This document shows positions 1-64,000 of a stretch of 64,000 bases of DNA, one piece after another. Location: contig JAUQVK010000101.1 in assembly GCA_039794845.1 (NCBI GenBank), positions 50,416-114,415 on the forward strand, written 5' to 3'. The translations under genes and the position numbers were made by a program. Below the pieces are notes generated by a model. It did not search any database, was not told the origin of the DNA, and saw nothing but the letters and a program-made list of their open reading frames with translations. Position 1 is the stretch's first letter. Each line of letters starts with the position of its first letter. The DNA comes from Thermostichus sp. DRC_bins_24 (GTDB lineage: Bacteria > Cyanobacteriota > Cyanobacteriia > Thermostichales > Thermostichaceae).

Positions 1-1279
1 CAGAGAGAAACCTTGGGCTTAAGAAAGGCTGCAAGGCCTTGGGAATGCGAATGGTACCGTCCGGCTGCTGGTGATTTTCCAGCAGGGCAGCCAGAGAGCG
101 CCCCACCGCTAACCCCGAGCCATTGAGGGTATGAACAAACTGCGTTCCTTTCTGGCCGGTTTCTTTACAGCGCAGATTGGCCCGTCGGGCTTGAAAATCC
201 CAGCAATTGGAGCAACTAGAGATCTCGCGGTACTGATTTTGTGAGGGGAACCACACCTCTAGGTCGAAGCAACGGGCCGCTGAAAAGCCCAAGTCGCCGG
301 TACACAACTCCACCACTCGGTAGGGCAACTCCAGCATTTGCAAAATGGCTTCGGCATCTTGCACCAGTTTTTCGTGCTCGGCTTCCGATTGGTCGGGATG
401 GGTCACTTTCACCATCTCCACTTTTTGAAATTGGTGCAACCGGATCAACCCCTTGGTGTCGCGGCCGTAGCTGCCGGCCTCCCGTCGAAAACAGGGGGTA
501 TGGGCACAAAAGTAAAAGGGCAGCTGCTCGGCCGGGATCACCTCATCACGGTACAGGTTGGTGAGGGGTACTTCAGCGGTGGGAACTAACCACAGATCGT
601 CGTCGGCACAGCGAAAGCCATCTTCGGCAAACTTGGGCAGTTGCCCCGTTCCCTGCAGGGCGGCGCTGTTGACCAAAAAGGGTGGGATCACCTCGGTATA
701 GCCAGCCCCAATGTGACGATCCAGCATCATGGCGATCAAAGCGCGCTCTAGGGCTGCCCCTGCCCCAACCATGGCCACAAAGCGACTTTGGGCCACCTTG
801 ACCGCACGGCCAAAATCCAGCAATCCCCATTGTTCGGCAATCTCGTCGTGGGGCAAAACCGGGTGGGCGGGTTTGAGGGCATCTCCCCAGCGGCGCACCT
901 CTGGGTTATCGGTTTCGTCTTTCCCCACCGGCACCATCGGCAGAGGTAAGTTGGGTAAGGTGAGCAGCTGAGCCTCGATGTGGGCGTCAAGATCTCGTTC
1001 TTGTTGCTCCAATTGGGCGATCTCGGCTTTGAGATCCACCCCCCGTTGCCGTAGGGCTGCTACTTCGGATCCCTTGGGATCAGCTCCCCGGCGGACGAGA
1101 TCGCCAACTTTCTTGCCGATGCTGTTGCTTTCCGCCTGCAGGGATCCCCGTCGAGTTTCCAACTGCCGCCGTTCCACATCCAATTTCAGGATCAGATCCA
1201 GATCAACCACGGCCCGCCGATGTTGTAGAGCCTGCCGCACGGTTTCAGGATGATCCCGCAGTAGCTTCAGATCGAGCAC
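1..1279 (-). CDS. serS: Seryl-tRNA synthetase (3' end runs off the window)
   Basis: Manual translation from GTG at 1279 gives [22 protein letters not shown]...; the C-terminus [27 protein letters not shown] is class II motif 3 of SerRS. Absent from the ORF track because its stop is outside the window. Confidence 0.96.
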
Positions 1280-1298
1280 AGGGATAGCCTACTTCCGC

Positions 1299-2330
<1,032 letters not shown>

Positions 2331-2360
2331 CTAGAATACCAGGATCCGAGGGATCCCTCT

Positions 2361-3575
2361 CTACAAAAATGGGTAAACTACCCGACTCCGACCGCTAAGC
2401 AGTACAGCGCGGGCTTTCAGCAGCCCTCCAGTTATCTCGCAAGACAACCAGGAACCTCCAGGGCGGTTTACAAGCGCCCCGATTGATTGAATGTTCTTTG
2501 CACCGTTAAAATCCGCATCCCCTTGCCAACCGCAATGCCCACAAGCAAACTTCTTCCCCTGCCGATACGATTCACCCTGTTCGGGATGAATGTGCAAGCA
2601 TTGGTGGCAAATCTGGCTGGTATAGGCAGGGTTGACCAAGATCAGCTTCACGCCTTCTCTCAGACACTTATAGGTCAAAAAGAGGCGAAGCTGGTAGAAC
2701 GCCCAACTATTACTGCGCCTACGCTCCGTTTTGTTGCGAGGCTGTTGGTTGGTTCGCTCTCGGATGCCGGTCAAATCCTCCAAGGCGATGCTGGCAGACA
2801 GAGATTTGGCAGTTTCAACGATGCGTCTCGAAACAGTATGACTCACCCAACTTTGGAACCGACGCTCACCACCAGACAACCGTTGCAGCAATCCACGCAC
2901 TCGGCGGCGTGTACTGCGTGTGCCCTTACTGGCTTTGTGCTGGAGCTTGGCTCTCAAGTTGGCCAAGTGGTCTCGAACTTTGGTTATGGCTTGTCCATTC
3001 CAGTGCTGTCCCTCCGAAGTGTGAGCAATATCGGTACGCCCCAAATCTACGCCCAAAACCTGATTCCTCTCTTGCGGCTCTGGCGACTCTGCCTCCAGAC
3101 AAATTTGGAGATAGTAGGAACCCTCTTGCCGCTTCACCAGAGTGGCAGACTTGGGGTGAGAGCCTTTCAGCATTCCCCGTTGGTAGTTGCCGATTGCTAG
3201 TTCAAACCGCTCACGCCCATCAACGGTGGTAATCGAAGCCGTCCAGTCTTTCTCCCGAAACGAGAAAATCCGAGCGTCATAGGTAACAAAGCCCGTCTTG
3301 AACGCTTTGACCGGGCGATGCTTTTGTTTGGCCACTTGGCGAGAACCGGCAACTCGCCTGCACACCTGTTGAGCCAAGTTGCTCGACAGGCCAAAGCGAG
3401 CGCGAATCTCGTAGTAGCAAAGGGATTGCAGCTTAACTGCATTGACTATCTTCTCCGGTGTGTTCTGGTTCACCCAGTTCAACGCCTGCCCAAAAGCATC
3501 CAGAGTCGCATCCAGTTTTGCGGCCTGCGATTCGGATACCTTGAGCTTGCAAGAGATAGTCAGGACTTGGTTCAT
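2361..3575 (-). CDS. tnpB: RNA-guided endonuclease TnpB (IS200/IS605 family)
   Basis: RuvC I VLGVDLG, RuvC II IALEDL, YTSQ-CHQC...CGHC zinc finger, RuvC III DADFNGAKNI. Confidence 0.95.
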   Translation of the reverse strand: MNQVLTISCKLKVSESQAAKLDATLDAFGQALNWVNQNTPEKIVNAVKLQSLCYYEIRARFGLSSNLAQQVCRRVAGSRQVAKQKHRPVKAFKTGFVTYDARIFSFREKDWTASITTVDGRERFELAIGNYQRGMLKGSHPKSATLVKRQEGSYYLQICLEAESPEPQERNQVLGVDLGRTDIAHTSEGQHWNGQAITKVRDHLANLRAKLQHKASKGTRSTRRRVRGLLQRLSGGERRFQSWVSHTVSRRIVETAKSLSASIALEDLTGIRERTNQQPRNKTERRRSNSWAFYQLRLFLTYKCLREGVKLILVNPAYTSQICHQCLHIHPEQGESYRQGKKFACGHCGWQGDADFNGAKNIQSIGALVNRPGGSWLSCEITGGLLKARAVLLSGRSRVVYPFL

Positions 3576-3655
3576 CCCTCCACTTTATTTCATCCCGCTG
3601 CCAGCGGCGCATTCCTCCCGAGACCCACCCTAAAGGGTAGGGTGCGGGGCTCCTG
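2373..3655 (-). mobile_element. tnpB-only (IS1341-like) IS200/IS605 element; boundaries approximate
   Basis: Left-end hairpin ACCCACCC-TAAA-GGGTAGGGT (3623-3643). Right-end structured region, minus strand GGGCTGCTGAAAGCCCGCGCTGTACTGCTTAGCGGTCGGAGTCGGGTAGTTTAC (2426-2373). No tnpA. Confidence 0.8.
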
Positions 3656-3953
3656 CTGCCCTAGCTGAAGAGCGTTGTCGAATCAGCTCAGCCAAAATGG
3701 CCTCCTGGCGTTCTTGCCCTGCCGCTAAACTGCGCAGAATGGCTTCGTGCCGTTCTTGTCCTGCGACCAAGCTTTGTAGCAATTGACCTTGCTGAACCTG
3801 GGTGGTTTTGATTTCCTGGATAGCTGTGGTGACCACACCAGCCCATTCGGCAAAATGAGCCAAGTCGGCACGAGTTTCACTGACCACGCCCCTGAGATCA
3901 TCCAAGCCTCTGGCAAGTAGGGCAAACCGTTCGTTCAGTTCTTCGTTGGTCAT
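3630..3953 (-). CDS. Hypothetical coiled-coil protein
   Basis: 107-aa ORF with repeated SLVAGQERHEAIL/SLAAGQERQEAIL units; its stop codon lies in the IS left-end hairpin. Confidence 0.7.
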   Translation of the reverse strand: MTNEELNERFALLARGLDDLRGVVSETRADLAHFAEWAGVVTTAIQEIKTTQVQQGQLLQSLVAGQERHEAILRSLAAGQERQEAILAELIRQRSSARAAGAPHPTL

Positions 3954-4006
3954 ATTGTTGGTTCAAATCTTATTCCCAGCTTAGACGAACCCCCCTACGG
4001 AAGCGT

Positions 4007-4516
4007 TCAACGCTCATCCACCCCCAATTGCCGCAGCAGTTGTTGCAGAATGGTTTGATCGGCAAAGTTACCACTCTTCGAGAACAGGGCCATTGCCTCA
4101 CGAAAATCGGCCATAGCAGCTTCTCGATTTCCCAGTTGCAGGTGGGCAACCCCACGACTAAAGTAGGCCTCTGGGATCCCTGCATCCAAACGAATCGCTT
4201 CATCGGCGTCGGCCAGGGCTTCTTCAGGTAGGCGCATTTGATTGTAAACATAGCTGCGATTCACATAAGCAGGGGCATAACCGGGATCCAGCTGCAAGGC
4301 CCGATCCAGATCCTCCAAAGCGCCCAGGCTATCTCCGCGCAGCAGTTTAAGGGATCCCTGCCAATTGAGGTGAGCGGCGGTTCCAGAAGAGGATACAGGT
4401 GGGGTGGCTATTAACGAGGTAGGCAAAGGGTTGGCAGGAGGGCTTGCGGGGATCCCCACCCAACCAGCTAAGCTCATCAAGCCCAAAAACCAAACGTTAC
4501 CCAACCTTTTTTTCAT
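4007..4516 (-). CDS. TPR-repeat protein with N-terminal signal/TM segment
   Basis: ALEDLDRALQLDPGYAPAYVNR and ADADEAIRLDAGIPEAYFSRG TPR units; start placed at MKKRLG (4516), just after the upstream stop. Confidence 0.85.
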   Translation of the reverse strand: MKKRLGNVWFLGLMSLAGWVGIPASPPANPLPTSLIATPPVSSSGTAAHLNWQGSLKLLRGDSLGALEDLDRALQLDPGYAPAYVNRSYVYNQMRLPEEALADADEAIRLDAGIPEAYFSRGVAHLQLGNREAAMADFREAMALFSKSGNFADQTILQQLLRQLGVDER

Positions 4517-4518
4517 TC

Positions 4519-4872
4519 TTACCCCTCTTCTTCTAACTCCAAAACCAGACTGGGCATCAGCCGTTGCAAATTCTTGAGGGACTTCCCCTGCCAAGGGATC
4601 CCTTTGGATCCCAAAACCGTAATTTGAGGTTTGCCCTGCTGGCGAATGCGCACAATAAACTTTGAGAGCATGTTGATGCCGGAACTGTTGAGAAACTGAA
4701 GCTGGCGCAGATCCAATTTCATCGTTTCCGGTTGCTGGCCTGCCGCTTCATTCAGCAACTGAGCCACAGGAGCATATTCTTCTGTACCTGCCAAACGCAG
4801 GGATCCCTGACAACGCACCGTACCTGAGGCCGCATCATAGTGGATTTGATAATCTTCTGCCTGAATCTCCAT
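4519..4872 (-). CDS. STAS-like protein (Slr1659/SiaC-like)
   Basis: LDLRQLQFLNSSGI with the conserved phosphorylatable Ser; WQGKSLKNLQRL. Confidence 0.85.
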   Translation of the reverse strand: MEIQAEDYQIHYDAASGTVRCQGSLRLAGTEEYAPVAQLLNEAAGQQPETMKLDLRQLQFLNSSGINMLSKFIVRIRQQGKPQITVLGSKGIPWQGKSLKNLQRLMPSLVLELEEEG

Positions 4873-4924
4873 GGTCTCTTCGGCTCCTTTGATTCATCCT
4901 TGGTAAATTCAAAAAAAGCACTTC

Positions 4925-5485
4925 TTAGAGCGACTCTGAGCGCAGCTGCACCATCGTCGAGACTGCGACACCATTGGGATCGGCGTCTTCAAACTTCCAG
5001 CCCAACTCCGCTTGGTAGTCGTTGATCATACTGAGAAAACCCAATCCCGATTGGTTAGAGTCTTCCTCTTCGGCATTTTGCTCCAGGTGTCGCAGCCAAA
5101 GTTCAGCAGGATCGGATTCCGTTAGCTCTCTCAGAAAGCTTTGAAAGGTTTGCACCTGCTGTTTAGCAATGCTGTTGTTGGTGAGAAAAACCAACCTATC
5201 TCGATATAAATAAAGGGCAATAGTTACCGGAAAATCAGAAGACTGATCGCTATATTTCATGGCATTTTCGATCAGCTCATTGGCAATAAAACTCACTGCA
5301 CTTTTGACGGTAACCACACTCTCACCCGGAAAAAAGGTAGCCATGTAGTCTGCCATAAAATTGGCCGAAAGACCATTGTTGCGCCAGCGTTCTTTAAGGG
5401 GTACTGAAGTGGGGGAAAATCTCAGGATCAGATACTCGTTGCCCTGAGGGAGATCCTCTCGGTAATCGCCAAAGATTTGGTTCAT
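4925..5485 (-). CDS. Slr1658-like / SiaB-like GHKL-type regulator
   Basis: RWRNNGLSANFMADY, NELIENAMKY (N-box) and SGLGFLSMINDY (G-box). Confidence 0.85.
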   Translation of the reverse strand: MNQIFGDYREDLPQGNEYLILRFSPTSVPLKERWRNNGLSANFMADYMATFFPGESVVTVKSAVSFIANELIENAMKYSDQSSDFPVTIALYLYRDRLVFLTNNSIAKQQVQTFQSFLRELTESDPAELWLRHLEQNAEEEDSNQSGLGFLSMINDYQAELGWKFEDADPNGVAVSTMVQLRSESL

Positions 5486-5727
5486 AGGTTCAAGTCCTGC
5501 TGGGGATTGATGGAAAGCTCGACCTGCCGGGGCATTAAAGCCAGAATTACCCCGGCATATTCTCCCTCTTCGTAACGCTATCCGTATAAAGAACTACCAC
5601 ATCCCCGCGACTCAATTCCAGCTTGAGGGCAGACCGTTGCGCCAAAAGCACGCTAGGAGGCGTCAGCGGAGCGGAGTCCTTGAACGCTAAAATAGCTTGG
5701 GCTATCTATTCAGACGGAACCAGTACC

Positions 5728-7023
5728 TTGATCGAGCGTTACACCCTGCCAGAAATGGGCCAAATTTGGGCCAACCCACAGAAATTGCAGACCTGGCTGG
5801 AGGTGGAGCTCGCCGTTTGTGAGGCGCAAGCAGAATTGGGCAGGATCCCTAAGGAGGCCCTAGAGCAGATCAGGAGCAAAGCGGCCTTTGACCCAGAGCG
5901 GGTGCTGGAAATTGAGGCGGAAGTGAAGCACGATGTCATCGCCTTTTTAACCAACGTCAACGAATATGTGGGGGAGGCGGGGCGGTACATCCATGTCGGC
6001 CTCACCAGTTCCGATGTTTTGGATACCGCCTTATCTTTGCAGTTGGTGGCTTCTGTGGCGGTTTTGCAGGCGCGGCTGGCGGATCTGAGTGCCGCCATTC
6101 GCACACAAGCCCAGAAGCACCGGCATACCCTGATGATCGGGCGTACCCACGGGATCCATGCCGAGCCGATTACTTTTGGGTTTAAGTTGGTGGGCTGGCT
6201 GGCGGAGTGCCTGCGACATCAAGAGCGACTGGAGCGGTTGCAAACCTTGGTGGCGGTGGGCAAAATTTCCGGCGCGGTGGGAACCTACGCCAATGTCTCG
6301 CCGCAGGTGGAGCAGCTGGCCTGTGCCCGTTTGGGCCTCAAACCCGATACCGCCTCTACCCAGGTGATCTCGCGGGATCGCCATGCGGAGTACGTGCAAA
6401 CCCTGGCCCTAATTGGATCTTCTCTAGAGCGCTTTGCCACCGAGATTCGCAACCTGCAACGGACGGATGTGCTGGAGGTGGAAGAATACTTCGCCCCCGG
6501 CCAAAAGGGATCTTCCGCTATGCCCCACAAGCGCAACCCGATCAAGTCGGAACAACTGACGGGGATCGCTCGCCTGTTGCGGGGGTATGCCCTCTCGGCT
6601 CTAGAAAACATTCCCCTTTGGCATGAACGGGATATTTCCCACAGCTCCGTGGAACGGGTGATTTTGCCGGATGCTTCTATCCTTTGCCACTATCTGTTGG
6701 TGCAGATGACCGATCTGGTGCAGCACCTGCAGGTACACGCGGGCAACATGGAACGCAACCTCAATATTTATGGCGGCGTGATCTTCAGCCAGCAAGTGTT
6801 GTTGGCCCTGGTGAATAAAGGTCTTAGTCGAGAAGAAGCCTATCGCCTGGTGCAAGAGAATGCCCACCGTGCCTGGAACCAACCCCAGGGGGATTTCCGG
6901 GCCAATTTGCGCTCAGATGCACGGGTGATGGCCCACTTGAGCGAAGCTGAGCTCGCGGCCTGTTTCGAGGCTGATCATCACTTGGTCCATCTGGATGAGA
7001 TTTTTGCCCGTGTGGGCCTTTAA
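5728..7023 (+). CDS. purB: Adenylosuccinate lyase
   Basis: MIERYTLPEM (TTG start at 5728), GRTHGIHAEP, signature GSSAMPHKRNP. Confidence 0.97.
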   Translation: MIERYTLPEMGQIWANPQKLQTWLEVELAVCEAQAELGRIPKEALEQIRSKAAFDPERVLEIEAEVKHDVIAFLTNVNEYVGEAGRYIHVGLTSSDVLDTALSLQLVASVAVLQARLADLSAAIRTQAQKHRHTLMIGRTHGIHAEPITFGFKLVGWLAECLRHQERLERLQTLVAVGKISGAVGTYANVSPQVEQLACARLGLKPDTASTQVISRDRHAEYVQTLALIGSSLERFATEIRNLQRTDVLEVEEYFAPGQKGSSAMPHKRNPIKSEQLTGIARLLRGYALSALENIPLWHERDISHSSVERVILPDASILCHYLLVQMTDLVQHLQVHAGNMERNLNIYGGVIFSQQVLLALVNKGLSREEAYRLVQENAHRAWNQPQGDFRANLRSDARVMAHLSEAELAACFEADHHLVHLDEIFARVGL

Positions 7024-7035
7024 GGGATCCACGGC

Positions 7036-8016
7036 ATGGTTTGGCAACGGCAACACGTTTTGGGCCTGGCGGACTTCACCCCGGAAGAGTACCAGATTGT
7101 TTTGCAGACCACTGCCAGTTTTCGGGAAGTCTTAACCCGCCGCCTACCGAAGGTGCCCACGCTACAGGGCAAGGTGGTGGCCACCCTGTTTTTTGAGGCC
7201 TCCACCCGCACCCGCAATAGCTTTGAGTTGGCGGCCAAACGGCTATCGGCGGATGTGCTGAACTTTGCCCCCGGCACTTCCTCTTTGAGCAAAGGAGAAA
7301 CCATTCTGGATACCGCCCGCACCTTCCTAGCGATGGGATCCGATCTGCTGATCATCCGTCATGCCCAGGCGGGAGTACCCCATCAGTTGGCCGCCGAAAT
7401 TGCCCGCCGCGGATCCCCTACGGGGGTATTGAATGCCGGAGATGGCCTGCACGAACACCCCACCCAAGGGCTGTTGGATCTGTTTACCCTTTGCGCCCAA
7501 CTGGAGCCCGAACGCCCCCGCCCAGAAGCCCTCCGGGGGGTGAAGATCGCCATCGTCGGCGATATTTTGCACTCGCGGGTGGCCCGTTCCGACATTCATG
7601 CCCTGGTGGCTGCCGGCGCGGAAGTGCACTTGGCTGGCCCCCCCACCCTGCTGCCGAAAGACTTCGCCCAGTTGATCCCCGGCCATACCCTGCCCCTTCA
7701 TTGGCACCTGGAGCCGGCCCTAGAGGGATCCCGTTTTGTCATCACCCTGCGCCTACAACAGGAACGCATGAGCGAGTTTTTGCTGCCCAGCCTGCGGGAA
7801 TACCACCACTTTTTTGGCATCACCCGGCAGCGCCTGCAGCTGTGTCACCCGGAGGTGAAGCTCTTGCACCCCGGCCCCGTCAATCGCGGGGTGGAGCTCA
7901 GTTCTGAGGTGATGGAAGACCCCCAACTCAACCTGATCGAGCAGCAGGTTACCCACGGGGTGGCGGTGCGTATGGCCTTGCTTTACCTGATGGGGGGCGG
8001 CCGGATCCCTGCCTGA
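7036..8016 (+). CDS. pyrB: Aspartate carbamoyltransferase catalytic subunit
   Basis: [43 protein letters not shown]. Confidence 0.98.
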
Positions 8017-8448
8017 GAAGGATTTGCCCGGAATGACCGCCCTTAGGGAACCGTTGAGGTTGCCTTTCGTCTAGAAAAGAGGAGGATGTAGCCAACCCCC
8101 TCCGTTGAAACCCTGAAGGATACTTTGCTGGAGATCCTACTGGAACATTGCAAGCAGCCCTTAGCTTGTTGAGATGAAGAGCCATCTCTTCACCTCGAAT
8201 TATTCTTTGACGAAATTGCTTACAAGAGAGTTTTGGGATTTGCTGATACCTCACCTGCGGCGAAAGGTCTCCTGATCCCCACTATCCAGTAATTTCCCTC
8301 AAATCCTTACCCCATCAAGCTTTTCGGATCCCAATCCTCTAGGGATCCCTTTTTTGTCGCAATCTTAAATAAATTTAAATTGATGGGTGAGAGGTAGGTT
8401 TTTATCCCAAATCAACACATTCAAAAAAATCGGATCTTTTTCTCTTGA

Positions 8449-8489
8449 TTTAACCTGAATTTAACCTCAATATATTCTTCGCTTAACCT
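8449..8489 (+). promoter_or_regulatory. Pho box (SphR-binding repeats) upstream of pstS
   Basis: TTTAACCT (8449), TTTAACCT (8460), degenerate TATATTCT (8471) and CTTAACCT (8482) at an exact 11-bp period; matches cyanobacterial PyTTAAPyPy(T/A). Confidence 0.85.
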
Positions 8490-8534
8490 TTAGGCTTTAG
8501 GGTTACAGGTGTTGATCTGCAACAGATATCACCT

Positions 8535-9614
8535 ATGCGATCTCTGCTTTCCGCCTCTATTCTTTCCCTAGCTGCCCTGGCAGTGGGATCCCTGGGGATG
8601 GCCCCTGCTCGTGCCCAAACCATCCAAATCTCCGGTGCGGGTGCGACCTTCGCCGCTCCGCTGCTACAGCGTTGGTTCGATGCCTACAACCGTACCGTTA
8701 ACCCCAATGTGCAGGTTAGTTACCAGTCGGTGGGTAGTGGTGCTGGTTTGGAACAGTACATCAACGGCACTGTGGACTTCGGCGCTTCCGAAGGCCCGAT
8801 GAACGAAACCAACAACCGTTCCCGCTACGAAAACTTCCAAGCTAAGTTTGGCTACAAGCCACTGCAGTTGCCCCTAGCCGGTGGTGCCATCGAGTTTGCC
8901 TACAACCTGCCCGGTATTGGCGATCAAGAGTTGATCCTGAAGCGGGAAACCTATTGCGGCATCGTCACCGGCGAAATTACCCGCTGGGATGACATCCGCA
9001 TCAAGGCCCAGAACCCCACCTTGGTGGATCGCCTGCCTGCTCTGGATATCACCTGGGTACACCGTTCCGACGGTTCGGGTACCACCTACGTGTTTACCAA
9101 CCACATCAACGCCGTTTGCCCCAACTGGACTGCTGGCTTTGGTACCTCTGTGGAGTGGCCCGTCGGAATTGGCGGACAGGGTAACGAAGGAGTAGCAGCG
9201 ACCATCCTGCAAGAAGAAGGCGCGATTGGCTATGTGAACCAGTCCTACGCCAAGCTGGAAAACATGGATACCGCCCGCATCGAAAACAAGGCTGGCAATG
9301 TAGTTGCTTTCACCCCTGAAGGTGCCTCTGCCGCTTTGGATGCTCCTGTGCCGGAAGACTTTGCTCTGTTGGTACCCGACCCCGAAGGCCCAGACCACTA
9401 CCCCATCGTTGGTTTGTTCTGGGTCATGCTTTACCGTGAATACCCGGATGCCGCCAAGCTAGAGGCTCTCGTGGATGCCATGAAGTGGACGCAAGGCCCA
9501 GATGGTCAAGCCATTACCCGCGAGCTGGACTACATCCCCATGCCGGATTCTGTGATTCAGCGGATTTTTGCGGAGCTGGATGCCATCACCGTCAACCCCA
9601 ACGCGGTGCGATGA
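8535..9614 (+). CDS. pstS: Phosphate ABC transporter substrate-binding protein
   Basis: GAGATF, YQSVGSGAG, VHRSDGSGTT. Confidence 0.97.
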   Translation: MRSLLSASILSLAALAVGSLGMAPARAQTIQISGAGATFAAPLLQRWFDAYNRTVNPNVQVSYQSVGSGAGLEQYINGTVDFGASEGPMNETNNRSRYENFQAKFGYKPLQLPLAGGAIEFAYNLPGIGDQELILKRETYCGIVTGEITRWDDIRIKAQNPTLVDRLPALDITWVHRSDGSGTTYVFTNHINAVCPNWTAGFGTSVEWPVGIGGQGNEGVAATILQEEGAIGYVNQSYAKLENMDTARIENKAGNVVAFTPEGASAALDAPVPEDFALLVPDPEGPDHYPIVGLFWVMLYREYPDAAKLEALVDAMKWTQGPDGQAITRELDYIPMPDSVIQRIFAELDAITVNPNAVR

Positions 9615-9645
9615 ATTGGTTTCAGTTTGAAATTCGCTAGCTTGT

Positions 9646-9694
9646 AGCCAGTGGTCGGTGGAGGGGTTTGTCGCCCTTCTACCGGCTACTGGTT
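9646..9694 (+). terminator. 21-bp stem-loop after pstS (partial terminator or mRNA stabiliser)
   Basis: AGCCAGTGGTCGGTGGAGGGG-tttgtcg-CCCTTCTACCGGCTACTGGTT pairs fully, with 5 G-U wobbles, on the + strand. Confidence 0.7.
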
Positions 9695-9890
9695 TATCAC
9701 TTGCACAGCGACAATCCACAGAGCTCGTTGCAAGGTTGGTGTCTCAAAAAGGTTTTCGGCTACGGATCCGTTTGGGTTGATATTCGCGGTTCAATTTTGA
9801 ATGTTGACCAGAACACAGACACCCCCAACCGAAATGAGGTATTTAGGTTGAGAGTGATGTTAAAGAAAGAATTGCCACAGGGGAGGCCCT

Positions 9891-10868
9891 ATGACTTCGG
9901 CGGATAGAACTTTAGATTCCTCGCAGGATATCAGCATAGAAAGAAAAATGGACACTTCCCGCGCCTTGGATGTGGGGTTTGTCCGTCTAACGCTGGCTCT
10001 GGCTAGCTTTGCGGGCATCATCCTCATTTGGGTGATTTTGCAAACTGCCGAAGCCGCTCTGCCCGCCATTCAACAATTTGGCTTGGGCTTTTTGGTTACC
10101 ACCCGCTGGAACCCCGTCGAAGAAATTTTTGGGGTGCTGCCGCAGATCTACGGTACCCTGATGACCTCCTTGGTGGCCTTGATCTTCGCCATTCCCTTGG
10201 GCATTGGTACGGCGATTTTCTTAACCGAAGATTTTGTGCCTAAGTGGATCACCACCCCGATTTCCTTTGCCATTGAGCTGATTGTGGCCATTCCCAGTGT
10301 GGTGTTGGGGCTGTGGGGCATCTTTGTGTTGATTCCGGCGGTGCGCCCCATCTTCCGAGCCATCAATGAGAGCATGAAGTGGTTCCCCCTTTTTGGTGGC
10401 CCTGCCCCGCGCGGACCCAGTTTGCTGATTGTGGGCTTGGTGCTTTCTATCATGATCTCCCCAATCATCATCTCCATTACCCGCAGCACCTTTGAGTCAT
10501 TGCCCCGCAACCTGCGCGATGGTGCCCTGGCTTTGGGGGCAACCCGTTGGGAAACCATCATGACCGTGATGATCCCTGCGGGTTTGTCGGGCATTGTTAG
10601 CTCCATCATGTTGGCCATGGGCCGTGCCCTGGGAGAAACGATGGTGGCGGCGATGATCTCCGGCAATGCCAACCGTATTAATGTCTCCCTGATGCAGCCC
10701 GGATCTACCATCACTGGCCTGATTGCCTCGCAGTTTGGGGAAGCAGGTCGGTTGCAGGTGTCAGCCCTGATGTACGCCGGGGTGGTCTTGATGGTGCTGT
10801 CTTTGTTGGTGAATATCCTGGCGGAGATCATCATCCGTAAATTCCAAAACCTTCAGCAGGCCAATTAG
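9891..10868 (+). CDS. pstC: Phosphate ABC transporter permease PstC
   Basis: IPSVVLGLWG, ALALGATRWET, GRALGETM; position in the operon. Confidence 0.95.
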   Translation: MTSADRTLDSSQDISIERKMDTSRALDVGFVRLTLALASFAGIILIWVILQTAEAALPAIQQFGLGFLVTTRWNPVEEIFGVLPQIYGTLMTSLVALIFAIPLGIGTAIFLTEDFVPKWITTPISFAIELIVAIPSVVLGLWGIFVLIPAVRPIFRAINESMKWFPLFGGPAPRGPSLLIVGLVLSIMISPIIISITRSTFESLPRNLRDGALALGATRWETIMTVMIPAGLSGIVSSIMLAMGRALGETMVAAMISGNANRINVSLMQPGSTITGLIASQFGEAGRLQVSALMYAGVVLMVLSLLVNILAEIIIRKFQNLQQAN

Positions 10869-10909
10869 GAAACAATTGGAGAAGTTACCGATTTAGGAGT
10901 CTTTTTGTC

Positions 10910-11797
10910 ATGTCAAGCTCAGCACAGTTGGGCTCTGGGGATATCGACATCACCCGTGCCGCCATTGCCCCCATCCGCAACTATTCCGGTAAAGTTCTCA
11001 CCATTCTCAGTGCCGTCTTTGTGGCTGTAATCATCGTTCTCTTGGCGTGGGTACTTTGGGACGTTGCCAAAGAAGGGGTGCATAAGCTCACTTGGTACTC
11101 CTTTACCCAAGTCCGTTACCCTGCCCCTGGCTTGTCTGATGGGGGATTCGGTCATGCGATTGTCGGTAGCCTGATGGTGTTGGCAACGGGGGCAGCCTTG
11201 AGCTTTCCTTTCGGGATCCTGGCGGCGGTATATCTTTCGGAGTTTGGTCGCGGTACCCGTTTGGCCTATTTGGTCAAGTTCTCCTGTAACGTGCTCACGG
11301 GGGTGCCAGCCATTCTCTGTGGCCTATTTGCCTATGCGGTGGTGGTGCGGGGATCCGGCTTTTCCGCTTTTTCGGGGGGGATCGCACTGGGGGTGTTGAT
11401 GCTGCCCATCGTGATTCGCTCTACGGAAGAGGCGTTGTTGCTGGTGTCTCCCGATATGCGCTTGGCCTCGATTGGCTTGGGATCCACCCGCTTTCAAACC
11501 ACGATGCGGATTGTCCTGCCAGCAGCAGCTCCGGCGATTGTGACGGGGTTGATTTTGGCCTTGGCACGGGCGGCGGGTGAGGCGGCCCCCTTGCTGTTTA
11601 CCTCCTTCAACAACAACTTCTGGTCTACCAACCTATTTGGCCCGGTGGCTACTTTGCCGGTGATGACCTACTTCTTTGCCATCATTCCCTACAAACCCCA
11701 GCAAGAATTGGCTTGGGCGGGTGCTTTGGTGCTATTGGCGATGGTGCTAATCGCTAGCCTCCTCTCCCGCTTTGTGGTGCACAAAACCAAAAAGTAA
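10910..11797 (+). CDS. pstA: Phosphate ABC transporter permease PstA
   Basis: AAVYLSEF, RSTEEAL, ARAAGEAAPLLFT. Confidence 0.95.
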   Translation: MSSSAQLGSGDIDITRAAIAPIRNYSGKVLTILSAVFVAVIIVLLAWVLWDVAKEGVHKLTWYSFTQVRYPAPGLSDGGFGHAIVGSLMVLATGAALSFPFGILAAVYLSEFGRGTRLAYLVKFSCNVLTGVPAILCGLFAYAVVVRGSGFSAFSGGIALGVLMLPIVIRSTEEALLLVSPDMRLASIGLGSTRFQTTMRIVLPAAAPAIVTGLILALARAAGEAAPLLFTSFNNNFWSTNLFGPVATLPVMTYFFAIIPYKPQQELAWAGALVLLAMVLIASLLSRFVVHKTKK

Positions 11798-11854
11798 CTT
11801 GCTCTGTATCTTGCTTTCCCTCTCGAGACGATCGCGCAAGCGGTGTAAAACATT

Positions 11855-12679
11855 ATGAACTCTAACCCTGTGAGTGGTGCCATGCAAACCAAATCCCCCA
11901 ACCAAACTTCCTACGTTTTCAAAACCGAAAATCTGAACGTCTATTACGGCTCTAACCTGGCGGTGAAAAACGTCAATTTAGACATTCCCGCTCGGCAGAT
12001 CACCGCCTTTATCGGCCCCTCCGGCTGTGGCAAAAGTACCGTCTTGCGCTGCTTTAACCGCACCAACGATTTGATCCCTGGCGCACGGGTAGAAGGCAAG
12101 CTCACCTACCACGGCAAAGACCTCTACGCCGAAAACGTGGATCCGGTGTCGGTACGGCGACGCATTGGCATGGTGTTCCAAAAGCCCAACCCTTTTCCCA
12201 AAACCATCTACGACAACATCGCCTACGGCCCACGGGTGCTGGGCATGAAGGTGGATATGGACGAAGTGGTGGAAACCTCTCTAAAGCGGGCTGCCCTTTG
12301 GGATGAAGTCAAAGACAAACTCAAAGAAAGTGGCCAATCGTTGTCGGGGGGGCAGCAGCAGCGTCTGTGTATCGCCCGTGCTTTGGCGGTGAAGCCGGAT
12401 GTGATCTTGATGGATGAGCCTTGCTCCGCTTTGGATCCGATTTCTACCCGCCGCATTGAGGAGCTGATGAAGGAGCTGGAGGAGGAGTACACGATCATCA
12501 TCGTTACCCACAATATGCAGCAGGCCAGCCGTGTTTCCGATATGACTGCCTTTTTCAGCGTGGAATTGGTGGGATCCAACCGCGTCGGCGAGCTGATGGA
12601 GTTCGATAAAACTGAGGTGATCTTCAACAATCCTGTTAAGGAAGCCACCAAGGATTACGTGGAAGGCCGCTTCGGCTAA
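11855..12679 (+). CDS. pstB: Phosphate ABC transporter ATPase
   Basis: [51 protein letters not shown]. Confidence 0.98.
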
Positions 12680-12807
12680 ACCGATTGGCCGCGCAGGGGA
12701 TCCCCGGAGGCAAGATACCCCTTCAGACTGTTCTTGACGAACTCTTTTGTCAACCCTTTCCACCGATGATCGGGGTCTAGAACGATTGCTTTTGAATAGG
12801 GATCCCT

Positions 12808-14175
12808 ATGACCGTTGCCGCTCCGGATAAGCTGCAAGCCTTACGTTCCGCCCTCACCGGCATTGAAATCATCACGGATCCGGTGCAGATCACCAAGTTA
12901 TCGCTGGATTTTTATCATTACAGCCCCGTGCTCACCCGGCAACTGAGCGACAAACGAGGGGATCTGGTAGTACGCCCCGCCAATGAGGCAGAAGTGTTGC
13001 GGGTAGCGGCAGCCTGTGCCCAACAACGGATCCCGGTCACGATTCGCGGCGCCGGGACAGGCAACTACGGCCAGTGCATTCCGATGGCGGGCGGTGTCAT
13101 CCTGGATGTGAGCAAGCTGAACCAGGTGCTCTGGGCTAAACCCGGAGTGGCACGGGTTCAGGCGGGGGCCAAGTTGATGGCCATCGACAAACAAACCCGC
13201 GAGATTGGTTGGGAGATCCGCATGGCCCCTTCCACCTATCGCACTGCCACAATTGGGGGCTTTATTGCTGGCGGCAGTGGGGGCATTGGCTCCATCACCT
13301 ACGGTCAACTGCGGGATCGGGGCAATATCCTAGGGTTGCGGGTGGTCACCTTGGAGGAAGAACCGCGCATTATTGAGCTGCGAGGAGATGAAGTTTTCAA
13401 GGTCAGCCATGCCTGGGGACTCAACGGCATCATCACCGAAGTGGAAATTCCTCTGGGGCCTGCTTACCCTTGGGCAGAATTGGTGGTGGCCTTTCCCCGT
13501 GAGGGGGGCTTTATGCCCTGTGCCCATTTTGGTCAAGCCCTGGGAGACGCGGACGGGATCATCAAAAAAATGATCAGCCTGCACGCCTGGCCCATCCCCA
13601 GTTACTTTGCACCGCTACGGGGATCCATACCCGAGGGATCCGCCATTGCCCTGCTGATGATTGCCGAATCGAGTGTCGAACCCCTGATGGAGTTGATCCG
13701 CGAACATGGAGGCCAGGTGGTTTACCACAAAACCGCCCAAGAGGCCAGCAAAGGGATCATGCTGGGGGAATTCACCTGGAACCACACCACCCTACACTGT
13801 CGCAGCGTCGACACAGGCCTTACCTATTTGCAATCGGCTTTTCCGACCGACCGAGAGCTGAAAATGGTGCAGCACATGTATGAGTATTTTGGCGATGAAG
13901 TGCTGATGCACCTGGAGTTTATCCGTATTGATGGGCAAGCTACCCCGGTAGGTTTACAAATTGTGCGTTTTACCACCGAAGATCGCCTCAATGAGATTAT
14001 GCGCTACCACGAAGAGCATGGGGTATTCATCGCCAACCCCCATACGTTCATCATCGAAGATGGCGGGCGCAAAGTGATGGATCCACGTCAGATTCGCTTC
14101 AAAGAAGAAGTGGATCCCTATGGGTTGCTCAACCCCGGAAAAATGCGCACCTGGACGGAACGAGCCTCAGCATAG
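12808..14175 (+). CDS. FAD-binding oxidoreductase (GlcD/VAO family)
   Basis: RGAGTGNYGQ, ATIGGFIAGGSGG, C-terminal DPYGLLNPGK. Confidence 0.9.
   Translation: MTVAAPDKLQALRSALTGIEIITDPVQITKLSLDFYHYSPVLTRQLSDKRGDLVVRPANEAEVLRVAAACAQQRIPVTIRGAGTGNYGQCIPMAGGVILDVSKLNQVLWAKPGVARVQAGAKLMAIDKQTREIGWEIRMAPSTYRTATIGGFIAGGSGGIGSITYGQLRDRGNILGLRVVTLEEEPRIIELRGDEVFKVSHAWGLNGIITEVEIPLGPAYPWAELVVAFPREGGFMPCAHFGQALGDADGIIKKMISLHAWPIPSYFAPLRGSIPEGSAIALLMIAESSVEPLMELIREHGGQVVYHKTAQEASKGIMLGEFTWNHTTLHCRSVDTGLTYLQSAFPTDRELKMVQHMYEYFGDEVLMHLEFIRIDGQATPVGLQIVRFTTEDRLNEIMRYHEEHGVFIANPHTFIIEDGGRKVMDPRQIRFKEEVDPYGLLNPGKMRTWTERASA
14119..14171 (+). repeat. 53-bp direct repeat, copy 1 (3' end of the oxidoreductase gene)
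   Basis: Matches 14948-15000 with 3 mismatches. Confidence 0.92.
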
Positions 14176-14203
14176 TCTACTTGATCTAGTTGATCTAGAA
14201 GGT

Positions 14204-14479
14204 TTACATCTGTCCCAACAACTTGTCGTATTCTGCATGGGAGCCGATCCAAAACCAGATCATGGTATCCCCATCAACCTGACCTACCGCCCGGTAGTTC
14301 TTGCTAATACGGGCAGAATAAAAATAAATTGGCAACTCTGGGTGCACTTTTTTGAAATGTAGACTGGGATAGTTCGGATCTTCCTGGAACAGGCGATAGG
14401 CTGCACGGGCCTGCTGTTGAACCTGCTCAGGCAATCCAGTAAACAACTTACGAAACTGGGCTGTAGTGCGCGACTTCAC
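14204..14479 (-). CDS. RelE/ParE-like type II toxin
   Basis: MKSRTTAQFRKLFTGLPEQVQ...DPNYPSLHFKKV...YRAVG...WFWIGSHAEYDKL; GTGA overlap with the upstream gene. Confidence 0.85.
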   Translation of the reverse strand: MKSRTTAQFRKLFTGLPEQVQQQARAAYRLFQEDPNYPSLHFKKVHPELPIYFYSARISKNYRAVGQVDGDTMIWFWIGSHAEYDKLLGQM

Positions 14480-14694
14480 AGCGTCTCTGGATTAAGTTCC
14501 TGGGTTTCTCCGGCCTGATACTCAGCCATTGCTGAAGCTGCGAGTTTGGCAAGCACATCTGGAGAACGGGAGAAGGTTTCATCCCAACGACGCTCATCCT
14601 CAATCTCTTCCAGGATAATTGAAGCAATTGCGTTTTGCTCACTTTCAGGCAAAGACTGCAACCTGGCGATTGCATGCTGAAGCAACTCAGTCAT
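14476..14694 (-). CDS. Putative antitoxin
   Basis: Small acidic protein (LPESEQNAIASIILEEIEDERRWDETF) directly upstream of, and overlapping, the toxin. Confidence 0.8.
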   Translation of the reverse strand: MTELLQHAIARLQSLPESEQNAIASIILEEIEDERRWDETFSRSPDVLAKLAASAMAEYQAGETQELNPETL

Positions 14695-14759
14695 CACCAC
14701 TCTACCCGTCACTTCATACCGACTTTATCCACTATCGCAGCTCTCAGGGAGATTGGGCA

Positions 14760-14942
14760 TACAGCCCTTGCGCGGGTTTTCTACAGCAGGGCTTATGCTT
14801 CCTCCTCTCGCTAGGCGAGGTGCGGAGCACCACCCCTCCGGGAGATAGGTCTCAACCTCCATAGCTGTTACATATGACTAGCGGTGCCCTATGGGCCGCC
14901 ATGGGCGAACGCGCCAGCGTGCCCTGGGCGTAAAGGGCTGTA
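14760..14942. mobile_element. MITE family 1, copy A
   Basis: Ends TACAGCCCTT...AAGGGCTGTA; its reverse complement aligns with 56519-56672. Confidence 0.85.
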
Positions 14943-14947
14943 CTCTG

Positions 14948-15000
14948 TATGGGTTGCTCAACCCCGGTAAAATGCGCACCTGGATGGAACGAGCCTCGGC
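14948..15000 (+). repeat. 53-bp direct repeat, copy 2 (orphan 3' end of the oxidoreductase gene)
   Basis: TATGGGTTGCTCAACCCCGGTAAAATGCGCACCTGGATGGAACGAGCCTCGGC; the frame stays open to TAA at 15041-15043. Confidence 0.92.
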
Positions 15001-15101
15001 TTGGGATATTGGGTTTCTAACTGTCTCTGCTGCCGGCAATTAAGGAGACGATAAGGTAAATGATCCCTAACGAGATGGCAGCTTCTTCCAAAACTCACGT
15101 C

Positions 15102-15728
15102 CTAAAACTCACGCCCCTGCCCGAAGGCCAGAACTTCGTCCACCCCCAAACGGGGCTTGCGAGGCCAATTCCCCGGTGCCGCATACCCAACAGGCAGCAA
15201 CATCACCGGCACATAGCGCTCAGAAATGCCAAATTCCCGCTTCACCCCTTCCGGATCAAAACCAATCATCGGGCCGCTGACATAGCCTTTGGCTTGGGCT
15301 GCGATCATCAGGGCCATGGCTGCCATTGCCCCTGAGCGAATGGCCTCATCCCGGGCCAGCGTGGCATTGTTGCGGTAGGCACTCTGGGCCATGTTCACCC
15401 AACTTTCGGCTTTCTCGGCAGGGAGGATCCCGGCAGCAACTGTTTGCTCAACAATCTGGGGCATTTTTTCGTAAGCCAGGAGATCCCCAAGGATGATAAA
15501 CACCACCGGGGCATCGGCCACCTTCTGTTGGTTATAGGCCACGGATTTGAGGCGCTCTTTGGCCTCTTGCTCCGTGACGGCAACAAATCGCCAATGCTGA
15601 ATGTTGTAAGCAGAAGGCGCTTCCACAGCATAGGCAACCAACTCCTTAATCTCGGCTTCCGATAATGGGCGGCTGCTGTCAAACTTGTTGGCGGAAATGC
15701 GCGCTTTCAAAGCATCTAGGGCGTTCAT
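15102..15728 (-). CDS. Nitroreductase family protein
   Basis: [30 protein letters not shown]; start at MNALDAL with GGAGA upstream. Confidence 0.92.
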
Positions 15729-16026
15729 AAGATTCTCCATTCTCCTCTCAATCAAAACATTCCAGGGCTCGGGCATCGGGGGGCAACGGTTCTAGAGTAA
15801 AGGCAAAGACCGCACCCAGAGGGTTTTTCTCGGCCTGAAGGGGCAACGAGCTGCCTGTCGGAGCTTAGACTCATGTTCAAGCCACCGATCAACCCTTCAT
15901 CCCCAACAGGGATCCCTGAGTCAGAGGCAGTTATGATGAGAAGGCGAGCAGCTGCCAAGCGGGCTCTGTATTGTTGAGAGATTGTTGGTTGAGAGAAGCG
16001 GTGTGGTTGATGGGGAGAAACAGTCT

Positions 16027-16947
16027 GTGAGTCTGGGTCGGGTGCTGACGGCAATGGTTACCCCTTTTACCGCTGGGGGGGATCTCAATTATGACGAAGC
16101 CGCTCGTTTGGCTGACTATTTGGTTACCCATGGCAGCGATGGTTTGGTGGTCTGCGGCACCACCGGCGAGTCTCCCACCCTGACTTGGCAAGAGGAGTTT
16201 GAGCTGTTCCGTGTGGTGCGAGATGCCGTGGCGGGTCGGGCTAAGGTGATTGCCGGGACCGGATCCAACTCCACTCGAGAGGCAGTCGAGGCCACGAAAA
16301 AGGCTGCCCAGTTAGGTTTGGATGGCTCTTTACAAGTGGTGCCCTACTACAACAAGCCCACCCAAGCTGGTTTGTATCAGCATTTTAAGGCCATTGCCGA
16401 GGCTAGCGACCTGCCGATCCTGCTGTACAACATTCCCGGTCGGACGGGGGCTAGCTTGCAACCAGAAACCGTGGCGAAATTAGCGGAGTTGGAAACGATT
16501 GTCGCCATCAAGGAAGCCAGTGGTATCATGGATGTAGTTTCGGAAATTCGACGACTGACTCCTCCTCGCTTTGGCATCTATTCAGGAGACGACTCTCTGA
16601 CGCTGCCGATTTTGTCCTTAGGAGGTGGTGGCGTGGTTAGTGTAGCCAGTCACTTGGTTGGGTTGCAGTTGCAGGAGTTGATCCAAAGCCATAGCAGAGG
16701 GCAGCACGATCAAGCCCTGGCCCACCACTTGCGTCTGTTTCCGTTGTTCAAGGCTTTATTCGTCGAGACCAATCCTGTGCCGGTCAAGGCGGCTTTGGAA
16801 ATGCAGGGCTGGCGGGTGGGGCAGGTGCGTCCCCCTCTGGCGCCTCTACAGGCTAGCTCTCTACAGGTCTTACGACAGGTGCTCAACGAGATGGGTTTGC
16901 TGGCTGAATCAAAGGGATCTGAACGAGTTACGGCACAGGTTTCATGA
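16027..16947 (+). CDS. dapA: 4-hydroxy-tetrahydrodipicolinate synthase
   Basis: [35 protein letters not shown] start inferred. Confidence 0.97.
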
Positions 16948-17179
16948 TGGCATTTCTCCAAGTTTTGCCTCTACTATGACTAGGGTTCTTAAGGGTTTAC
17001 ATGGGGTTCTTCTGTGGCGTTTGACCTGTGGGTAAGTCCTGACCCTAACGTCATTTCACTCTTTCCCAACCCAGGGAATGCACGAGTTGCAGTAGCCGCA
17101 TCCAGCTTTCTTTCAAACTTTGCTGGGGTTGGCCTGCGTAGATTTCGGGTTTGTTTTACTGTTGAGGATCTAGACCTTT

Positions 17180-19018
17180 ATGCCAACACCACGTACTTCG
17201 GTTGCTTCTCGTCCTGGGGCTTTGCCCCCCACCTCTCCTGTTCAGATGATCCCGCTGGGGGGCGAACGGGAGATCGGCAAAAACACTTGGGCCTTCCGCT
17301 ACGAAGACGACATTATCCTCCTGGATGCCGGTTTGGCCTTTCCGGATGAGAGCATGCACGGTGTGAACGTCGTGCTGCCGGATATGTCCTATATCAAGCA
17401 AAACCGCGACAAAGTGCGGGGGATGGTGGTCACCCACGGCCATGAGGATCACATCGGCGGGATCCCTTACCACCTGCGGGAGTTCGATATTCCCGTCATC
17501 TACGGCCCTAAGTTGGCGCTGGCCTTGCTGGAAGAAAAGCTGCGGGATGTGGGTCTGCTCAACCGCACGGAATTGCGCACCGTTGGTCCCCGCGAGATCG
17601 TGCCCCTGAGCAAGCACTTCTTTGCGGAGTTCATCCGCAATACTCACTCGTTTGCCGACAGTTTTACGGTGGCTTTGCACACCCCCGCCGGGGTGATCAT
17701 CCAAACCGGGGACTTCAAGATCGACCACACCCCTGTGGATGGGGAGTATTTCGACCTGCAACGGCTGGCAGAGCATGGGGAAAAGGGCGTCTTGTGCCTG
17801 ATTAGCGACTCCACCAACGCCGAAGTGCCGGGATTTACCCCTTCTGAGGCTTCTGTGTTGCCGGGCCTCACCAAAGCGATTGCGGGAGCTAAGGGCCGGG
17901 TGATCATCACCACCTTCGCCTCTTCGGTACACCGTCTGAATTTGGTGTTGCAGGCTGCCGAACAACAGGGGCGGGTGGTGTCTTTGTTGGGCCGTTCCAT
18001 GTTGAACGTGGTGGCTCATGCTCGGCGCTTGGGGTACATCCACTGCAAGGACGAAACCCTGCAGCCGATGCATGTGATCAACAACTTGCCCGATGACCAG
18101 GTGATCATTCTCACCACCGGATCCCAAGGGGAGCCCCTGGCGGCCCTCACCCGCATTGCCAATGGCGAACACCCTCAACTGCAGATCAAGCCCGGCGATA
18201 CAGTGGTGTGGTCAGCCAACCCGATTCCCGGCAATGTCATTCCGGTGTCACGGGTGATCGACAAGCTGATGGAGTTGGGGGCCAACGTGATTTACGGCAA
18301 AGATAAGGGCCTGCACGTCTCCGGCCACGGCTGCCAGGAAGACCAAAAGCTAATGTTAGCCCTGACCCGCCCGAAATTCTTCGTGCCCACCCACGGCGAG
18401 TACCGCATGTTGCTCAAGCATGCCGAAACCGCCATGAGTATGGGGATCCCGCGGGAAAACATTGTCATTGTCGACAACGGTGATGTGGTGGAGGTGAGCC
18501 AGGATCGTATCGCTGTCGTCGACAAGGTGCCTTCTGGCCTACAGATGATGGATGACTCCCGCGCCGGGGTGGTCATGGATAAGGTGCTGCAGGAGCGGCA
18601 ACAAATCGCTAAAGATGGCATGGTAACGGTGGTGCTCAGCCTGGATAGGAGCGGCCAGTTGCTCTACACTCCGCAGATCCAAACCTTTGGCCTGGCGGGG
18701 GAGGCCAAAAATCTCAAGGGATCCGCCTTAAAACCGCTGTTGGAGGAGACTCTCCAACAGGAATGGCCTCGCTTTGCCCGATCGTTAGAACGGGGCAGCG
18801 TGGATATCGACTGGGCTGGCCTCAAGGGAGAACTGGAGCGGGTGGTGCGTCGCTTTGTGCGGGAGCAGATGCTGAGTAAACCCACGGTGGTGGTCTTTGT
18901 CCAATCCCCCGAGCAGGAATCAGCCCCTTCTCTGCCGGCGTCTGGTTCCCGACAGGAACGGGTAGCGGATGCTTCTTCGCGGCGGCGGCGCTCCTCGACG
19001 GCTGTGGTGGCCTCCTAG
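17180..19018 (+). CDS. rnj: Ribonuclease J
   Basis: PLGGEREIGKN, THGHEDHIGG, TGDFKID, HVSGHG. Confidence 0.97.
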   Translation: MPTPRTSVASRPGALPPTSPVQMIPLGGEREIGKNTWAFRYEDDIILLDAGLAFPDESMHGVNVVLPDMSYIKQNRDKVRGMVVTHGHEDHIGGIPYHLREFDIPVIYGPKLALALLEEKLRDVGLLNRTELRTVGPREIVPLSKHFFAEFIRNTHSFADSFTVALHTPAGVIIQTGDFKIDHTPVDGEYFDLQRLAEHGEKGVLCLISDSTNAEVPGFTPSEASVLPGLTKAIAGAKGRVIITTFASSVHRLNLVLQAAEQQGRVVSLLGRSMLNVVAHARRLGYIHCKDETLQPMHVINNLPDDQVIILTTGSQGEPLAALTRIANGEHPQLQIKPGDTVVWSANPIPGNVIPVSRVIDKLMELGANVIYGKDKGLHVSGHGCQEDQKLMLALTRPKFFVPTHGEYRMLLKHAETAMSMGIPRENIVIVDNGDVVEVSQDRIAVVDKVPSGLQMMDDSRAGVVMDKVLQERQQIAKDGMVTVVLSLDRSGQLLYTPQIQTFGLAGEAKNLKGSALKPLLEETLQQEWPRFARSLERGSVDIDWAGLKGELERVVRRFVREQMLSKPTVVVFVQSPEQESAPSLPASGSRQERVADASSRRRRSSTAVVAS

Positions 19019-19080
19019 AACCGGCCCCTGGGCTACGCCAGAGTGGTCCTCGCGAACATTCGGGATCCCTACAAGGGATC

Positions 19081-20100
19081 CTATTTTTCATCCGGGAAAT
19101 TTCTCAGCCAGGACTCCATCTCGCTGACGCGATCAGCCCCATCCAGTTCCGGCAGGGATCCCCTCTCGGTGAAAGGGGGACAAGTGGATTGCGGGGGAGT
19201 GGGTTGCTGAATGGCTCTCAAGAAAACATCGGCCAAGTCGGCATAACCTCGGTCATTGGGGTGAAAGCCATCGGCAATTGGCCCAGGGAAAAAGGAGTCG
19301 CGGCTGTAGGAGCGTGGATCGCAGAGCACATCCACCACCGGGATCCCCTGCTGGCTGAGGGGGTTAATGACCCGTTGACTCAGGCCAAGGGAAACCGTAG
19401 CCAACAGTTGGCGCACACTGCCGGGTTGCTGTTGCCCCAAAGGGATCAGGGCAAAGTTGGGTAGGTTGGCCACCACAATGCGGGCCTGTGGGGCACGGGC
19501 GCGGATCCCTTGCAGCAGCGTTTGGTAGTCGGTGGCAAATTGCTCGATTTGACGGTCGATAAAAGAAAAGGGATCCCCTCCCGCTAGGGCAAAGCGAGCG
19601 GCCGCCAGGGTAATGGCGTTGGTGTCGTTCCCTCCGATCCAGAGGGTAACCAGGGTGGTTTCGGGGGGAATGCGCGGCACTTGATCTTGTAACAAATTGG
19701 CCGGGATAGACGGCCCCAAAGCTTGAATCTCTGGGCTGATCACCGCCCCTGAACGGCCCAAGTTGGTCAGCAGAACCGGTGGCGGCAAAGATTGGGCCAG
19801 ACGGGGCACATAGCCGGTTCCATTGGGGCACTCCAGGGGATCCGATCGCTGCGGTCGGGTTCCGGCCAGGTTGGCGGGGCCATCACAGGAAACGGACGCA
19901 TTGATACCAACCGCATCGCTAGCCCCCAGAGCCGTGTAACGGGTGAGGGTGGGCGGGCGGGTCACCACCGACTCGGAGCCTCCAGAACAGGCGACTAAAC
20001 CCAAACTGAGGGTGAGGGTTAAGGCCAGAAGCAATCCAGTCCAGCGCTGTCGGGTTACCGCTCGGGAGAATGGGGGATCCCCTAACGTATTGACACTCAT
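19081..20100 (-). CDS. SGNH/GDSL hydrolase, probable lipoprotein
   Basis: ALGASDAVG, IGGND, DGFHPNDRGY; lipobox LVAC. Confidence 0.9.
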   Translation of the reverse strand: MSVNTLGDPPFSRAVTRQRWTGLLLALTLTLSLGLVACSGGSESVVTRPPTLTRYTALGASDAVGINASVSCDGPANLAGTRPQRSDPLECPNGTGYVPRLAQSLPPPVLLTNLGRSGAVISPEIQALGPSIPANLLQDQVPRIPPETTLVTLWIGGNDTNAITLAAARFALAGGDPFSFIDRQIEQFATDYQTLLQGIRARAPQARIVVANLPNFALIPLGQQQPGSVRQLLATVSLGLSQRVINPLSQQGIPVVDVLCDPRSYSRDSFFPGPIADGFHPNDRGYADLADVFLRAIQQPTPPQSTCPPFTERGSLPELDGADRVSEMESWLRNFPDEK

Positions 20101-20261
20101 CGACTCTGTTTCCCTCTTGCGACCTGCGGTTGCTCACCGCCAGCGGCGAGGTCCATGAAACACCTAGGGCATCCTAGCCAAGAATATGAAGCGGGCTATT
20201 CCTGTGGAAGGCTGTTGCAGCTCCAGCGGCCAAGAAAGGGAGCAGCGAGTATCGTGGGAGT

Positions 20262-21551
20262 ATGGCGCTGCGTTTTTGCAAGTCCCGCACCTATCACGAT
20301 CCCCTGCACGGAGCCATCAGCCTCGATGGAGGGGATGCAGTTGAGGCACTGCTCATTCGCCTGATCGATACCCCCGCCTTCCAGCGCCTGCGTCGGATTC
20401 GCCAGCTGGACACCGCCTTTTTCACGTTCCATGGGGCGGAGGGATCCCGGTTTACCCATTCAGTGGGGGTATTGCACATCGCCCGGCGACTGTTCGACAA
20501 ATTGGCCCGCCGCTACGTGGAGTTGCGCCCCTATCGAGCCGTGACCCTTGCCTCTGCCCTGCTGCACGATATCGGCCATAGCCCCTTTAGCCACGCCGGG
20601 GAGGAGATCTTCGGTTGCCACCACGAAGTCTGGACAGCTCGCATTTTACAAGAGGATCCCCAGGTGTCTTCGTTGCTGGCGGAGTTTGATCCTCAGCTTC
20701 CGACCCAGATGCAGCAGGTGTTGCAGAAGCAGTTTCCCTTGCCGCTGGTGGGGCAGCTGATCTCCAGCCAGCTGGACTGCGACCGCTTCGATTACCTCAT
20801 GCGCGATAGCCTGCTCACCGGTGCTCAGTACGGCCATCTGGATTTGGATCGGATTGTAACGGTGCTGGATTATGACCCGGAAACGGGATCCCTTGCCATT
20901 CCGGCCCGCAAAGGCTTGGGGGCAATCGAACATTACTTGGTGGTGCGCTATTTCATGTACACCCAGGTGTACCAGCACCCAAAAAGTTTGTGTGCCCGCT
21001 TCATTCTGGATCGGCTGTTCAAACGGGCGCAGTTGTTGTTGCAAAAAGGGGAACTGGAACTGGATCCCGTCTTGACGGCTTGGTCTTGGGCTTCGCTGGC
21101 CGCCCAAAAAGGGGATCCCTTTGATTTGCCCTTGCCCCTCTACCTAGCGGCGGATGATGTGCTCTTTAGCTATCCGTTGCGCTTTTGGGCGATGTTTGCG
21201 GTTGACCCCATTTTGTCGGATCTGTCGCGGCGCTACCTGGATCGGGATTTGTTTAAGGCCCGTAACCTCTCCCACTTGCCCGAAGACCGGCGAGAAAAAC
21301 TGCTCGCCACCGTCAGCGAGAAAATGCTGCGGGATGGACTGGATCCCGAAAGTTACCTAGGGATCCGCTCAGCCCACACCCAGGGCTACAGCCTCTACGC
21401 CCAAGGGATCCAACTAAAAACCGACCGAGGTTACGAAGAAATTGCCGATCTCTCCCCCCTAGTGCGCTCCCTTGTAGAAACCCAACTGCAAGTCTGGTTG
21501 ATCTTTCCCCGCCCCTACAGCGATATCGTCGAGGGGTTTTTGTATGCCTAA
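20262..21551 (+). CDS. HD-domain phosphohydrolase (dNTPase-like)
   Basis: FQRLRRIRQL, SRFTHSVG, LLHDIGHSPFSH, DCDRFDYL. Confidence 0.93.
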   Translation: MALRFCKSRTYHDPLHGAISLDGGDAVEALLIRLIDTPAFQRLRRIRQLDTAFFTFHGAEGSRFTHSVGVLHIARRLFDKLARRYVELRPYRAVTLASALLHDIGHSPFSHAGEEIFGCHHEVWTARILQEDPQVSSLLAEFDPQLPTQMQQVLQKQFPLPLVGQLISSQLDCDRFDYLMRDSLLTGAQYGHLDLDRIVTVLDYDPETGSLAIPARKGLGAIEHYLVVRYFMYTQVYQHPKSLCARFILDRLFKRAQLLLQKGELELDPVLTAWSWASLAAQKGDPFDLPLPLYLAADDVLFSYPLRFWAMFAVDPILSDLSRRYLDRDLFKARNLSHLPEDRREKLLATVSEKMLRDGLDPESYLGIRSAHTQGYSLYAQGIQLKTDRGYEEIADLSPLVRSLVETQLQVWLIFPRPYSDIVEGFLYA

Positions 21552-21575
21552 TGCACTTCAGATGGGAATGGGCGG
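21449..21575 (+). repeat. 127-bp direct repeat, copy 1 (3' end of the HD gene plus 24 bp downstream)
   Basis: Matches 24025-24151 with 5 mismatches. Confidence 0.95.
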
Positions 21576-21645
21576 AGCCTTTCGAGACTTATTGAGCGTG
21601 GAGTCGGGATCTGCTCGGTAACCATCGGGTCCCTTACCAGGCTAG

Positions 21646-22188
21646 CTAAGCCGTAGGGGGCCACAGATGTCTAAACTTGAATCCAGTCAGGGGAGTAGAC
21701 TGTACTTTCTCGATGAAACCATCGGTTACATAGGTGCGAACCAGCCGGGTTTCGGGAACCTTGAAGATGATATTATCTCCAATTTTATCCAGGCAGAATG
21801 CGGGCCGAGTGATGGAGCTGCGGTTTCGCCTTTGTGTCTCTTCTTTGTCCAAAACATCAATAATATTGGTAACGTTATAGGCGAAGCAAGTATCTTCCCC
21901 TTCATAAATGAGCGGTAATAATTCCCCATTAGCCAATAAAATATCTCCGAGCAGGTCAACAGCCCTTTGGCTAACGACACTTCCAATCAAACCTGTAAAA
22001 CAAGCTGGGAAGTCACTTTTTGGCCTGCTTTCATGATCTGGAATCAATGTGATTTTCAATGGGCTCCAACTAGTAATAGGATCCCCGTTGCAAAAAACTG
22101 GGTTTTCAAGTGATTCGTCAGAAAGAAATCCTTGGTAAACATTGGCGTCAGGATAAAGCTCGTAAACATTCATGGATATCTCCTTCAC
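21646..22188 (-). CDS. Putative immunity protein (Imm11/DUF1629-like)
   Basis: DFP...VVSQRAVDLL...GELLPL...AYNVTNIIDVLD...IFKVPE...YVTDGF...LTGFKF pattern; directly downstream of the AHH gene. Confidence 0.75.
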   Translation of the reverse strand: MKEISMNVYELYPDANVYQGFLSDESLENPVFCNGDPITSWSPLKITLIPDHESRPKSDFPACFTGLIGSVVSQRAVDLLGDILLANGELLPLIYEGEDTCFAYNVTNIIDVLDKEETQRRNRSSITRPAFCLDKIGDNIIFKVPETRLVRTYVTDGFIEKVQSTPLTGFKFRHLWPPTA

Positions 22189-22199
22189 TTGGTCAGGGG

Positions 22200-23780
22200 C
22201 TATAAAATTGGAAAGGCTCGGTTGAGTAGTTGCTGCCTAATCTCTTCCAGTTCCTGTAACACTCCTTGTTTCCCGCCTGAAGCATCTTTCTCTGTTAGTC
22301 TGTTCCGCACCTCCAGATGATAAACTATCGTATGAAGTGAAGCATGAGGCATTCCTTCCACTTGAGTTACTGAAGAGTCTGCGGGCAGAGGAACACCATT
22401 TTCTGCAGAGTTGATATCGATCCCATGCTTAGCTAGTATTCCGCGAGATTTTTCGGCATTAGCATCGTTCACAGCAACAATGTGATGGGCTTCTGCACCG
22501 CAAGGTAATCTTTGATTGGTTGCCAGTTCAATCGCTCTTGCTAGTTTGGCTGAGTCACTGTTACCCGAAGCAGCAGGCCGCCGACACTCAATCAGAATGG
22601 TCAAATCTTCATCCTGGTCTAAGGCTTTACTGCCTTCGAAAATGCCTCTGGAAGCAGGTGAAGAAGATCCCAGAGGGCTGGGGCTTAGTTCTACATCATC
22701 GATTTGAAAGCCTAATGTACTTGGCTTTACTCTCCCTCCGGAGAGGCCCTTAATTGTTAAATGACTGTTATAAGAATCGAGATTAACTAAATTGCTCTCT
22801 ACATAGCTCTCACCCAGAGCAATGTCATCTTCTGTTTGAATTGAACCCTGATTAGGCCCCGATAGAGCCTCTAATCTTAGCGCTATTTTGTCTCCATCTT
22901 GCAAAAGACCGTTGTCTTGATACTTTATTTTGAAACTGTAGCTGCTTACAATCAACCGGGCAGGAATATTCTCTACATATTCAGATGGGACATCAGGGTC
23001 TAAGTTGATCTCCACGGTCACCACGCGAGGGAACACGTTCCCCCCTGGAGAGAGGTTAAAACCTCTCGTACTTGTCCCTGATATGACCTGGCTAGGGTCA
23101 ATACCAAAACGTACCGTGGTAACTGGTACAACTCCATCGCTGTAGGCAATAATCTCGAGCTTATTCTTTCCTGGCTTGATTGGAACAATGACTTTCCCTG
23201 CATCTGAACTCAGGGGACTGGGGAGAACCAGCCGTTTTAAGAACGTACTCGAAGAGGTATTTTCATGCTGTACAGTAATATCTACGATGTCACCATCTAC
23301 AATTGGGGAGCCTGTTCTTGGATTGATCCCTGCATCCCAGAAGTACACAATAACTTCATCTGTATTGACGGTTAATTGAGGCGTTAGTATCCTTGCCTCA
23401 TGTTTTTTGTCTTTATCTATGAGCTTGGGTTCAATACAGCTTTCAAGCTCAGGTGGAACAGGCTCTGTTGGCTCGAGTTCGACATCACAAGAGGGCGGTG
23501 GGGTTGGACGATAGCAAACATTCTCCCCGACTTGGTTGCATGCGCACCCAGGTGGCTTATGGCACTGAAAGTTTGCGTTAATGCAGGTATCACCACAAGC
23601 TTTGCCAACGACACATCTTCTGCAACACGTATCACAGGGTACTGGTACTCCATTGCCAGAACGGCTCACAGAAGGAGCTTGAACCTCAGGCAAACTCCCT
23701 ATCGTGGTTGGACCCCCCCCGCAAGCATAAAGTGTCAGCAAAGAAAAGAGGAGTATAAATAACGTTAGATACTTGCGCAT
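22200..23780 (-). CDS. Lipoprotein with Cys-rich module and C-terminal AHH (HNH/EndoVII-fold) nuclease; putative polymorphic toxin
   Basis: Lipobox LYA-C; CCRRCVVGKACGDTCI...CHKPPGCAC; C-terminus EAHHIV...GIDINSAENGVPLP...HASLHTIVY. Confidence 0.85.
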   Translation of the reverse strand: MRKYLTLFILLFSLLTLYACGGGPTTIGSLPEVQAPSVSRSGNGVPVPCDTCCRRCVVGKACGDTCINANFQCHKPPGCACNQVGENVCYRPTPPPSCDVELEPTEPVPPELESCIEPKLIDKDKKHEARILTPQLTVNTDEVIVYFWDAGINPRTGSPIVDGDIVDITVQHENTSSSTFLKRLVLPSPLSSDAGKVIVPIKPGKNKLEIIAYSDGVVPVTTVRFGIDPSQVISGTSTRGFNLSPGGNVFPRVVTVEINLDPDVPSEYVENIPARLIVSSYSFKIKYQDNGLLQDGDKIALRLEALSGPNQGSIQTEDDIALGESYVESNLVNLDSYNSHLTIKGLSGGRVKPSTLGFQIDDVELSPSPLGSSSPASRGIFEGSKALDQDEDLTILIECRRPAASGNSDSAKLARAIELATNQRLPCGAEAHHIVAVNDANAEKSRGILAKHGIDINSAENGVPLPADSSVTQVEGMPHASLHTIVYHLEVRNRLTEKDASGGKQGVLQELEEIRQQLLNRAFPIL

Positions 23781-24024
23781 AACCGTTATTGGCTGGAGAT
23801 ATTTGCCTCAAAACTAAGTCGTTTTACAGGCCCATGCAAGCCTGAACTCATCTTTATTTTAATTTTTATTTTGCTTGATTTGAAATGATTAAGTGAATTA
23901 GCAAAGGGATTTACTACTGATTAGGTATTTGATATTTTGATTCACAAATTACTTGCAATTCTTTCTCTTCCCAGTATCGGCTTTCCCCGCGCTCTGCCAA
24001 AGGCAATGTAGCGTTGGTTTCGTT

Positions 24025-24151
24025 TCTCTCCCCCTTGGTGCGCTCCCTTGTGGAAACCCAACTGCAAGTCTGGTTGATCTTTCCCCGCCCCTACAGCGAT
24101 ATCGTGGAGGGGTTTTTGTATGCCTAATGCGCTTCAGATGGGAATGGGCGG
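24025..24151 (+). repeat. 127-bp direct repeat, copy 2 (orphan 3' end of the HD gene)
   Basis: Encodes the same LSPLVRSLVETQLQVWLIFPRPYSDIVEGFLYA* peptide as copy 1. Confidence 0.95.
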
Positions 24152-24160
24152 GAGAACGAC

Positions 24161-25363
24161 ATGTTGGAGGGCTTAGTGGGGGGGCAGGCTGGGATCCCTG
24201 GCTTACTTATGGGGGTGCTGTCGATGACCGCCCTCCTGATTGGGCTGGTGGCCTTGCGGCTGTGGCGAGCTTTGGCGGCTTCCCCCTGGCTGACCGATGT
24301 CCCTGAAAACAAAAACACCGAGGTTGCTGAGGCGATGGCGCGTGTGGCGGTGATCGTGCCCGCCTACAACGAAGCAGACAATGTGGTGGACTGCCTGACC
24401 AGCATTCTGGAAAGTACCTCGGCTCCGCTGCAGGTGTGGTTGGTGGATGATGACTCTACCGATGCCACCTGGGATTTGGCCCAAGCCTTGGCTGCCGACC
24501 GACCAGATCCGCGGCTGCATTTGTTAAAAGGGGATCCCCGGCCAGAGGGGCAGGTGTGGGTGGGCAAAAACTGGGCCTGTGCTCAGGCGGTTGCCGTCAT
24601 TGAGGCAGACTATCTGCTGTTTCTCGACTGTGATGTGCGGCTGGGATCCGGCGCGATCGAGGCAGCTCTGATGCAGCTGCTGGAAAGCGACAGTGGCTTG
24701 GTCACCGTGGGGCCGCAGTTGGTGTGTGGTTGCCTGGCGGAATGGCTGGTTCAGCCGATCATGATGACCCTTCTGGCGGTGGGGTACAACTTTGCCGCCG
24801 TCAACGATCCGGATACCCCAAAAGCCTTTGCCTTCGGGCCCTTTATGTTGTTCCGTCGCCTCGCCTACGAACAAATTGGCGGACACGCCGGGGTAGCCGA
24901 TGTGGTGGTGGAAGATGTCACCTTGGGCCAGCGCATCAAAGCCAGTGGATTGGGACTGAAGCTACGCTTAGGTGGAGAACGGGTTCGCAGCCGCATGTAT
25001 GCCGACGGGGCCGCCCTCTGGGAAGGTTGGACGAAAAACTGGTTTTTGGGTTTGGAGCGCAACTGGTTGCTGGCCCTGTTGGCCATGGTCACGATTTTGG
25101 TGATTTGCAGTTTGCCTTGGCTGGGGTTGATCCTGGCTTTGGCCACCCAATCTCTGGGGGTGCTGTTGGCCAGTTTGGCCGGGATCACGGCTCAACTGGG
25201 GATTCGACTGCTGCTCAGGCATTGGGCCCACTTGCCGCTACGCTACTGGTGGCTGACGGCGGTGGGGGGATGGGTAACGGCTGCCATCGTTTTGGCCTCG
25301 GCGATTCGCACCAGCACCGGACGCAACTGGACTTGGCGGGGCCGATCTTTGGCCACCCCCTAA
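24161..25363 (+). CDS. Glycosyltransferase family 2, membrane-bound
   Basis: VIVPAYNE, VDDDSTD, GKNWAC, FLDCD, VVEDV; C-terminal TM helices. Confidence 0.92.
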   Translation: MLEGLVGGQAGIPGLLMGVLSMTALLIGLVALRLWRALAASPWLTDVPENKNTEVAEAMARVAVIVPAYNEADNVVDCLTSILESTSAPLQVWLVDDDSTDATWDLAQALAADRPDPRLHLLKGDPRPEGQVWVGKNWACAQAVAVIEADYLLFLDCDVRLGSGAIEAALMQLLESDSGLVTVGPQLVCGCLAEWLVQPIMMTLLAVGYNFAAVNDPDTPKAFAFGPFMLFRRLAYEQIGGHAGVADVVVEDVTLGQRIKASGLGLKLRLGGERVRSRMYADGAALWEGWTKNWFLGLERNWLLALLAMVTILVICSLPWLGLILALATQSLGVLLASLAGITAQLGIRLLLRHWAHLPLRYWWLTAVGGWVTAAIVLASAIRTSTGRNWTWRGRSLATP

Positions 25364-25471
25364 CCGGCTCAACAAACTTACAGCGGGCACCCCGAACATG
25401 GTCTAATGGGGGGTGTTTGGGGCGGTTTCGGTGCTCCCCAGTTGGGCTCACGAACGGTGGAATAGCGAGAT

Positions 25472-26761
25472 ATGCAAGTTCTGGTCATTGGCTCTGGGGG
25501 ACGAGAACACGCTCTGATTTGGAAGCTACTGCAATCCCCACAGGTTACTCAGGTTTACTGTGCACCCGGCAACGGCGGCATTCGCCAGATGCGCCGCTGT
25601 CAAACCTTGGCTTTGGCAGCCACGGATATTGAGGGGTTGGTGCGCTTTGCCACGGTGCAAGGGATCCGTCTGACGGTGGTGGGGCCAGAGGTGCCCTTGG
25701 TGGAGGGGATCGTCGATGCGTTTCAAGCGGCAGGACTGCCCATTTTTGGGCCGAACCGGGTGGCCGCCCAACTGGAGGGCAGCAAGCTCTGGGCCAAGCA
25801 ACTGATGCAAGAGGCCGGGATCCCAACGGCTCGTGCTGCCGGTTTTCAGGATTTGTCGGCGGCCCTGGCCTATCTGGATTCCCAGTCTTTTCCGCTGGTG
25901 GTGAAGATGGATGGTCTGGCGGCGGGCAAGGGGGTGACCATCGCCCAAGATCGCGAGGAGGCGGTACAGGCTCTACAAGCCGCACTGGCCCGGCCTTCTG
26001 GCTCTGTGCTGATCGAGGAGTTTATCTCCGGGCAGGAGGTCTCCGTACTGGCCCTGACGGATGGCCAAATCTGTGTGCCACTTTTGCCTGCTCAAGACTA
26101 CAAGCGCATTGGCGAAGGGGATATGGGGCCCAATACCGGTGGCATGGGGGCTCATGCTCCCGCGGATCATGTGCTGACACCGGCCTTGCTGGCTCGCATT
26201 CAAACCCAGGTGTTGGATCCCACCCTGAAGGGCCTCCGGCAACGGGGCATTCGCTACCAGGGGGTGATCTACGCCGGGTTGATGATCACGCCCTCAGGGG
26301 ATCCCTACGTGTTGGAGTATAACTGCCGCTTTGGGGATCCCGAGGCACAGGTGATTTTGCCCCTGTTGAAAAACCCCCTCGAAGAGGTGCTGTTGGCTTG
26401 TGTTGAGGGGCACTTGGCCCAGATCCAGTTGCAGTGGAAACCGGGCTATGCCGCTTGCGTGGTGATGGCTGCACCGGGGTATCCCGAGAGTTACGAACGA
26501 GGGATCCCAATCCTCGGCTTAGAGGCGGCAGCGGAAACTGGGGCTTTGATCTTTCATGCGGGCACTCGTCAGGCGGGAGGGCAGATCTTCAGCGATGGGG
26601 GGCGTGTCTTGTGCATCACCGGTCAGGGGGCCAGTTTACCGGAGGCCTTGGGCCAAGCCTATGCCGCGGTGGAGCGGGTGCAGTTTGCCAAAGCCCACTA
26701 CCGGTTGGACATTGGTAGCCGAGCGCTGGGAGCCGCTGTTCGTCGTGGTGTGGTGGAATGA
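25472..26761 (+). CDS. purD: Phosphoribosylamine-glycine ligase
   Basis: GSGGREHAL, DGLAAGKGV, GPNTGGMG, EYNCRFGDPE. Confidence 0.98.
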   Translation: MQVLVIGSGGREHALIWKLLQSPQVTQVYCAPGNGGIRQMRRCQTLALAATDIEGLVRFATVQGIRLTVVGPEVPLVEGIVDAFQAAGLPIFGPNRVAAQLEGSKLWAKQLMQEAGIPTARAAGFQDLSAALAYLDSQSFPLVVKMDGLAAGKGVTIAQDREEAVQALQAALARPSGSVLIEEFISGQEVSVLALTDGQICVPLLPAQDYKRIGEGDMGPNTGGMGAHAPADHVLTPALLARIQTQVLDPTLKGLRQRGIRYQGVIYAGLMITPSGDPYVLEYNCRFGDPEAQVILPLLKNPLEEVLLACVEGHLAQIQLQWKPGYAACVVMAAPGYPESYERGIPILGLEAAAETGALIFHAGTRQAGGQIFSDGGRVLCITGQGASLPEALGQAYAAVERVQFAKAHYRLDIGSRALGAAVRRGVVE

Positions 26762-26766
26762 AAATG

Positions 26767-26793
26767 AACCCCAGAGGGTCGCTCCTCCGGGGT
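26767..26793. terminator. Hairpin between convergent purD and narM
   Basis: ACCCCAGAGG-gtcgct-CCTCCGGGGT next to an A-rich tract (T-rich on the minus strand). Confidence 0.5.
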
Positions 26794-26953
26794 CAATAAA
26801 AACAGTATTGAAAAGAGTTTTGATATTTAAAAAATAGCGCTTTTGATAACGAGAAAGCAATTTTAGTATCGGAACCTCAACTTTAGTTCATATTCCTCAA
26901 TAAGAGCCGTCTCGGTTGCTTGGCTTAGGTTGAGAGGGAATAGGTAGGGATCC

Positions 26954-27433
26954 CTATTTCACGTTCAAACCTTCTGGCTTCAGCCCGAACTCTTGTAGGG
27001 CAGGCAGGAAATTCTTGTTCTCATGATTAGAGCGACTTAATTTAATGAGAGCAAATCGCTGGATATTCTGTAGTCTCCTCCAAAATTCTAGAGTAATCTG
27101 AACCTGTATTTCCTCAGCCTTTTGTTGCACACTCAGTGGGATCCTCTCGGTATTTTCCCATTCAGGTTCTAGCTCTGGCATGAATTCTTTGGCTTCCTCT
27201 CTACAAACAGTATGGATCAACTGCCGCAAATAACTGCCAAACTGTTCAATATCCTGGGCAGTTTGATCAGGCCAGTCCACACACTGTTGTTTTTGTGCTG
27301 CCGAAAACCGAGCCCACTGATGGAGCTTCAGCTTGACGCCACACAGATCTAACTTCAGACGTACGCTCATGGGAATACAGCGCAGAGAATCGGCAAAATC
27401 CTGCTCAAACTGAAACAGAGACATCCGAAACAT
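26954..27433 (-). CDS. narM: Nitrate reductase-associated protein
   Basis: [31 protein letters not shown]...[15 protein letters not shown]. Confidence 0.92.
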
Positions 27434-29579
27434 CCTCGGTGATTAAACTCTCGCTCTCCAGTTTCGGTGAAAAAGGATCGGTTTTACTGAGGGCCACTGC
27501 ACAAGCTTTTAATTCCGGCTGGCCGGAGTCTGGGCAAGCAATATCGTGGGTAAGGGCATTACACTCTGCTTGCTCTGCCCACAAGGATCCCCAGTGCATG
27601 GGCACAAACACCGTCCCTGGGGCAATGGCACGGGTGATCTTGGCGGGGAAACAGGCTTGTCCACGGGCGGAGCGTACCTGCACGGGATCCCCCTCTTGCA
27701 GGGCCAGCTTTTCGGCATCACGGGGATGAATTTCAATAAAGGGCTGTGGGTGCATTTGGGTGATTTTTTCGATTCTGCCGGTACGGGTTTGGGTGTGCCA
27801 ATGACCATACACTCTACCGGTGGTTAACACATAGGGAAATTGCGGATCCGGTGGCTCAGCCAATCCTTTGGAATGATAGGGGATGAATCGAGCACGGCCA
27901 TCGGCAGTGGGAAAACGCAAATCAGTATAAAGCCGAGCTGAACCTGAAGTTTTATCTGGCAATCTATCCTTTGGATAGGGCCATTGCTGGGGGCCTTGTT
28001 CCGCCAAAAGAGCATGACTAAGGCCAGAGTGGTCACAGGGGCGATGTTGAGTCAGGGCAGCAAATTCAGCATACACTTCTGCTGAGCTTTGAAACTGAAA
28101 TTGCTCTATAAATCCCAATCTGCGACCTACTTCCGCAAGGATTTCCCAATCCGGTCGGGCTTCTCCAGGGGGATCCTGAAACTGTTGGCAAAGGGTGACC
28201 CGACGCTCGGAATTGGTCATGACCCCTGTTTTTTCACTCCATTGACAGGCGGGCAAAAGCAGATGAGCATATTCTGCCGTTTCGGTGGGGTAGTAGGCTT
28301 CTTGATAGATGGTAAAGGGGGAGTTCTGCAAAGCCTTTTTAACGCGCTCTAAATCGGGCAAACTCACCAAGGGATTGGTTGCAGCAATCCAAAACAGTTG
28401 CAGGGATCCCGCTTCTAGGGCAGAAATCATTTGGGTGGCAGTCAGTCCTGGAGCAGGGGATATGGATCCATCGGGCAAGCCCCAAACCTGTTCTACTTCT
28501 GCGCGATGTTGGGGATTTTTCACAGAGCGATAGCCGGGCAAGAGATGAGACAATCCGCCTGCTTCTCGCCCTCCCATGGCATTGGGTTGACCTGTTAAAG
28601 AAAATGGCCCCATCCCCGGTTTGCCGATCTGCCCAGTCATTAGGTGGAGATTAATCAGGCTAACGATTTTGGCCGTGCCCTCACTGGATTGATTTAAACC
28701 CATTGACCAAAGGGAAAGAATTTTTCGGGATCCCTTCCAGAGCTGGGCGACCGCAATGACATCCTCAGGTGCAATTCCACATCGCTCGGCCACCGTCTCA
28801 GGATCATAACTGGACAATAGAGCGGCATATTGGGCAAAGCCTTGGGTGTAATCTTCAATGAAGGGGGCCTCGATCTCTCCCCAGCGCAACAGCAAATGGG
28901 CGATGCCGTTAAACAGATCAATATCGCTACCAGGTTTAATTCCCAAATGCAAATCTGCAGCTTCTGCCGTTTTTGTCCTGCGGGGATCCACCACGATAAT
29001 CTTGAGGGGGGATCCCAATCTATGTCTTTTTTTCAGGCGATTAAACAAAATCGGGTGACATTCAGCCGTATTGGTACCCACCAAAAAAGCCAAATCACAC
29101 TCATCCAAATCTTCGTAACAGCAAGGGGGGCCATCGGATCCCAGCGATTGAACATAACCCGAAACCGCCGAAGACATACACAAACGAGAGTTGGCATCAA
29201 AATTGTTGGTTCTTAGACATCCTTTAATCAGTTTCTGGGCCACATAGTAATCTTCCGTCAGGAATTGCCCGGAGCCGTACATTGCCATCGCATCAGGGGT
29301 GGCTTGCAAATCTTGGATGCGGGTGGTGATTTTCTGTATGGCTTGATCCCAAGAGATACGCCGAAAAGGTTGATCCAATCTCTCTCGGAACATGGGGTAA
29401 AGCAGTCGATCTCGGTTGACCGACTCCATGATCGTGGCACCCTTAACACACACCATCCCCAAACTTGAAGGATGCTGCCGATCTCCACGAATTTTCCAAT
29501 CTCCTGCAGGAGTGGGAACGGCCTCTAATCCACACCCCACTCCACAATAGGGGCATTGGGTCTTAATCACTTCTGTCAA
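27405..29579 (-). CDS. narB: Ferredoxin-dependent assimilatory nitrate reductase
   Basis: CPYCGVGCG...C [4Fe-4S] motif, [35 protein letters not shown] start. Confidence 0.97.
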
Positions 29580-29920
29580 GAGTGATCTCCCTTCTCAGAT
29601 AAATCCTGAAAAATCTCTTCGAGCTTTATCCTCAGATCGGCAAGGTCTCCTTCGACAATCTCCCAAATTACCTCCAAGTTAAGCTGAAAGTATTGATGAA
29701 TTAAAACATCTCTAAACTTAGCAATTTTACTCCAGTCAACTTCTAGGTGGTTTTGACGAAACTCGTCAGGAATATTCTTGACTGCCTCCCCCATAACTTC
29801 AAAATTGCGAATCACAGCATCTTGAATAAGACTGGATCCCATAAATTGCTCTTCCCCAGAAGAGGTGTATCTTTGGATCTTTGTAATTGCGTTGATCATA
29901 TCTTGAATATAGAGACGCAA
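29576..29920 (-). CDS. HepT-like (DUF86, HEPN) toxin
   Basis: [16 protein letters not shown] and R-X4-H motif RDVLIHQY. Confidence 0.92.
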
Positions 29921-29934
29921 ATCTCACTTTCCAC

Positions 29935-30240
29935 TCATAGTGACTTTGCCTCACTCAAAATACGATCCCTAATTAAGGGATGAATGCTGTTGGAGAAGAC
30001 AACGTCAACTTTTCGTTGTAGGAGTTCTTCCCAATCTTGAATTAAACCCACGGGGAACCAAGGGGTACGGTGGGATCCCTTGTCAATCAAAAAATCTATA
30101 TCACTGTCTGGCCCTGCCTCTCCGCGAGCTACGGATCCGAAAACCCTGACATTGGTCGCCCCATGCTTGTCAGCTATGGCTAAAATGGCTTCTCTTTTGT
30201 CTTTGAGTAGGTCATCAATTCCCAATCCCATGGTCATCAC
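29935..30240 (-). CDS. Minimal nucleotidyltransferase (MntA-like antitoxin)
   Basis: VFGSVARGE...DSDIDFL...RKVDVV. Confidence 0.92.
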   Translation of the reverse strand: MMTMGLGIDDLLKDKREAILAIADKHGATNVRVFGSVARGEAGPDSDIDFLIDKGSHRTPWFPVGLIQDWEELLQRKVDVVFSNSIHPLIRDRILSEAKSL

Positions 30241-30285
30241 CCAGATCAGATGTCATTTTGTATTTATAGACAACATAGGGATCCC

Positions 30286-30873
30286 CTAATTCAGCAGTTC
30301 AGAAACTGCAATCTCAAACCCCGGCAAGATCTCTCGGGTTTTGGCTATATCCTTCTCAGTTAGCCAAAGGTTTTGCTCTTGAGTTTGAATGAAAAGATGT
30401 TTGCTTTTAGGAAAAACCAGCCAAACTTCTAAAGCTCCAGAGCCAAGGTATTCCTGCGCCTTCAGAAAGATATCTTCTCCACTATCTGTTGGAGAAATGA
30501 TCTCCCCAATCAAGGGATAGCTTTGGGGCAAAAAGGTAAACTCGCCATATCGTTCCAACAGTTCTGCCGGGAGATAAGCAACATCTGGCTTGCGCCCCCG
30601 CTCAAGAGTACGACAGTCCGGCTCAACCAATACCCTCCCACCCAGTTGCTGAGACTGAACAAAAGTCCGCCAGTGGAAATAAAGATTGCCTTGGATATTG
30701 CTATGCTGAAAACCCACGCCTGTTTTCTCCACTAGTTTTCCATCTACCCATTCGTGGTTCTCTACTGGGTTGGCGAGATATTCCTCCAAAGTCTTGGGAA
30801 GGGCTAAGGCAAGATCCTCGATTTCGGGATCCCTTTGCTGAGGTGGAGCTGGCTGAACTTGGGCAATCACCAT
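30286..30873 (-). CDS. Uma2 family endonuclease-fold protein
   Basis: EWVDGKL, RKPDVAY, EIISPTD, YLGSGALEVWLVFP, LPGFEI. Confidence 0.92.
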   Translation of the reverse strand: MVIAQVQPAPPQQRDPEIEDLALALPKTLEEYLANPVENHEWVDGKLVEKTGVGFQHSNIQGNLYFHWRTFVQSQQLGGRVLVEPDCRTLERGRKPDVAYLPAELLERYGEFTFLPQSYPLIGEIISPTDSGEDIFLKAQEYLGSGALEVWLVFPKSKHLFIQTQEQNLWLTEKDIAKTREILPGFEIAVSELLN

Positions 30874-30919
30874 CGACCTGACTCTCCGGATGTTCTGCTT
30901 TCTAGCTTAATGGGTTGGT

Positions 30920-31765
30920 CTAATCGGTGGCATGGGCGAAGCGGCGGTAGAGGAAGTCGAGGGCGTAGTTGCGCAATTCGTAAAACTCGGGCATTTCCAT
31001 CATGCGGGAACGGATCCGAGGCCGCTCAAAAGGAATGGTTAGAATCTCACCAATATGGGCAGCGGGGCCGTTGGTCATCATTACCACGCGGTCGGCCAAA
31101 TAAAGGGCTTCGTCAATATCGTGGGTGATCATCAAAACGGTACAGCGGTGATCCCGCCAAATGGCGAGCAACTCCTCCTGAAGTTCCTCTTTGGTGATGG
31201 CATCGAGCGCCCCGAAAGGTTCATCCAACAACAACACCTCTGGACGAATGGAAAGGGCACGGGCAATCGCCACCCTTTGTTTCATGCCGCCGGAGAGTTG
31301 TTTGGGGCGTTTGTGAGCGGCTTCGCTGAGGCCCACCAATTCCAGGTGTTCCTGAACAATTCGCTTTTTTTCGCTGTGAGATTTGTCGGGATACACCTGA
31401 TCCACCACCAAATACACATTTTCGAAGGCGGTCAGCCAGGGCAAGAGGGCGTAGTTTTGAAACACCATCATCCGATCCGGGCCAGGGGATCCCACGGGTC
31501 GGCCTTTGAGGGTGATGGATCCTGACGTGGGAGTAGAAAACCCGGCCACCATATTCATCAGGGTAGATTTGCCGCAGCCGGAGTGACCAATCAGGCAAAT
31601 AAATTCGCCGGATCCCACATTTAGATTGACATTTTCTAGAGCAACAAATGCTCCATTGGGAGTGGGATAGGTTTTGCCGACATTCTGTAAAGAAAGCAGG
31701 GGCAATCCGGGTACTGTCGGTGCAGCCGAAGGGGAAGAAGTAGGCAGGCGAGAACCGGTCATCAT
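30920..31765 (-). CDS. nrtD: Nitrate ABC transporter ATPase NrtD
   Basis: GHSGCGKST, LSGGMKQRVAIARAL; operon context. Confidence 0.93.
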   Translation of the reverse strand: MMTGSRLPTSSPSAAPTVPGLPLLSLQNVGKTYPTPNGAFVALENVNLNVGSGEFICLIGHSGCGKSTLMNMVAGFSTPTSGSITLKGRPVGSPGPDRMMVFQNYALLPWLTAFENVYLVVDQVYPDKSHSEKKRIVQEHLELVGLSEAAHKRPKQLSGGMKQRVAIARALSIRPEVLLLDEPFGALDAITKEELQEELLAIWRDHRCTVLMITHDIDEALYLADRVVMMTNGPAAHIGEILTIPFERPRIRSRMMEMPEFYELRNYALDFLYRRFAHATD

Positions 31766-31797
31766 GATGTTTAGGAAATCACTAAGGTGGGTGGGAA

Positions 31798-33807
31798 CTA
31801 AGCCAGGACAGGATTACTCAGGCGATAGTCTTGCAATTGTAGTTCTTGTCGGATGGGCACACTTTCCAGATAGCCCAATGGGTCTTGTCCATCAAACCGG
31901 GATCCATCGGCAAATAACAAAGCACCCCGGTCATGGGCCCGATCCGGCAAGCCTAACTCTCTGGCGGCAAGGGCATAGGTTTCTGTATCCAATACTTGAT
32001 CGATCACGGAGATCCAATTGCGGGGGAAAGCACAGATCCCCCAACGGGCCATTTGTGTCAAAATCCAGAGATTCTCCAGCTTTTCTGGGCAGGTATTGCG
32101 ACCATTGGCGAACTGGTTAAACCCAACAATCACCTGCGATTCGTCTTGAATGCCCCGCTGTAGGGTACCCATCAACCCCGGTTGTAGATCCTCTGTTGCC
32201 ACTCCCACATAATGAGGTTGCGCCAACCATTCGATGATTTCGGGGCGATGACGTGGCTGATCGCAATACTCACAAGCTTCTAAGAGGGCTTTGACCAGAG
32301 CGATGTGGGTACGGGGATATTTTTGGGCCCATTCTTGACGCACCGTTAAGACTTTTTCGATGTGGCTGGGCAAAATTTCGGGAGTGGTGGTGATGATGAA
32401 GCCCACCTGTTCGCGTACCGCTCTGGAATTCCAGGGTTCGCCGACACAGTAGCCATCGATATTCCCGGCTTTCAGGTTGCTGACCATTTGGGGCGGTGGG
32501 ATCACCGTCAAGGTCACCTCTTGATCGGGGTGAATACCGCCGCTGGCCAGCCAATGCCGCAGAAGGAAATTGTGCATGGAGACCGGATGCACCATTCCCA
32601 GCGTATGTACCTTATCGGGAGTTTGATTGAGGTACTGGCGAAAATCCTCTAGGGTTTGAATGCCCTGCTGTAGAAACTTGTGCCCTAAGGTAATGGCGTT
32701 GCCCCCCCGTGACAAAGTCAGGGCGGTAACCAACGGCACCGGCGTTCCCCCTACCCCCAGGGTAGATGCCAAAGGGATCCCGGCCACTGCCGCCGCTGCA
32801 TCCAATCGACCCGAACGGATCCCTTCCGCCAGGATTTTCCAGCCTGGTTCTCGCACCAAGGTAATATCTTCTAGGCCATATTTTTGAAAGAAACCCTTTT
32901 CTTTGGCCACCACCAAAGGGGCACAGTCTGTGAGGGGAACAAAGCCAATTTCCAGATTGACTTTTTCCAGGCCATGTTTGGCGACAGCAACACGGATGGG
33001 AGTTTTTTTCTTGGCTCGTTTTTGCTGGTTGAGAAAGTAGATCATCTCCCCCCGCAGACTGTAGTAATCGGGATGATTGACCACTTCTAAACGATGCCGA
33101 GGGCGCGGGAAAGGCACAGACAAAATTTGCCCAATTTGGGCGGCAGGGCCGTTGGTGAGCATCACCACCCGATCCGAAAGCAAGAGCGCCTCATCCACAT
33201 CATGGGTCACCATCACGCAGGTGAGGTGTTCCGCCTGGGCGATATCCATCAATTGCTCCTGCAGATTGCCACGGGTGAGGGCATCCAGGGCACCAAACGG
33301 TTCATCCAGTAGCAACACCCGCGGACGAATGGCCAAAGCACGAGCAATGGCCACCCGCTGCTTCATCCCCCCCGACAGATGGGCCGGTCGTTTGTCGGCG
33401 GCAGCTTGTAACCCGACGCGACGGATATGCTCTTCCACGATCTGTTGTCGCTGGGCTTTGGGCTGGGATCCCAACACTTCATCCACCGCCAGGGCAATGT
33501 TTTCCCGCACCGTCAGCCAGGGCAACAGCGAATAGTTCTGAAACACCACCATCCGCTCTGGGCCAGGATCTCTCACCTGTCGCCCTTCCAGAAGAATGCC
33601 CCCTTGGGAGGGTTTATCCAATCCGGCAATGATATTGAGCAGAGTGGATTTACCACAGCCGGAGTGCCCAATCAGAGAAACAAATTCCCCTTTTTGAATC
33701 TCCAGATGGATCCCTTTCAGGGCTGGGTAAAGTTCACCATTACCCAACAGAAAACTTTTATCAATATGATCAACTTCAATATAGGGTTGAGTTTTCATGA
33801 TCTTCAC
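31798..33807 (-). CDS. nrtC: Nitrate ABC transporter ATPase NrtC with C-terminal NrtA-like domain
   Basis: ABC domain followed by GFVPLTDCAPL...YCVGEPWN. Confidence 0.95.
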   Translation of the reverse strand: MKIMKTQPYIEVDHIDKSFLLGNGELYPALKGIHLEIQKGEFVSLIGHSGCGKSTLLNIIAGLDKPSQGGILLEGRQVRDPGPERMVVFQNYSLLPWLTVRENIALAVDEVLGSQPKAQRQQIVEEHIRRVGLQAAADKRPAHLSGGMKQRVAIARALAIRPRVLLLDEPFGALDALTRGNLQEQLMDIAQAEHLTCVMVTHDVDEALLLSDRVVMLTNGPAAQIGQILSVPFPRPRHRLEVVNHPDYYSLRGEMIYFLNQQKRAKKKTPIRVAVAKHGLEKVNLEIGFVPLTDCAPLVVAKEKGFFQKYGLEDITLVREPGWKILAEGIRSGRLDAAAAVAGIPLASTLGVGGTPVPLVTALTLSRGGNAITLGHKFLQQGIQTLEDFRQYLNQTPDKVHTLGMVHPVSMHNFLLRHWLASGGIHPDQEVTLTVIPPPQMVSNLKAGNIDGYCVGEPWNSRAVREQVGFIITTTPEILPSHIEKVLTVRQEWAQKYPRTHIALVKALLEACEYCDQPRHRPEIIEWLAQPHYVGVATEDLQPGLMGTLQRGIQDESQVIVGFNQFANGRNTCPEKLENLWILTQMARWGICAFPRNWISVIDQVLDTETYALAARELGLPDRAHDRGALLFADGSRFDGQDPLGYLESVPIRQELQLQDYRLSNPVLA

Positions 33808-33860
33808 CTAAGGGAGCCTTTGCCAATATGAATCTAGAGCCGTGAATTCAGAGCTTTGAA

Positions 33861-34829
33861 TTAGTGATCTTCTGCAACAACCAGCGAACCAATCCAGGCC
33901 ATTAATCGATCCAACAGAAGGCCAACAATCCCGACATAAATCAAGGCCAAAATAATTTCGCTGATGCGAGAACTATTCCAGGCATCCCAGATAAAGAAGC
34001 CGATGCCCACGCCCCCAATCAACATTTCGGCAGCCACGATTGCCAACCAAGACAACCCCACCCCAATCCGCAAGCCTGTAAAGATGTAGGGTACTGTTGC
34101 CGGAAAGACAATCTTAAAGAAATACTTCCAGCCCGACATGCGCACAATGCGGGCCACATTGCGGTAATCCTGTGGGATCCGTTGCACTCCCACGGTGGTG
34201 TTGATCAAAATCGGCCAAATGGCAGTGATAAAAATTACGAAAATAGCCGAGGGGTTGGCATCCCGAAAGGCCGCCAGGGAAATGGGCAACCAAGCCAAAG
34301 GTGGCACCGTCCGCAAAACTTGGAAGATGGGATCCACTGCCTCGTGCAGCCAGCGATTCACCCCGATCACCATGCCTAAGCCCACCCCCACGATGGCCGC
34401 CAAGGTGAAGCCAATCGCCACCCGTCGCAGGCTGGCCCAAATTTGCCAAAACAGCCCTTTGTCATTGCCGCCGTAATCAAAGAAAGGATCTTTGATCAGG
34501 GGATCCCAGGTATCCCTCCAAACTTGGGCGGGGGTAGGCAAATTGGCCCCAGGTTGACTGTAAATAATTTGCCAGATCAGCAACACCACCAGAATTGCCG
34601 TAATCGGCAAGAGAATGCGGCGCAATGCTTTGTAGAGCTTGATCCTTTCTATCCAAGCGGAGCGGGGGCTGGAGCCAGAACTAGAGGAAGTATTGGCAAC
34701 GGCTTTGAGTTGTAGGGCATGGCTTTGCAGCAGGCTCCATAGCCATTGACCGAAGCTCCCGATGAGGGGCAACAGGATGCGGAAGAGGTCATACCCGATC
34801 TTGAGGGTATTGCGGAGTGTAGGGTTCAT
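33861..34829 (-). CDS. nrtB: Nitrate ABC transporter permease
   Basis: DPIFQVLRTVPPLAWLP, WLAIVAAEM. Confidence 0.95.
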   Translation of the reverse strand: MNPTLRNTLKIGYDLFRILLPLIGSFGQWLWSLLQSHALQLKAVANTSSSSGSSPRSAWIERIKLYKALRRILLPITAILVVLLIWQIIYSQPGANLPTPAQVWRDTWDPLIKDPFFDYGGNDKGLFWQIWASLRRVAIGFTLAAIVGVGLGMVIGVNRWLHEAVDPIFQVLRTVPPLAWLPISLAAFRDANPSAIFVIFITAIWPILINTTVGVQRIPQDYRNVARIVRMSGWKYFFKIVFPATVPYIFTGLRIGVGLSWLAIVAAEMLIGGVGIGFFIWDAWNSSRISEIILALIYVGIVGLLLDRLMAWIGSLVVAEDH

Positions 34830-34951
34830 GGTTGGCGGGGGGCTGAGGGTTGATGCAAAAATAAAGGAAAGAGGAGAGAAAAGGGGTCTGATTTGAACCG
34901 TTTGAAGGTGGATCCCTTCCCTCTCCAGTAGGGCATCCTGAACGGGTTGAG

Positions 34952-36271
34952 TTAGGCCAGTTTTTTGATGGCCAGACCCTCGAGATAGGCTCCGGGGTTT
35001 TCTGGATCGAATTGCACCCCGTCAAAGAAGGTTTCTACGCCGCGGGAGGTGCTTGCAGGAATGGCAGATTCTTGGCCAATGGCTTTGGCTGCTTCTCGCC
35101 ATAGATCTTCCCGATTCACCTGCTCGACCAAAGCTTGGGTATCGGTATCGGCGGGCAGGTAGCCCCAGCGAATGTCTTCAGTTAAAAACCAAAGATCATG
35201 GCTCTTGAAGGGATAGGAAGCATCCTCGATCCAGAACTTCATCACATGGGGGCTGTTTTCCACAATTCTTCCGGTGCCGTAGTCGAAGGTGCCCTGGGCA
35301 CGGCCCAAAATATCCTCCACCGGGATCCCCAACCAACGGCGCTGGGCCAGGATCCGGCACATTTCCTCTTTGTTTTCCGGTTGATCACACCAGAGTTGGG
35401 CCTCTTGTACCGCCTTGAGCAGAGCTAGGGCAGCTTTGGGATGGGCATCCACCCAATCGGCGCGCATTCCCAAGGATTTTTCGGGGTGATTGTTCCACAG
35501 TTCGCCGGTGGTTAAAGCAGAATAGCCCTCTTTTTGGTTGATTAATTGAGCGTTCCAGGGTTCGCCCACACAGAAGGCTTCCATGGTGCGGGATTTCATG
35601 TTGGCCACCATCTGCGGCGGCGGCACCACAATTGTGGAAACGTCATTATTGGGATCAATTCCTCCGGCAGAGAGCCAGTAGCGCATCCACAAATCATGGG
35701 TGCCCCCCGGAAAGGTCACGGCACATTTGGGATCCCCACCGGCAGCGCGGGCTTCAGCAAATTTGGCCTTGAGTGGAGAGCTATCTAGGCCAATTTCCAA
35801 GTCTCGGTAGGTATTGGCGATGCTGATACCCTGACCATCCACATTCAAACGGGCCAAAATGTACATGGGCACGGGCCGACCATCGGTGACTTTGCCGGTG
35901 CTGATTAAGTAGGGCATGGGGGTGAGAATGTGTGCCCCATCAATGCCGCCGGATCCGGATCCCAGCACCAGGTTGTCGCGGGTGGTGCCCCAAGAGGCTT
36001 GCTTTTCCACCTCCACATCTTTCATGCCGTACTTTTCAAATAGCCCTTTTTCTTTGGCGATGATCAGGGGAGCGGCATCCGTCAGGGCGATAAAGCCCAA
36101 CTTGGCCCGGGTGGTCTCCGGGGTATCTGCTTGAGCGATCCAGTAGCCACTGCCCAACGATTGCGACCGGGCACGGGGGATCCCGGCGGTAACGGCTCCG
36201 GCGGTGAGGGCGGCGGCTCCGGCCAAAAACTGTCGACGAGAAACGGATGAAGATGACTTGAACATAAACAA
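34952..36271 (-). CDS. nrtA: Nitrate/nitrite-binding protein
   Basis: Tat signal SRRQFL; LGFIALTDAAPLIIAKEKG, TFPGGTHDLW, CVGEPWN. Confidence 0.95.
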   Translation of the reverse strand: MFMFKSSSSVSRRQFLAGAAALTAGAVTAGIPRARSQSLGSGYWIAQADTPETTRAKLGFIALTDAAPLIIAKEKGLFEKYGMKDVEVEKQASWGTTRDNLVLGSGSGGIDGAHILTPMPYLISTGKVTDGRPVPMYILARLNVDGQGISIANTYRDLEIGLDSSPLKAKFAEARAAGGDPKCAVTFPGGTHDLWMRYWLSAGGIDPNNDVSTIVVPPPQMVANMKSRTMEAFCVGEPWNAQLINQKEGYSALTTGELWNNHPEKSLGMRADWVDAHPKAALALLKAVQEAQLWCDQPENKEEMCRILAQRRWLGIPVEDILGRAQGTFDYGTGRIVENSPHVMKFWIEDASYPFKSHDLWFLTEDIRWGYLPADTDTQALVEQVNREDLWREAAKAIGQESAIPASTSRGVETFFDGVQFDPENPGAYLEGLAIKKLA

Positions 36272-36405
36272 CTCCTTGTCTTGAGACGTAAATGAATGAA
36301 TGAATGGGGGAAGATCCGTGAGAACGGTTGAGAATCCGCGAGAATCCTAATGAGAATCAACGCAATGGAACGGTGCTCCAGGGATAAGTTCCCGAATGGG
36401 GATCC

Positions 36406-37965
36406 CTAGCCGATGGCCACCGGATCCGACAGGGAAGGCGGTTCTGGGGTGGGGAGGCTCTGGCGTCGCCGGGCCCCAAAGTGCTCGATCAGCAGCTCCA
36501 CCAAGACGGGTTTCAGGTCTTCGCAAGGGATCCCTTTGCGCACACACTCACCCAACTTGGCGTCTTTGCCCACTTCCCCCCCCATGTAGATATCCACGGC
36601 CTCCACGGGTTTGCCGTCTTTACGAGCAGTGGTGCCCATCAGGCCAATATCTGCCACCTGCGGTTGACCACAGGAGTTGGGGCAGCCCGTCCAGTGGATG
36701 CGCACCGTCTGGGGCAGATCCAGCTCCTGCTCCAAACTTTCCATCAGGGCCACCGCCTGATTTTTGGTCTCGATCAGGGCAAAGTTACAAAACTGATTGC
36801 CGGTGCAGGACACCAACCCCCGCTGCAACGGCCCTGGGTTGGGGGAAAACTTTTTCAAGAGGGGCTCTTTGAGCAGGGGGGCCACCCGCGAATCCGGCAC
36901 ATTGGGGATCAGCAGATTCTGCTCTACCGTCAAGCGCAGCTCTCCAGATCCGTATACCTCCGCCATGCGGGCCAGCTCCATCATCTCCAGGGCGTTAAGC
37001 CGCCCCACCGGAACATGCAGGCCGACAAAGTTCAACCCCGGCTGCTTCTGGGCATGTACCCCGATCAAATCCCGCTTGTGCCAAAGCACTTCATCCTTTT
37101 CGGCGGCGGTGGGCAAGGCATGGCCGATCTGACGTTCCAAGGTGGCCCGGAACTTAGGGATCCCCCACTCATCCACCAACCACATCAGCCGGGATTTTTG
37201 CCGATTGGCCCGCAGGCCGTGATCCCGATAGACCAACAACACCGCCTCACAGATGGCCACCACATCTCGCGGATCCGCCCAGACATCCAAGGGGATGGCC
37301 TCCGCACAGCGACGGGCCGAGAAAAAGCCCCCCACCAGCACGTTGAAGCCCAGTTTGCCGTTTTTGAAGGCGGGCACAAAGGCCAAGTCGTTGATCTCGG
37401 CATGCACGGAGTTATCTCGACAGCCGGCGATGGCGATGTTGAACTTGCGGGGGAGATTACTAAAAGATTCATTCCCCTCGCCGTTGTTGGTGATCATGTC
37501 CTGCACCTTGCGGGTGAGGCCACGCACATCGATCAGCTCATCCGGGTCAATGCCCGCCAAGGGGGATCCCGTGATATTGCGCACGTTATCCATGCCGGAT
37601 TGCACACTGGTGAGGCCGACATCCTTCAAATAGCCCAGGATCTGGGGCATTTCTTCAATGGGGATACCCCGCAGTTGGATATTTTGCCGGGTGGTGATGT
37701 CCGCCACGCCATCTTTCCCGTAGGGATGGATGATCGCCCCCAGCATGCGCATCTGACCGCTGGTGAGAATGCCATTGGGAATGCGCAGCCGCAGCATGAA
37801 CTGGCCCGGGGTGCGCTTGCGCCAAAAGATCCCCAACCACTTGAGGCGATGATCCCGGTCGTCTTCAGGAATGTTTTCCCAACCCAACCGGGCAAATTCC
37901 TCCAGCTCGGCCTTAACCGCCAGCCCATCTTTCTCGCTTTTAATGCGTTCAAATTGGTTCGCCAT
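36406..37965 (-). CDS. nirA: Ferredoxin-nitrite reductase
   Basis: ITTRQNIQLRG, LPRKFNIA, CTGNQFC, TGCPNSCGQ; start set at MANQFE because the upstream TTG lies within the predicted promoter. Confidence 0.97.
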   Translation of the reverse strand: MANQFERIKSEKDGLAVKAELEEFARLGWENIPEDDRDHRLKWLGIFWRKRTPGQFMLRLRIPNGILTSGQMRMLGAIIHPYGKDGVADITTRQNIQLRGIPIEEMPQILGYLKDVGLTSVQSGMDNVRNITGSPLAGIDPDELIDVRGLTRKVQDMITNNGEGNESFSNLPRKFNIAIAGCRDNSVHAEINDLAFVPAFKNGKLGFNVLVGGFFSARRCAEAIPLDVWADPRDVVAICEAVLLVYRDHGLRANRQKSRLMWLVDEWGIPKFRATLERQIGHALPTAAEKDEVLWHKRDLIGVHAQKQPGLNFVGLHVPVGRLNALEMMELARMAEVYGSGELRLTVEQNLLIPNVPDSRVAPLLKEPLLKKFSPNPGPLQRGLVSCTGNQFCNFALIETKNQAVALMESLEQELDLPQTVRIHWTGCPNSCGQPQVADIGLMGTTARKDGKPVEAVDIYMGGEVGKDAKLGECVRKGIPCEDLKPVLVELLIEHFGARRRQSLPTPEPPSLSDPVAIG

Positions 37966-37993
37966 TGTCGCCGCCGTGGGGTTAATGTACGCC

Positions 37994-38066
37994 ACCTTAG
38001 CGATTGTCAATCTTCAACTTTGGTATTCAACGTTACGGTTTGTCACAAGTTATGCGTTTTTGTCAT
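37994..38066 (-). promoter_or_regulatory. NtcA-activated nirA promoter with probable NtcB site
   Basis: GTA-N8-TAC at 38023-38036; TAAGGT -10 box 23 nt downstream (37999-37994); AT-N11-AT LysR-type site at 38052-38066. Confidence 0.85.
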
Positions 38067-38153
38067 GCAAGACTTGCGCTTTGTGCATTTCTCTGCTCTG
38101 GTCTCAGCGAACCACACTTCAAAGCGAAGGGATCCCTTGAGCAGTTCAGCCCT

Positions 38154-39257
38154 TTATTGAAGCAGGCGGGGTGGAACACCCAGCCTTCCGGCGGGCGTTA
38201 AATCTTGAAGGGGAGGAATCGGGTCACAATCGTAGAGGGTTGTCCTGTAGCGGTAAGTCCGCGGGGCTCCGCCATTGAAGCGAATGTCGCTAATTTCAAA
38301 GTCGTAGTCTCGGTTGGGCTGCACAAAGCCGACGGAATAGGTGAGGGTGTCCAAACCAAAGGCGGGATCCCCAACTCGAATGTTGCTCACCGGAACGGGA
38401 TCCCCGGTTTGGGCGTCCGTGATCCGCACCTGTGCCTGGCTGAGATCGGATGCCCCCCCACGGCTGGGCACGGAAAAAGACCAGCGGTACGCATTCAGGG
38501 GTTGATTGGAAAACCCCTTTAGGCGGTAGAGGTAGCCATCTTTTTCGGGAAAGGCGATGAACTCCGGATCCGGAACGCTCTCATCGAAGCCGAAGATCCA
38601 GTTGGCATTGGCCTGGGTTACTCGTCCGGCGCGGGGATCGTAAACAATGGCATAGGCTCCTTGGCGGTACTGGGGGTAAAGATTCCAGCGACGGTGCCCC
38701 ACATCGACGACATTTTCTACCCCGGGCTCCGCAAAATAGATATCCACCTGTCGGGCCAAAATGCGCCCTGGATCAGGGCCATTCAGCTCCAAAATCGGGC
38801 CAATTGCCAGATTGCTAAATCGGGATCCCTCTTCTCCGGCCGGGGTAAAACACCGCCAAGAGGGGGGTGGCGTATGGCTGAGGGTTCCGTTGGCCACCTG
38901 CATCAGGGCAGCTTCTTGAGCCGCCTGCAAAAACTCAGCATTCAGATCCACCGGGGGCAACAGATGCAGAAGCCGCAGAAAGTTTAGGCGATCCATCATC
39001 TTCTGGGCTGCGGCTGCTGTCAGGCGACCCGGATTACAGGTGGCCGCATCTGGGGGCACGGCGTAGATTGGCCCAGAAAAGGTGCGGGTCTCCCGATCCA
39101 ATTGACACAGCAGGCTGGCAATCGGCGCTTCCCCGGCAGGGGGTGGCCCCAATGAAAAGGGGGATCCCTCGCCCCCCCCACAGGCAACCAGTAGGCAAAG
39201 GCAGAGGATCCCCAGGAACAAGTGCTTCCCAAGTCTGGGCAGCCGGTGCAAAACCAT
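38154..39257 (-). CDS. CAP/SCP-domain lipoprotein
   Basis: Lipobox LVAC; LNFLRLLHLL, LSHTPP, SNLA, VGHRRWNL. Confidence 0.8.
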   Translation of the reverse strand: MVLHRLPRLGKHLFLGILCLCLLVACGGGEGSPFSLGPPPAGEAPIASLLCQLDRETRTFSGPIYAVPPDAATCNPGRLTAAAAQKMMDRLNFLRLLHLLPPVDLNAEFLQAAQEAALMQVANGTLSHTPPPSWRCFTPAGEEGSRFSNLAIGPILELNGPDPGRILARQVDIYFAEPGVENVVDVGHRRWNLYPQYRQGAYAIVYDPRAGRVTQANANWIFGFDESVPDPEFIAFPEKDGYLYRLKGFSNQPLNAYRWSFSVPSRGGASDLSQAQVRITDAQTGDPVPVSNIRVGDPAFGLDTLTYSVGFVQPNRDYDFEISDIRFNGGAPRTYRYRTTLYDCDPIPPLQDLTPAGRLGVPPRLLQ

Positions 39258-39274
39258 GCAAAAACCAGATGGAA

Positions 39275-39424
39275 CTATTCGCTAGCAGGGGTGGGGGTGA
39301 TGCTTGGGGGGCTAACCGTGCTAGAACCACCACCCTCATCACAGGCGGGCAAAAGCCCCAGAAAAACGAACAAGGCGAGGGCAGCCAGTAGCTGGCGAGT
39401 CACCCTAGGTTGCAATGAAGCCAT
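39275..39424 (-). CDS. Possible 49-aa lipoprotein or truncated lipoprotein gene
   Basis: MASLQPRVTRQLLAALALFVFLGLLPA-CDEGGGSS... Confidence 0.4.
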   Translation of the reverse strand: MASLQPRVTRQLLAALALFVFLGLLPACDEGGGSSTVSPPSITPTPASE

Positions 39425-39666
39425 CACAACAAACCTCCTAAACTCTGCCGGGTTTGCCCTTGTTCTATCATTCAGCCAGACGGGTTGCAGGAGGGTAGCC
39501 AGGGCCAGCAAGAGCCTAAGTCAAGAGATGCTCATCAAACCCAGGCAGCTCTACTAGACCTAGAACGTGACCTCAGAGCTACCCCTACCGATAGCGCCCT
39601 GACGGATTCCTGCAACTCTCCTTACGCTTGAGCGAAAGATTACCTCCTTCAAGTCACCTTGTTCAT

Positions 39667-40692
39667 CTAAGAACCGCTGTAGGATGCCTCGGTGAGCGAG
39701 GATCCCTGATAAACACGGGTAGGGGGCGGAAAACCGTAGGCGGTGCCATCCTTGTGAATTACCTGATCTTCCCAGGGCAGGCGATAGACCCCCTTCACCA
39801 AATCCTGCATGTAGGTGTAGGGGCAATCTTGGGCTCCCCCTTTTACGGCCACATAGCCCCGATGCCCAAATTGATAGATGTTGTTCTCCACCCCCCAATG
39901 AATGCGAGCTTCCCGCACCAAATCTGGGCGCACTTCGGCGGTAATAATCTCATCCGGGCGATGGGATCCCATCACTAGGGGGGTGCCATCGAAATTGCAG
40001 ATCATCCCCTCCCCCATCGAGTCAAAAGTACCATCGGATCCGCACATACACACCGAAGCCGTGACCATCAAATTGCAAAAGGCATTGGCCTGATTGGTGA
40101 TCTGCCAGCTATGGCGAATCGGGGCGGTATATCCAGCTGTGCGCAACATGATCTCGGCCCCTTTGTAGGCACATTCGCGGGCCATTTCCGGGAACATGCC
40201 ATCATGACAAATGATCAGGGCTATTTTTGAGCCATTGGGGCCATCACAGACCGGGATCCCTAAATTTCCCGGTTCCCAAGGTTCCACCGGGATCCAGGGA
40301 TGCAACTTGCGATAGTACAGTTGCAAGTTCCCTTGGTTGTCGAGAATGATGCCGCTGTTGTAGGGGTTGCCGTGGGGATTGTACTCCATGATCGAGAAGC
40401 AGCCCCAGATATTGTGCTCTCGACAGGCAGCACTGAAAGCCGCCACCTCCGGCCCATCCAAGCGGCACATAATCTCTGGGTTGGTATCCATGGACAGGCC
40501 GTGCAAAGCATACTCTGGAAAGACCACCAAATCCATGCTGGGCATACTGCGGCGAGCCTTGCCCACCATGCTGACCACCTTTTGGGTTTGCGCCGCCAAA
40601 TCCTCTGGGGTGACGACATTGGGCAGTTGCAATTGCACCAAGCCCAACACCACGCCATTGGGGGTTTTGTTGAGGCCGCCAAGTCCGCTCAT
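39667..40692 (-). CDS. Formamidase (nitrilase superfamily, AmiF-type)
   Basis: MSGLGGLNK start; catalytic triad in FPEY, YRKLHPW and ICHDG. Confidence 0.9.
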   Translation of the reverse strand: MSGLGGLNKTPNGVVLGLVQLQLPNVVTPEDLAAQTQKVVSMVGKARRSMPSMDLVVFPEYALHGLSMDTNPEIMCRLDGPEVAAFSAACREHNIWGCFSIMEYNPHGNPYNSGIILDNQGNLQLYYRKLHPWIPVEPWEPGNLGIPVCDGPNGSKIALIICHDGMFPEMARECAYKGAEIMLRTAGYTAPIRHSWQITNQANAFCNLMVTASVCMCGSDGTFDSMGEGMICNFDGTPLVMGSHRPDEIITAEVRPDLVREARIHWGVENNIYQFGHRGYVAVKGGAQDCPYTYMQDLVKGVYRLPWEDQVIHKDGTAYGFPPPTRVYQGSSLTEASYSGS

Positions 40693-40728
40693 GTTCAGAA
40701 TCCTTTGTCAAATGAATGGTGAAATGGG

Positions 40729-41370
40729 TTAGAGAGTGGCTCGAATGGATTTAAGCACTTGCAAAAGCCGATGGATGGATTTGCGATCTAGCAACCATAG
40801 CTTGGGCAAGTAATGATAGGTGGGGGGAGAGCCTCGCTGCAAGAAAAAGAATTGATAATCTTCACCATTGGTAGCCAATCCCCAAACATGATCTTGAGAT
40901 TCAATTCCTCTGTAGGCATAGGTTAACAGCTGTGCTGTTGCCAGCCTAGTCGACCCAATACCTGCTTTGGTCTCAATCACAAGGATCCAGAAGGATTTTT
41001 TTTGCTCCCGCTGTAGGACTAACAAATCCATTCGTCCTGTGATCAGGAGATTCTCATCGTCTTGACGAATGTTGATCTCTTCGATATTTTCTTCTAGATC
41101 AATATAAATCTCTTCAGAGAAAAATCCTGCCAGTTTTAACAGTGGAGAAACAAACAGAAATTTGACTTGCCCTTCATTCAAGGTACCCTCTGCCAGATAG
41201 CTGAAATACAGATCCTGCAGTTGGGTAAGCTCGGCAATTTCCTGTTCAGTCAGAGAGGGTAAGTCCAGTTTCTCCTCGAACTCTAAAGAGTCTCCCCGGC
41301 GTAAACCCAAGAGCTCGTGGACTTCTCTCAGAGTCAGGGTATTGGCAGGCCGGGTTTGCACAGCGGTCAT
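40729..41370 (-). CDS. PD-(D/E)XK restriction endonuclease-like protein (HsdR N-terminal-like)
   Basis: NEGQVK...GRMDLLV...VIETK...AQLLTY...GLATNG. Confidence 0.85.
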   Translation of the reverse strand: MTAVQTRPANTLTLREVHELLGLRRGDSLEFEEKLDLPSLTEQEIAELTQLQDLYFSYLAEGTLNEGQVKFLFVSPLLKLAGFFSEEIYIDLEENIEEINIRQDDENLLITGRMDLLVLQREQKKSFWILVIETKAGIGSTRLATAQLLTYAYRGIESQDHVWGLATNGEDYQFFFLQRGSPPTYHYLPKLWLLDRKSIHRLLQVLKSIRATL

Positions 41371-41427
41371 AACAAGGGGATCCCTTGATCGGGTTACTTC
41401 GACTATAGCCAGTTAACCAGCTCGGGG

Positions 41428-42375
41428 TTACTTCCCTGTCCCCAAGGCTCCGGGCATACCCGCCAAGGTGCGCCGAGGAGAACTGGTGAGGATCATGATC
41501 CCCAAGGTTAAGACATAGGGAGCGGCATTCCAGAGGTAGTAGTTGGATTGCACCCCCACCGACTGCAGGGCTGGCCCAATTGCTTGGGCCCCCCCGAACA
41601 AGAAAGCCGCCAACAAACACTGCAACGGGTTCCATTTGGCGAAGATCACCAACGCCACCGCCATCAAGCCTTGTCCGCTGGAGATGCGCTCAGTCCAACT
41701 GCCGGGGAAATAGAGAGATAGGCAAGCCCCGCCCACGGCTGCCAATAGGCTGCCCACCATGATGCAGAGGGTGCGCACCTTCGGTACCGAGATGGCCATC
41801 GCTCTTGCTGCTTCAGGGTTATCCCCTACCGCCCGCACAAACAAACCCCAACGGGTAGCTCGGAAAAACCAGTGCATCCCGAAAGCCAGAAGGGTCCCCA
41901 AGAGTAAGAGGGGATTCAGCTTCAAAGCAGCCCGAACGGCAGCATGGCTACTCCATCCCCCCAGTTCAAAAGCAGGCAACTGGGGAGCGACCGGCTGGAT
42001 AAAGGGCTTGCCCAGATAAAAGGCCAGGCCACTGCCGAAGATGATCATGGCAATGCCCACCGCCACATCATTCACCCGCGGCTGCTGGGCCAGAAAGGCA
42101 TGGATCCCCCCCAAAGCCAACCCGGCGAACCCCGCCACCAACACCCCCAACCACGGAGCCATCAGCGTACCGGCAGTGTTTTGGGTGAGGAAGGAAATGG
42201 CATAGGCGCTCATCGCCCCCATCAACAGGGATCCCTCGAGGCCGAGGTTGATTTTGCCGCTTTTTTCCGTCAGGCATTCCCCCAAACTGACGAATAGAAA
42301 GGGCGCACTCCCCCGCAGGGTTCCTGCCACCACCGCCAAGGGTACCCCCCACCATCCCAGTGCATCTGTTGTCAT
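41428..42375 (-). CDS. ABC transporter permease (nucleoside/CUT2 type)
   Basis: GECLTEKSGKINLGLEG, RAVGDNPEAA, GQGLMAVALV. Confidence 0.93.
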   Translation of the reverse strand: MTTDALGWWGVPLAVVAGTLRGSAPFLFVSLGECLTEKSGKINLGLEGSLLMGAMSAYAISFLTQNTAGTLMAPWLGVLVAGFAGLALGGIHAFLAQQPRVNDVAVGIAMIIFGSGLAFYLGKPFIQPVAPQLPAFELGGWSSHAAVRAALKLNPLLLLGTLLAFGMHWFFRATRWGLFVRAVGDNPEAARAMAISVPKVRTLCIMVGSLLAAVGGACLSLYFPGSWTERISSGQGLMAVALVIFAKWNPLQCLLAAFLFGGAQAIGPALQSVGVQSNYYLWNAAPYVLTLGIMILTSSPRRTLAGMPGALGTGK

Positions 42376-42411
42376 GTCCGGTTTTCTCCTTATTTGTGAT
42401 TGAGCTGAACT

Positions 42412-42762
42412 TTACAAAGGCAAATACAGGACGATTCCCTCCCATTCCGATTGCTCAGTACAATTCACCAACAACACCATTTCATCAATTACCTGTTGAA
42501 CTGAGGCCCGATTATGCACGATAAACAACCCTGGCATCAGTTGGCCCTGAAGCAAACGCTCGTAAGCAAAACTGGGCATCGTTGCACGATCATGAGTTAA
42601 TAAAATTCGATCATTCCTTGCAGCCCAATCCAAAATCAACGGATCTTCAACCTGTCTCAATCCCACATCCTGAACTCGCACCAGATCGAGCTGAGGTTCC
42701 AGCAGGAGCAAACCACGGACGATATCGCCATTAAAGTTTTCATCACTGAGCAATCTCAACAC
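42412..42762 (-). CDS. DUF5615 PIN-like toxin
   Basis: LLSDENF, DPLILDWA, ILLTHD. Confidence 0.9.
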   Translation of the reverse strand: MLRLLSDENFNGDIVRGLLLLEPQLDLVRVQDVGLRQVEDPLILDWAARNDRILLTHDRATMPSFAYERLLQGQLMPGLFIVHNRASVQQVIDEMVLLVNCTEQSEWEGIVLYLPL

Positions 42763-42771
42763 AAATGGATT

Positions 42772-42875
42772 TACAGCTTTTTCCAGCGTTATCTGCTATG
42801 GCTAGGTCGGATCAATTCTTTGCCCAACAGAGGTTTGGCTAAACCTTAGTCTACATAAAGTCGGAAAAGGCTGTA
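42772..42875. mobile_element. MITE family 2 (104 bp) between antitoxin and toxin
   Basis: TACAGCTTTTTCC ... GGAAAAGGCTGTA, 12/13 inverted match, TA at both ends. Confidence 0.7.
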
Positions 42876-42879
42876 TGGC

Positions 42880-43215
42880 TTAGCAAGCCAGCATCCGTTC
42901 ACGAATCCAACGAAGATCGGGTTGTGTACTGTTAATCTTTTGTCGGACTGAGGCAGCCATCGATTCCCTCTCTTGAAGGTAACTCTCTACAGCATCTGGA
43001 TGTCGCAGATAATAAGCAATTGCTCCATAGACCTCAGAAAGAGACAGAGTTGGGTAACTCTGGAGAATTGCTTCTGGAGAAGCTCCATCTTGAAAGGCAT
43101 GAACAACCAGCTCCAACAAAACTCTGGATTGACCCACTCGAATTGCACCAGAGCTTTCTTTGTTCAGCAGAGGCATTTCCTGTTCGAAAACTAGACTCAT
43201 GACATACTTCCCCAT
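42880..43215 (-). CDS. DUF433 antitoxin
   Basis: IRVGQSRVLLELVV...GASPEAILQSYPTLSLSEVYGAIAYY. Confidence 0.92.
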   Translation of the reverse strand: MGKYVMSLVFEQEMPLLNKESSGAIRVGQSRVLLELVVHAFQDGASPEAILQSYPTLSLSEVYGAIAYYLRHPDAVESYLQERESMAASVRQKINSTQPDLRWIRERMLAC

Positions 43216-43271
43216 CCATTGCTTCTGATCCTAGCGGCACTAAAGAATCTTTCTCCCAAAACCCAGTTTCC

Positions 43272-44366
43272 CTAAGCCGGATCCGAGGATTCCCGATCCC
43301 GGAAAAAGTCGAAGCGTCCGTACAGCGATTCACTGTAGAGGATCAACAAAAAGACGATGCCCTGAAACACCAACACACTGGCATCCGGCAAACCGTGGGC
43401 TCGCTGCAAAATGCTGCCACTGGCCAGGATTCCCCCCAGCAGGATCGCCATCACCACCGCGGCGGCGGGGTTTTGCCGAGCGATAAAGGCCACCAAAATG
43501 CCGCTATAGCCGTAGCCAACGCTCAAGGACTCATTGGCCCGCCCATGCACGGCAGCCACTTCCACCATGCCCGCCAACCCGGCGCAGGATCCGGCCAAGA
43601 AGGTGATCAGCAAAGTCAATCTGCCCACAGCAATCCCCACCATGCGGGCCACCTTGGGGTTCCCCCCTATCGTCCGCACCGAAAAGCCCAGGGTCGTGTG
43701 CTGAATCAGCACATAGGCCAGCAGGCAGGCGAGGATGCCATAGACCAAGCCAAAGTGGATGCGCGTGCCAAACAGACGACCCAACATATTCGCTTCATCA
43801 ATGGCAAAGCTGGAGGGCTTGCTCAAGAAACCGGGATCCCGCAACGGTCCCCCCACCAAATGGTTCATCAGGGCGATGGCGATATAGTTCATCAACAGGC
43901 TGCTGATGGTTTCGTTGACGCCCCGGTAGTGGCGCAATGCCCCCACCGCCATGATCCACAGGCCCCCCGCCACCATGCCCGCCAAGGCCATGAGAAACAC
44001 CACCACCGGCGGAGCCAGGGATCCGGCCCAGAGGCCCATCCCCACCGCCGCTACACCCCCGATCACCAGTGCTCCTTCGTTGCCGATGATCACCAACCCC
44101 AAGCGGGCCGGCAGGATCGTACAAAGAGAGGTCAACATCAGGGGTGCCGCCCGTTGCAGGGTATTTTGCCAAGAAAACCCGCTGCCAAAAGCGGCCCGGT
44201 AGATGGAGCCGTACACCGCGAAGGGATTGGCCCCCGCCAGCGTGCAAAGCAAACCAAAAATAACCAGGGAAGCCAACAACGCCCCGCAGGGCAACAGAAT
44301 CGGCTCCAGGCTAGACCGCCACCGTAGAGGGGCCGAACGAGGAATAGCAGAAGTGGTGGTAGCCAT
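43272..44366 (-). CDS. ABC transporter permease (nucleoside/CUT2 type)
   Basis: IGNEGAL, GVNETISSLLMNY, GYGYSGILVA. Confidence 0.93.
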   Translation of the reverse strand: MATTTSAIPRSAPLRWRSSLEPILLPCGALLASLVIFGLLCTLAGANPFAVYGSIYRAAFGSGFSWQNTLQRAAPLMLTSLCTILPARLGLVIIGNEGALVIGGVAAVGMGLWAGSLAPPVVVFLMALAGMVAGGLWIMAVGALRHYRGVNETISSLLMNYIAIALMNHLVGGPLRDPGFLSKPSSFAIDEANMLGRLFGTRIHFGLVYGILACLLAYVLIQHTTLGFSVRTIGGNPKVARMVGIAVGRLTLLITFLAGSCAGLAGMVEVAAVHGRANESLSVGYGYSGILVAFIARQNPAAAVVMAILLGGILASGSILQRAHGLPDASVLVFQGIVFLLILYSESLYGRFDFFRDRESSDPA

Positions 44367-45526
44367 TAGCTGGAGGTACTCCCAATCACACCTTCCACCA
44401 AGTAATCCATGGATTCCAACTCAATGGCCCGCTGACCGTATTCCGCTCCGGCAGGAATGACCTCTTGACCGGTGTTGTCCTTGAGGGGGCCTTTGTAGAT
44501 CACCAGGGATCCTGCCTGCAGTTGGGCTAGAGCCTCTTCCCCGGCTTTTTTGGCCTCCTCGCTGGCAGCGGATCCCCAGGGGGAGACCTTGATGAATTTC
44601 TCCTTAATGCCCCCGCGAATCAGGTGGGGGATCCCTCCGTTCATGAGGGTTTTGCCCGCTTGGATAGCTTCGGCAAATTGGGTATACACGCTCGTCCAGT
44701 CGTATTCTGCCCCCGTCAAATAGCCATTGGGAGCCAAGGCCGCTTGGCTGGTATTGTGGCCACAGCTCATCAGGCCGCGTCGTTCTGCCGTTTCGATGAC
44801 AATCTTGGGGCTATCCACGTGGCAGGTGAGCACGTCAATGCCTTGATCCGCCATGCTGTTGGCCGCTTCTGCTTCTTTAACCGGCAACGCCCAGTCCCCG
44901 GTGAAGACCACCTGGGTGCTGATGTCAGGGTTAACACTTTTGGCCCCCAACGTAAAGCTGTTGATGTTGCGCAGCACCAAGGGGATCGGTTTGGCGGCGA
45001 TAAACCCGAGGCGGTTGCTCCGGGTCATGGATCCGGCCAGCACACCGTTGATGTAGTGGCCCTCATCTAGGTAACCGAAGTAGGTACCGACATTTTTCGG
45101 GTGAACCCCCTCGATGTAGAGGCCGCCCGCATGGAAAAACTGCACCTCAGGATATTCTTGCGCCACCCGCAACACGTGCGGATCGTAGTAGCCGAAGGAA
45201 GTGGGGAAGAGCACCGTCGCTCCATCCTGCTCGATCATGGCCCGCATGGATTCCTCCACCGCCACCGTCTCCGGCACGTTTTCCTCCTCGACGGTCTTCA
45301 CCCAATCCAAACCCGATAGGCCCACGTTCCCCTCCGCATGGGCCTGGTTCCAGCCGAAGTCATCCTTGGGGCCAACGTAAATAAAGCCAACGATAATCTC
45401 TTTGTTTTGGGCTTGGGCACGCCACAGTTGTGAAGTCAGGGTCAAGGCAGTGGCGGCAGCAGCGGTGCGGATGATCTGCCTGCGAGTGTAAAGGTGTTGG
45501 AACGGGGACTGGCTCATCTTGGGCAT
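44366..45526 (-). CDS. BMP family ABC substrate-binding protein, Tat-exported
   Basis: TRRQII signal; GFIYVGPKDDFGWNQAH, TSFGY. Confidence 0.93.
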   Translation of the reverse strand: MPKMSQSPFQHLYTRRQIIRTAAAATALTLTSQLWRAQAQNKEIIVGFIYVGPKDDFGWNQAHAEGNVGLSGLDWVKTVEEENVPETVAVEESMRAMIEQDGATVLFPTSFGYYDPHVLRVAQEYPEVQFFHAGGLYIEGVHPKNVGTYFGYLDEGHYINGVLAGSMTRSNRLGFIAAKPIPLVLRNINSFTLGAKSVNPDISTQVVFTGDWALPVKEAEAANSMADQGIDVLTCHVDSPKIVIETAERRGLMSCGHNTSQAALAPNGYLTGAEYDWTSVYTQFAEAIQAGKTLMNGGIPHLIRGGIKEKFIKVSPWGSAASEEAKKAGEEALAQLQAGSLVIYKGPLKDNTGQEVIPAGAEYGQRAIELESMDYLVEGVIGSTSS

Positions 45527-45655
45527 CCTATGGGTGAAGGAACTTCCGACTCAAGGGCTGAAAGCAGCGGACAGCGTACAATTCTGACAGGGGAAGAATG
45601 CGGTAAACCCGGATCTGCTGCTACTGGATTTAATGACCTCCATCCATAAGTTTTC

Positions 45656-45669
45656 GTAGCCCTGGATAC
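45656..45669. promoter_or_regulatory. Putative NtcA site between the divergent BMP and amidohydrolase genes
   Basis: GTAGCCCTGGATAC = GTA-N8-TAC; no canonical TAN3T box at the class II spacing. Confidence 0.6.
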
Positions 45670-45772
45670 AATCTCCGGGATTCACGGCGCTGATGCTTCC
45701 CTTGTGTTAGCAGAACGCTGTTTTGCCAGCAAAGGTTCCTGTCCAGCCTTAGGTTTCTGACCTCTCCAAAGC

Positions 45773-47008
45773 ATGAATGTTCATTTTCAAGAGGGTGTGG
45801 TTCTGGCCGGCCCAGAGCTAGCTCCCCATCGTTGCTCCCATTTTGCGGTGGAACAAGACACAATTACCCGCATGGAATTGGGGGATCCCATCCTCAGCCT
45901 GGAACAGGGATCCTGGGTGATTTTACCGGCCTTCACCAATAGCCACACCCACATGGGGGATAGCTGCTTGCCAGATGGGGCAACGGGCATGACCTTAGAA
46001 GAAGGGTTTTTCCGGCCCAATGGCTACAAATATCGAGAATTGGCCAAACAATCCCGTCAGCAACACCTAGAGCACATCACCGCCCACCTGCACTACATGG
46101 CGGCAACGGGCACCATCCGGCACATCGATTTTCGAGAACAAGGGGTTTATGGCTGCCAACTGTTGCGGGAGGCGGCAGCCCAGACCGGGATCCACTCGGT
46201 AATCTTGGGCCAGTTTGAGAGCCTCCCTTTTGATGATGCGCAATTGCGGCAAAATCGGGATCCCTTGAGCCCGCAAGCCCATCAAGAACTGCAGGACATC
46301 CTGGCGGTGGCGGATGGGTTTTCCGAAAGCACCCTGAACGACCTCACGGAGCCCGCCTGGAGACAAATTCACCACCTCACTGAACACATGGGCAAACTGC
46401 GGGCCATTCATTGTCTGGAAAATGAGGGCTATCGAGAGGTGAGCCTGGCCATTAGCGGACGGGGGGACTTGGAGCGGGCTCTCGATTTCTATCATCCCCA
46501 CTTGGTGATTCACGCTACAGTCGCCAATGCAGCCGAAATTCAGTTGCTCTCCCAGCATCGGGTCAATGTGGCCCTCAACCCGCGGGCCAATGCCAACTTG
46601 GGCCTGCCCTTACCCCCGATTGCCCCCCTCCTGGAGAGTGAAGCCAACCTGCTGCTCGGCACCGACAATGGCCTTTTGAATAGCCCGAACCTGCTGCCAG
46701 AACTGGACTTTACCTACAAAGTTGCCAAAAGCCAATTTGCCGATGCGCTGCGCCCCGATCCTACCGAGATTTTGAAAATGGTGACCAGTAACATCCGACA
46801 TTTGCGGCCCCTGCTGGGATCCGATGTCTACGGCTACTTGGATGTGGGGTTACCTGCGGATTTGCTCCTCCTGGACTTCACGCGTCCGCATTTGCGGGCT
46901 AGCCGCCATTTGATCGCTTCGATTCTCACCCGAGTTACCCCGGCGGATGTGGTGCTGACGATGCGGCAGGGCAAGGCGCTCTGGGGGGATCCCAACTCGA
47001 TTAACTAA
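45773..47008 (+). CDS. Metal-dependent amidohydrolase (deaminase-like)
   Basis: FTNSHTHMGD, AIHCLE, VIHAT, LGTDNG. Confidence 0.9.
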   Translation: MNVHFQEGVVLAGPELAPHRCSHFAVEQDTITRMELGDPILSLEQGSWVILPAFTNSHTHMGDSCLPDGATGMTLEEGFFRPNGYKYRELAKQSRQQHLEHITAHLHYMAATGTIRHIDFREQGVYGCQLLREAAAQTGIHSVILGQFESLPFDDAQLRQNRDPLSPQAHQELQDILAVADGFSESTLNDLTEPAWRQIHHLTEHMGKLRAIHCLENEGYREVSLAISGRGDLERALDFYHPHLVIHATVANAAEIQLLSQHRVNVALNPRANANLGLPLPPIAPLLESEANLLLGTDNGLLNSPNLLPELDFTYKVAKSQFADALRPDPTEILKMVTSNIRHLRPLLGSDVYGYLDVGLPADLLLLDFTRPHLRASRHLIASILTRVTPADVVLTMRQGKALWGDPNSIN

Positions 47009-47043
47009 TGTCCATCAAGGTCAAAGCCCCTATTTTTCGAGAT

Positions 47044-47496
47044 TCACGGGTTTGGAGTTCTATTGATATTGTTGATATTGATATGAGCGATATAAGCTCG
47101 CCAGCCCCCCCAAGCGGTAATTTCCGGTTGCCCTTCGCACAGGTAGGGTTCTGCCAGGATCCCGAGCACTTCTTCCCCATCTGACAAAAGGATGCGGCCT
47201 ACCGATAATCCTGGCGGCTCTTGCAGAAGAAGCTGACTCAACCCCAGGGCAGGGATTTCCCAAATTTCCAGGGCGATTGTAGAACCTCCCTGGTGAACCC
47301 GCACCATGCCGGGATGGATATCGTTAATCGACCAAAGCCGGTAACAAGCTGCCGTTTGGGCTTCTCGCACAAAGTGTCCACCCATCTGGAGCAGGTTCCC
47401 ATTGAGGGCCAATCCCCGCATCAGAGTCCCATTCACGGCCAACTGAACTGAATTCACTGCGCACCCCACTGGCTCAAGCAGGAGGCAGGCTATCAT
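47044..47496 (-). CDS. Allophanate hydrolase C-terminal / gamma-glutamylcyclotransferase-like protein
   Basis: [14 protein letters not shown]...TAACYRLW...EIW...EPPGLSVG...[10 protein letters not shown]; true start may be slightly downstream. Confidence 0.8.
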
Positions 47497-47671
47497 AGTC
47501 AGGGTTCAGGAGAAAACCACATGGATGCAAAGTCGATCTTGGTGGGGATTGCCACGGCACTCTCTCTGGCAGCTTTTTACTTTGGCACCCGCAACGGCTT
47601 CTACAATACCGACAAGTATCACGGTAACGGCTCTGCCCATTGAGTCTCACCTTCTTTGTTGGGGATCAGCC

Positions 47672-48073
47672 GTGGATTCGCCGCCCACCCGCACCTCCCT
47701 TCAGAAGACAGGCGATGCAGGAGAAAACCGGGTAAGACACTATCTCAGCCAGCAGGGTTGGCAGATTTTGGCACAGCACTGGCGCTGTCGTTGGGGAGAA
47801 TTGGACCTGGTGGCTTGTCGGGCGGGGGTACTGGCGTTTGTAGAGGTGAAAACCCGCAGCCCCGGCAGTTGGGATCAATCGGGGCTGTTGGCAGTCGGGA
47901 TCCCAAAACAGCACCGTTTGATCCGGGCGGCCCGAGTGTTTCTCAGCCAGCATCCCCATCTTTCTGATTTGCCCTGCCGATTTGATGTGGCGCTTGTGGA
48001 GCGGCAGGCCGGTGAGCAGGGGGTGAGCTATGCCTTGGTTGAATACTTGCAAGAAGCTTTTGAAATTTGCTGA
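47672..48073 (+). CDS. YraN (UPF0102) family protein
   Basis: GDAGE...[11 protein letters not shown]...FVEVKTR...CRFDV; GTG start inferred. Confidence 0.9.
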
Positions 48074-48166
48074 GGATCTTGGGGCTCTAGAAGTTTATAG
48101 GAATTTCCCCTTAATTCCTGTTGTCATGGGTCAACCTGTAAACTCCAGGATCCCTACCTCATCCTG

Positions 48167-49357
48167 ATGTTCGCCATGTCAACCCCGCTTGAATCTCTGC
48201 CGCCGTTGGTATCTGCCAAAACTTCTCCAGCCTCCTCTGGCGAAGGTGAACCGGTTCTGGTGATGGGTGCCGGGTTGATGGGCCGTCTTTTGGCCGCAAG
48301 TCTTACGGAAGCAGGGCATCCCGTTCGCATCGTGGATGCTGCCCCCGGTGCCGCTGCGGGTAGCAGTGCTGCCCACGTGGCTGCTGCCATGCTTGCTCCT
48401 CTGGCGGAGTCTGCCGTAACAGAACTCAGCGTGGTGGCCCAAGGTTCTTACTCGCTGTCCCGCTGGCCATCCCTATTGGCTGCCCTGCCCCAGCCGGTCT
48501 TTTTCCAACAGGAAGGTACCCTGATCCTTTGGCATCGGCAAGATCAAGGGGAGGCCAAACGATTTTCAGCCTTGTTGTCGGATGCTCTTAGCCGCCTTAG
48601 TCTTTTGCCCACGCCTCAGCTTCTTGATGCCGAAGCCTTGGCGGAGATTGAACCGGCGGTGGCAGGGCGATTTGTCCAAGGCCTGTACTTGCCCCAAGAG
48701 GGCCAGCTTGACAACCGCCAATTACTCTCGGCTTTATTGGCCAAGCTGCGTACCCACAACCTAGAGGTAGAATGGGGCCGCACCTTGACTTTGGAGGAAG
48801 CCCAGGCTTGGCAATACCGCACAGGGGGTTGGGTTCTAGACTGCCGTGGTCTGGGAACACGTGGTCAGTGGTCTGCAGGTGGCCCCTTGCGCGGTGTGCG
48901 GGGGGAGGTTGTGCGTCTGTATGCCCCTGATGTTACCTTGCGGCGCCCGACCCGATTGCTGCATCCCCGTTACCCGATCTATATTGCCCCCAAGCAAGAG
49001 CATCTCTTCGTAGTTGGGGCCACTGAGATTGAGGCTGATGATTTCTCTCCCATCAGTGTGCGTTCTACTCTGGAGCTGCTCAGTGCCGCCTACGCGGTGC
49101 ATCCAGCCTTCGCGGAAGCCCGTATCCTAGAGTTGGGAAGCCAGTGCCGACCGACGCTGCCCGACAATCTGCCGGCAGTGGTCGAGCCTTCACCCCGGAT
49201 CCTGCAGATCAATGGCCTCTATCGCCATGGGTTTATGATCGCTCCTGCCATACACGACGCAGTTCTGGAGTACTTACACCAAGGGACACAGAACCTAGCC
49301 ATGCAGTTGGGGATCCGGTTTCAAGTCGATACTGTAAGTAGCATCTCTAGGAATTAG
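48167..49357 (+). CDS. thiO: Glycine oxidase
   Basis: MGAGLMG, AAAMLAP, RPTLPDNLP, NGLYRHG; precedes thiS-thiG. Confidence 0.88.
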   Translation: MFAMSTPLESLPPLVSAKTSPASSGEGEPVLVMGAGLMGRLLAASLTEAGHPVRIVDAAPGAAAGSSAAHVAAAMLAPLAESAVTELSVVAQGSYSLSRWPSLLAALPQPVFFQQEGTLILWHRQDQGEAKRFSALLSDALSRLSLLPTPQLLDAEALAEIEPAVAGRFVQGLYLPQEGQLDNRQLLSALLAKLRTHNLEVEWGRTLTLEEAQAWQYRTGGWVLDCRGLGTRGQWSAGGPLRGVRGEVVRLYAPDVTLRRPTRLLHPRYPIYIAPKQEHLFVVGATEIEADDFSPISVRSTLELLSAAYAVHPAFAEARILELGSQCRPTLPDNLPAVVEPSPRILQINGLYRHGFMIAPAIHDAVLEYLHQGTQNLAMQLGIRFQVDTVSSISRN

Positions 49358-49367
49358 TACCTCCCCA

Positions 49368-49565
49368 ATGCGTGTGTTGATCAACCAAGAGCCCCATGAA
49401 TTGCCGGAGGGCACAACGTTGGCAGATGCCGTGCTTACCGTGGGTGCTAACGGCCCCTATGCAGTAGCTGTCAACTTAAACTTTGTGCCGCGTACTCAGT
49501 ATGCCCAAACCCTGTTGCAGGAGGGCGACCACGTTGAAATTATCACTCCCGCTGCTGGTGGCTAG
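49368..49565 (+). CDS. thiS: Sulfur carrier protein ThiS
   Basis: 65 aa, AVAVN, C-terminal GG. Confidence 0.93.
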   Translation: MRVLINQEPHELPEGTTLADAVLTVGANGPYAVAVNLNFVPRTQYAQTLLQEGDHVEIITPAAGG

Positions 49566-49588
49566 ACCGTAGGCTTTCCGATAACGCA

Positions 49589-50416
49589 ATGTCTGCTTTG
49601 ATCCATTCCTCTCCCTTGAATCTGGCCAATGAGGATCCCTTAACCCTCTACGGCCAACCCATGAAAAGCCGCCTCATGCTGGGCACGGCTCGCTATCCGT
49701 CTCCAGCTGTTTTGGAGCAGGCGGTGGCCTGTGCTCGCCCTTGTCTGTTGACGGCTTCGCTGAGACGCCAGGGGGCGCTGGGGCCGGACGCCTCGCAGGG
49801 GTTCTGGGCTCTCCTGCAAAAGATGAATGTTCCGATCCTGCCCAATACCGCCGGCTGCCACAGCCTGCAGGAGGTGATCGCTACGGCGGAGATGGCCCGG
49901 GAAGTGTTCTCTACCGACTGGATCAAGTTGGAACTGATCGGGGACGACTACACCTTGCAACCGGATACCGTGCAACTACCCGCTGCGGCTGCCGAGCTGA
50001 TTCGGCGAGGGTTCAAGGTTTTGCCCTACAGTACAGACGATCTAGTGCTTTGCCAGCGTCTTCTGGATGTGGGTTGCCAAGTGGTGATGCCCTGGGCGGC
50101 TCCCATTGGCACGGGGAAAGGCCCCCTCAACCCCTACACCCTGCGCATGCTGCGGGAACGCATCGAAGTTCCCCTGATCATCGATGCGGGATTGGGTTTG
50201 CCCTCCCACGCTTGTCAGGTGATGGAATGGGGTTTTGATGGGGTATTGCTGAACACCGCCGTGGCTTTGGCTCAAGATCCAGTGACCATGGCCAGGGCAT
50301 TTGCCGATGCCGTACATGCCGGTCGCCAGGCCTACCGCGCCGGGGCGATGCAACCTCAAGAGGTGGCCCAACCCAGTACGCCTGTCTTGGGTACTCCTTT
50401 TTGGCATCAAGGTTAA
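49589..50416 (+). CDS. thiG: Thiazole synthase
   Basis: PNTAGC, WIKLE, MPWAAPIGTG, IDAGLG, LLNTAVA. Confidence 0.96.
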   Translation: MSALIHSSPLNLANEDPLTLYGQPMKSRLMLGTARYPSPAVLEQAVACARPCLLTASLRRQGALGPDASQGFWALLQKMNVPILPNTAGCHSLQEVIATAEMAREVFSTDWIKLELIGDDYTLQPDTVQLPAAAAELIRRGFKVLPYSTDDLVLCQRLLDVGCQVVMPWAAPIGTGKGPLNPYTLRMLRERIEVPLIIDAGLGLPSHACQVMEWGFDGVLLNTAVALAQDPVTMARAFADAVHAGRQAYRAGAMQPQEVAQPSTPVLGTPFWHQG

Positions 50417-50483
50417 ATAGGTATCCCAGAAGGGATCCTCTACCAACACCTGAGAGCCTACTGCAAAGAACTAATGCGAAGAA

Positions 50484-51116
50484 CTAAGCAGAGGGCTTCT
50501 TTGCCTGGATCACCTGTAAGGCCCCCCATGCATGCAGGGTTTGGCGAATATTCTGCCAGCCCCGCTGCCGCAAATGCTCCGGCAAATCCAGCTGCAACAG
50601 TTCCCAGGCGGTGTCGGTTTCAAAAAGCGCCAGAAACAGGGCCAGCCCTGGCCAAATCAGGGGTTGCCGGGGAGCATGCAAATCCAGAATCAACAGCCCT
50701 CCTCCGGGTTTGAGCACCCGCCACACCTCTTGCAGCACCTGCTCCAGGTCGGCATAAGGCAGTTCATGCAGGGCCAAGCTGGTATGAACCCAATCGAAGC
50801 TAGCTGCCGCAAAGGGCATGTTCTGGGCAAAGGCTTCCACAAACTCAACGGTGGGCAGGCGTTTTCGGGCCGCGGCCAGCGCTTTCGGCGAGGCATCCAA
50901 CCCGGTCACCCGTTGGCTGAGCTCCGCCAAAACTGGGGTCACTTCCGCTGGGCCACAGCAGAGATCCAACACCCGATCCTGTGGACCAATCGGGATCCCT
51001 TGCAACGGGAGTCTGCGCAACCGCCCGTAGCCCCCCACCGCCAACGCCGCCCCCCGGCTGATGCTGCGGTAAAGCCAGGGGAATTGGTAGCTCCAGTCTC
51101 GTAGGAAGGTGGCCAT
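50484..51116 (-). CDS. Class I SAM-dependent methyltransferase
   Basis: VLDLCCG, GLDASP, RVLKPGG. Confidence 0.92.
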   Translation of the reverse strand: MATFLRDWSYQFPWLYRSISRGAALAVGGYGRLRRLPLQGIPIGPQDRVLDLCCGPAEVTPVLAELSQRVTGLDASPKALAAARKRLPTVEFVEAFAQNMPFAAASFDWVHTSLALHELPYADLEQVLQEVWRVLKPGGGLLILDLHAPRQPLIWPGLALFLALFETDTAWELLQLDLPEHLRQRGWQNIRQTLHAWGALQVIQAKKPSA

Positions 51117-51129
51117 TGCCCGGGATCCC

Positions 51130-51648
51130 TTAGGTGGGTTCTTTCACCCTATCTTCCGAATCTTCCGATATGGGTTCGAGTGGGGTCGCCACAGAGGCTT
51201 CTCGTTGCGATTGGATCAGCACCACGGCCATCAGGATCAAGCCCAACCCCAGCACCTCCTTTGCCCCCAGCACGCCACTCACCAGTGTGGTAAAGCCAAA
51301 CTGCTCGATCAGCAGCGAAAACCCCAACTGCCCGAACACAATGGCAATACCCAAGGCCACCAACCCAATGCGTGGCAAGGCCAGCAAGCTGAGAACAATC
51401 GAGCAACTGCCGGTGGCTCCCCCCAAAAAGGACCACCAGGGGGCCTGTCGCAACGGGGTGGTATCCCACTGTCCCCCCAACCCCACCAGGGATCCGACAA
51501 ACAAAAAGGAAATGCTGAAACTGATGGCGGAGGCCGCCAAGGGACTGTGAATGGAGCGGTGCAACCGGCTATTAAAGGCAAAGGCCAAGGTAAACAACAC
51601 TCCCCCTACCCCTGCCGCCAGTCCCGCCTGCCAAATTTCCAGGTTCAT
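51130..51648 (-). CDS. DMT family transporter (YdcZ/DUF606)
   Basis: PWWSFLGG, GQLGFSLLIEQFG. Confidence 0.85.
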   Translation of the reverse strand: MNLEIWQAGLAAGVGGVLFTLAFAFNSRLHRSIHSPLAASAISFSISFLFVGSLVGLGGQWDTTPLRQAPWWSFLGGATGSCSIVLSLLALPRIGLVALGIAIVFGQLGFSLLIEQFGFTTLVSGVLGAKEVLGLGLILMAVVLIQSQREASVATPLEPISEDSEDRVKEPT

Positions 51649-51661
51649 CTGCGCACATCCC

Positions 51662-52105
51662 TCAACTGAGAAGCAACACCACCGCCACCACCAAGAGGAT
51701 CCCGGCCAGCAGCCGCTGCCAACTCAAGGGCCGCCGTTCTAGTCCCAACCAGCCGAAATGATCCACCAACAAGCTGCTCAACATTTGCGTGGCAATGCCA
51801 ATGCCGATGGTCAGGGTGGTTCCCGCTTGAATTGCCGCGTAGGTCACCAGCAACACGTAGGATCCCCCCGAGACTCCCCCCAGGTAGCTCCACCAGGGGC
51901 TGACGCGCACCCCGCTCCAATGCACCGTTCCAAATCGGCCCGAGAGCAACAAAGCCACCAGTACGGCTGCCCCGACAAAGGTCGATACTACCCCCGCCAT
52001 CGGCACCGAAGCCGTGGCTTGAGCCAATTTCCCGTCCAACTGGTAGCGAATCGGCAGTAGGGCGCCACTCAAGATCGCCATCACCAGAAAACTCAGTCGC
52101 CACAT
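51662..52105 (-). CDS. DMT family transporter (YdcZ/DUF606)
   Basis: PWWSYLGG, QMLSSLLVDHFGW. Confidence 0.87.
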   Translation of the reverse strand: MWRLSFLVMAILSGALLPIRYQLDGKLAQATASVPMAGVVSTFVGAAVLVALLLSGRFGTVHWSGVRVSPWWSYLGGVSGGSYVLLVTYAAIQAGTTLTIGIGIATQMLSSLLVDHFGWLGLERRPLSWQRLLAGILLVVAVVLLLS

Positions 52106-52420
52106 TTATCCCCACATCCTGATCGGGATCCCTTCCAACTCTTGCATCTGACCGCAAGTGAGCTTGCCCCACCTCCATTCGGAATAGGCGGAGAAGGTCG
52201 TTCTGGATCATCCACCAAACTCCGCCCAACTTTCAAACCCTAATCATTCAACTCGCTAGAGCTTAGGGTAAAACGATTTGGATCCATGCCATTTGGAACA
52301 TACCCTACACCTCCTTTTCCGAGCTTTGGGGTTCAGGCGGAACTCTCCTGCCCCCAGAGCAGTCATAGTGCTCAAGTCCTTTCAGCTTTTCTGGGCGATC
52401 CTCTCGATTCCTTTTCCTCT

Positions 52421-53152
52421 ATGACTCCCCCAGAGTTGCCTTCCACCTCCCAAGACCAACCGGCTCAGCACAGCTTGATCTGGCTGGTTGCGGCTGCCGG
52501 TCTGACGGTTTTGCTTTGGCAATTCCCCTGGGGCAACTACATTCTTTACCCCTTCACGATTTTGGCCACTTGGTTCCACGAAATGGGGCATGGTCTGACA
52601 GCGCTCTTGCTCGGTGGGGATTTTCACCGTCTGGAGATTTACTCCAATGGTTCGGGGCTGGCCTTTCACAGTGGGCGATTGTTTTTGGGGCCGGTGGGTC
52701 GAGCTTTGGTAGCTGCTGGCGGGCCGATGGGGCCACCGATAGCCGGGGCCGTTTTCATTTTGGCTTCTCGGCGCAAGGGTACAGCCCGGCTTGGGTTGTT
52801 GTTTTTGGGATCCCTGCTGTTGCTGTCGGCGGTGCTCTGGGTGCGCTCTGGGTTTGGATTGCTGTTCATTCCCGCCATGGGGCTGGGGATCTTAGCGCTG
52901 GGACTGTGGGCTTCCCCTTGGATGCAGGGCTTTGCCATTCAGTTTTTGGGGGTTCAGGCTTGTGTGAGCACCTATCGCCAGCTGGATTACCTGTTTACTG
53001 CCAGCGCCGTGATCAATGGGCAGGTGATCCACTCCGATTCCAGCCAAATTGCCCAGAACCTATTCTTGCCCTATTGGTTTTGGGGCGGGTTAATGGCGGT
53101 GTCTTCTTTGGTATTGCTGATCACCAGTTTGCAATTGGCTTTCCGTGACTAA
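52421..53152 (+). CDS. M50 family membrane metallopeptidase
   Basis: WFHEMGHG (HExxH), AAGG, SDS; several TM segments. Confidence 0.88.
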   Translation: MTPPELPSTSQDQPAQHSLIWLVAAAGLTVLLWQFPWGNYILYPFTILATWFHEMGHGLTALLLGGDFHRLEIYSNGSGLAFHSGRLFLGPVGRALVAAGGPMGPPIAGAVFILASRRKGTARLGLLFLGSLLLLSAVLWVRSGFGLLFIPAMGLGILALGLWASPWMQGFAIQFLGVQACVSTYRQLDYLFTASAVINGQVIHSDSSQIAQNLFLPYWFWGGLMAVSSLVLLITSLQLAFRD

Positions 53153-53181
53153 CTGGTATGGGGCAAAGCCGCAATTTTGGA

Positions 53182-53197
53182 AGTGATTCACATCACG
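53182..53197. promoter_or_regulatory. CRP-like site
   Basis: AGTGA-TTCACA-TCACG versus consensus TGTGA-N6-TCACA. Confidence 0.5.
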
Positions 53198-53283
53198 CAA
53201 AGATCCGTCACAAATCACTGCCCAGCTGAGAAAACCGCCGCTACAGTAGTGGGCATGAGGAGTGAGGAGTCCAGGAGTGCATC

Positions 53284-53418
53284 ATGTGGCGAGACATCAT
53301 CGGGCTGGCCCTAGCAGCGACCCTGCTGTTGATCAGCAAAACCACGGCGGATACGGTTGGTCGGGGTCAAGTGCAAATGCTAACAGAACCGGCGCCCTAT
53401 TCTTTCCCGGTGGAATGA
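53284..53418 (+). CDS. Possible 44-aa secreted or membrane peptide
   Basis: MWRDIIGLALAATLLLISKTTADTVGRG...; AGGAG Shine-Dalgarno upstream; below the ORF-track cutoff. Confidence 0.45.
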   Translation: MWRDIIGLALAATLLLISKTTADTVGRGQVQMLTEPAPYSFPVE

Positions 53419-53508
53419 GTTTTTGAGTCTGCTGCTTAGAGTCGTACCAGCATTGCCTTTTTGTGCAACACTCATCCTAGAGTCTTTTCGTTAAGCCTGG
53501 GATCCCTG

Positions 53509-54627
53509 ATGCGCATAGCTCTGTTCACGGAGACGTTTCTGCCCAAGGTAGACGGCATCGTTACCCGGCTTTGCCACACGGTTCGTCACTTAACAGCCCG
53601 CGGCAATTCTGTACTGGTGGTTGCGCCTCAAGGGGCTCCCAGGCGATTCGCGCGGGCACGGGTTTACGGGATCCCGGGCCTGCCTTTGCCGTTGTATCCA
53701 GAGCTGAAACTGGCTGCCCCGGGCCCGGCCATCGGCAAGTTGCTCAACCGCTTCCGGCCGGATGTGATCCATGTGGTGAACCCGGCGGTGCTGGGGTTGG
53801 GGGGCCTTTACTACAGCCAAACCATGGGGATCCCTTTGGTGGCCTCCTATCACACCCACTTGCCCAAGTATCTGAAGCATTATCGGCTGGGTTTTCTGGA
53901 GGGAGTGCTGTGGAACCTCCTGAAGCTGGGACACAATCTGGCCCGGGTTAACCTCTGTACCTCTACGGCGATGGTGCAGGAGTTGAGCGAACACGGTATC
54001 GAGCGGGTGCAGTTGTGGCAGCGGGGGGTGGATACCGAGCTGTTTCACCCCGAGGCGGCCAACCCAGAAATGCGGGATCGCCTGACAGCAGGGCAGCCGG
54101 AACGGCCCCTTTTGCTCTATGTCGGGCGGCTCTCTGCCGAAAAGGAAGTGGGGCGGATCAAGGTGTTGTTGGAGCAGATCCCCCAGGCCCGCTTGGCGAT
54201 TGTTGGGGATGGGCCGGAGCGGGGATCCCTGGAGCAGCATTTTGCCGGTCATGATGTGGTCTTCACGGGTTATTTGCAGGGGGAATCCCTGGCGGCGGCC
54301 TTTGCCTCGGCGGATTTGTTTGTGTTCCCTTCCCGTACCGAGACCTTGGGGCTGGTCTTGCTGGAGGCTATGGCTGCCGGTTGTCCTGTGATTGCCCCCC
54401 GTTCCGGTGGCATTACCGATGTGGTGGACAGTGGCCGCAATGGTTTTCTCTTTGATCCCAGTTCCGATAGCGATTTTGTCCATGCCACCCAGCAGCTTCT
54501 GAGCAGCACCGGGCAACGGCAGATGTTTCGGCGGCAGGCCCGCCAAGAGGCAGAGCGCTGGAGTTGGTCGGCGGCCACCCAACAGTTGGAGGATTACTAC
54601 CGGACCGTCATCGATGGGATCCGCTGA
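53509..54627 (+). CDS. sqdX: Sulfoquinovosyltransferase (GT4)
   Basis: MRIALFTETFLPKVDGIVTRL, SYHTHLP, LWQRGVDTE, TETLGLVLLEAMA. Confidence 0.85.
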   Translation: MRIALFTETFLPKVDGIVTRLCHTVRHLTARGNSVLVVAPQGAPRRFARARVYGIPGLPLPLYPELKLAAPGPAIGKLLNRFRPDVIHVVNPAVLGLGGLYYSQTMGIPLVASYHTHLPKYLKHYRLGFLEGVLWNLLKLGHNLARVNLCTSTAMVQELSEHGIERVQLWQRGVDTELFHPEAANPEMRDRLTAGQPERPLLLYVGRLSAEKEVGRIKVLLEQIPQARLAIVGDGPERGSLEQHFAGHDVVFTGYLQGESLAAAFASADLFVFPSRTETLGLVLLEAMAAGCPVIAPRSGGITDVVDSGRNGFLFDPSSDSDFVHATQQLLSSTGQRQMFRRQARQEAERWSWSAATQQLEDYYRTVIDGIR

Positions 54628-55267
54628 ACTGCCCCAAGCCCTGCAAACCCTCCTTGAAACCGTGGGATCCCCCGGGCCCCGCTTTGACTGGCGAACGGAT
54701 CCCTGGTTGCCTTTTTCCTGGTCGGTGCAAGTGGGATCTTGGGGGATGCTCTACGGCGAAGTGGAGGCCCCTGAGATCGAATGGGCCAGAGCCCTCTTGC
54801 AACTGCGCCTCTCCCACCCCCCCATCCCTGTGGCGCAACCTCGGAACCCCCAAACGGCTTCTGCAGCGGTGCTCACCTATGCCTGGGGTTTGAATCGGGT
54901 TGCCCACGGGATCCCCTTGGATCGCGCTTTGGCACAACTGGGCTACGATCCCAACGACAGCAAAAAGTTTACGAAAGAACAAATCATCACCCAGTCCGCT
55001 CGGATCCCGGACTACATCAAAGTCCTACTGCTCTTGGAATTGCTCTATCGCGGCATAGAAATGTCCTGGCAAAAGGAGTTGCAAGCCGCCTGCGGAGAGG
55101 ATGAAATGCGTGCGGCCCACCAACTGAATATGGCCTGCATTCGCCCCGAAGATCCCGATCGCACCCTGCTCCAGATTCATCACTTTGGCTTGAAAATCAG
55201 CGGCTCTGATGAACCGGCCCTGCGAACGGGGGTGCAGATTCAACTGTCGGATGGCCGCCAAGTTTGA
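54614..55267 (+). CDS. Hypothetical protein
   Basis: 217-aa ORF overlapping the sqdX stop; host-like composition. Confidence 0.7.
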   Translation: MGSAELPQALQTLLETVGSPGPRFDWRTDPWLPFSWSVQVGSWGMLYGEVEAPEIEWARALLQLRLSHPPIPVAQPRNPQTASAAVLTYAWGLNRVAHGIPLDRALAQLGYDPNDSKKFTKEQIITQSARIPDYIKVLLLLELLYRGIEMSWQKELQAACGEDEMRAAHQLNMACIRPEDPDRTLLQIHHFGLKISGSDEPALRTGVQIQLSDGRQV

Positions 55268-55276
55268 TCCTCGAGC

Positions 55277-56263
55277 TTAAGCAGAGACGGGATGATCCCC
55301 CTCCACCGCCCGCACCTGATCCACAAAGTATTCCTCCAACGACTGCCGTTGCAGATGCAAATCCGTAACCGTAGCCCCCGCCTGATTGAGGATCCCCAGC
55401 AACTCCGACAGGGATCCGCCCCACTCCCCTGACCAATGGGATCCCTGGAGATGAAAGTGTTGGAGGCGATCGCGGAATTGGTTGACATCTCCATCGTGTC
55501 CGCGCACCACATAGGTTTCCGTCTGCCCGAGCAGCTCATCCAACGTGCCCTGCTGCACCAATTTGCCGCCGATGATCAGACCGACCCGGTTGCAGATTAC
55601 CTCCACATCGCCCAAGATATGGCTGTTGAAAAAGACGGTTTTGCCCTGTTGCTTGAGAGAGAGAATGATCTCGCGCATTTGGTAGCGCCCCATCGGATCC
55701 AGTCCAGACATCGGCTCATCCAGAAACACCAGCTCCGGATCGTTGATCAGAGCCTGGGCCATGCCGGTGCGTTGCAACATCCCCTTGGAGTAGGTGCGCA
55801 GTTGTTTTTTGCGGGCGGTATCAATAGAAAGCCCCACCAACTCCAGCAGTTGCGGGATCCGCTCTTTCAAAACGCTGTTGGGCAGCCGAAACACTTCTCC
55901 GGCAAAGTGCAGAAACTCCCACGCCGTTAGGTAATCGTAAAAATAGGGGTTTTCGGGCAAGTAGCCTACCTGTTGCTTAATGGAGCGATCCCCCAACGGT
56001 TTGCCCAGCAAGGTACCGCTGCCACTGGTGGGATCCACAATCCCCAGCAGACATTTGATGGTGGTGGTTTTGCCAGCCCCATTGGGCCCCAGCAGCCCAA
56101 AGGTTTCTCCGCGGGCCACCGTTAGGGAAAAATCCTTAAGGGAACTAACCACTTTGTTCATCCAAAAGCCCGTGCGATAGGTTTTCGTCAGATCCCTGAT
56201 GGCGATGGCAGGCTCGGAATGAACGACAGAAGATTCTTGAGACGGAGCAAGGGTCTCGCTCAT
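55277..56263 (-). CDS. ABC-2-type transporter ATP-binding protein
   Basis: GPNGAGKTT, YSKGMLQR, FLDEPMSGLDP. Confidence 0.94.
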   Translation of the reverse strand: MSETLAPSQESSVVHSEPAIAIRDLTKTYRTGFWMNKVVSSLKDFSLTVARGETFGLLGPNGAGKTTTIKCLLGIVDPTSGSGTLLGKPLGDRSIKQQVGYLPENPYFYDYLTAWEFLHFAGEVFRLPNSVLKERIPQLLELVGLSIDTARKKQLRTYSKGMLQRTGMAQALINDPELVFLDEPMSGLDPMGRYQMREIILSLKQQGKTVFFNSHILGDVEVICNRVGLIIGGKLVQQGTLDELLGQTETYVVRGHDGDVNQFRDRLQHFHLQGSHWSGEWGGSLSELLGILNQAGATVTDLHLQRQSLEEYFVDQVRAVEGDHPVSA

Positions 56264-56423
56264 GGGTACAACAGGGCTGAGGGAGAGGATACTAGCCTTC
56301 CTAGTTTACCCACTGTTTAGGGCGCCCTTATAAGCAGGGCAATCCCATACGAGAACATATCATTCAACACACATAAATGGGGATGATTTGCTAAGGTGAC
56401 CGAGTTTCGCTTCGTAAGCCTCT

Positions 56424-56519
56424 ATGCCTGCTCAGAACATCTCAGAAGCGCTGTTCGCCTGTTTTGCCGATTGGCCAGATCCGCGCCGTGGCAACGCCAT
56501 TCGTCATCAACTGCTCGAT
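56424..56519 (+). pseudogene. ISAs1 transposase N-terminal fragment
   Basis: MPAQNISEALFACFADWPDPRRGNAIRHQLLD matches the F-x-D-x-PDPR...RH-x-L-x-D start of ISAs1 transposases; cut at TA by the MITE. Confidence 0.8.
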
Positions 56520-56672
56520 ACAGCCCTCTACGCCTAGGGCACGCTGGCGCGTTCGCCCATGGCGGCCCCTAGGGCACCGCCAGTCCCATATAACAACCGT
56601 GGAAGTTGAGATCCACCCCCTAGGGCTAAAGAAGCACAAGCCCTGCCGTAGAAAACCCGCGTAAGGGCTGTA
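56519..56672. mobile_element. MITE family 1, copy B
   Basis: TACAGCCCT...AAGGGCTGTA; homologous to 14760-14942 in inverted orientation. Confidence 0.85.
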
Positions 56673-56764
56673 ATCGCATGCGGTTGCCCTGTTCGATGTG
56701 TCCTTTCTATGGTAAGGTTTTATACATATCAAGTCGAGAGGTACTTGCTCATGAGGTTAGCTTT

Positions 56765-57166
56765 ATGAGGTTAGCTTTTCTCGCTGCTTTGGTTTCCGTA
56801 GCAACTGTGATGGGAGCTTCTGTTGCTCAAGCCCAGGTTTCAATTCGTGATCTCCAGAGAAATCCAGGAATTGCAATCTCAGGTGTCATTCGTAGTGTTG
56901 TTGGCAATGAATTTATTTTGGATGATGGGACCGGACAGATAATTGTTGATGCCGGACCACTTTGGTACCATCAACTCAATTTCACTCCTGGAGAGCGTGT
57001 CACCGTTGTTGGTGAGTATGATGGTGGAGATTTTGATGCTTACACGATTACTCGTGGTAGCGGTGAAGTGATTCAAATTCGCAATGCAGGTGGGCCTCCA
57101 CCTTGGGCAGGCGGTCGCGGGCGCAGAGTTGATTGGGTACAGCCCTTCACGCCTAGGGCACGCTAG
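56765..57166 (+). CDS. Secreted OB-fold protein (YgiW/YdeI-like)
   Basis: Signal peptide AQA; ISGVIRSVVGNEFILDDGTGQIIVDAG...VTVVGEYD; the last codons come from MITE copy C. Confidence 0.85.
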   Translation: MRLAFLAALVSVATVMGASVAQAQVSIRDLQRNPGIAISGVIRSVVGNEFILDDGTGQIIVDAGPLWYHQLNFTPGERVTVVGEYDGGDFDAYTITRGSGEVIQIRNAGGPPPWAGGRGRRVDWVQPFTPRAR

Positions 57167-57227
57167 TGCGTTCGCCCACCATAGGGCACCGCCAGTCCCA
57201 TATAACAACCCATATAACAACCGCGGA
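57138..57227. mobile_element. MITE family 1, copy C (left part only)
   Basis: TACAGCCCTTCACGCCTAGGGCACGCT...GGGCACCGCCAGTCCCATATAACAA, with a tandem duplication of CCCATATAACAA. Confidence 0.8.
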
Positions 57228-57476
57228 CGGGCGAAATCTGAGCTACCCCCGCCAGACCCTCTCCCCAGGCCATTGGGTCTAGCATCTACCCTGTGGGCAG
57301 ACAAACTCAAGCAAAGGCTGAAGATGCACCGGCGAACCTTACGGCTACGTTTCTGCCCCCGGAACCTAGTTATGGATATCCTGCATGGGTCGTCACCCCT
57401 ACCGGTGCGTGCTCAGCCTAACATTGCTGCCAGTGCTCCCTGCGGTTGCCCCCCGCTACCCCACCCCCTAATCGCA

Positions 57477-58274
57477 ATGCACCATCTTGCTGCGCAAGGT
57501 GCGGAGCACCATGGGCGGAGCACTGCGGCGGATCCTGGTAGTGTCGGCACGAAGTGGGCAAAACGGATCCCTGTCATAGCGCTCGTCGTCTGGCAAGCGT
57601 TTGTGTTGGGGTTTTTGACCCTAGCTGGTGTCGAAAATCGGATCCTGCTAGCTCTGGCTGGGATGGCCGGGGGATTGAGCCTCCTGTGGATCGGCGGTTG
57701 CGGAGTACTGTCCCTCTTCGCTCGCAATCCCATTTACCGTGCCATTCAACGCATCCCCTTGCCATCTAGCGTTACCTTCTTCGGATTCGTCACTCTCCTT
57801 GCACTGGTTGAGGAAGCGGTTGCCACGCTGATGACAAACTGCGCGCCGCTATTTGGGGTCCAAGTGGGGGAGGTCTACATCACGGCCTCGGCTGATTATC
57901 TCGATGTCGTGCTTTTCCATAGCGTGGTGGCTTTCCTTGGGCAGTTCGCAACATGGGCTTGGATGCTCTCTCGATACGCCTTCTCCCCGTTCAGTGTTTT
58001 CCTCCTCTATGGCCTCACCGGGTTCATCAACGAAACACTCTTCGTCGGGATCCAACCCTTGACCCTCGCTCAATGGATTCTCATCTATGGGCTGATGATT
58101 TATCTGCCCGCCTACTGTTATCCCAAGATGCCCCGGCGGGTAGTGCGCTGGTGGCACTATCCACTCGCGGTCGTGCTGCCGATCGTAGGATCTATGCCTG
58201 TGGTCGTGTTGATGGTATTCGTGATCGCACCGGGTCACCCGAGCATCCATTTTCCGCTGATGGGAAGCCGGTAA
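57477..58274 (+). CDS. Hypothetical multi-pass membrane protein
   Basis: About 7 hydrophobic segments, LVEEAV and GFINE motifs; start uncertain. Confidence 0.75.
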   Translation: MHHLAAQGAEHHGRSTAADPGSVGTKWAKRIPVIALVVWQAFVLGFLTLAGVENRILLALAGMAGGLSLLWIGGCGVLSLFARNPIYRAIQRIPLPSSVTFFGFVTLLALVEEAVATLMTNCAPLFGVQVGEVYITASADYLDVVLFHSVVAFLGQFATWAWMLSRYAFSPFSVFLLYGLTGFINETLFVGIQPLTLAQWILIYGLMIYLPAYCYPKMPRRVVRWWHYPLAVVLPIVGSMPVVVLMVFVIAPGHPSIHFPLMGSR

Positions 58275-58799
58275 AGCACTCCCGGGTTACCCAAGCGGGC
58301 CGCCCCTAGCCCTGGCAGCGATAACGAGGTAGGACAGATTTCAGGGATATTGATGGCTCACCGGCCCCGGTATAGCGGAGCGGGTTCGCTCGGTGATATT
58401 GAGGATCGAGCAACACGAATGGGCTGTAGCAGGGCGGTGACGCAGCACCCGCTCACAGGATAGGAAATAGCCAATCCATTGCCAGCTTCCAATACCCATG
58501 GTGGGGAAAGGCCTCATCCGGTGGTCAGACAACCAACATCTGCACTGTTTGGTAAACTGAGGGGGCCTTTTCGTTAAGGTAGGCCTTGTTGATAGTAAAG
58601 AGCCTGCTTTTTTACCACACGAAGGCGAATCCCTTATCCCGTAAGCTTTTCACCCACCTTTGTTACCCCGTCAGGGAGCAGACGGTAGCCTTTGCCAGAG
58701 AATAAGATGGGCCTGAGTCAAGACCCATAGTTGCTCAACCTCAGATCCTTCCTAAGGATCCCTAAGATCTAAGATCCCTGAGATTTGTCCCTCAACTCT

Positions 58800-59999
58800 G
58801 TGTACCTGCGTTCCCTGCATCTGTGGCACTTTCGCAACTACGACGATCAAGGGATCCAACTGAGCTCGCCCAAGACGATCTTGGTGGGGGATAACGCCCA
58901 GGGGAAAACCAACCTGCTGGAGGCGGTGGAGCTGCTGGCCACGTTGCGCTCGCGGCGTGCCGGTCGGGATCGGGAGCTTGTGCGTACCCCTGACTCCCAG
59001 GCCCAAATTGCGGCCATCGTCGAACGGATGGGGGTGGCTCATGAGCTGGTAATGGATTTGCGCAGCAGTGGCAGGCGATCCTTGAAGGTGAACGGGCAAC
59101 CGCTGCGTCGCCAATCGGAGTTTCTGGGCCAGGTGAATGCCGTTGTGTTCTCTAGCTTGGATCTGGAGTTGGTGCGGGGTGGGCCAGAGTCTCGGCGCCA
59201 CTGGTTGGATGGGGTGTTGATTCAACTGGAGCCCATTTACACCGGGCTGCTGGAACACTATCGCAGGGTGCTAAAACAGCGCAATGCCCTCCTGAAGGCG
59301 CAACGGGATCCCTTTCGACCTTCCACCGGCGAGGCTGCGACCGAAATGGCCTTTTGGGATGCAGAGTTGGCCACAGCAGGCAGTCGGATCATGCGGCGAC
59401 GGGCGCGGCTCCTGCAACGGCTTGGCCCTTTAGCCAATCATTGGCACCAGGCCATCAGCGGAGGCCGAGAAACCCTCACCCTGGCCTACCGATCGCAAGT
59501 GCCTCTGGTCGGTTCACAGATTCCCCCGGAAGGAATCCCAGCCCTGAGCCCCGAACAGGTGCAGGCTCTGTTTTTACAGGAAATTCGAGCCAAGGCGGCA
59601 GCAGAACTGGCTGTGGGTAGCTCCTTGGTGGGGCCCCACCGAGATGATGTGGACATGAGCATCAACGATACGGCCGCCCGCGCTTACGGATCCCAGGGGC
59701 AGCAACGCACCTTGGTTTTGGCCCTGAAACTGGCGGAGCTGGAGCTGATCGAGCAGGTGATCGGGGAGCCGCCCTTGCTGTTGTTGGATGATGTGCTGGC
59801 GGAACTGGATCTGCATCGGCAAAATCAGCTCTTGGATGCCATTCAAAACCGCGTGCAAACCCTGGTGACCACTACCCATCTGGGATCCTTCGATGCCCGT
59901 TGGCTCAGTGCCGCACAAATCTTTCAGGTCCAGGGGGGGCAACTCTCTCCCTTCAAAGCCCGGGATCCGGTTCCCATGGGCGAGGCGGGATCCCTTTAG
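58800..59999 (+). CDS. recF: DNA replication/repair protein RecF
   Basis: [42 protein letters not shown]. Confidence 0.98.
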
Positions 60000-61231
60000 G
60001 CGTTGGCCTGATCTCCCAAGGGGGCAGGGGATCCGCGAAACAAGGCGGATGGTTCTCCCCCAATCCCCAGACTTGACAATTGACTCTGCAAATGGGGCTG
60101 TTGGGCCAAGAGCCGCTCTACTTCGCCATTGAGCTGACTTTCCGTGAAGGGTTTGGTGAGGTAAGCCGTTGCCCCCGACCATTTGCCACGAATGCGATCG
60201 AAAAGGCCATCCCGCGAAGTGACCATGACGATGGGAATCGACTTAAACTCCTCCAAATTGCGCACAATCCGGCACAACTCCAGCCCATCGATCCCCGGCA
60301 TTGTCACATCCATCAACAACAAGTGGGGCCGGTGCTGAAACAACAGATTGAGCACTTCGGAAGGGTTGCCCGTTGTAATCACGTGATACTTGGGCAGTGA
60401 TTGCCGTATGATCTCCTGCATCACCACACTGTCATCTACTGCCAAGATGGTGATCGGGTTGTGGCGCTTGGCTTGAAGCAATTCGTGGGGGGTTTGCAGG
60501 CTGATCAAGCCTTTTTTCAGCCATCCGGCAAAGAGAGTGGCCACATCCAGCCGATCGCGGCAGAGCCTCTTGGCAATTACCTCCAGCGACTGGCCATCCT
60601 TGGTGAGGTTGTGGAGCTTTTGCCGCTGTTCTTCGGTGATGCGATAGCGATTAACGCGCTCCCAGTTAACCACAGGCACTGCCAGCATTGTTGGGATCGC
60701 CACCTTCAGGGCCACCCATTGATCCCACCGATGCGCTGCCTCCTGCAGCAGTGGCCCCAGCTCAAAACCACCAATCGGGGTATCCTGGGCCACCTGCTCC
60801 TGCACCTCAAAACGACAGGTGCCCGCCCGCTCGAATAGGTAACGGTCAAAGTCCGTGAGCAGGTTCAGCCACAGCGCATCTTCCACCTCCCCCGGCTTGA
60901 GCAGGGCCAGTTGCGTCATGGCCTCGATCAACTCCTGCAGGGAATTTTCCTTCATCAAGCGCTCTTGCACCACCCGGATCGCCCGCTGGGACCATCCCAG
61001 GTTCAGGCGCGGAATAAAGCGGGACAGGCGTTTCAAAAAAATTTGGATATTGAGGGGTTGATCGGCGGAGAAGATCAGCCTGCCATGGTAGTAGGTGAGC
61101 ACCCAGGGCTCTGTGCCCTCTGAGGGATCCGCCCCCTTCAGGTGCATGCGTAGGTACCCGGTGGTAAACTGTTGGCTTTGCTGCCTGAGCAGCGGGGCAA
61201 GCTCCTGGGATCCAAACACAAAACGGGACAT
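59996..61231 (-). CDS. PatA-type response regulator (N-terminal PATAN-like region plus C-terminal REC)
   Basis: ILAVDDS...LLMDVTMPGIDG...YLTKPF at the C-terminus of a 411-aa protein. Confidence 0.85.
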   Translation of the reverse strand: MSRFVFGSQELAPLLRQQSQQFTTGYLRMHLKGADPSEGTEPWVLTYYHGRLIFSADQPLNIQIFLKRLSRFIPRLNLGWSQRAIRVVQERLMKENSLQELIEAMTQLALLKPGEVEDALWLNLLTDFDRYLFERAGTCRFEVQEQVAQDTPIGGFELGPLLQEAAHRWDQWVALKVAIPTMLAVPVVNWERVNRYRITEEQRQKLHNLTKDGQSLEVIAKRLCRDRLDVATLFAGWLKKGLISLQTPHELLQAKRHNPITILAVDDSVVMQEIIRQSLPKYHVITTGNPSEVLNLLFQHRPHLLLMDVTMPGIDGLELCRIVRNLEEFKSIPIVMVTSRDGLFDRIRGKWSGATAYLTKPFTESQLNGEVERLLAQQPHLQSQLSSLGIGGEPSALFRGSPAPLGDQANA

Positions 61232-61401
61232 GCAGTGTTCTCCGGGTCAACTTAGGTCACCATTCGCCTCAGCCACACACTCACTCAACCCCCTCTGGGG
61301 GAATCTTCACACATTCGATTTATCTTAACGTTCTCTTTGTCCCTGCTACAGCGAGAAAACCCTGTCTTGAGGCCATTGCTTTAATACAACTTGAATACAA
61401 C

Positions 61402-62142
61402 TTATGGGCCGGGTTCCAAATGTAAGGCTTGCCGTTGGGCTTGGAGCAATTCTTGGATCCCGGCTTGGGCCATATCCAGCATCTGCAACAGTTGCGGGCG
61501 GCTAAAGCAGGTGGCTTCGGCGGTGCCCTGGATTTCGATGAAGGATCCCTGCTCGTTCATGACGATGTTCATGTCCACCTCCGCCTGGCTGTCTTCGAGG
61601 TAACAGAGGTCGGCGATCACCTCGCCCTGGACTATTCCCACCGAAAGGGCCGCCACTTGATGCCGCAAAGGGGATCCCTGATCGGGATCGAGCACCCCCT
61701 GTTTGTACAGCCAGGTGATGGCGTCGTGAACTGCCACATAACCCCCCGTGATCGCGGCGGTGCGGGTGCCCCCATCCGCCTGCAGCACATCAGCATCCAG
61801 GGTAATGGTGCGGGATCCCAGCTTGTGAAAATCCAAGACGGTGCGCAGGCTGCGCCCAATCAGCCGTTGGATCTCAGCAGTACGGCCCGACAGTTTCATC
61901 AGCTCGCGCGGTTGCCGGGGTTGGGTGGCTCCGGGCAACATGCGGTACTCAGCCGTCAGCCAACCTTGGCCCTTATCCCGCAAAAAGGGGGGGACTTCTT
62001 CGGCCACACTGGCGGTGCAGAGAACGTGGGTATGGCCAAATTTGACCAACACCGATCCAGGGGCATAACGGGTAAAGTGCCGCTCGAAGGAGACCGGGCG
62101 CAATTGGGCAGGAGTACGACCATCTGGGCGTTGCCAGCTCAT
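61402..62142 (-). CDS. rph: Ribonuclease PH
   Basis: [41 protein letters not shown]. Confidence 0.98.
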
Positions 62143-62267
62143 GAGAAGTCCAAAAAGGGATCCCTCGCATTGTCAGCCATGTAGACCAAAGGGCTCTCAG
62201 GGCTTGGGATCTTTACAGATGTAGGTGCAGATGTTGACAGGTCAGCGGTAGGGATCCCCGAAGGAAC

Positions 62268-63746
62268 ATGGGGCAGACAGGCTACAGTAAAAAGACCATT
62301 AACATTCCTTCACGCATGATCCCCCTCCTGCTGCAACGGCTGCACGGACGTATTTCTACCCCACTGCGGGGCATTCACTGGACACCGGAGTTGTTCGGGA
62401 TCCTCTTGGTGTATTTTGTGCAAGGGGCGGTGGGCTTGGCGCGGCTAGCCACCAGTTTTTACCTGAAAGATAGCTTGGGCCTCAGTCCGGCACAGGTGGC
62501 AGCATTGACGGGTCTGGCCATGATCCCCTGGACCTTGAAACCCCTCTACGGCCTGCTGTCGGATACCGTTCCTGTGGCGGGCTACCGGCGCCGACCCTAT
62601 TTGCTACTCTCGGGCCTTCTGGGATGTGGGGCTTGGCTGGGCATGGCCCTGTGGGCTCCCACGGCTGGGTGGGCGACTTTGTGGGTGGTGTTGGGATCCC
62701 TGGCGGTGGCGGTGGGGGATGTGCGCGTTGATTCGTTGGTGGTGGAGCGGGTACGGGAGAGCGACTGGGCCGGTACAGGCACGCTGCAATCGCTCACCTG
62801 GGGGGCAACGGCCTTGGGATCCCTGTTGACTGCCTACTTGGGGGGGGCCCTTTTGGCCCAGTATTCGCCCCAGGTGGTGTTCGGGGCGACGGCCTTTTTG
62901 CCCTTGTTAATCGCCTTCTCGGCCTGGGTAATTGCCGATCATCCGGTGGCCCTGACCCAAGGCTGGGATCCGCTGCAACAGCAACTGGGGGCGGTGTGGC
63001 GGGCGGTGCGGCAGCCTGGCATTTTGTTGCCCGTGTTGTTCGTGTTTGTCTGGCAGGCCACCCCCAGCTCGGATGTGGCTTTTTTCTACTTCGTCACCAA
63101 TGATCTGGGCTTTGGGCCGGAATTTTTGGGGCAGGTACGGCTGGTGACGAGCATCGCCAGTTTGATCGGGGTGGGGATTTTTCAGGCTTATCTGCGGCGG
63201 ATCCCGTTGCGACCTCTGTTTGGCTGGATGACGGTGATCTCGGCGGGGTTGGGGCTGACCAGCCTGATTTTGGTTTATCACCTCAATCGCGGTTGGGGCA
63301 TTGACGATCACTGGTTTAGCTTGGGGGATAGTTTGGTACTGACGGTGGCCGGACAAGTTGCCTTCATGCCGGTGCTGGTACTGGCTGCACGCCTGTGTCC
63401 ACCTGGGATCGAGGCCACCCTGTTTGCCCTGCTGATGTCGGCGTTTAATTTGGCGGGGGTTCTTTCTCAAGAGCTGGGATCCCTGCTCATGCACTGGCTA
63501 GGAGTCACCGAGCAGGATTTCACTGCCTTGGGGATGTTGCTGATCTTGACCAACCTCTCGACGTTGTTACCTTTGCCCTTTTTGGGGTGGCTGCCGGAAG
63601 GGATCCCTGTGGGAGGAGCAGACTTGGAGGCTGAAGCTCACACCTCTCTAGAGAGTTTGTTGCAGGAGGTAAGAGCCGAAGAGGCTCAGGCAACCTTGGC
63701 CATGAACCCCCTGCAGTTGGGAGAAACAGATACGGCCAGTTCTTGA
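62268..63746 (+). CDS. Folate/biopterin (BT1/FBT) family MFS transporter
   Basis: VYFVQG, PWTLKPLYGLLSD, GYRRRPY, ARLCPPGIEATLFALLMS; start may be the ATG at 62316. Confidence 0.92.
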   Translation: MGQTGYSKKTINIPSRMIPLLLQRLHGRISTPLRGIHWTPELFGILLVYFVQGAVGLARLATSFYLKDSLGLSPAQVAALTGLAMIPWTLKPLYGLLSDTVPVAGYRRRPYLLLSGLLGCGAWLGMALWAPTAGWATLWVVLGSLAVAVGDVRVDSLVVERVRESDWAGTGTLQSLTWGATALGSLLTAYLGGALLAQYSPQVVFGATAFLPLLIAFSAWVIADHPVALTQGWDPLQQQLGAVWRAVRQPGILLPVLFVFVWQATPSSDVAFFYFVTNDLGFGPEFLGQVRLVTSIASLIGVGIFQAYLRRIPLRPLFGWMTVISAGLGLTSLILVYHLNRGWGIDDHWFSLGDSLVLTVAGQVAFMPVLVLAARLCPPGIEATLFALLMSAFNLAGVLSQELGSLLMHWLGVTEQDFTALGMLLILTNLSTLLPLPFLGWLPEGIPVGGADLEAEAHTSLESLLQEVRAEEAQATLAMNPLQLGETDTASS

Positions 63747-63904
63747 GTTGAAGTTGCAGACAAGCCGGAGTTCAAAACGCAAAATGAGCTGGGTCTTGAT
63801 CCGGTAGAGCCATGGCTGGATAGGAATCGATAGCCCATGCCTTCTATCCTATTTCGCTGAAACTGACAAAAGAGGCATAGTCAAAGTCCAGCTTGGCATC
63901 CTTC

Positions 63905-63927
63905 TGTCAATATGACATCATGTTGTC
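63905..63927. promoter_or_regulatory. Overlapping palindromes, candidate MarR operator
   Basis: TGTCA-ATA-TGACA and GACA-TCATGT-TGTC immediately before the ATG at 63930. Confidence 0.45.
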
Positions 63928-63929
63928 TC

Positions 63930-64000
63930 ATGAGCGGTTCTAAATCGAAGGGAGATGTTTTCACCGAACTGATTCTTGAAGTCTTTCGGTTGAATGGCCT
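63930..64000 (+). CDS. Probable MarR-family regulator, 5' fragment
   Basis: MSGSKSKGDVFTELILEVFRLNG resembles MarR N-termini; only 23 codons are visible. Confidence 0.5.
   Translation, partial: MSGSKSKGDVFTELILEVFRLNG

Follow-up and report, generated by a model that had tools for sequence, protein, structure and literature searches.

A lipoprotein-type AHH nuclease toxin with a linked Imm11-like gene on a foreign islet of Thermostichus, a probable polymorphic toxin/immunity pair

Two adjacent genes in the window, by which we mean the whole 64-kb stretch of Thermostichus DNA analysed here, probably constitute a polymorphic toxin/immunity pair for antagonism between related cyanobacteria (Table 1). 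As judged from sequence, (i) the toxin begins with a leader of the Sec/signal-peptidase-II type with a lipobox, (ii) its C-terminus is an intact AHH (HNH/EndoVII) DNase domain, (iii) the carrier is very rare and matches no Pfam or NCBIfam family, the lipobox being followed in it by a Cys-rich module and by two beta-sandwich domains that are paralogous to each other, with linkers rich in Pro, and (iv) the pair arrived in this genome as a 2.4-kb foreign islet.

Table 1. Positions of the islet, its two genes, the parts of the toxin and the flanking features, numbered from the first nucleotide of the window.
Feature	Position	Strand	Basis or remark
HD-domain gene	20262-21551		3' end overlaps left repeat copy
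Direct repeat of 127 bp, left copy	21449..21575	+	last 103 nt of the HD-domain gene plus 24 nt 3' of it
AT-rich islet, inserted, 2449 bp	21576..24024	.	cargo: immunity and toxin genes only
Immunity gene, Imm11 type, 180 aa from GTG (175 aa from the likely start)	21646..22188	-	homologues
Toxin gene, 526 aa, lipoprotein-type polymorphic toxin with C-terminal AHH nuclease	22200..23780	-	sequence comparison
AHH nuclease domain (HNH/EndoVII superfamily), residues 427-526	22203..22502	-	Pfam; confident part of model
Loop Cys399-Cys427, residues 401-426	22503..22580	-	family-specific Cys pair; putative disulfide
Beta-sandwich domain B, residues 271-400, ends in conserved ECRR motif (Cys399)	22581..22970	-	AF2 model
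Beta-sandwich domain A, residues 126-270	22971..23405	-	common to EndoU-bearing relatives; pLDDT moderate, 65-86
Pro-rich linker, residues 91-125	23406..23510	-	sequence
Cys-rich module with 10 Cys, residues 49-90	23511..23636	-	invariant Cys columns in family alignment
Gly/Pro/Ser-rich linker, residues 21-48	23637..23720	-	sequence; pLDDT <50; presumably disordered
Signal peptide and lipobox, residues 1-20; predicted lipidation site Cys20	23721..23780	-	lipobox rule, hydropathy
AT-rich non-coding stretch 5' of the toxin gene, presumed promoter region	23781..24024	-	position; GC 0.42-0.46
Direct repeat of 127 bp, right copy	24025..24151	+	duplicated 3'-end fragment of the HD-domain gene

Residues 427-518 of the toxin match Pfam AHH (PF14412) with 58.3 bits (cut-off 22.3), and the signature of this family ([AG]HH, N, H, H, Y) is complete in A431-H432-H433, N461, H479, H483 and Y487. 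H432, N461 and H479 do not vary in a 50-row alignment of AHH domains, and at least 90% of its rows share A431, H433, H483 and Y487. The Pfam scan of the toxin at E<=1 returned AHH and a weak match to HNH_2 only; neither RHS, PAAR, VgrG, haemagglutinin or LXG regions nor TPS, FHA or VENN-type elements were found in it. Searching the PDB by sequence gave a marginal match to an Rhs AHH-like protein (E 0.36), and by profile search the genome contains a single AHH gene. The first-pass annotation had proposed a 526-aa ORF with a lipoprotein signal, a C-terminal AHH nuclease domain and a partner ORF starting 11 nt later, and had seen no RHS, PAAR, VgrG, haemagglutinin or LXG region; these observations were reproduced throughout, both ORFs lying on the minus strand at the positions that it gave.

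The partner had been described as Imm11/DUF1629-like, and this assignment survives in part. The protein itself scores 15.9-16 bits against Pfam Imm11 (PF07791), below the cut-off of 22.1, so that the designation Imm11-like holds only through its relatives: 15 of the 17 members of the partner family match Imm11 at E<=0.01 (best 2e-10), and of five homologues scored singly three lie above the cut-off (30.4, 22.6 and 34.1 bits) and two below it (15.6 and 18.9 bits). The profile of the partner family also matches PDB entry 6a4c_A, which is MXAN_0049, with an E-value of 3.1e-5; MXAN_0049 is reported, in the part of the publication available to us, to confer immunity to the AHH nuclease MXAN_0050 (PMC12077131). 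A PDB sequence search with the single immunity sequence returned no match. The homologues, which are 24-51% identical to the protein, begin at the equivalent of its Met6, and the true start is therefore likely the ATG at position 22173. The protein lacks a signal peptide and is therefore predicted to be cytoplasmic, and a hydrophobic N-terminus was found in none of the 17 family members. The genome carries one immunity gene of this family; in the genome search with Pfam Imm11, the control genomes gave no match.

At the other end of the pair, the leader of the toxin conforms to a PROSITE-type lipobox rule, applied as a regular expression, with Cys20 as the predicted lipidated residue; the N-terminus is basic and residues 5-19 have a mean Kyte-Doolittle hydropathy of 2.3. 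The public gene call begins at residue 38, and the lipoprotein signal is thereby hidden in the annotation. According to profile searches, the genome encodes two copies of Lgt and one of LspA. LolA was not found, and placement of the lipoprotein in the outer membrane is for this reason not assured; however, the Synechococcus elongatus control was equally silent, so that the absence of LolA says little. A search that matched in the E. coli control detected no Hcp in this genome, and in the search for the CdiB/ShlB family no control genome matched.

The carrier between leader and nuclease has a composite architecture. Domains A and B are paralogous, as revealed by profile comparison (hhalign probability 94%, E 1.3e-7) and by this means only, their similarity in BLASTP being not significant. 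Domain B is modelled by AF2 with a pLDDT of 93.4 and forms a beta-sandwich over model residues 10-135, whereas the model of residues 1-275 has a mean pLDDT of 56, with the Cys-rich module below 50, and was too poor for fold searches, which used the C-terminal model alone. With this model, Foldseek found no match in the PDB at E<=0.001, and VIA-align against approximately 48,000 chains returned generic beta-sandwiches with a best Z of 6.3, among them S-layer, PLAT/C2, Calx-beta/CBD, macroglobulin and Ig/FN3 domains. Matches of this generic kind (Z<=6.3) do not allow a specific relative of domain B to be named. The ESM Atlas yielded no usable feature match and structural rows with TM<=0.46; no Pfam family matched the Cys-rich module, domain A or domain B, each scanned singly at E<=10; and no NCBIfam family matched the Cys-rich module or small proteins consisting of the module only. 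The beta-sandwich of the carrier is of a DGD-motif type without a family name.

This architecture bears on whether the pair acts inside its producer. An addiction module resembling a toxin-antitoxin system, which would stabilise the islet and have no target in other cells, would fit with an islet that is a two-gene mobile unit without other cargo. Such an intracellular toxin, however, needs neither a leader nor extracytoplasmic modules, whereas here leader and lipobox are conserved in 11 of the 12 family carriers examined that have an N-terminus, and about 400 residues are of an extracytoplasmic type, with many Cys, Pro-rich linkers and beta-sandwiches. We consider an addiction module highly improbable.

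The first-pass annotation had interpreted the locus as a polymorphic-toxin arrangement without a known delivery domain and had suggested a search for the same N-terminus on other C-terminal toxins. This search was rewarded in related cyanobacteria. Residues 1-269 of the toxin are 35-36% identical (BLASTP) to two lipoproteins of relatives, L027 and L028, whose C-termini are EndoU_bacteria domains (43-44 bits) and each of which is followed by a small downstream ORF of its own. Between L027 and L028, identity is 89.9% over the first 288 residues and drops to 49% for the toxin parts and to 39% for the ORFs that follow them. Leader and Cys-rich module are also found on two or three further genes with other, unnamed C-termini; two of these C-termini, those of L029 and L031, matched nothing significant in a PDB sequence search. 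The partner genes differ with the C-termini: AHH is followed by Imm11, and the other C-termini by unrelated ORFs of 140-141, 153 and 216 aa.

The relatives also contain orphan toxin/immunity cassettes, found in G017, G013 and G020. In G017, residues 267-524 of the toxin recur in a full-length lipoprotein of 614 aa, and this gene is followed by three orphan cassettes with starts in the Pro-rich linker, within domain B or at the AHH domain, each with an Imm11 gene behind it; a second array of the same kind includes a SUKH-1 gene. These arrays of AHH and Imm11 genes uphold the arrangement proposed in the first-pass annotation. The genome studied here has no orphan cassettes (one AHH gene, one immunity gene), which we count against the toxin/immunity reading. 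Of the features by which Zhang et al. (2012) recognise polymorphic toxins, three are found in this family: a shared N-terminus with swapped C-termini, an immunity gene matched to the toxin and, in relatives, orphan cassettes.

An exported nuclease could alternatively serve DNA scavenging or matrix remodelling outside the cell or at its surface, the partner being an intracellular inhibitor that shields only the producer, before export, on the model of NucA/NuiA of Anabaena. The combination of an export signal with a DNase domain and a partner lacking a signal would be expected of such an enzyme, as would the Cys-rich module, which is otherwise typical of secreted nucleases: elsewhere this module is widespread and sits mostly at the C-terminus of secreted proteins, and among 63 proteins of at least 140 aa that contain it 32 have a metallo-beta-lactamase domain, one has Endonuclease_NS and one Endonuclease_1. 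One of the metallo-beta-lactamase examples, scanned against NCBIfam, is ComEC-like. A scavenging enzyme, however, does not account for a carrier that bears an EndoU RNase and other unrelated C-termini with differing partner genes, nor for arrays of orphan toxin and immunity genes; moreover, a housekeeping enzyme is expected to be conserved and invariant, and this gene is sporadic, its islet having no match in 11 same-genus genomes, and foreign in composition. Scavenging or matrix remodelling is therefore, in our estimate, improbable, and a polymorphic toxin the preferred reading.

Within the toxin, variation is concentrated in domain B, which travels with the AHH module among relatives and is the most variable part of the protein. 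A full-length allele in another assembly, P0001, is 88% identical to the toxin and differs from it at 27 of the 130 residues of domain B and at 37 of the 396 residues elsewhere (Fisher p=0.001); in a 95%-identical fragment, also from another assembly, five of the nine differences fall within residues 439-444. Two sequences underlie these allele comparisons. Between domain B and the nuclease, Cys399 and Cys427 are both present in 15/15 family rows, and a Cys occurs at either column in 0/35 other AHH rows; we infer that the two residues form a disulfide. Domain B and the AHH module occur without a lipobox in three metagenomic relatives (P0010, P0012 and P0018), so that lipidation is not obligatory for this combination and the anchor may be dispensable.

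The islet itself has a composition of its own, as the first-pass annotation had noted: its GC content is 0.43-0.49 over 21.6-24.0 kb compared with approximately 0.6 in the flanks (means of 0.452 for the islet and 0.552 for the whole window), and GGGATCCC, which occurs 84 times in the window, has no occurrence in the 2449 bp of the islet, for which the density of the window predicts about 3.2. Both observations of that annotation, the AT-richness and the lack of GGGATCCC in comparison with the flanking genes, hold on counting. The related loci behave similarly, the cassettes being richer in AT than the surrounding DNA in all six examined (GC 0.40-0.455 versus 0.46-0.53). No match to the islet sequence was found in 11 same-genus genomes, and in eight of these the flanks abut or overlap by 87-127 bp. 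The two copies of the flanking repeat, identified by a repeat search of the window, are 96% identical over 127 nt, and the same-genus genomes resemble the right copy more than the left in five of five comparisons. Among the DNA contigs compared no joint lacking the islet was seen; their cover is fragmentary and the best-covering sample is possibly the source sample. The ORF list shows no islet gene for secretion or transfer machinery. One RNA run gave 0 contigs, which speaks neither for nor against expression. A scan for promoters and terminators returned counts no higher than chance, also for promoter-like sites upstream of the toxin gene, and the assignment of the promoter region in Table 1 accordingly rests on position.

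The state of the locus speaks to whether the pair is still in use. Decay is seen at related loci: the lipobox Cys is missing from one gene, a poly-T tract shifts the frame in three, and of the gene in G006 only an N-terminal stub is left, as would be expected if the pair were an inactive relic of a past transfer with frames that are open but no longer used. Here, however, neither ORF is interrupted and no catalytic residue is lost, the 88%-identical full-length allele and the 95%-identical fragment exist in other assemblies, and the two repeat copies have kept 96% identity, a sign that the insertion is recent. The probability that the pair is a relic is in our view very small.

We suggest that the toxin would be exported and lipidated at Cys20 and in this way held on the membrane, facing the periplasm or the outside, and that a neighbouring cell would be reached after release from the anchor, on vesicles or by contact. 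Domain B, as the most variable part, could recognise the target, and processing may take place in the loop between Cys399 and Cys427; the AHH domain would then enter the cytoplasm of the target and cleave its DNA, while cells with the cognate cytoplasmic Imm11 protein would be protected. If the pair functions as toxin and immunity protein in interbacterial conflict, as we think likely, then release followed by receptor-mediated import in the manner of a bacteriocin is the route that we favor, with somewhat less than even confidence. Contact delivery from the surface anchor is a possible but rather unlikely route, transport on vesicles is less likely again, and there is a slight chance that some other route is used.

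The toxin could also be aimed at non-kin, i.e. other mat bacteria, grazers or phage DNA, instead of close relatives. No observation made here favours this; the beta-sandwich domains are adhesin-like folds of a generic kind. What is found around the toxin, a cognate cytoplasmic immunity gene, arrays of additional immunity genes in relatives and restriction of the toxin family to one cyanobacterial family, is instead the pattern of conflict among close kin, as described in the available part of Zhang et al. 2012 (PMC3482391). A non-kin target is accordingly, in our opinion, scarcely credible, and the family is probably a weapon among closely related cyanobacteria. A bolder version of this reading would make the system a cyanobacterial counterpart of SitA, in which lipid-anchored modular nuclease toxins are passed by touch or on vesicles in hot-spring mats, domain B picks the neighbours, the disulfide-bracketed loop is processed on entry and a poly-T tract in the signal-peptide codons of some paralogues switches expression on and off. 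We regard this version as unlikely; if true, cyanobacteria would have their first described contact-type weapon for kin discrimination, built on a carrier fold family and a Cys-rich module without a name in any database.

The coexistence of closely related ecotypes has a classic model in the thermophilic cyanobacteria of mats, and to our knowledge interbacterial toxin delivery has been little explored in cyanobacteria. A toxin-immunity islet that is present in some genomes and absent from others and that carries a variable candidate recognition domain offers a concrete case in which kin discrimination or the competitive exclusion of relatives could be tested in these mats. In addition, two unnamed modules of the carrier merit characterisation, the DGD-motif beta-sandwich and the Cys-rich module, which is widespread and associated with secreted nucleases, and the relatives provide at least two unnamed C-terminal toxin candidates.

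Several known systems share parts of this design. The nuclease colicins and S-type pyocins with their Im proteins combine a carrier, a variable recognition domain and a DNase of the HNH superfamily with a tightly linked immunity gene; colicins lack a signal peptide and leave the cell by means of lysis proteins. The pair described here follows the same three-part logic and has a linked immunity gene, while its carrier is not known to have sequence similarity to theirs. NucA and NuiA of Anabaena are a cyanobacterial secreted nuclease and its cytoplasmic protein inhibitor, the nuclease belonging to a family different from AHH; we know of no evidence that they are polymorphic or accompanied by orphan arrays, and, unlike them, the carrier studied here is common to an RNase toxin.

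The CdiA-CT/CdiI and Rhs systems, which are summarised in PMC3482391, join a conserved N-terminus to C-terminal toxins that vary, each with its own immunity protein, and are followed by arrays of orphans, promoterless C-terminal/immunity cassettes; the relatives of the present toxin show the same features, promoterless orphans included. Unlike CdiA and Rhs proteins, the toxin has 526 aa rather than thousands and contains no TPS, FHA, RHS, PAAR or VENN-type elements. MXAN_0050/MXAN_0049 of Myxococcus xanthus (PDB 6A4C) belongs to the same AHH toxin family and is linked to the immunity gene by the profile match given above. Its role in kin discrimination is reported from experiments, with delivery by a T6SS and a PAAR protein, in the portion of the paper available (PMC12077131); the toxin here differs from it in having a Sec/lipoprotein leader, and in a genome in which no Hcp was found.

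A further group is formed by the Sec-exported toxins with lineage-specific N-terminal domains, some of them bearing a lipobox, that are listed in the part of Zhang et al. 2012 available to us (PMC3482391). Among these, MAFB-N of Neisseria, Microscilla-N and APD1/APD2 of Amoebophilus, the latter placed after a lipobox, share with the present system a signal peptide with or without lipobox, a lineage-restricted N-terminus, polymorphic C-termini and adjacent immunity genes, according to the same portion of that work (PMC3482391). Unlike these types, the carrier here has an unnamed architecture, with a Cys-rich module and two paralogous beta-sandwiches, and occurs in one cyanobacterial family; a MafA-like partner is absent. 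The suggestion in the first-pass annotation that such a system is not described in cyanobacteria has to be narrowed: Tox-AHH, Imm11, a T2SS route and cyanobacteria are all listed in the consulted part of Zhang et al. 2012 (PMC3482391), while for a lipoprotein toxin carrier in cyanobacteria we found no paper.

SitA/SitI of the Myxococcales offers a parallel as well. As far as the available parts of the two reports go (PMC5562445, PMC8546572), in SitA proteins, too, a type-II signal with a lipobox is followed by a disordered stretch and by an N-terminal 'escort' region specific to the family; their C-terminal nuclease can be exchanged, the gene of a cytoplasmic immunity protein lies downstream, and the locus is on mobile DNA. 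No sequence relationship emerged from the Pfam and NCBIfam scans, in which residues 1-400 of the present toxin are unnamed. In contrast to SitA systems, the islet locus has no sitB-like upstream gene; SitA depends on TraA/TraB outer-membrane exchange (PMC5562445, PMC8546572, in the parts available), and its authors state, within the accessible text, that there are no SitA homologues outside Myxococcales (PMC5562445). Taking likenesses and differences together, we suggest that this system belongs with the Sec-exported polymorphic toxins that have lineage-specific N-terminal carriers, and that it may be a functional analogue of myxobacterial SitA.

Judged by domain content and gene arrangement, the AT-rich islet is most likely a real toxin/immunity islet, and comparison with relatives places its toxin in a small, hitherto unnamed carrier family. 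Both ORFs lie on the minus strand at the positions of the first-pass annotation. As had been proposed there, the toxin ends in an AHH nuclease domain (Pfam, residues 427-518; score 58.3 bits, cut-off 22.3), and its signature is complete (A431-H432-H433, N461, H479, H483, Y487) by comparison with the residues [AG]HH, N, H, H and Y listed in the relevant passages of Zhang et al. 2012 (PMC3482391). The predicted lipoprotein signal agrees with a PROSITE-type lipoprotein rule: the N-terminus is basic at its beginning and continues into a hydrophobic core and a lipobox that contains Cys20. A Pfam scan of the toxin at E<=1 returned beyond AHH only a weak HNH_2 match, in line with the claim that a known delivery domain is lacking. 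The leader is conserved in an 88%-identical full-length allele (P0001) and in the EndoU relatives described below, and therefore the data support the ATG at 23780 as the toxin start. In public gene calls, as in the ESM Atlas record, the protein begins at residue 38 (GTG, 489 aa), which removes the signal peptide and lipobox (residues 1-38, window 23667-23780); other members of this protein cluster are called at 482-534 aa. Homologues of the partner start at the position corresponding to its Met6, and the true start is therefore probably the ATG at 22173.

Coordinates of the islet, its genes and related features in other loci (window positions unless a locus or residues are named)
Feature	Coordinates	Strand	Remarks
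Left repeat copy	21449-21575		3' end of upstream HD-domain gene plus 24 nt
Right repeat copy	24025-24151		Duplicates HD-domain gene 3' end
Partner ORF, 180 aa from GTG	21646-22188	-	ORF call; 11 nt downstream of toxin ORF
Toxin ORF, 526 aa	22200-23780	-	ORF call
Gly/Pro/Ser-rich stretch	residues 21-48		After Cys20
Cys-rich module	residues 49-90		Window 23511-23636
Pro-rich linker	residues 91-125
Beta-rich domain A	residues 126-270
Beta-rich domain B	residues 271-400
26-residue loop	residues 401-426
AHH domain	residues 427-526
Leader-sharing genes with other C-termini	L029 4300-5851; L031 398-2140; L030 2353-3111
Poly-T tract	L028 ~4678		T8, in frame
Poly-T tract	L027 ~5155		Interrupted, in frame
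Poly-T tract	L029 ~4316, L030 ~2393		T7, out of frame
Poly-T tract	L031 ~421		T9, out of frame
Large lipoproteins	L024 655-2334; L025 4492-7437; L033 1058-6099
Toxin-less immunity gene and SUKH-1/TPR protein	L022 12446-12979, 13099-14232		G017:C44
Truncated stub	L032 4830-5186		G006

The proposed Imm11-like nature of the partner stands for its family, whereas the protein itself stays under the Pfam cut-off (16 bits against 22.1). Homologues occur in three related genomes at 24-51% identity; Imm11 was matched at E<=0.01 by 15 of 17 family members (best 2e-10), three of five relatives scored singly were above the cut-off, and among solved structures a profile of the 17 members matches one, that of the Myxococcus xanthus protein MXAN_0049 (6a4c_A, E 3.1e-5). 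According to the relevant parts of PMC12077131, MXAN_0049 confers immunity to MXAN_0050, an AHH nuclease with a role in kin discrimination whose delivery depends on a T6SS with a PAAR protein. Family membership places the partner among the Imm11-type immunity proteins. None of the 17 partner-family proteins has a hydrophobic N-terminus, and they should therefore stay cytoplasmic. With a cytoplasmic protector and an exported nuclease, the nuclease would be expected to re-enter a cytoplasm, and this combination implies the logic of delivered toxins. The relatives' immunity gene most similar to that of the window (50% identity), in genome G017, has no adjacent toxin and adjoins a SUKH-1/TPR protein in an array; it may represent stockpiled immunity against window-type toxins.

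Two compositional claims were borne out: GC drops from ~0.6 to 0.43-0.49 across window 21.6-24.0 kb, and the octamer GGGATCCC, present 84 times in the window, is absent from the islet, where ~3 copies are expected. A 127-bp direct repeat, its copies 96% identical, encloses 2449 bp of unique sequence. With window 19500-26000 as query, the islet was unmatched in all 11 other same-genus genomes. In eight of these the two flanks adjoin each other and their matches share 87-127 bp, as expected if the repeat is single-copy there; in two (G009, G002) a single contig carries both flanks at a distance of 153-230 bp, with the right-hand gene partly unmatched, and in G003 the right flank had no match. 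On this comparative evidence the islet is a recent insertion. Relatives are more similar to the right than to the left repeat copy in 5/5 same-genus comparisons, suggesting that the left copy arrived with the cassette. As to the mechanism, which we can only infer, the incoming DNA would have comprised the end of a related HD gene and the cassette, with homologous integration at one end and an illegitimate join at the other, either in a Campbell-like manner or by homology-facilitated illegitimate recombination. Hot-spring metagenome contigs span both islet boundaries, and variant toxin alleles, ~89-94% identical, occur in contigs of the same run; these contigs do not provide independent support, since they may come from the source sample itself. 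The last 39 nt of the islet (23986-24024), before the right repeat, have 90% identity to another contig of the same genome (G000:C11:39873-39910).

The survey of relatives covered 41 genomes (own, genus, family, order and class); some similarity to the toxin was seen in 10 of them and to the immunity protein in four, and all of these belong to the same taxonomic family as the window. A single AHH gene and a single immunity gene are present in the own genome. The first-pass annotation had called for a search for the same N-terminal region with other toxins, and the carrier was indeed found fused to EndoU_bacteria and other C-termini: (i) toxin residues 1-269 match two lipoproteins (G022, G015) that end in an RNase domain of the EndoU_bacteria type (43-44 bits) and have an individual ORF of 140-141 aa downstream, and identity between the two is 89.9% over protein residues 1-288, 49% across the toxin part and 39% for the downstream ORF; (ii) further genes in G022, G015 and G021 have the leader and Cys-rich module in common with the toxin, a different middle domain, two distinct C-termini without Pfam, NCBIfam or PDB sequence matches, and downstream ORFs of 153 and 216 aa, making them candidate new toxin/immunity families, and in L029 the lipobox Cys is replaced by Phe; (iii) toxin residues 267-524 (domain B and AHH) recur in two arrays in G017, the first opening with an AHH lipoprotein toxin of full length (614 aa) and its Imm11 gene, followed by three orphan cassettes whose starting points are the Pro-rich linker, the interior of domain B or the AHH domain and which all have an Imm11 gene of their own, and the second also including the SUKH-1/TPR protein and an immunity gene without neighbouring toxin; and (iv) G013 and G020 encode larger AHH-ending lipoproteins followed by two or three Imm11 paralogues. 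In 6/6 relatives' loci the cassettes are richer in AT than the surrounding fetched DNA (GC 0.40-0.455 vs. 0.46-0.53). By these comparisons, the relatives constitute a polymorphic toxin family.

Paralogous toxin genes carry a poly-T tract within the signal-peptide codons, which the window's toxin gene lacks; the length differences reflect either slippage phase variation or homopolymer errors in assembly. The complete same-genus genome G006 retains an AT-rich 118-aa stub (GC 0.43 vs. 0.556 surrounding) with leader, lipobox, Cys-rich module and stop, and a near-identical leader is present on a metagenome contig (L088). Further large lipoproteins are neighbours of AHH/Imm11 arrays or contain part of domain A; among them are two weak VWD matches, one Calx-beta and one weak Cadherin-like match.

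Within the carrier, BLASTP detected no relationship between domains A and B; profile-profile comparison gave 94% probability (E 1.3e-7), and both have the motifs D-x-G...DGD and, later, S-x-G..P..T, identifying them as paralogues. A confident AlphaFold2 model of residues 266-526 from a 50-row alignment (pLDDT 93.4, pTM 0.87) predicts a beta-sandwich and, C-terminal to it, the nuclease's helix-strand pattern; the N-terminal model is poor (pLDDT 56). Foldseek returned no match at E<=0.001 for the former and an exhaustive structural aligner only generic beta-sandwiches (Z<=6.3), so that in the model the fold class is clear while no specific structural relative can be named. Cys399 (in a conserved ECRR) and Cys427 (in PCG, right before AHH) are present in 15/15 family rows, and the other 35 AHH proteins in the alignment have Cys in neither column. 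We infer a disulfide bracketing the loop; the analogy to nicked-loop toxins makes this loop a candidate site of processing.

The family is rare. Phmmer against 1.84 billion representative proteins gave 1456 matches at E<=0.001, and nearly all of the best 150 match the AHH part alone; among the matches listed, residues 1-269 are represented by one cluster, the EndoU fusion, and domain B by about nine representatives. Across 400 further genomes sampled phylum-wide, a domain B profile gave a single weak match (E 3.8e-4), and three metagenomic domain B plus AHH relatives have N-termini without a lipobox. Against P0001, 27/130 residues differ in domain B and 37/396 elsewhere (Fisher p=0.001), which fits a specificity domain; against a 95%-identical fragment (P0008), five of nine differences fall in nuclease residues 439-444, which may be an immunity-contact patch, both readings being drawn from very few sequences. 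A run of changes at residues ~437-444 (window 22451-22470) also occurs in one metagenome contig.

The Cys-rich module, for which neither Pfam nor NCBIfam has a model, is widespread in other phyla (42/47 genome loci) and occurs in at least 478 metagenome stretches. It forms the extreme C-terminus in 115 of 121 ORFs (loci L046-L167), of which 58 encode small proteins (<140 aa); among the 63 longer ones, 32 have a metallo-beta-lactamase domain, one Endonuclease_NS and one Endonuclease_1, and the single metallo-beta-lactamase example scanned against NCBIfam matches the C-terminal part of ComEC/Rec2. The module appears to be a so far unnamed domain that accompanies secreted nucleases.

Concerning export, the islet itself encodes no transport system, and Hcp was not found in the own genome with a positive E. 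coli control. The genome has two copies of Lgt and one of LspA, and lipidation is thus feasible; LolA was not found, in a search in which the cyanobacterial control was silent too. The best reading is that of a Sec/SPII-exported, lipid-tethered toxin. Such a toxin could be released by linker cleavage or shed on vesicles and then undergo receptor-dependent import, with domain B choosing the target. A route by direct contact would be roughly as defensible as release with receptor-dependent import.

Searches of full-text literature yielded no description of lipoprotein-type polymorphic toxins in cyanobacteria. If cell-to-cell lipoprotein transfer or phase-variable expression were true, the finding would be far more notable. 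The closest concept is that of Sec-dependent ('T2SS') polymorphic toxins with lineage-specific N-terminal domains; the pertinent sections of Zhang et al. 2012 (PMC3482391) place APD1/APD2 behind a lipobox within this class and already list Tox-AHH, Imm11 and cyanobacteria together. The parts of PMC5562445 and PMC8546572 that deal with SitA report no homologues outside Myxococcales and its occurrence only with traAB, and describe SitA/SitI as lipoprotein toxins that combine escort domains with exchangeable nucleases and are delivered by outer-membrane exchange. Compared by description, SitA/SitI is the closest experimental analogue of the system described here.
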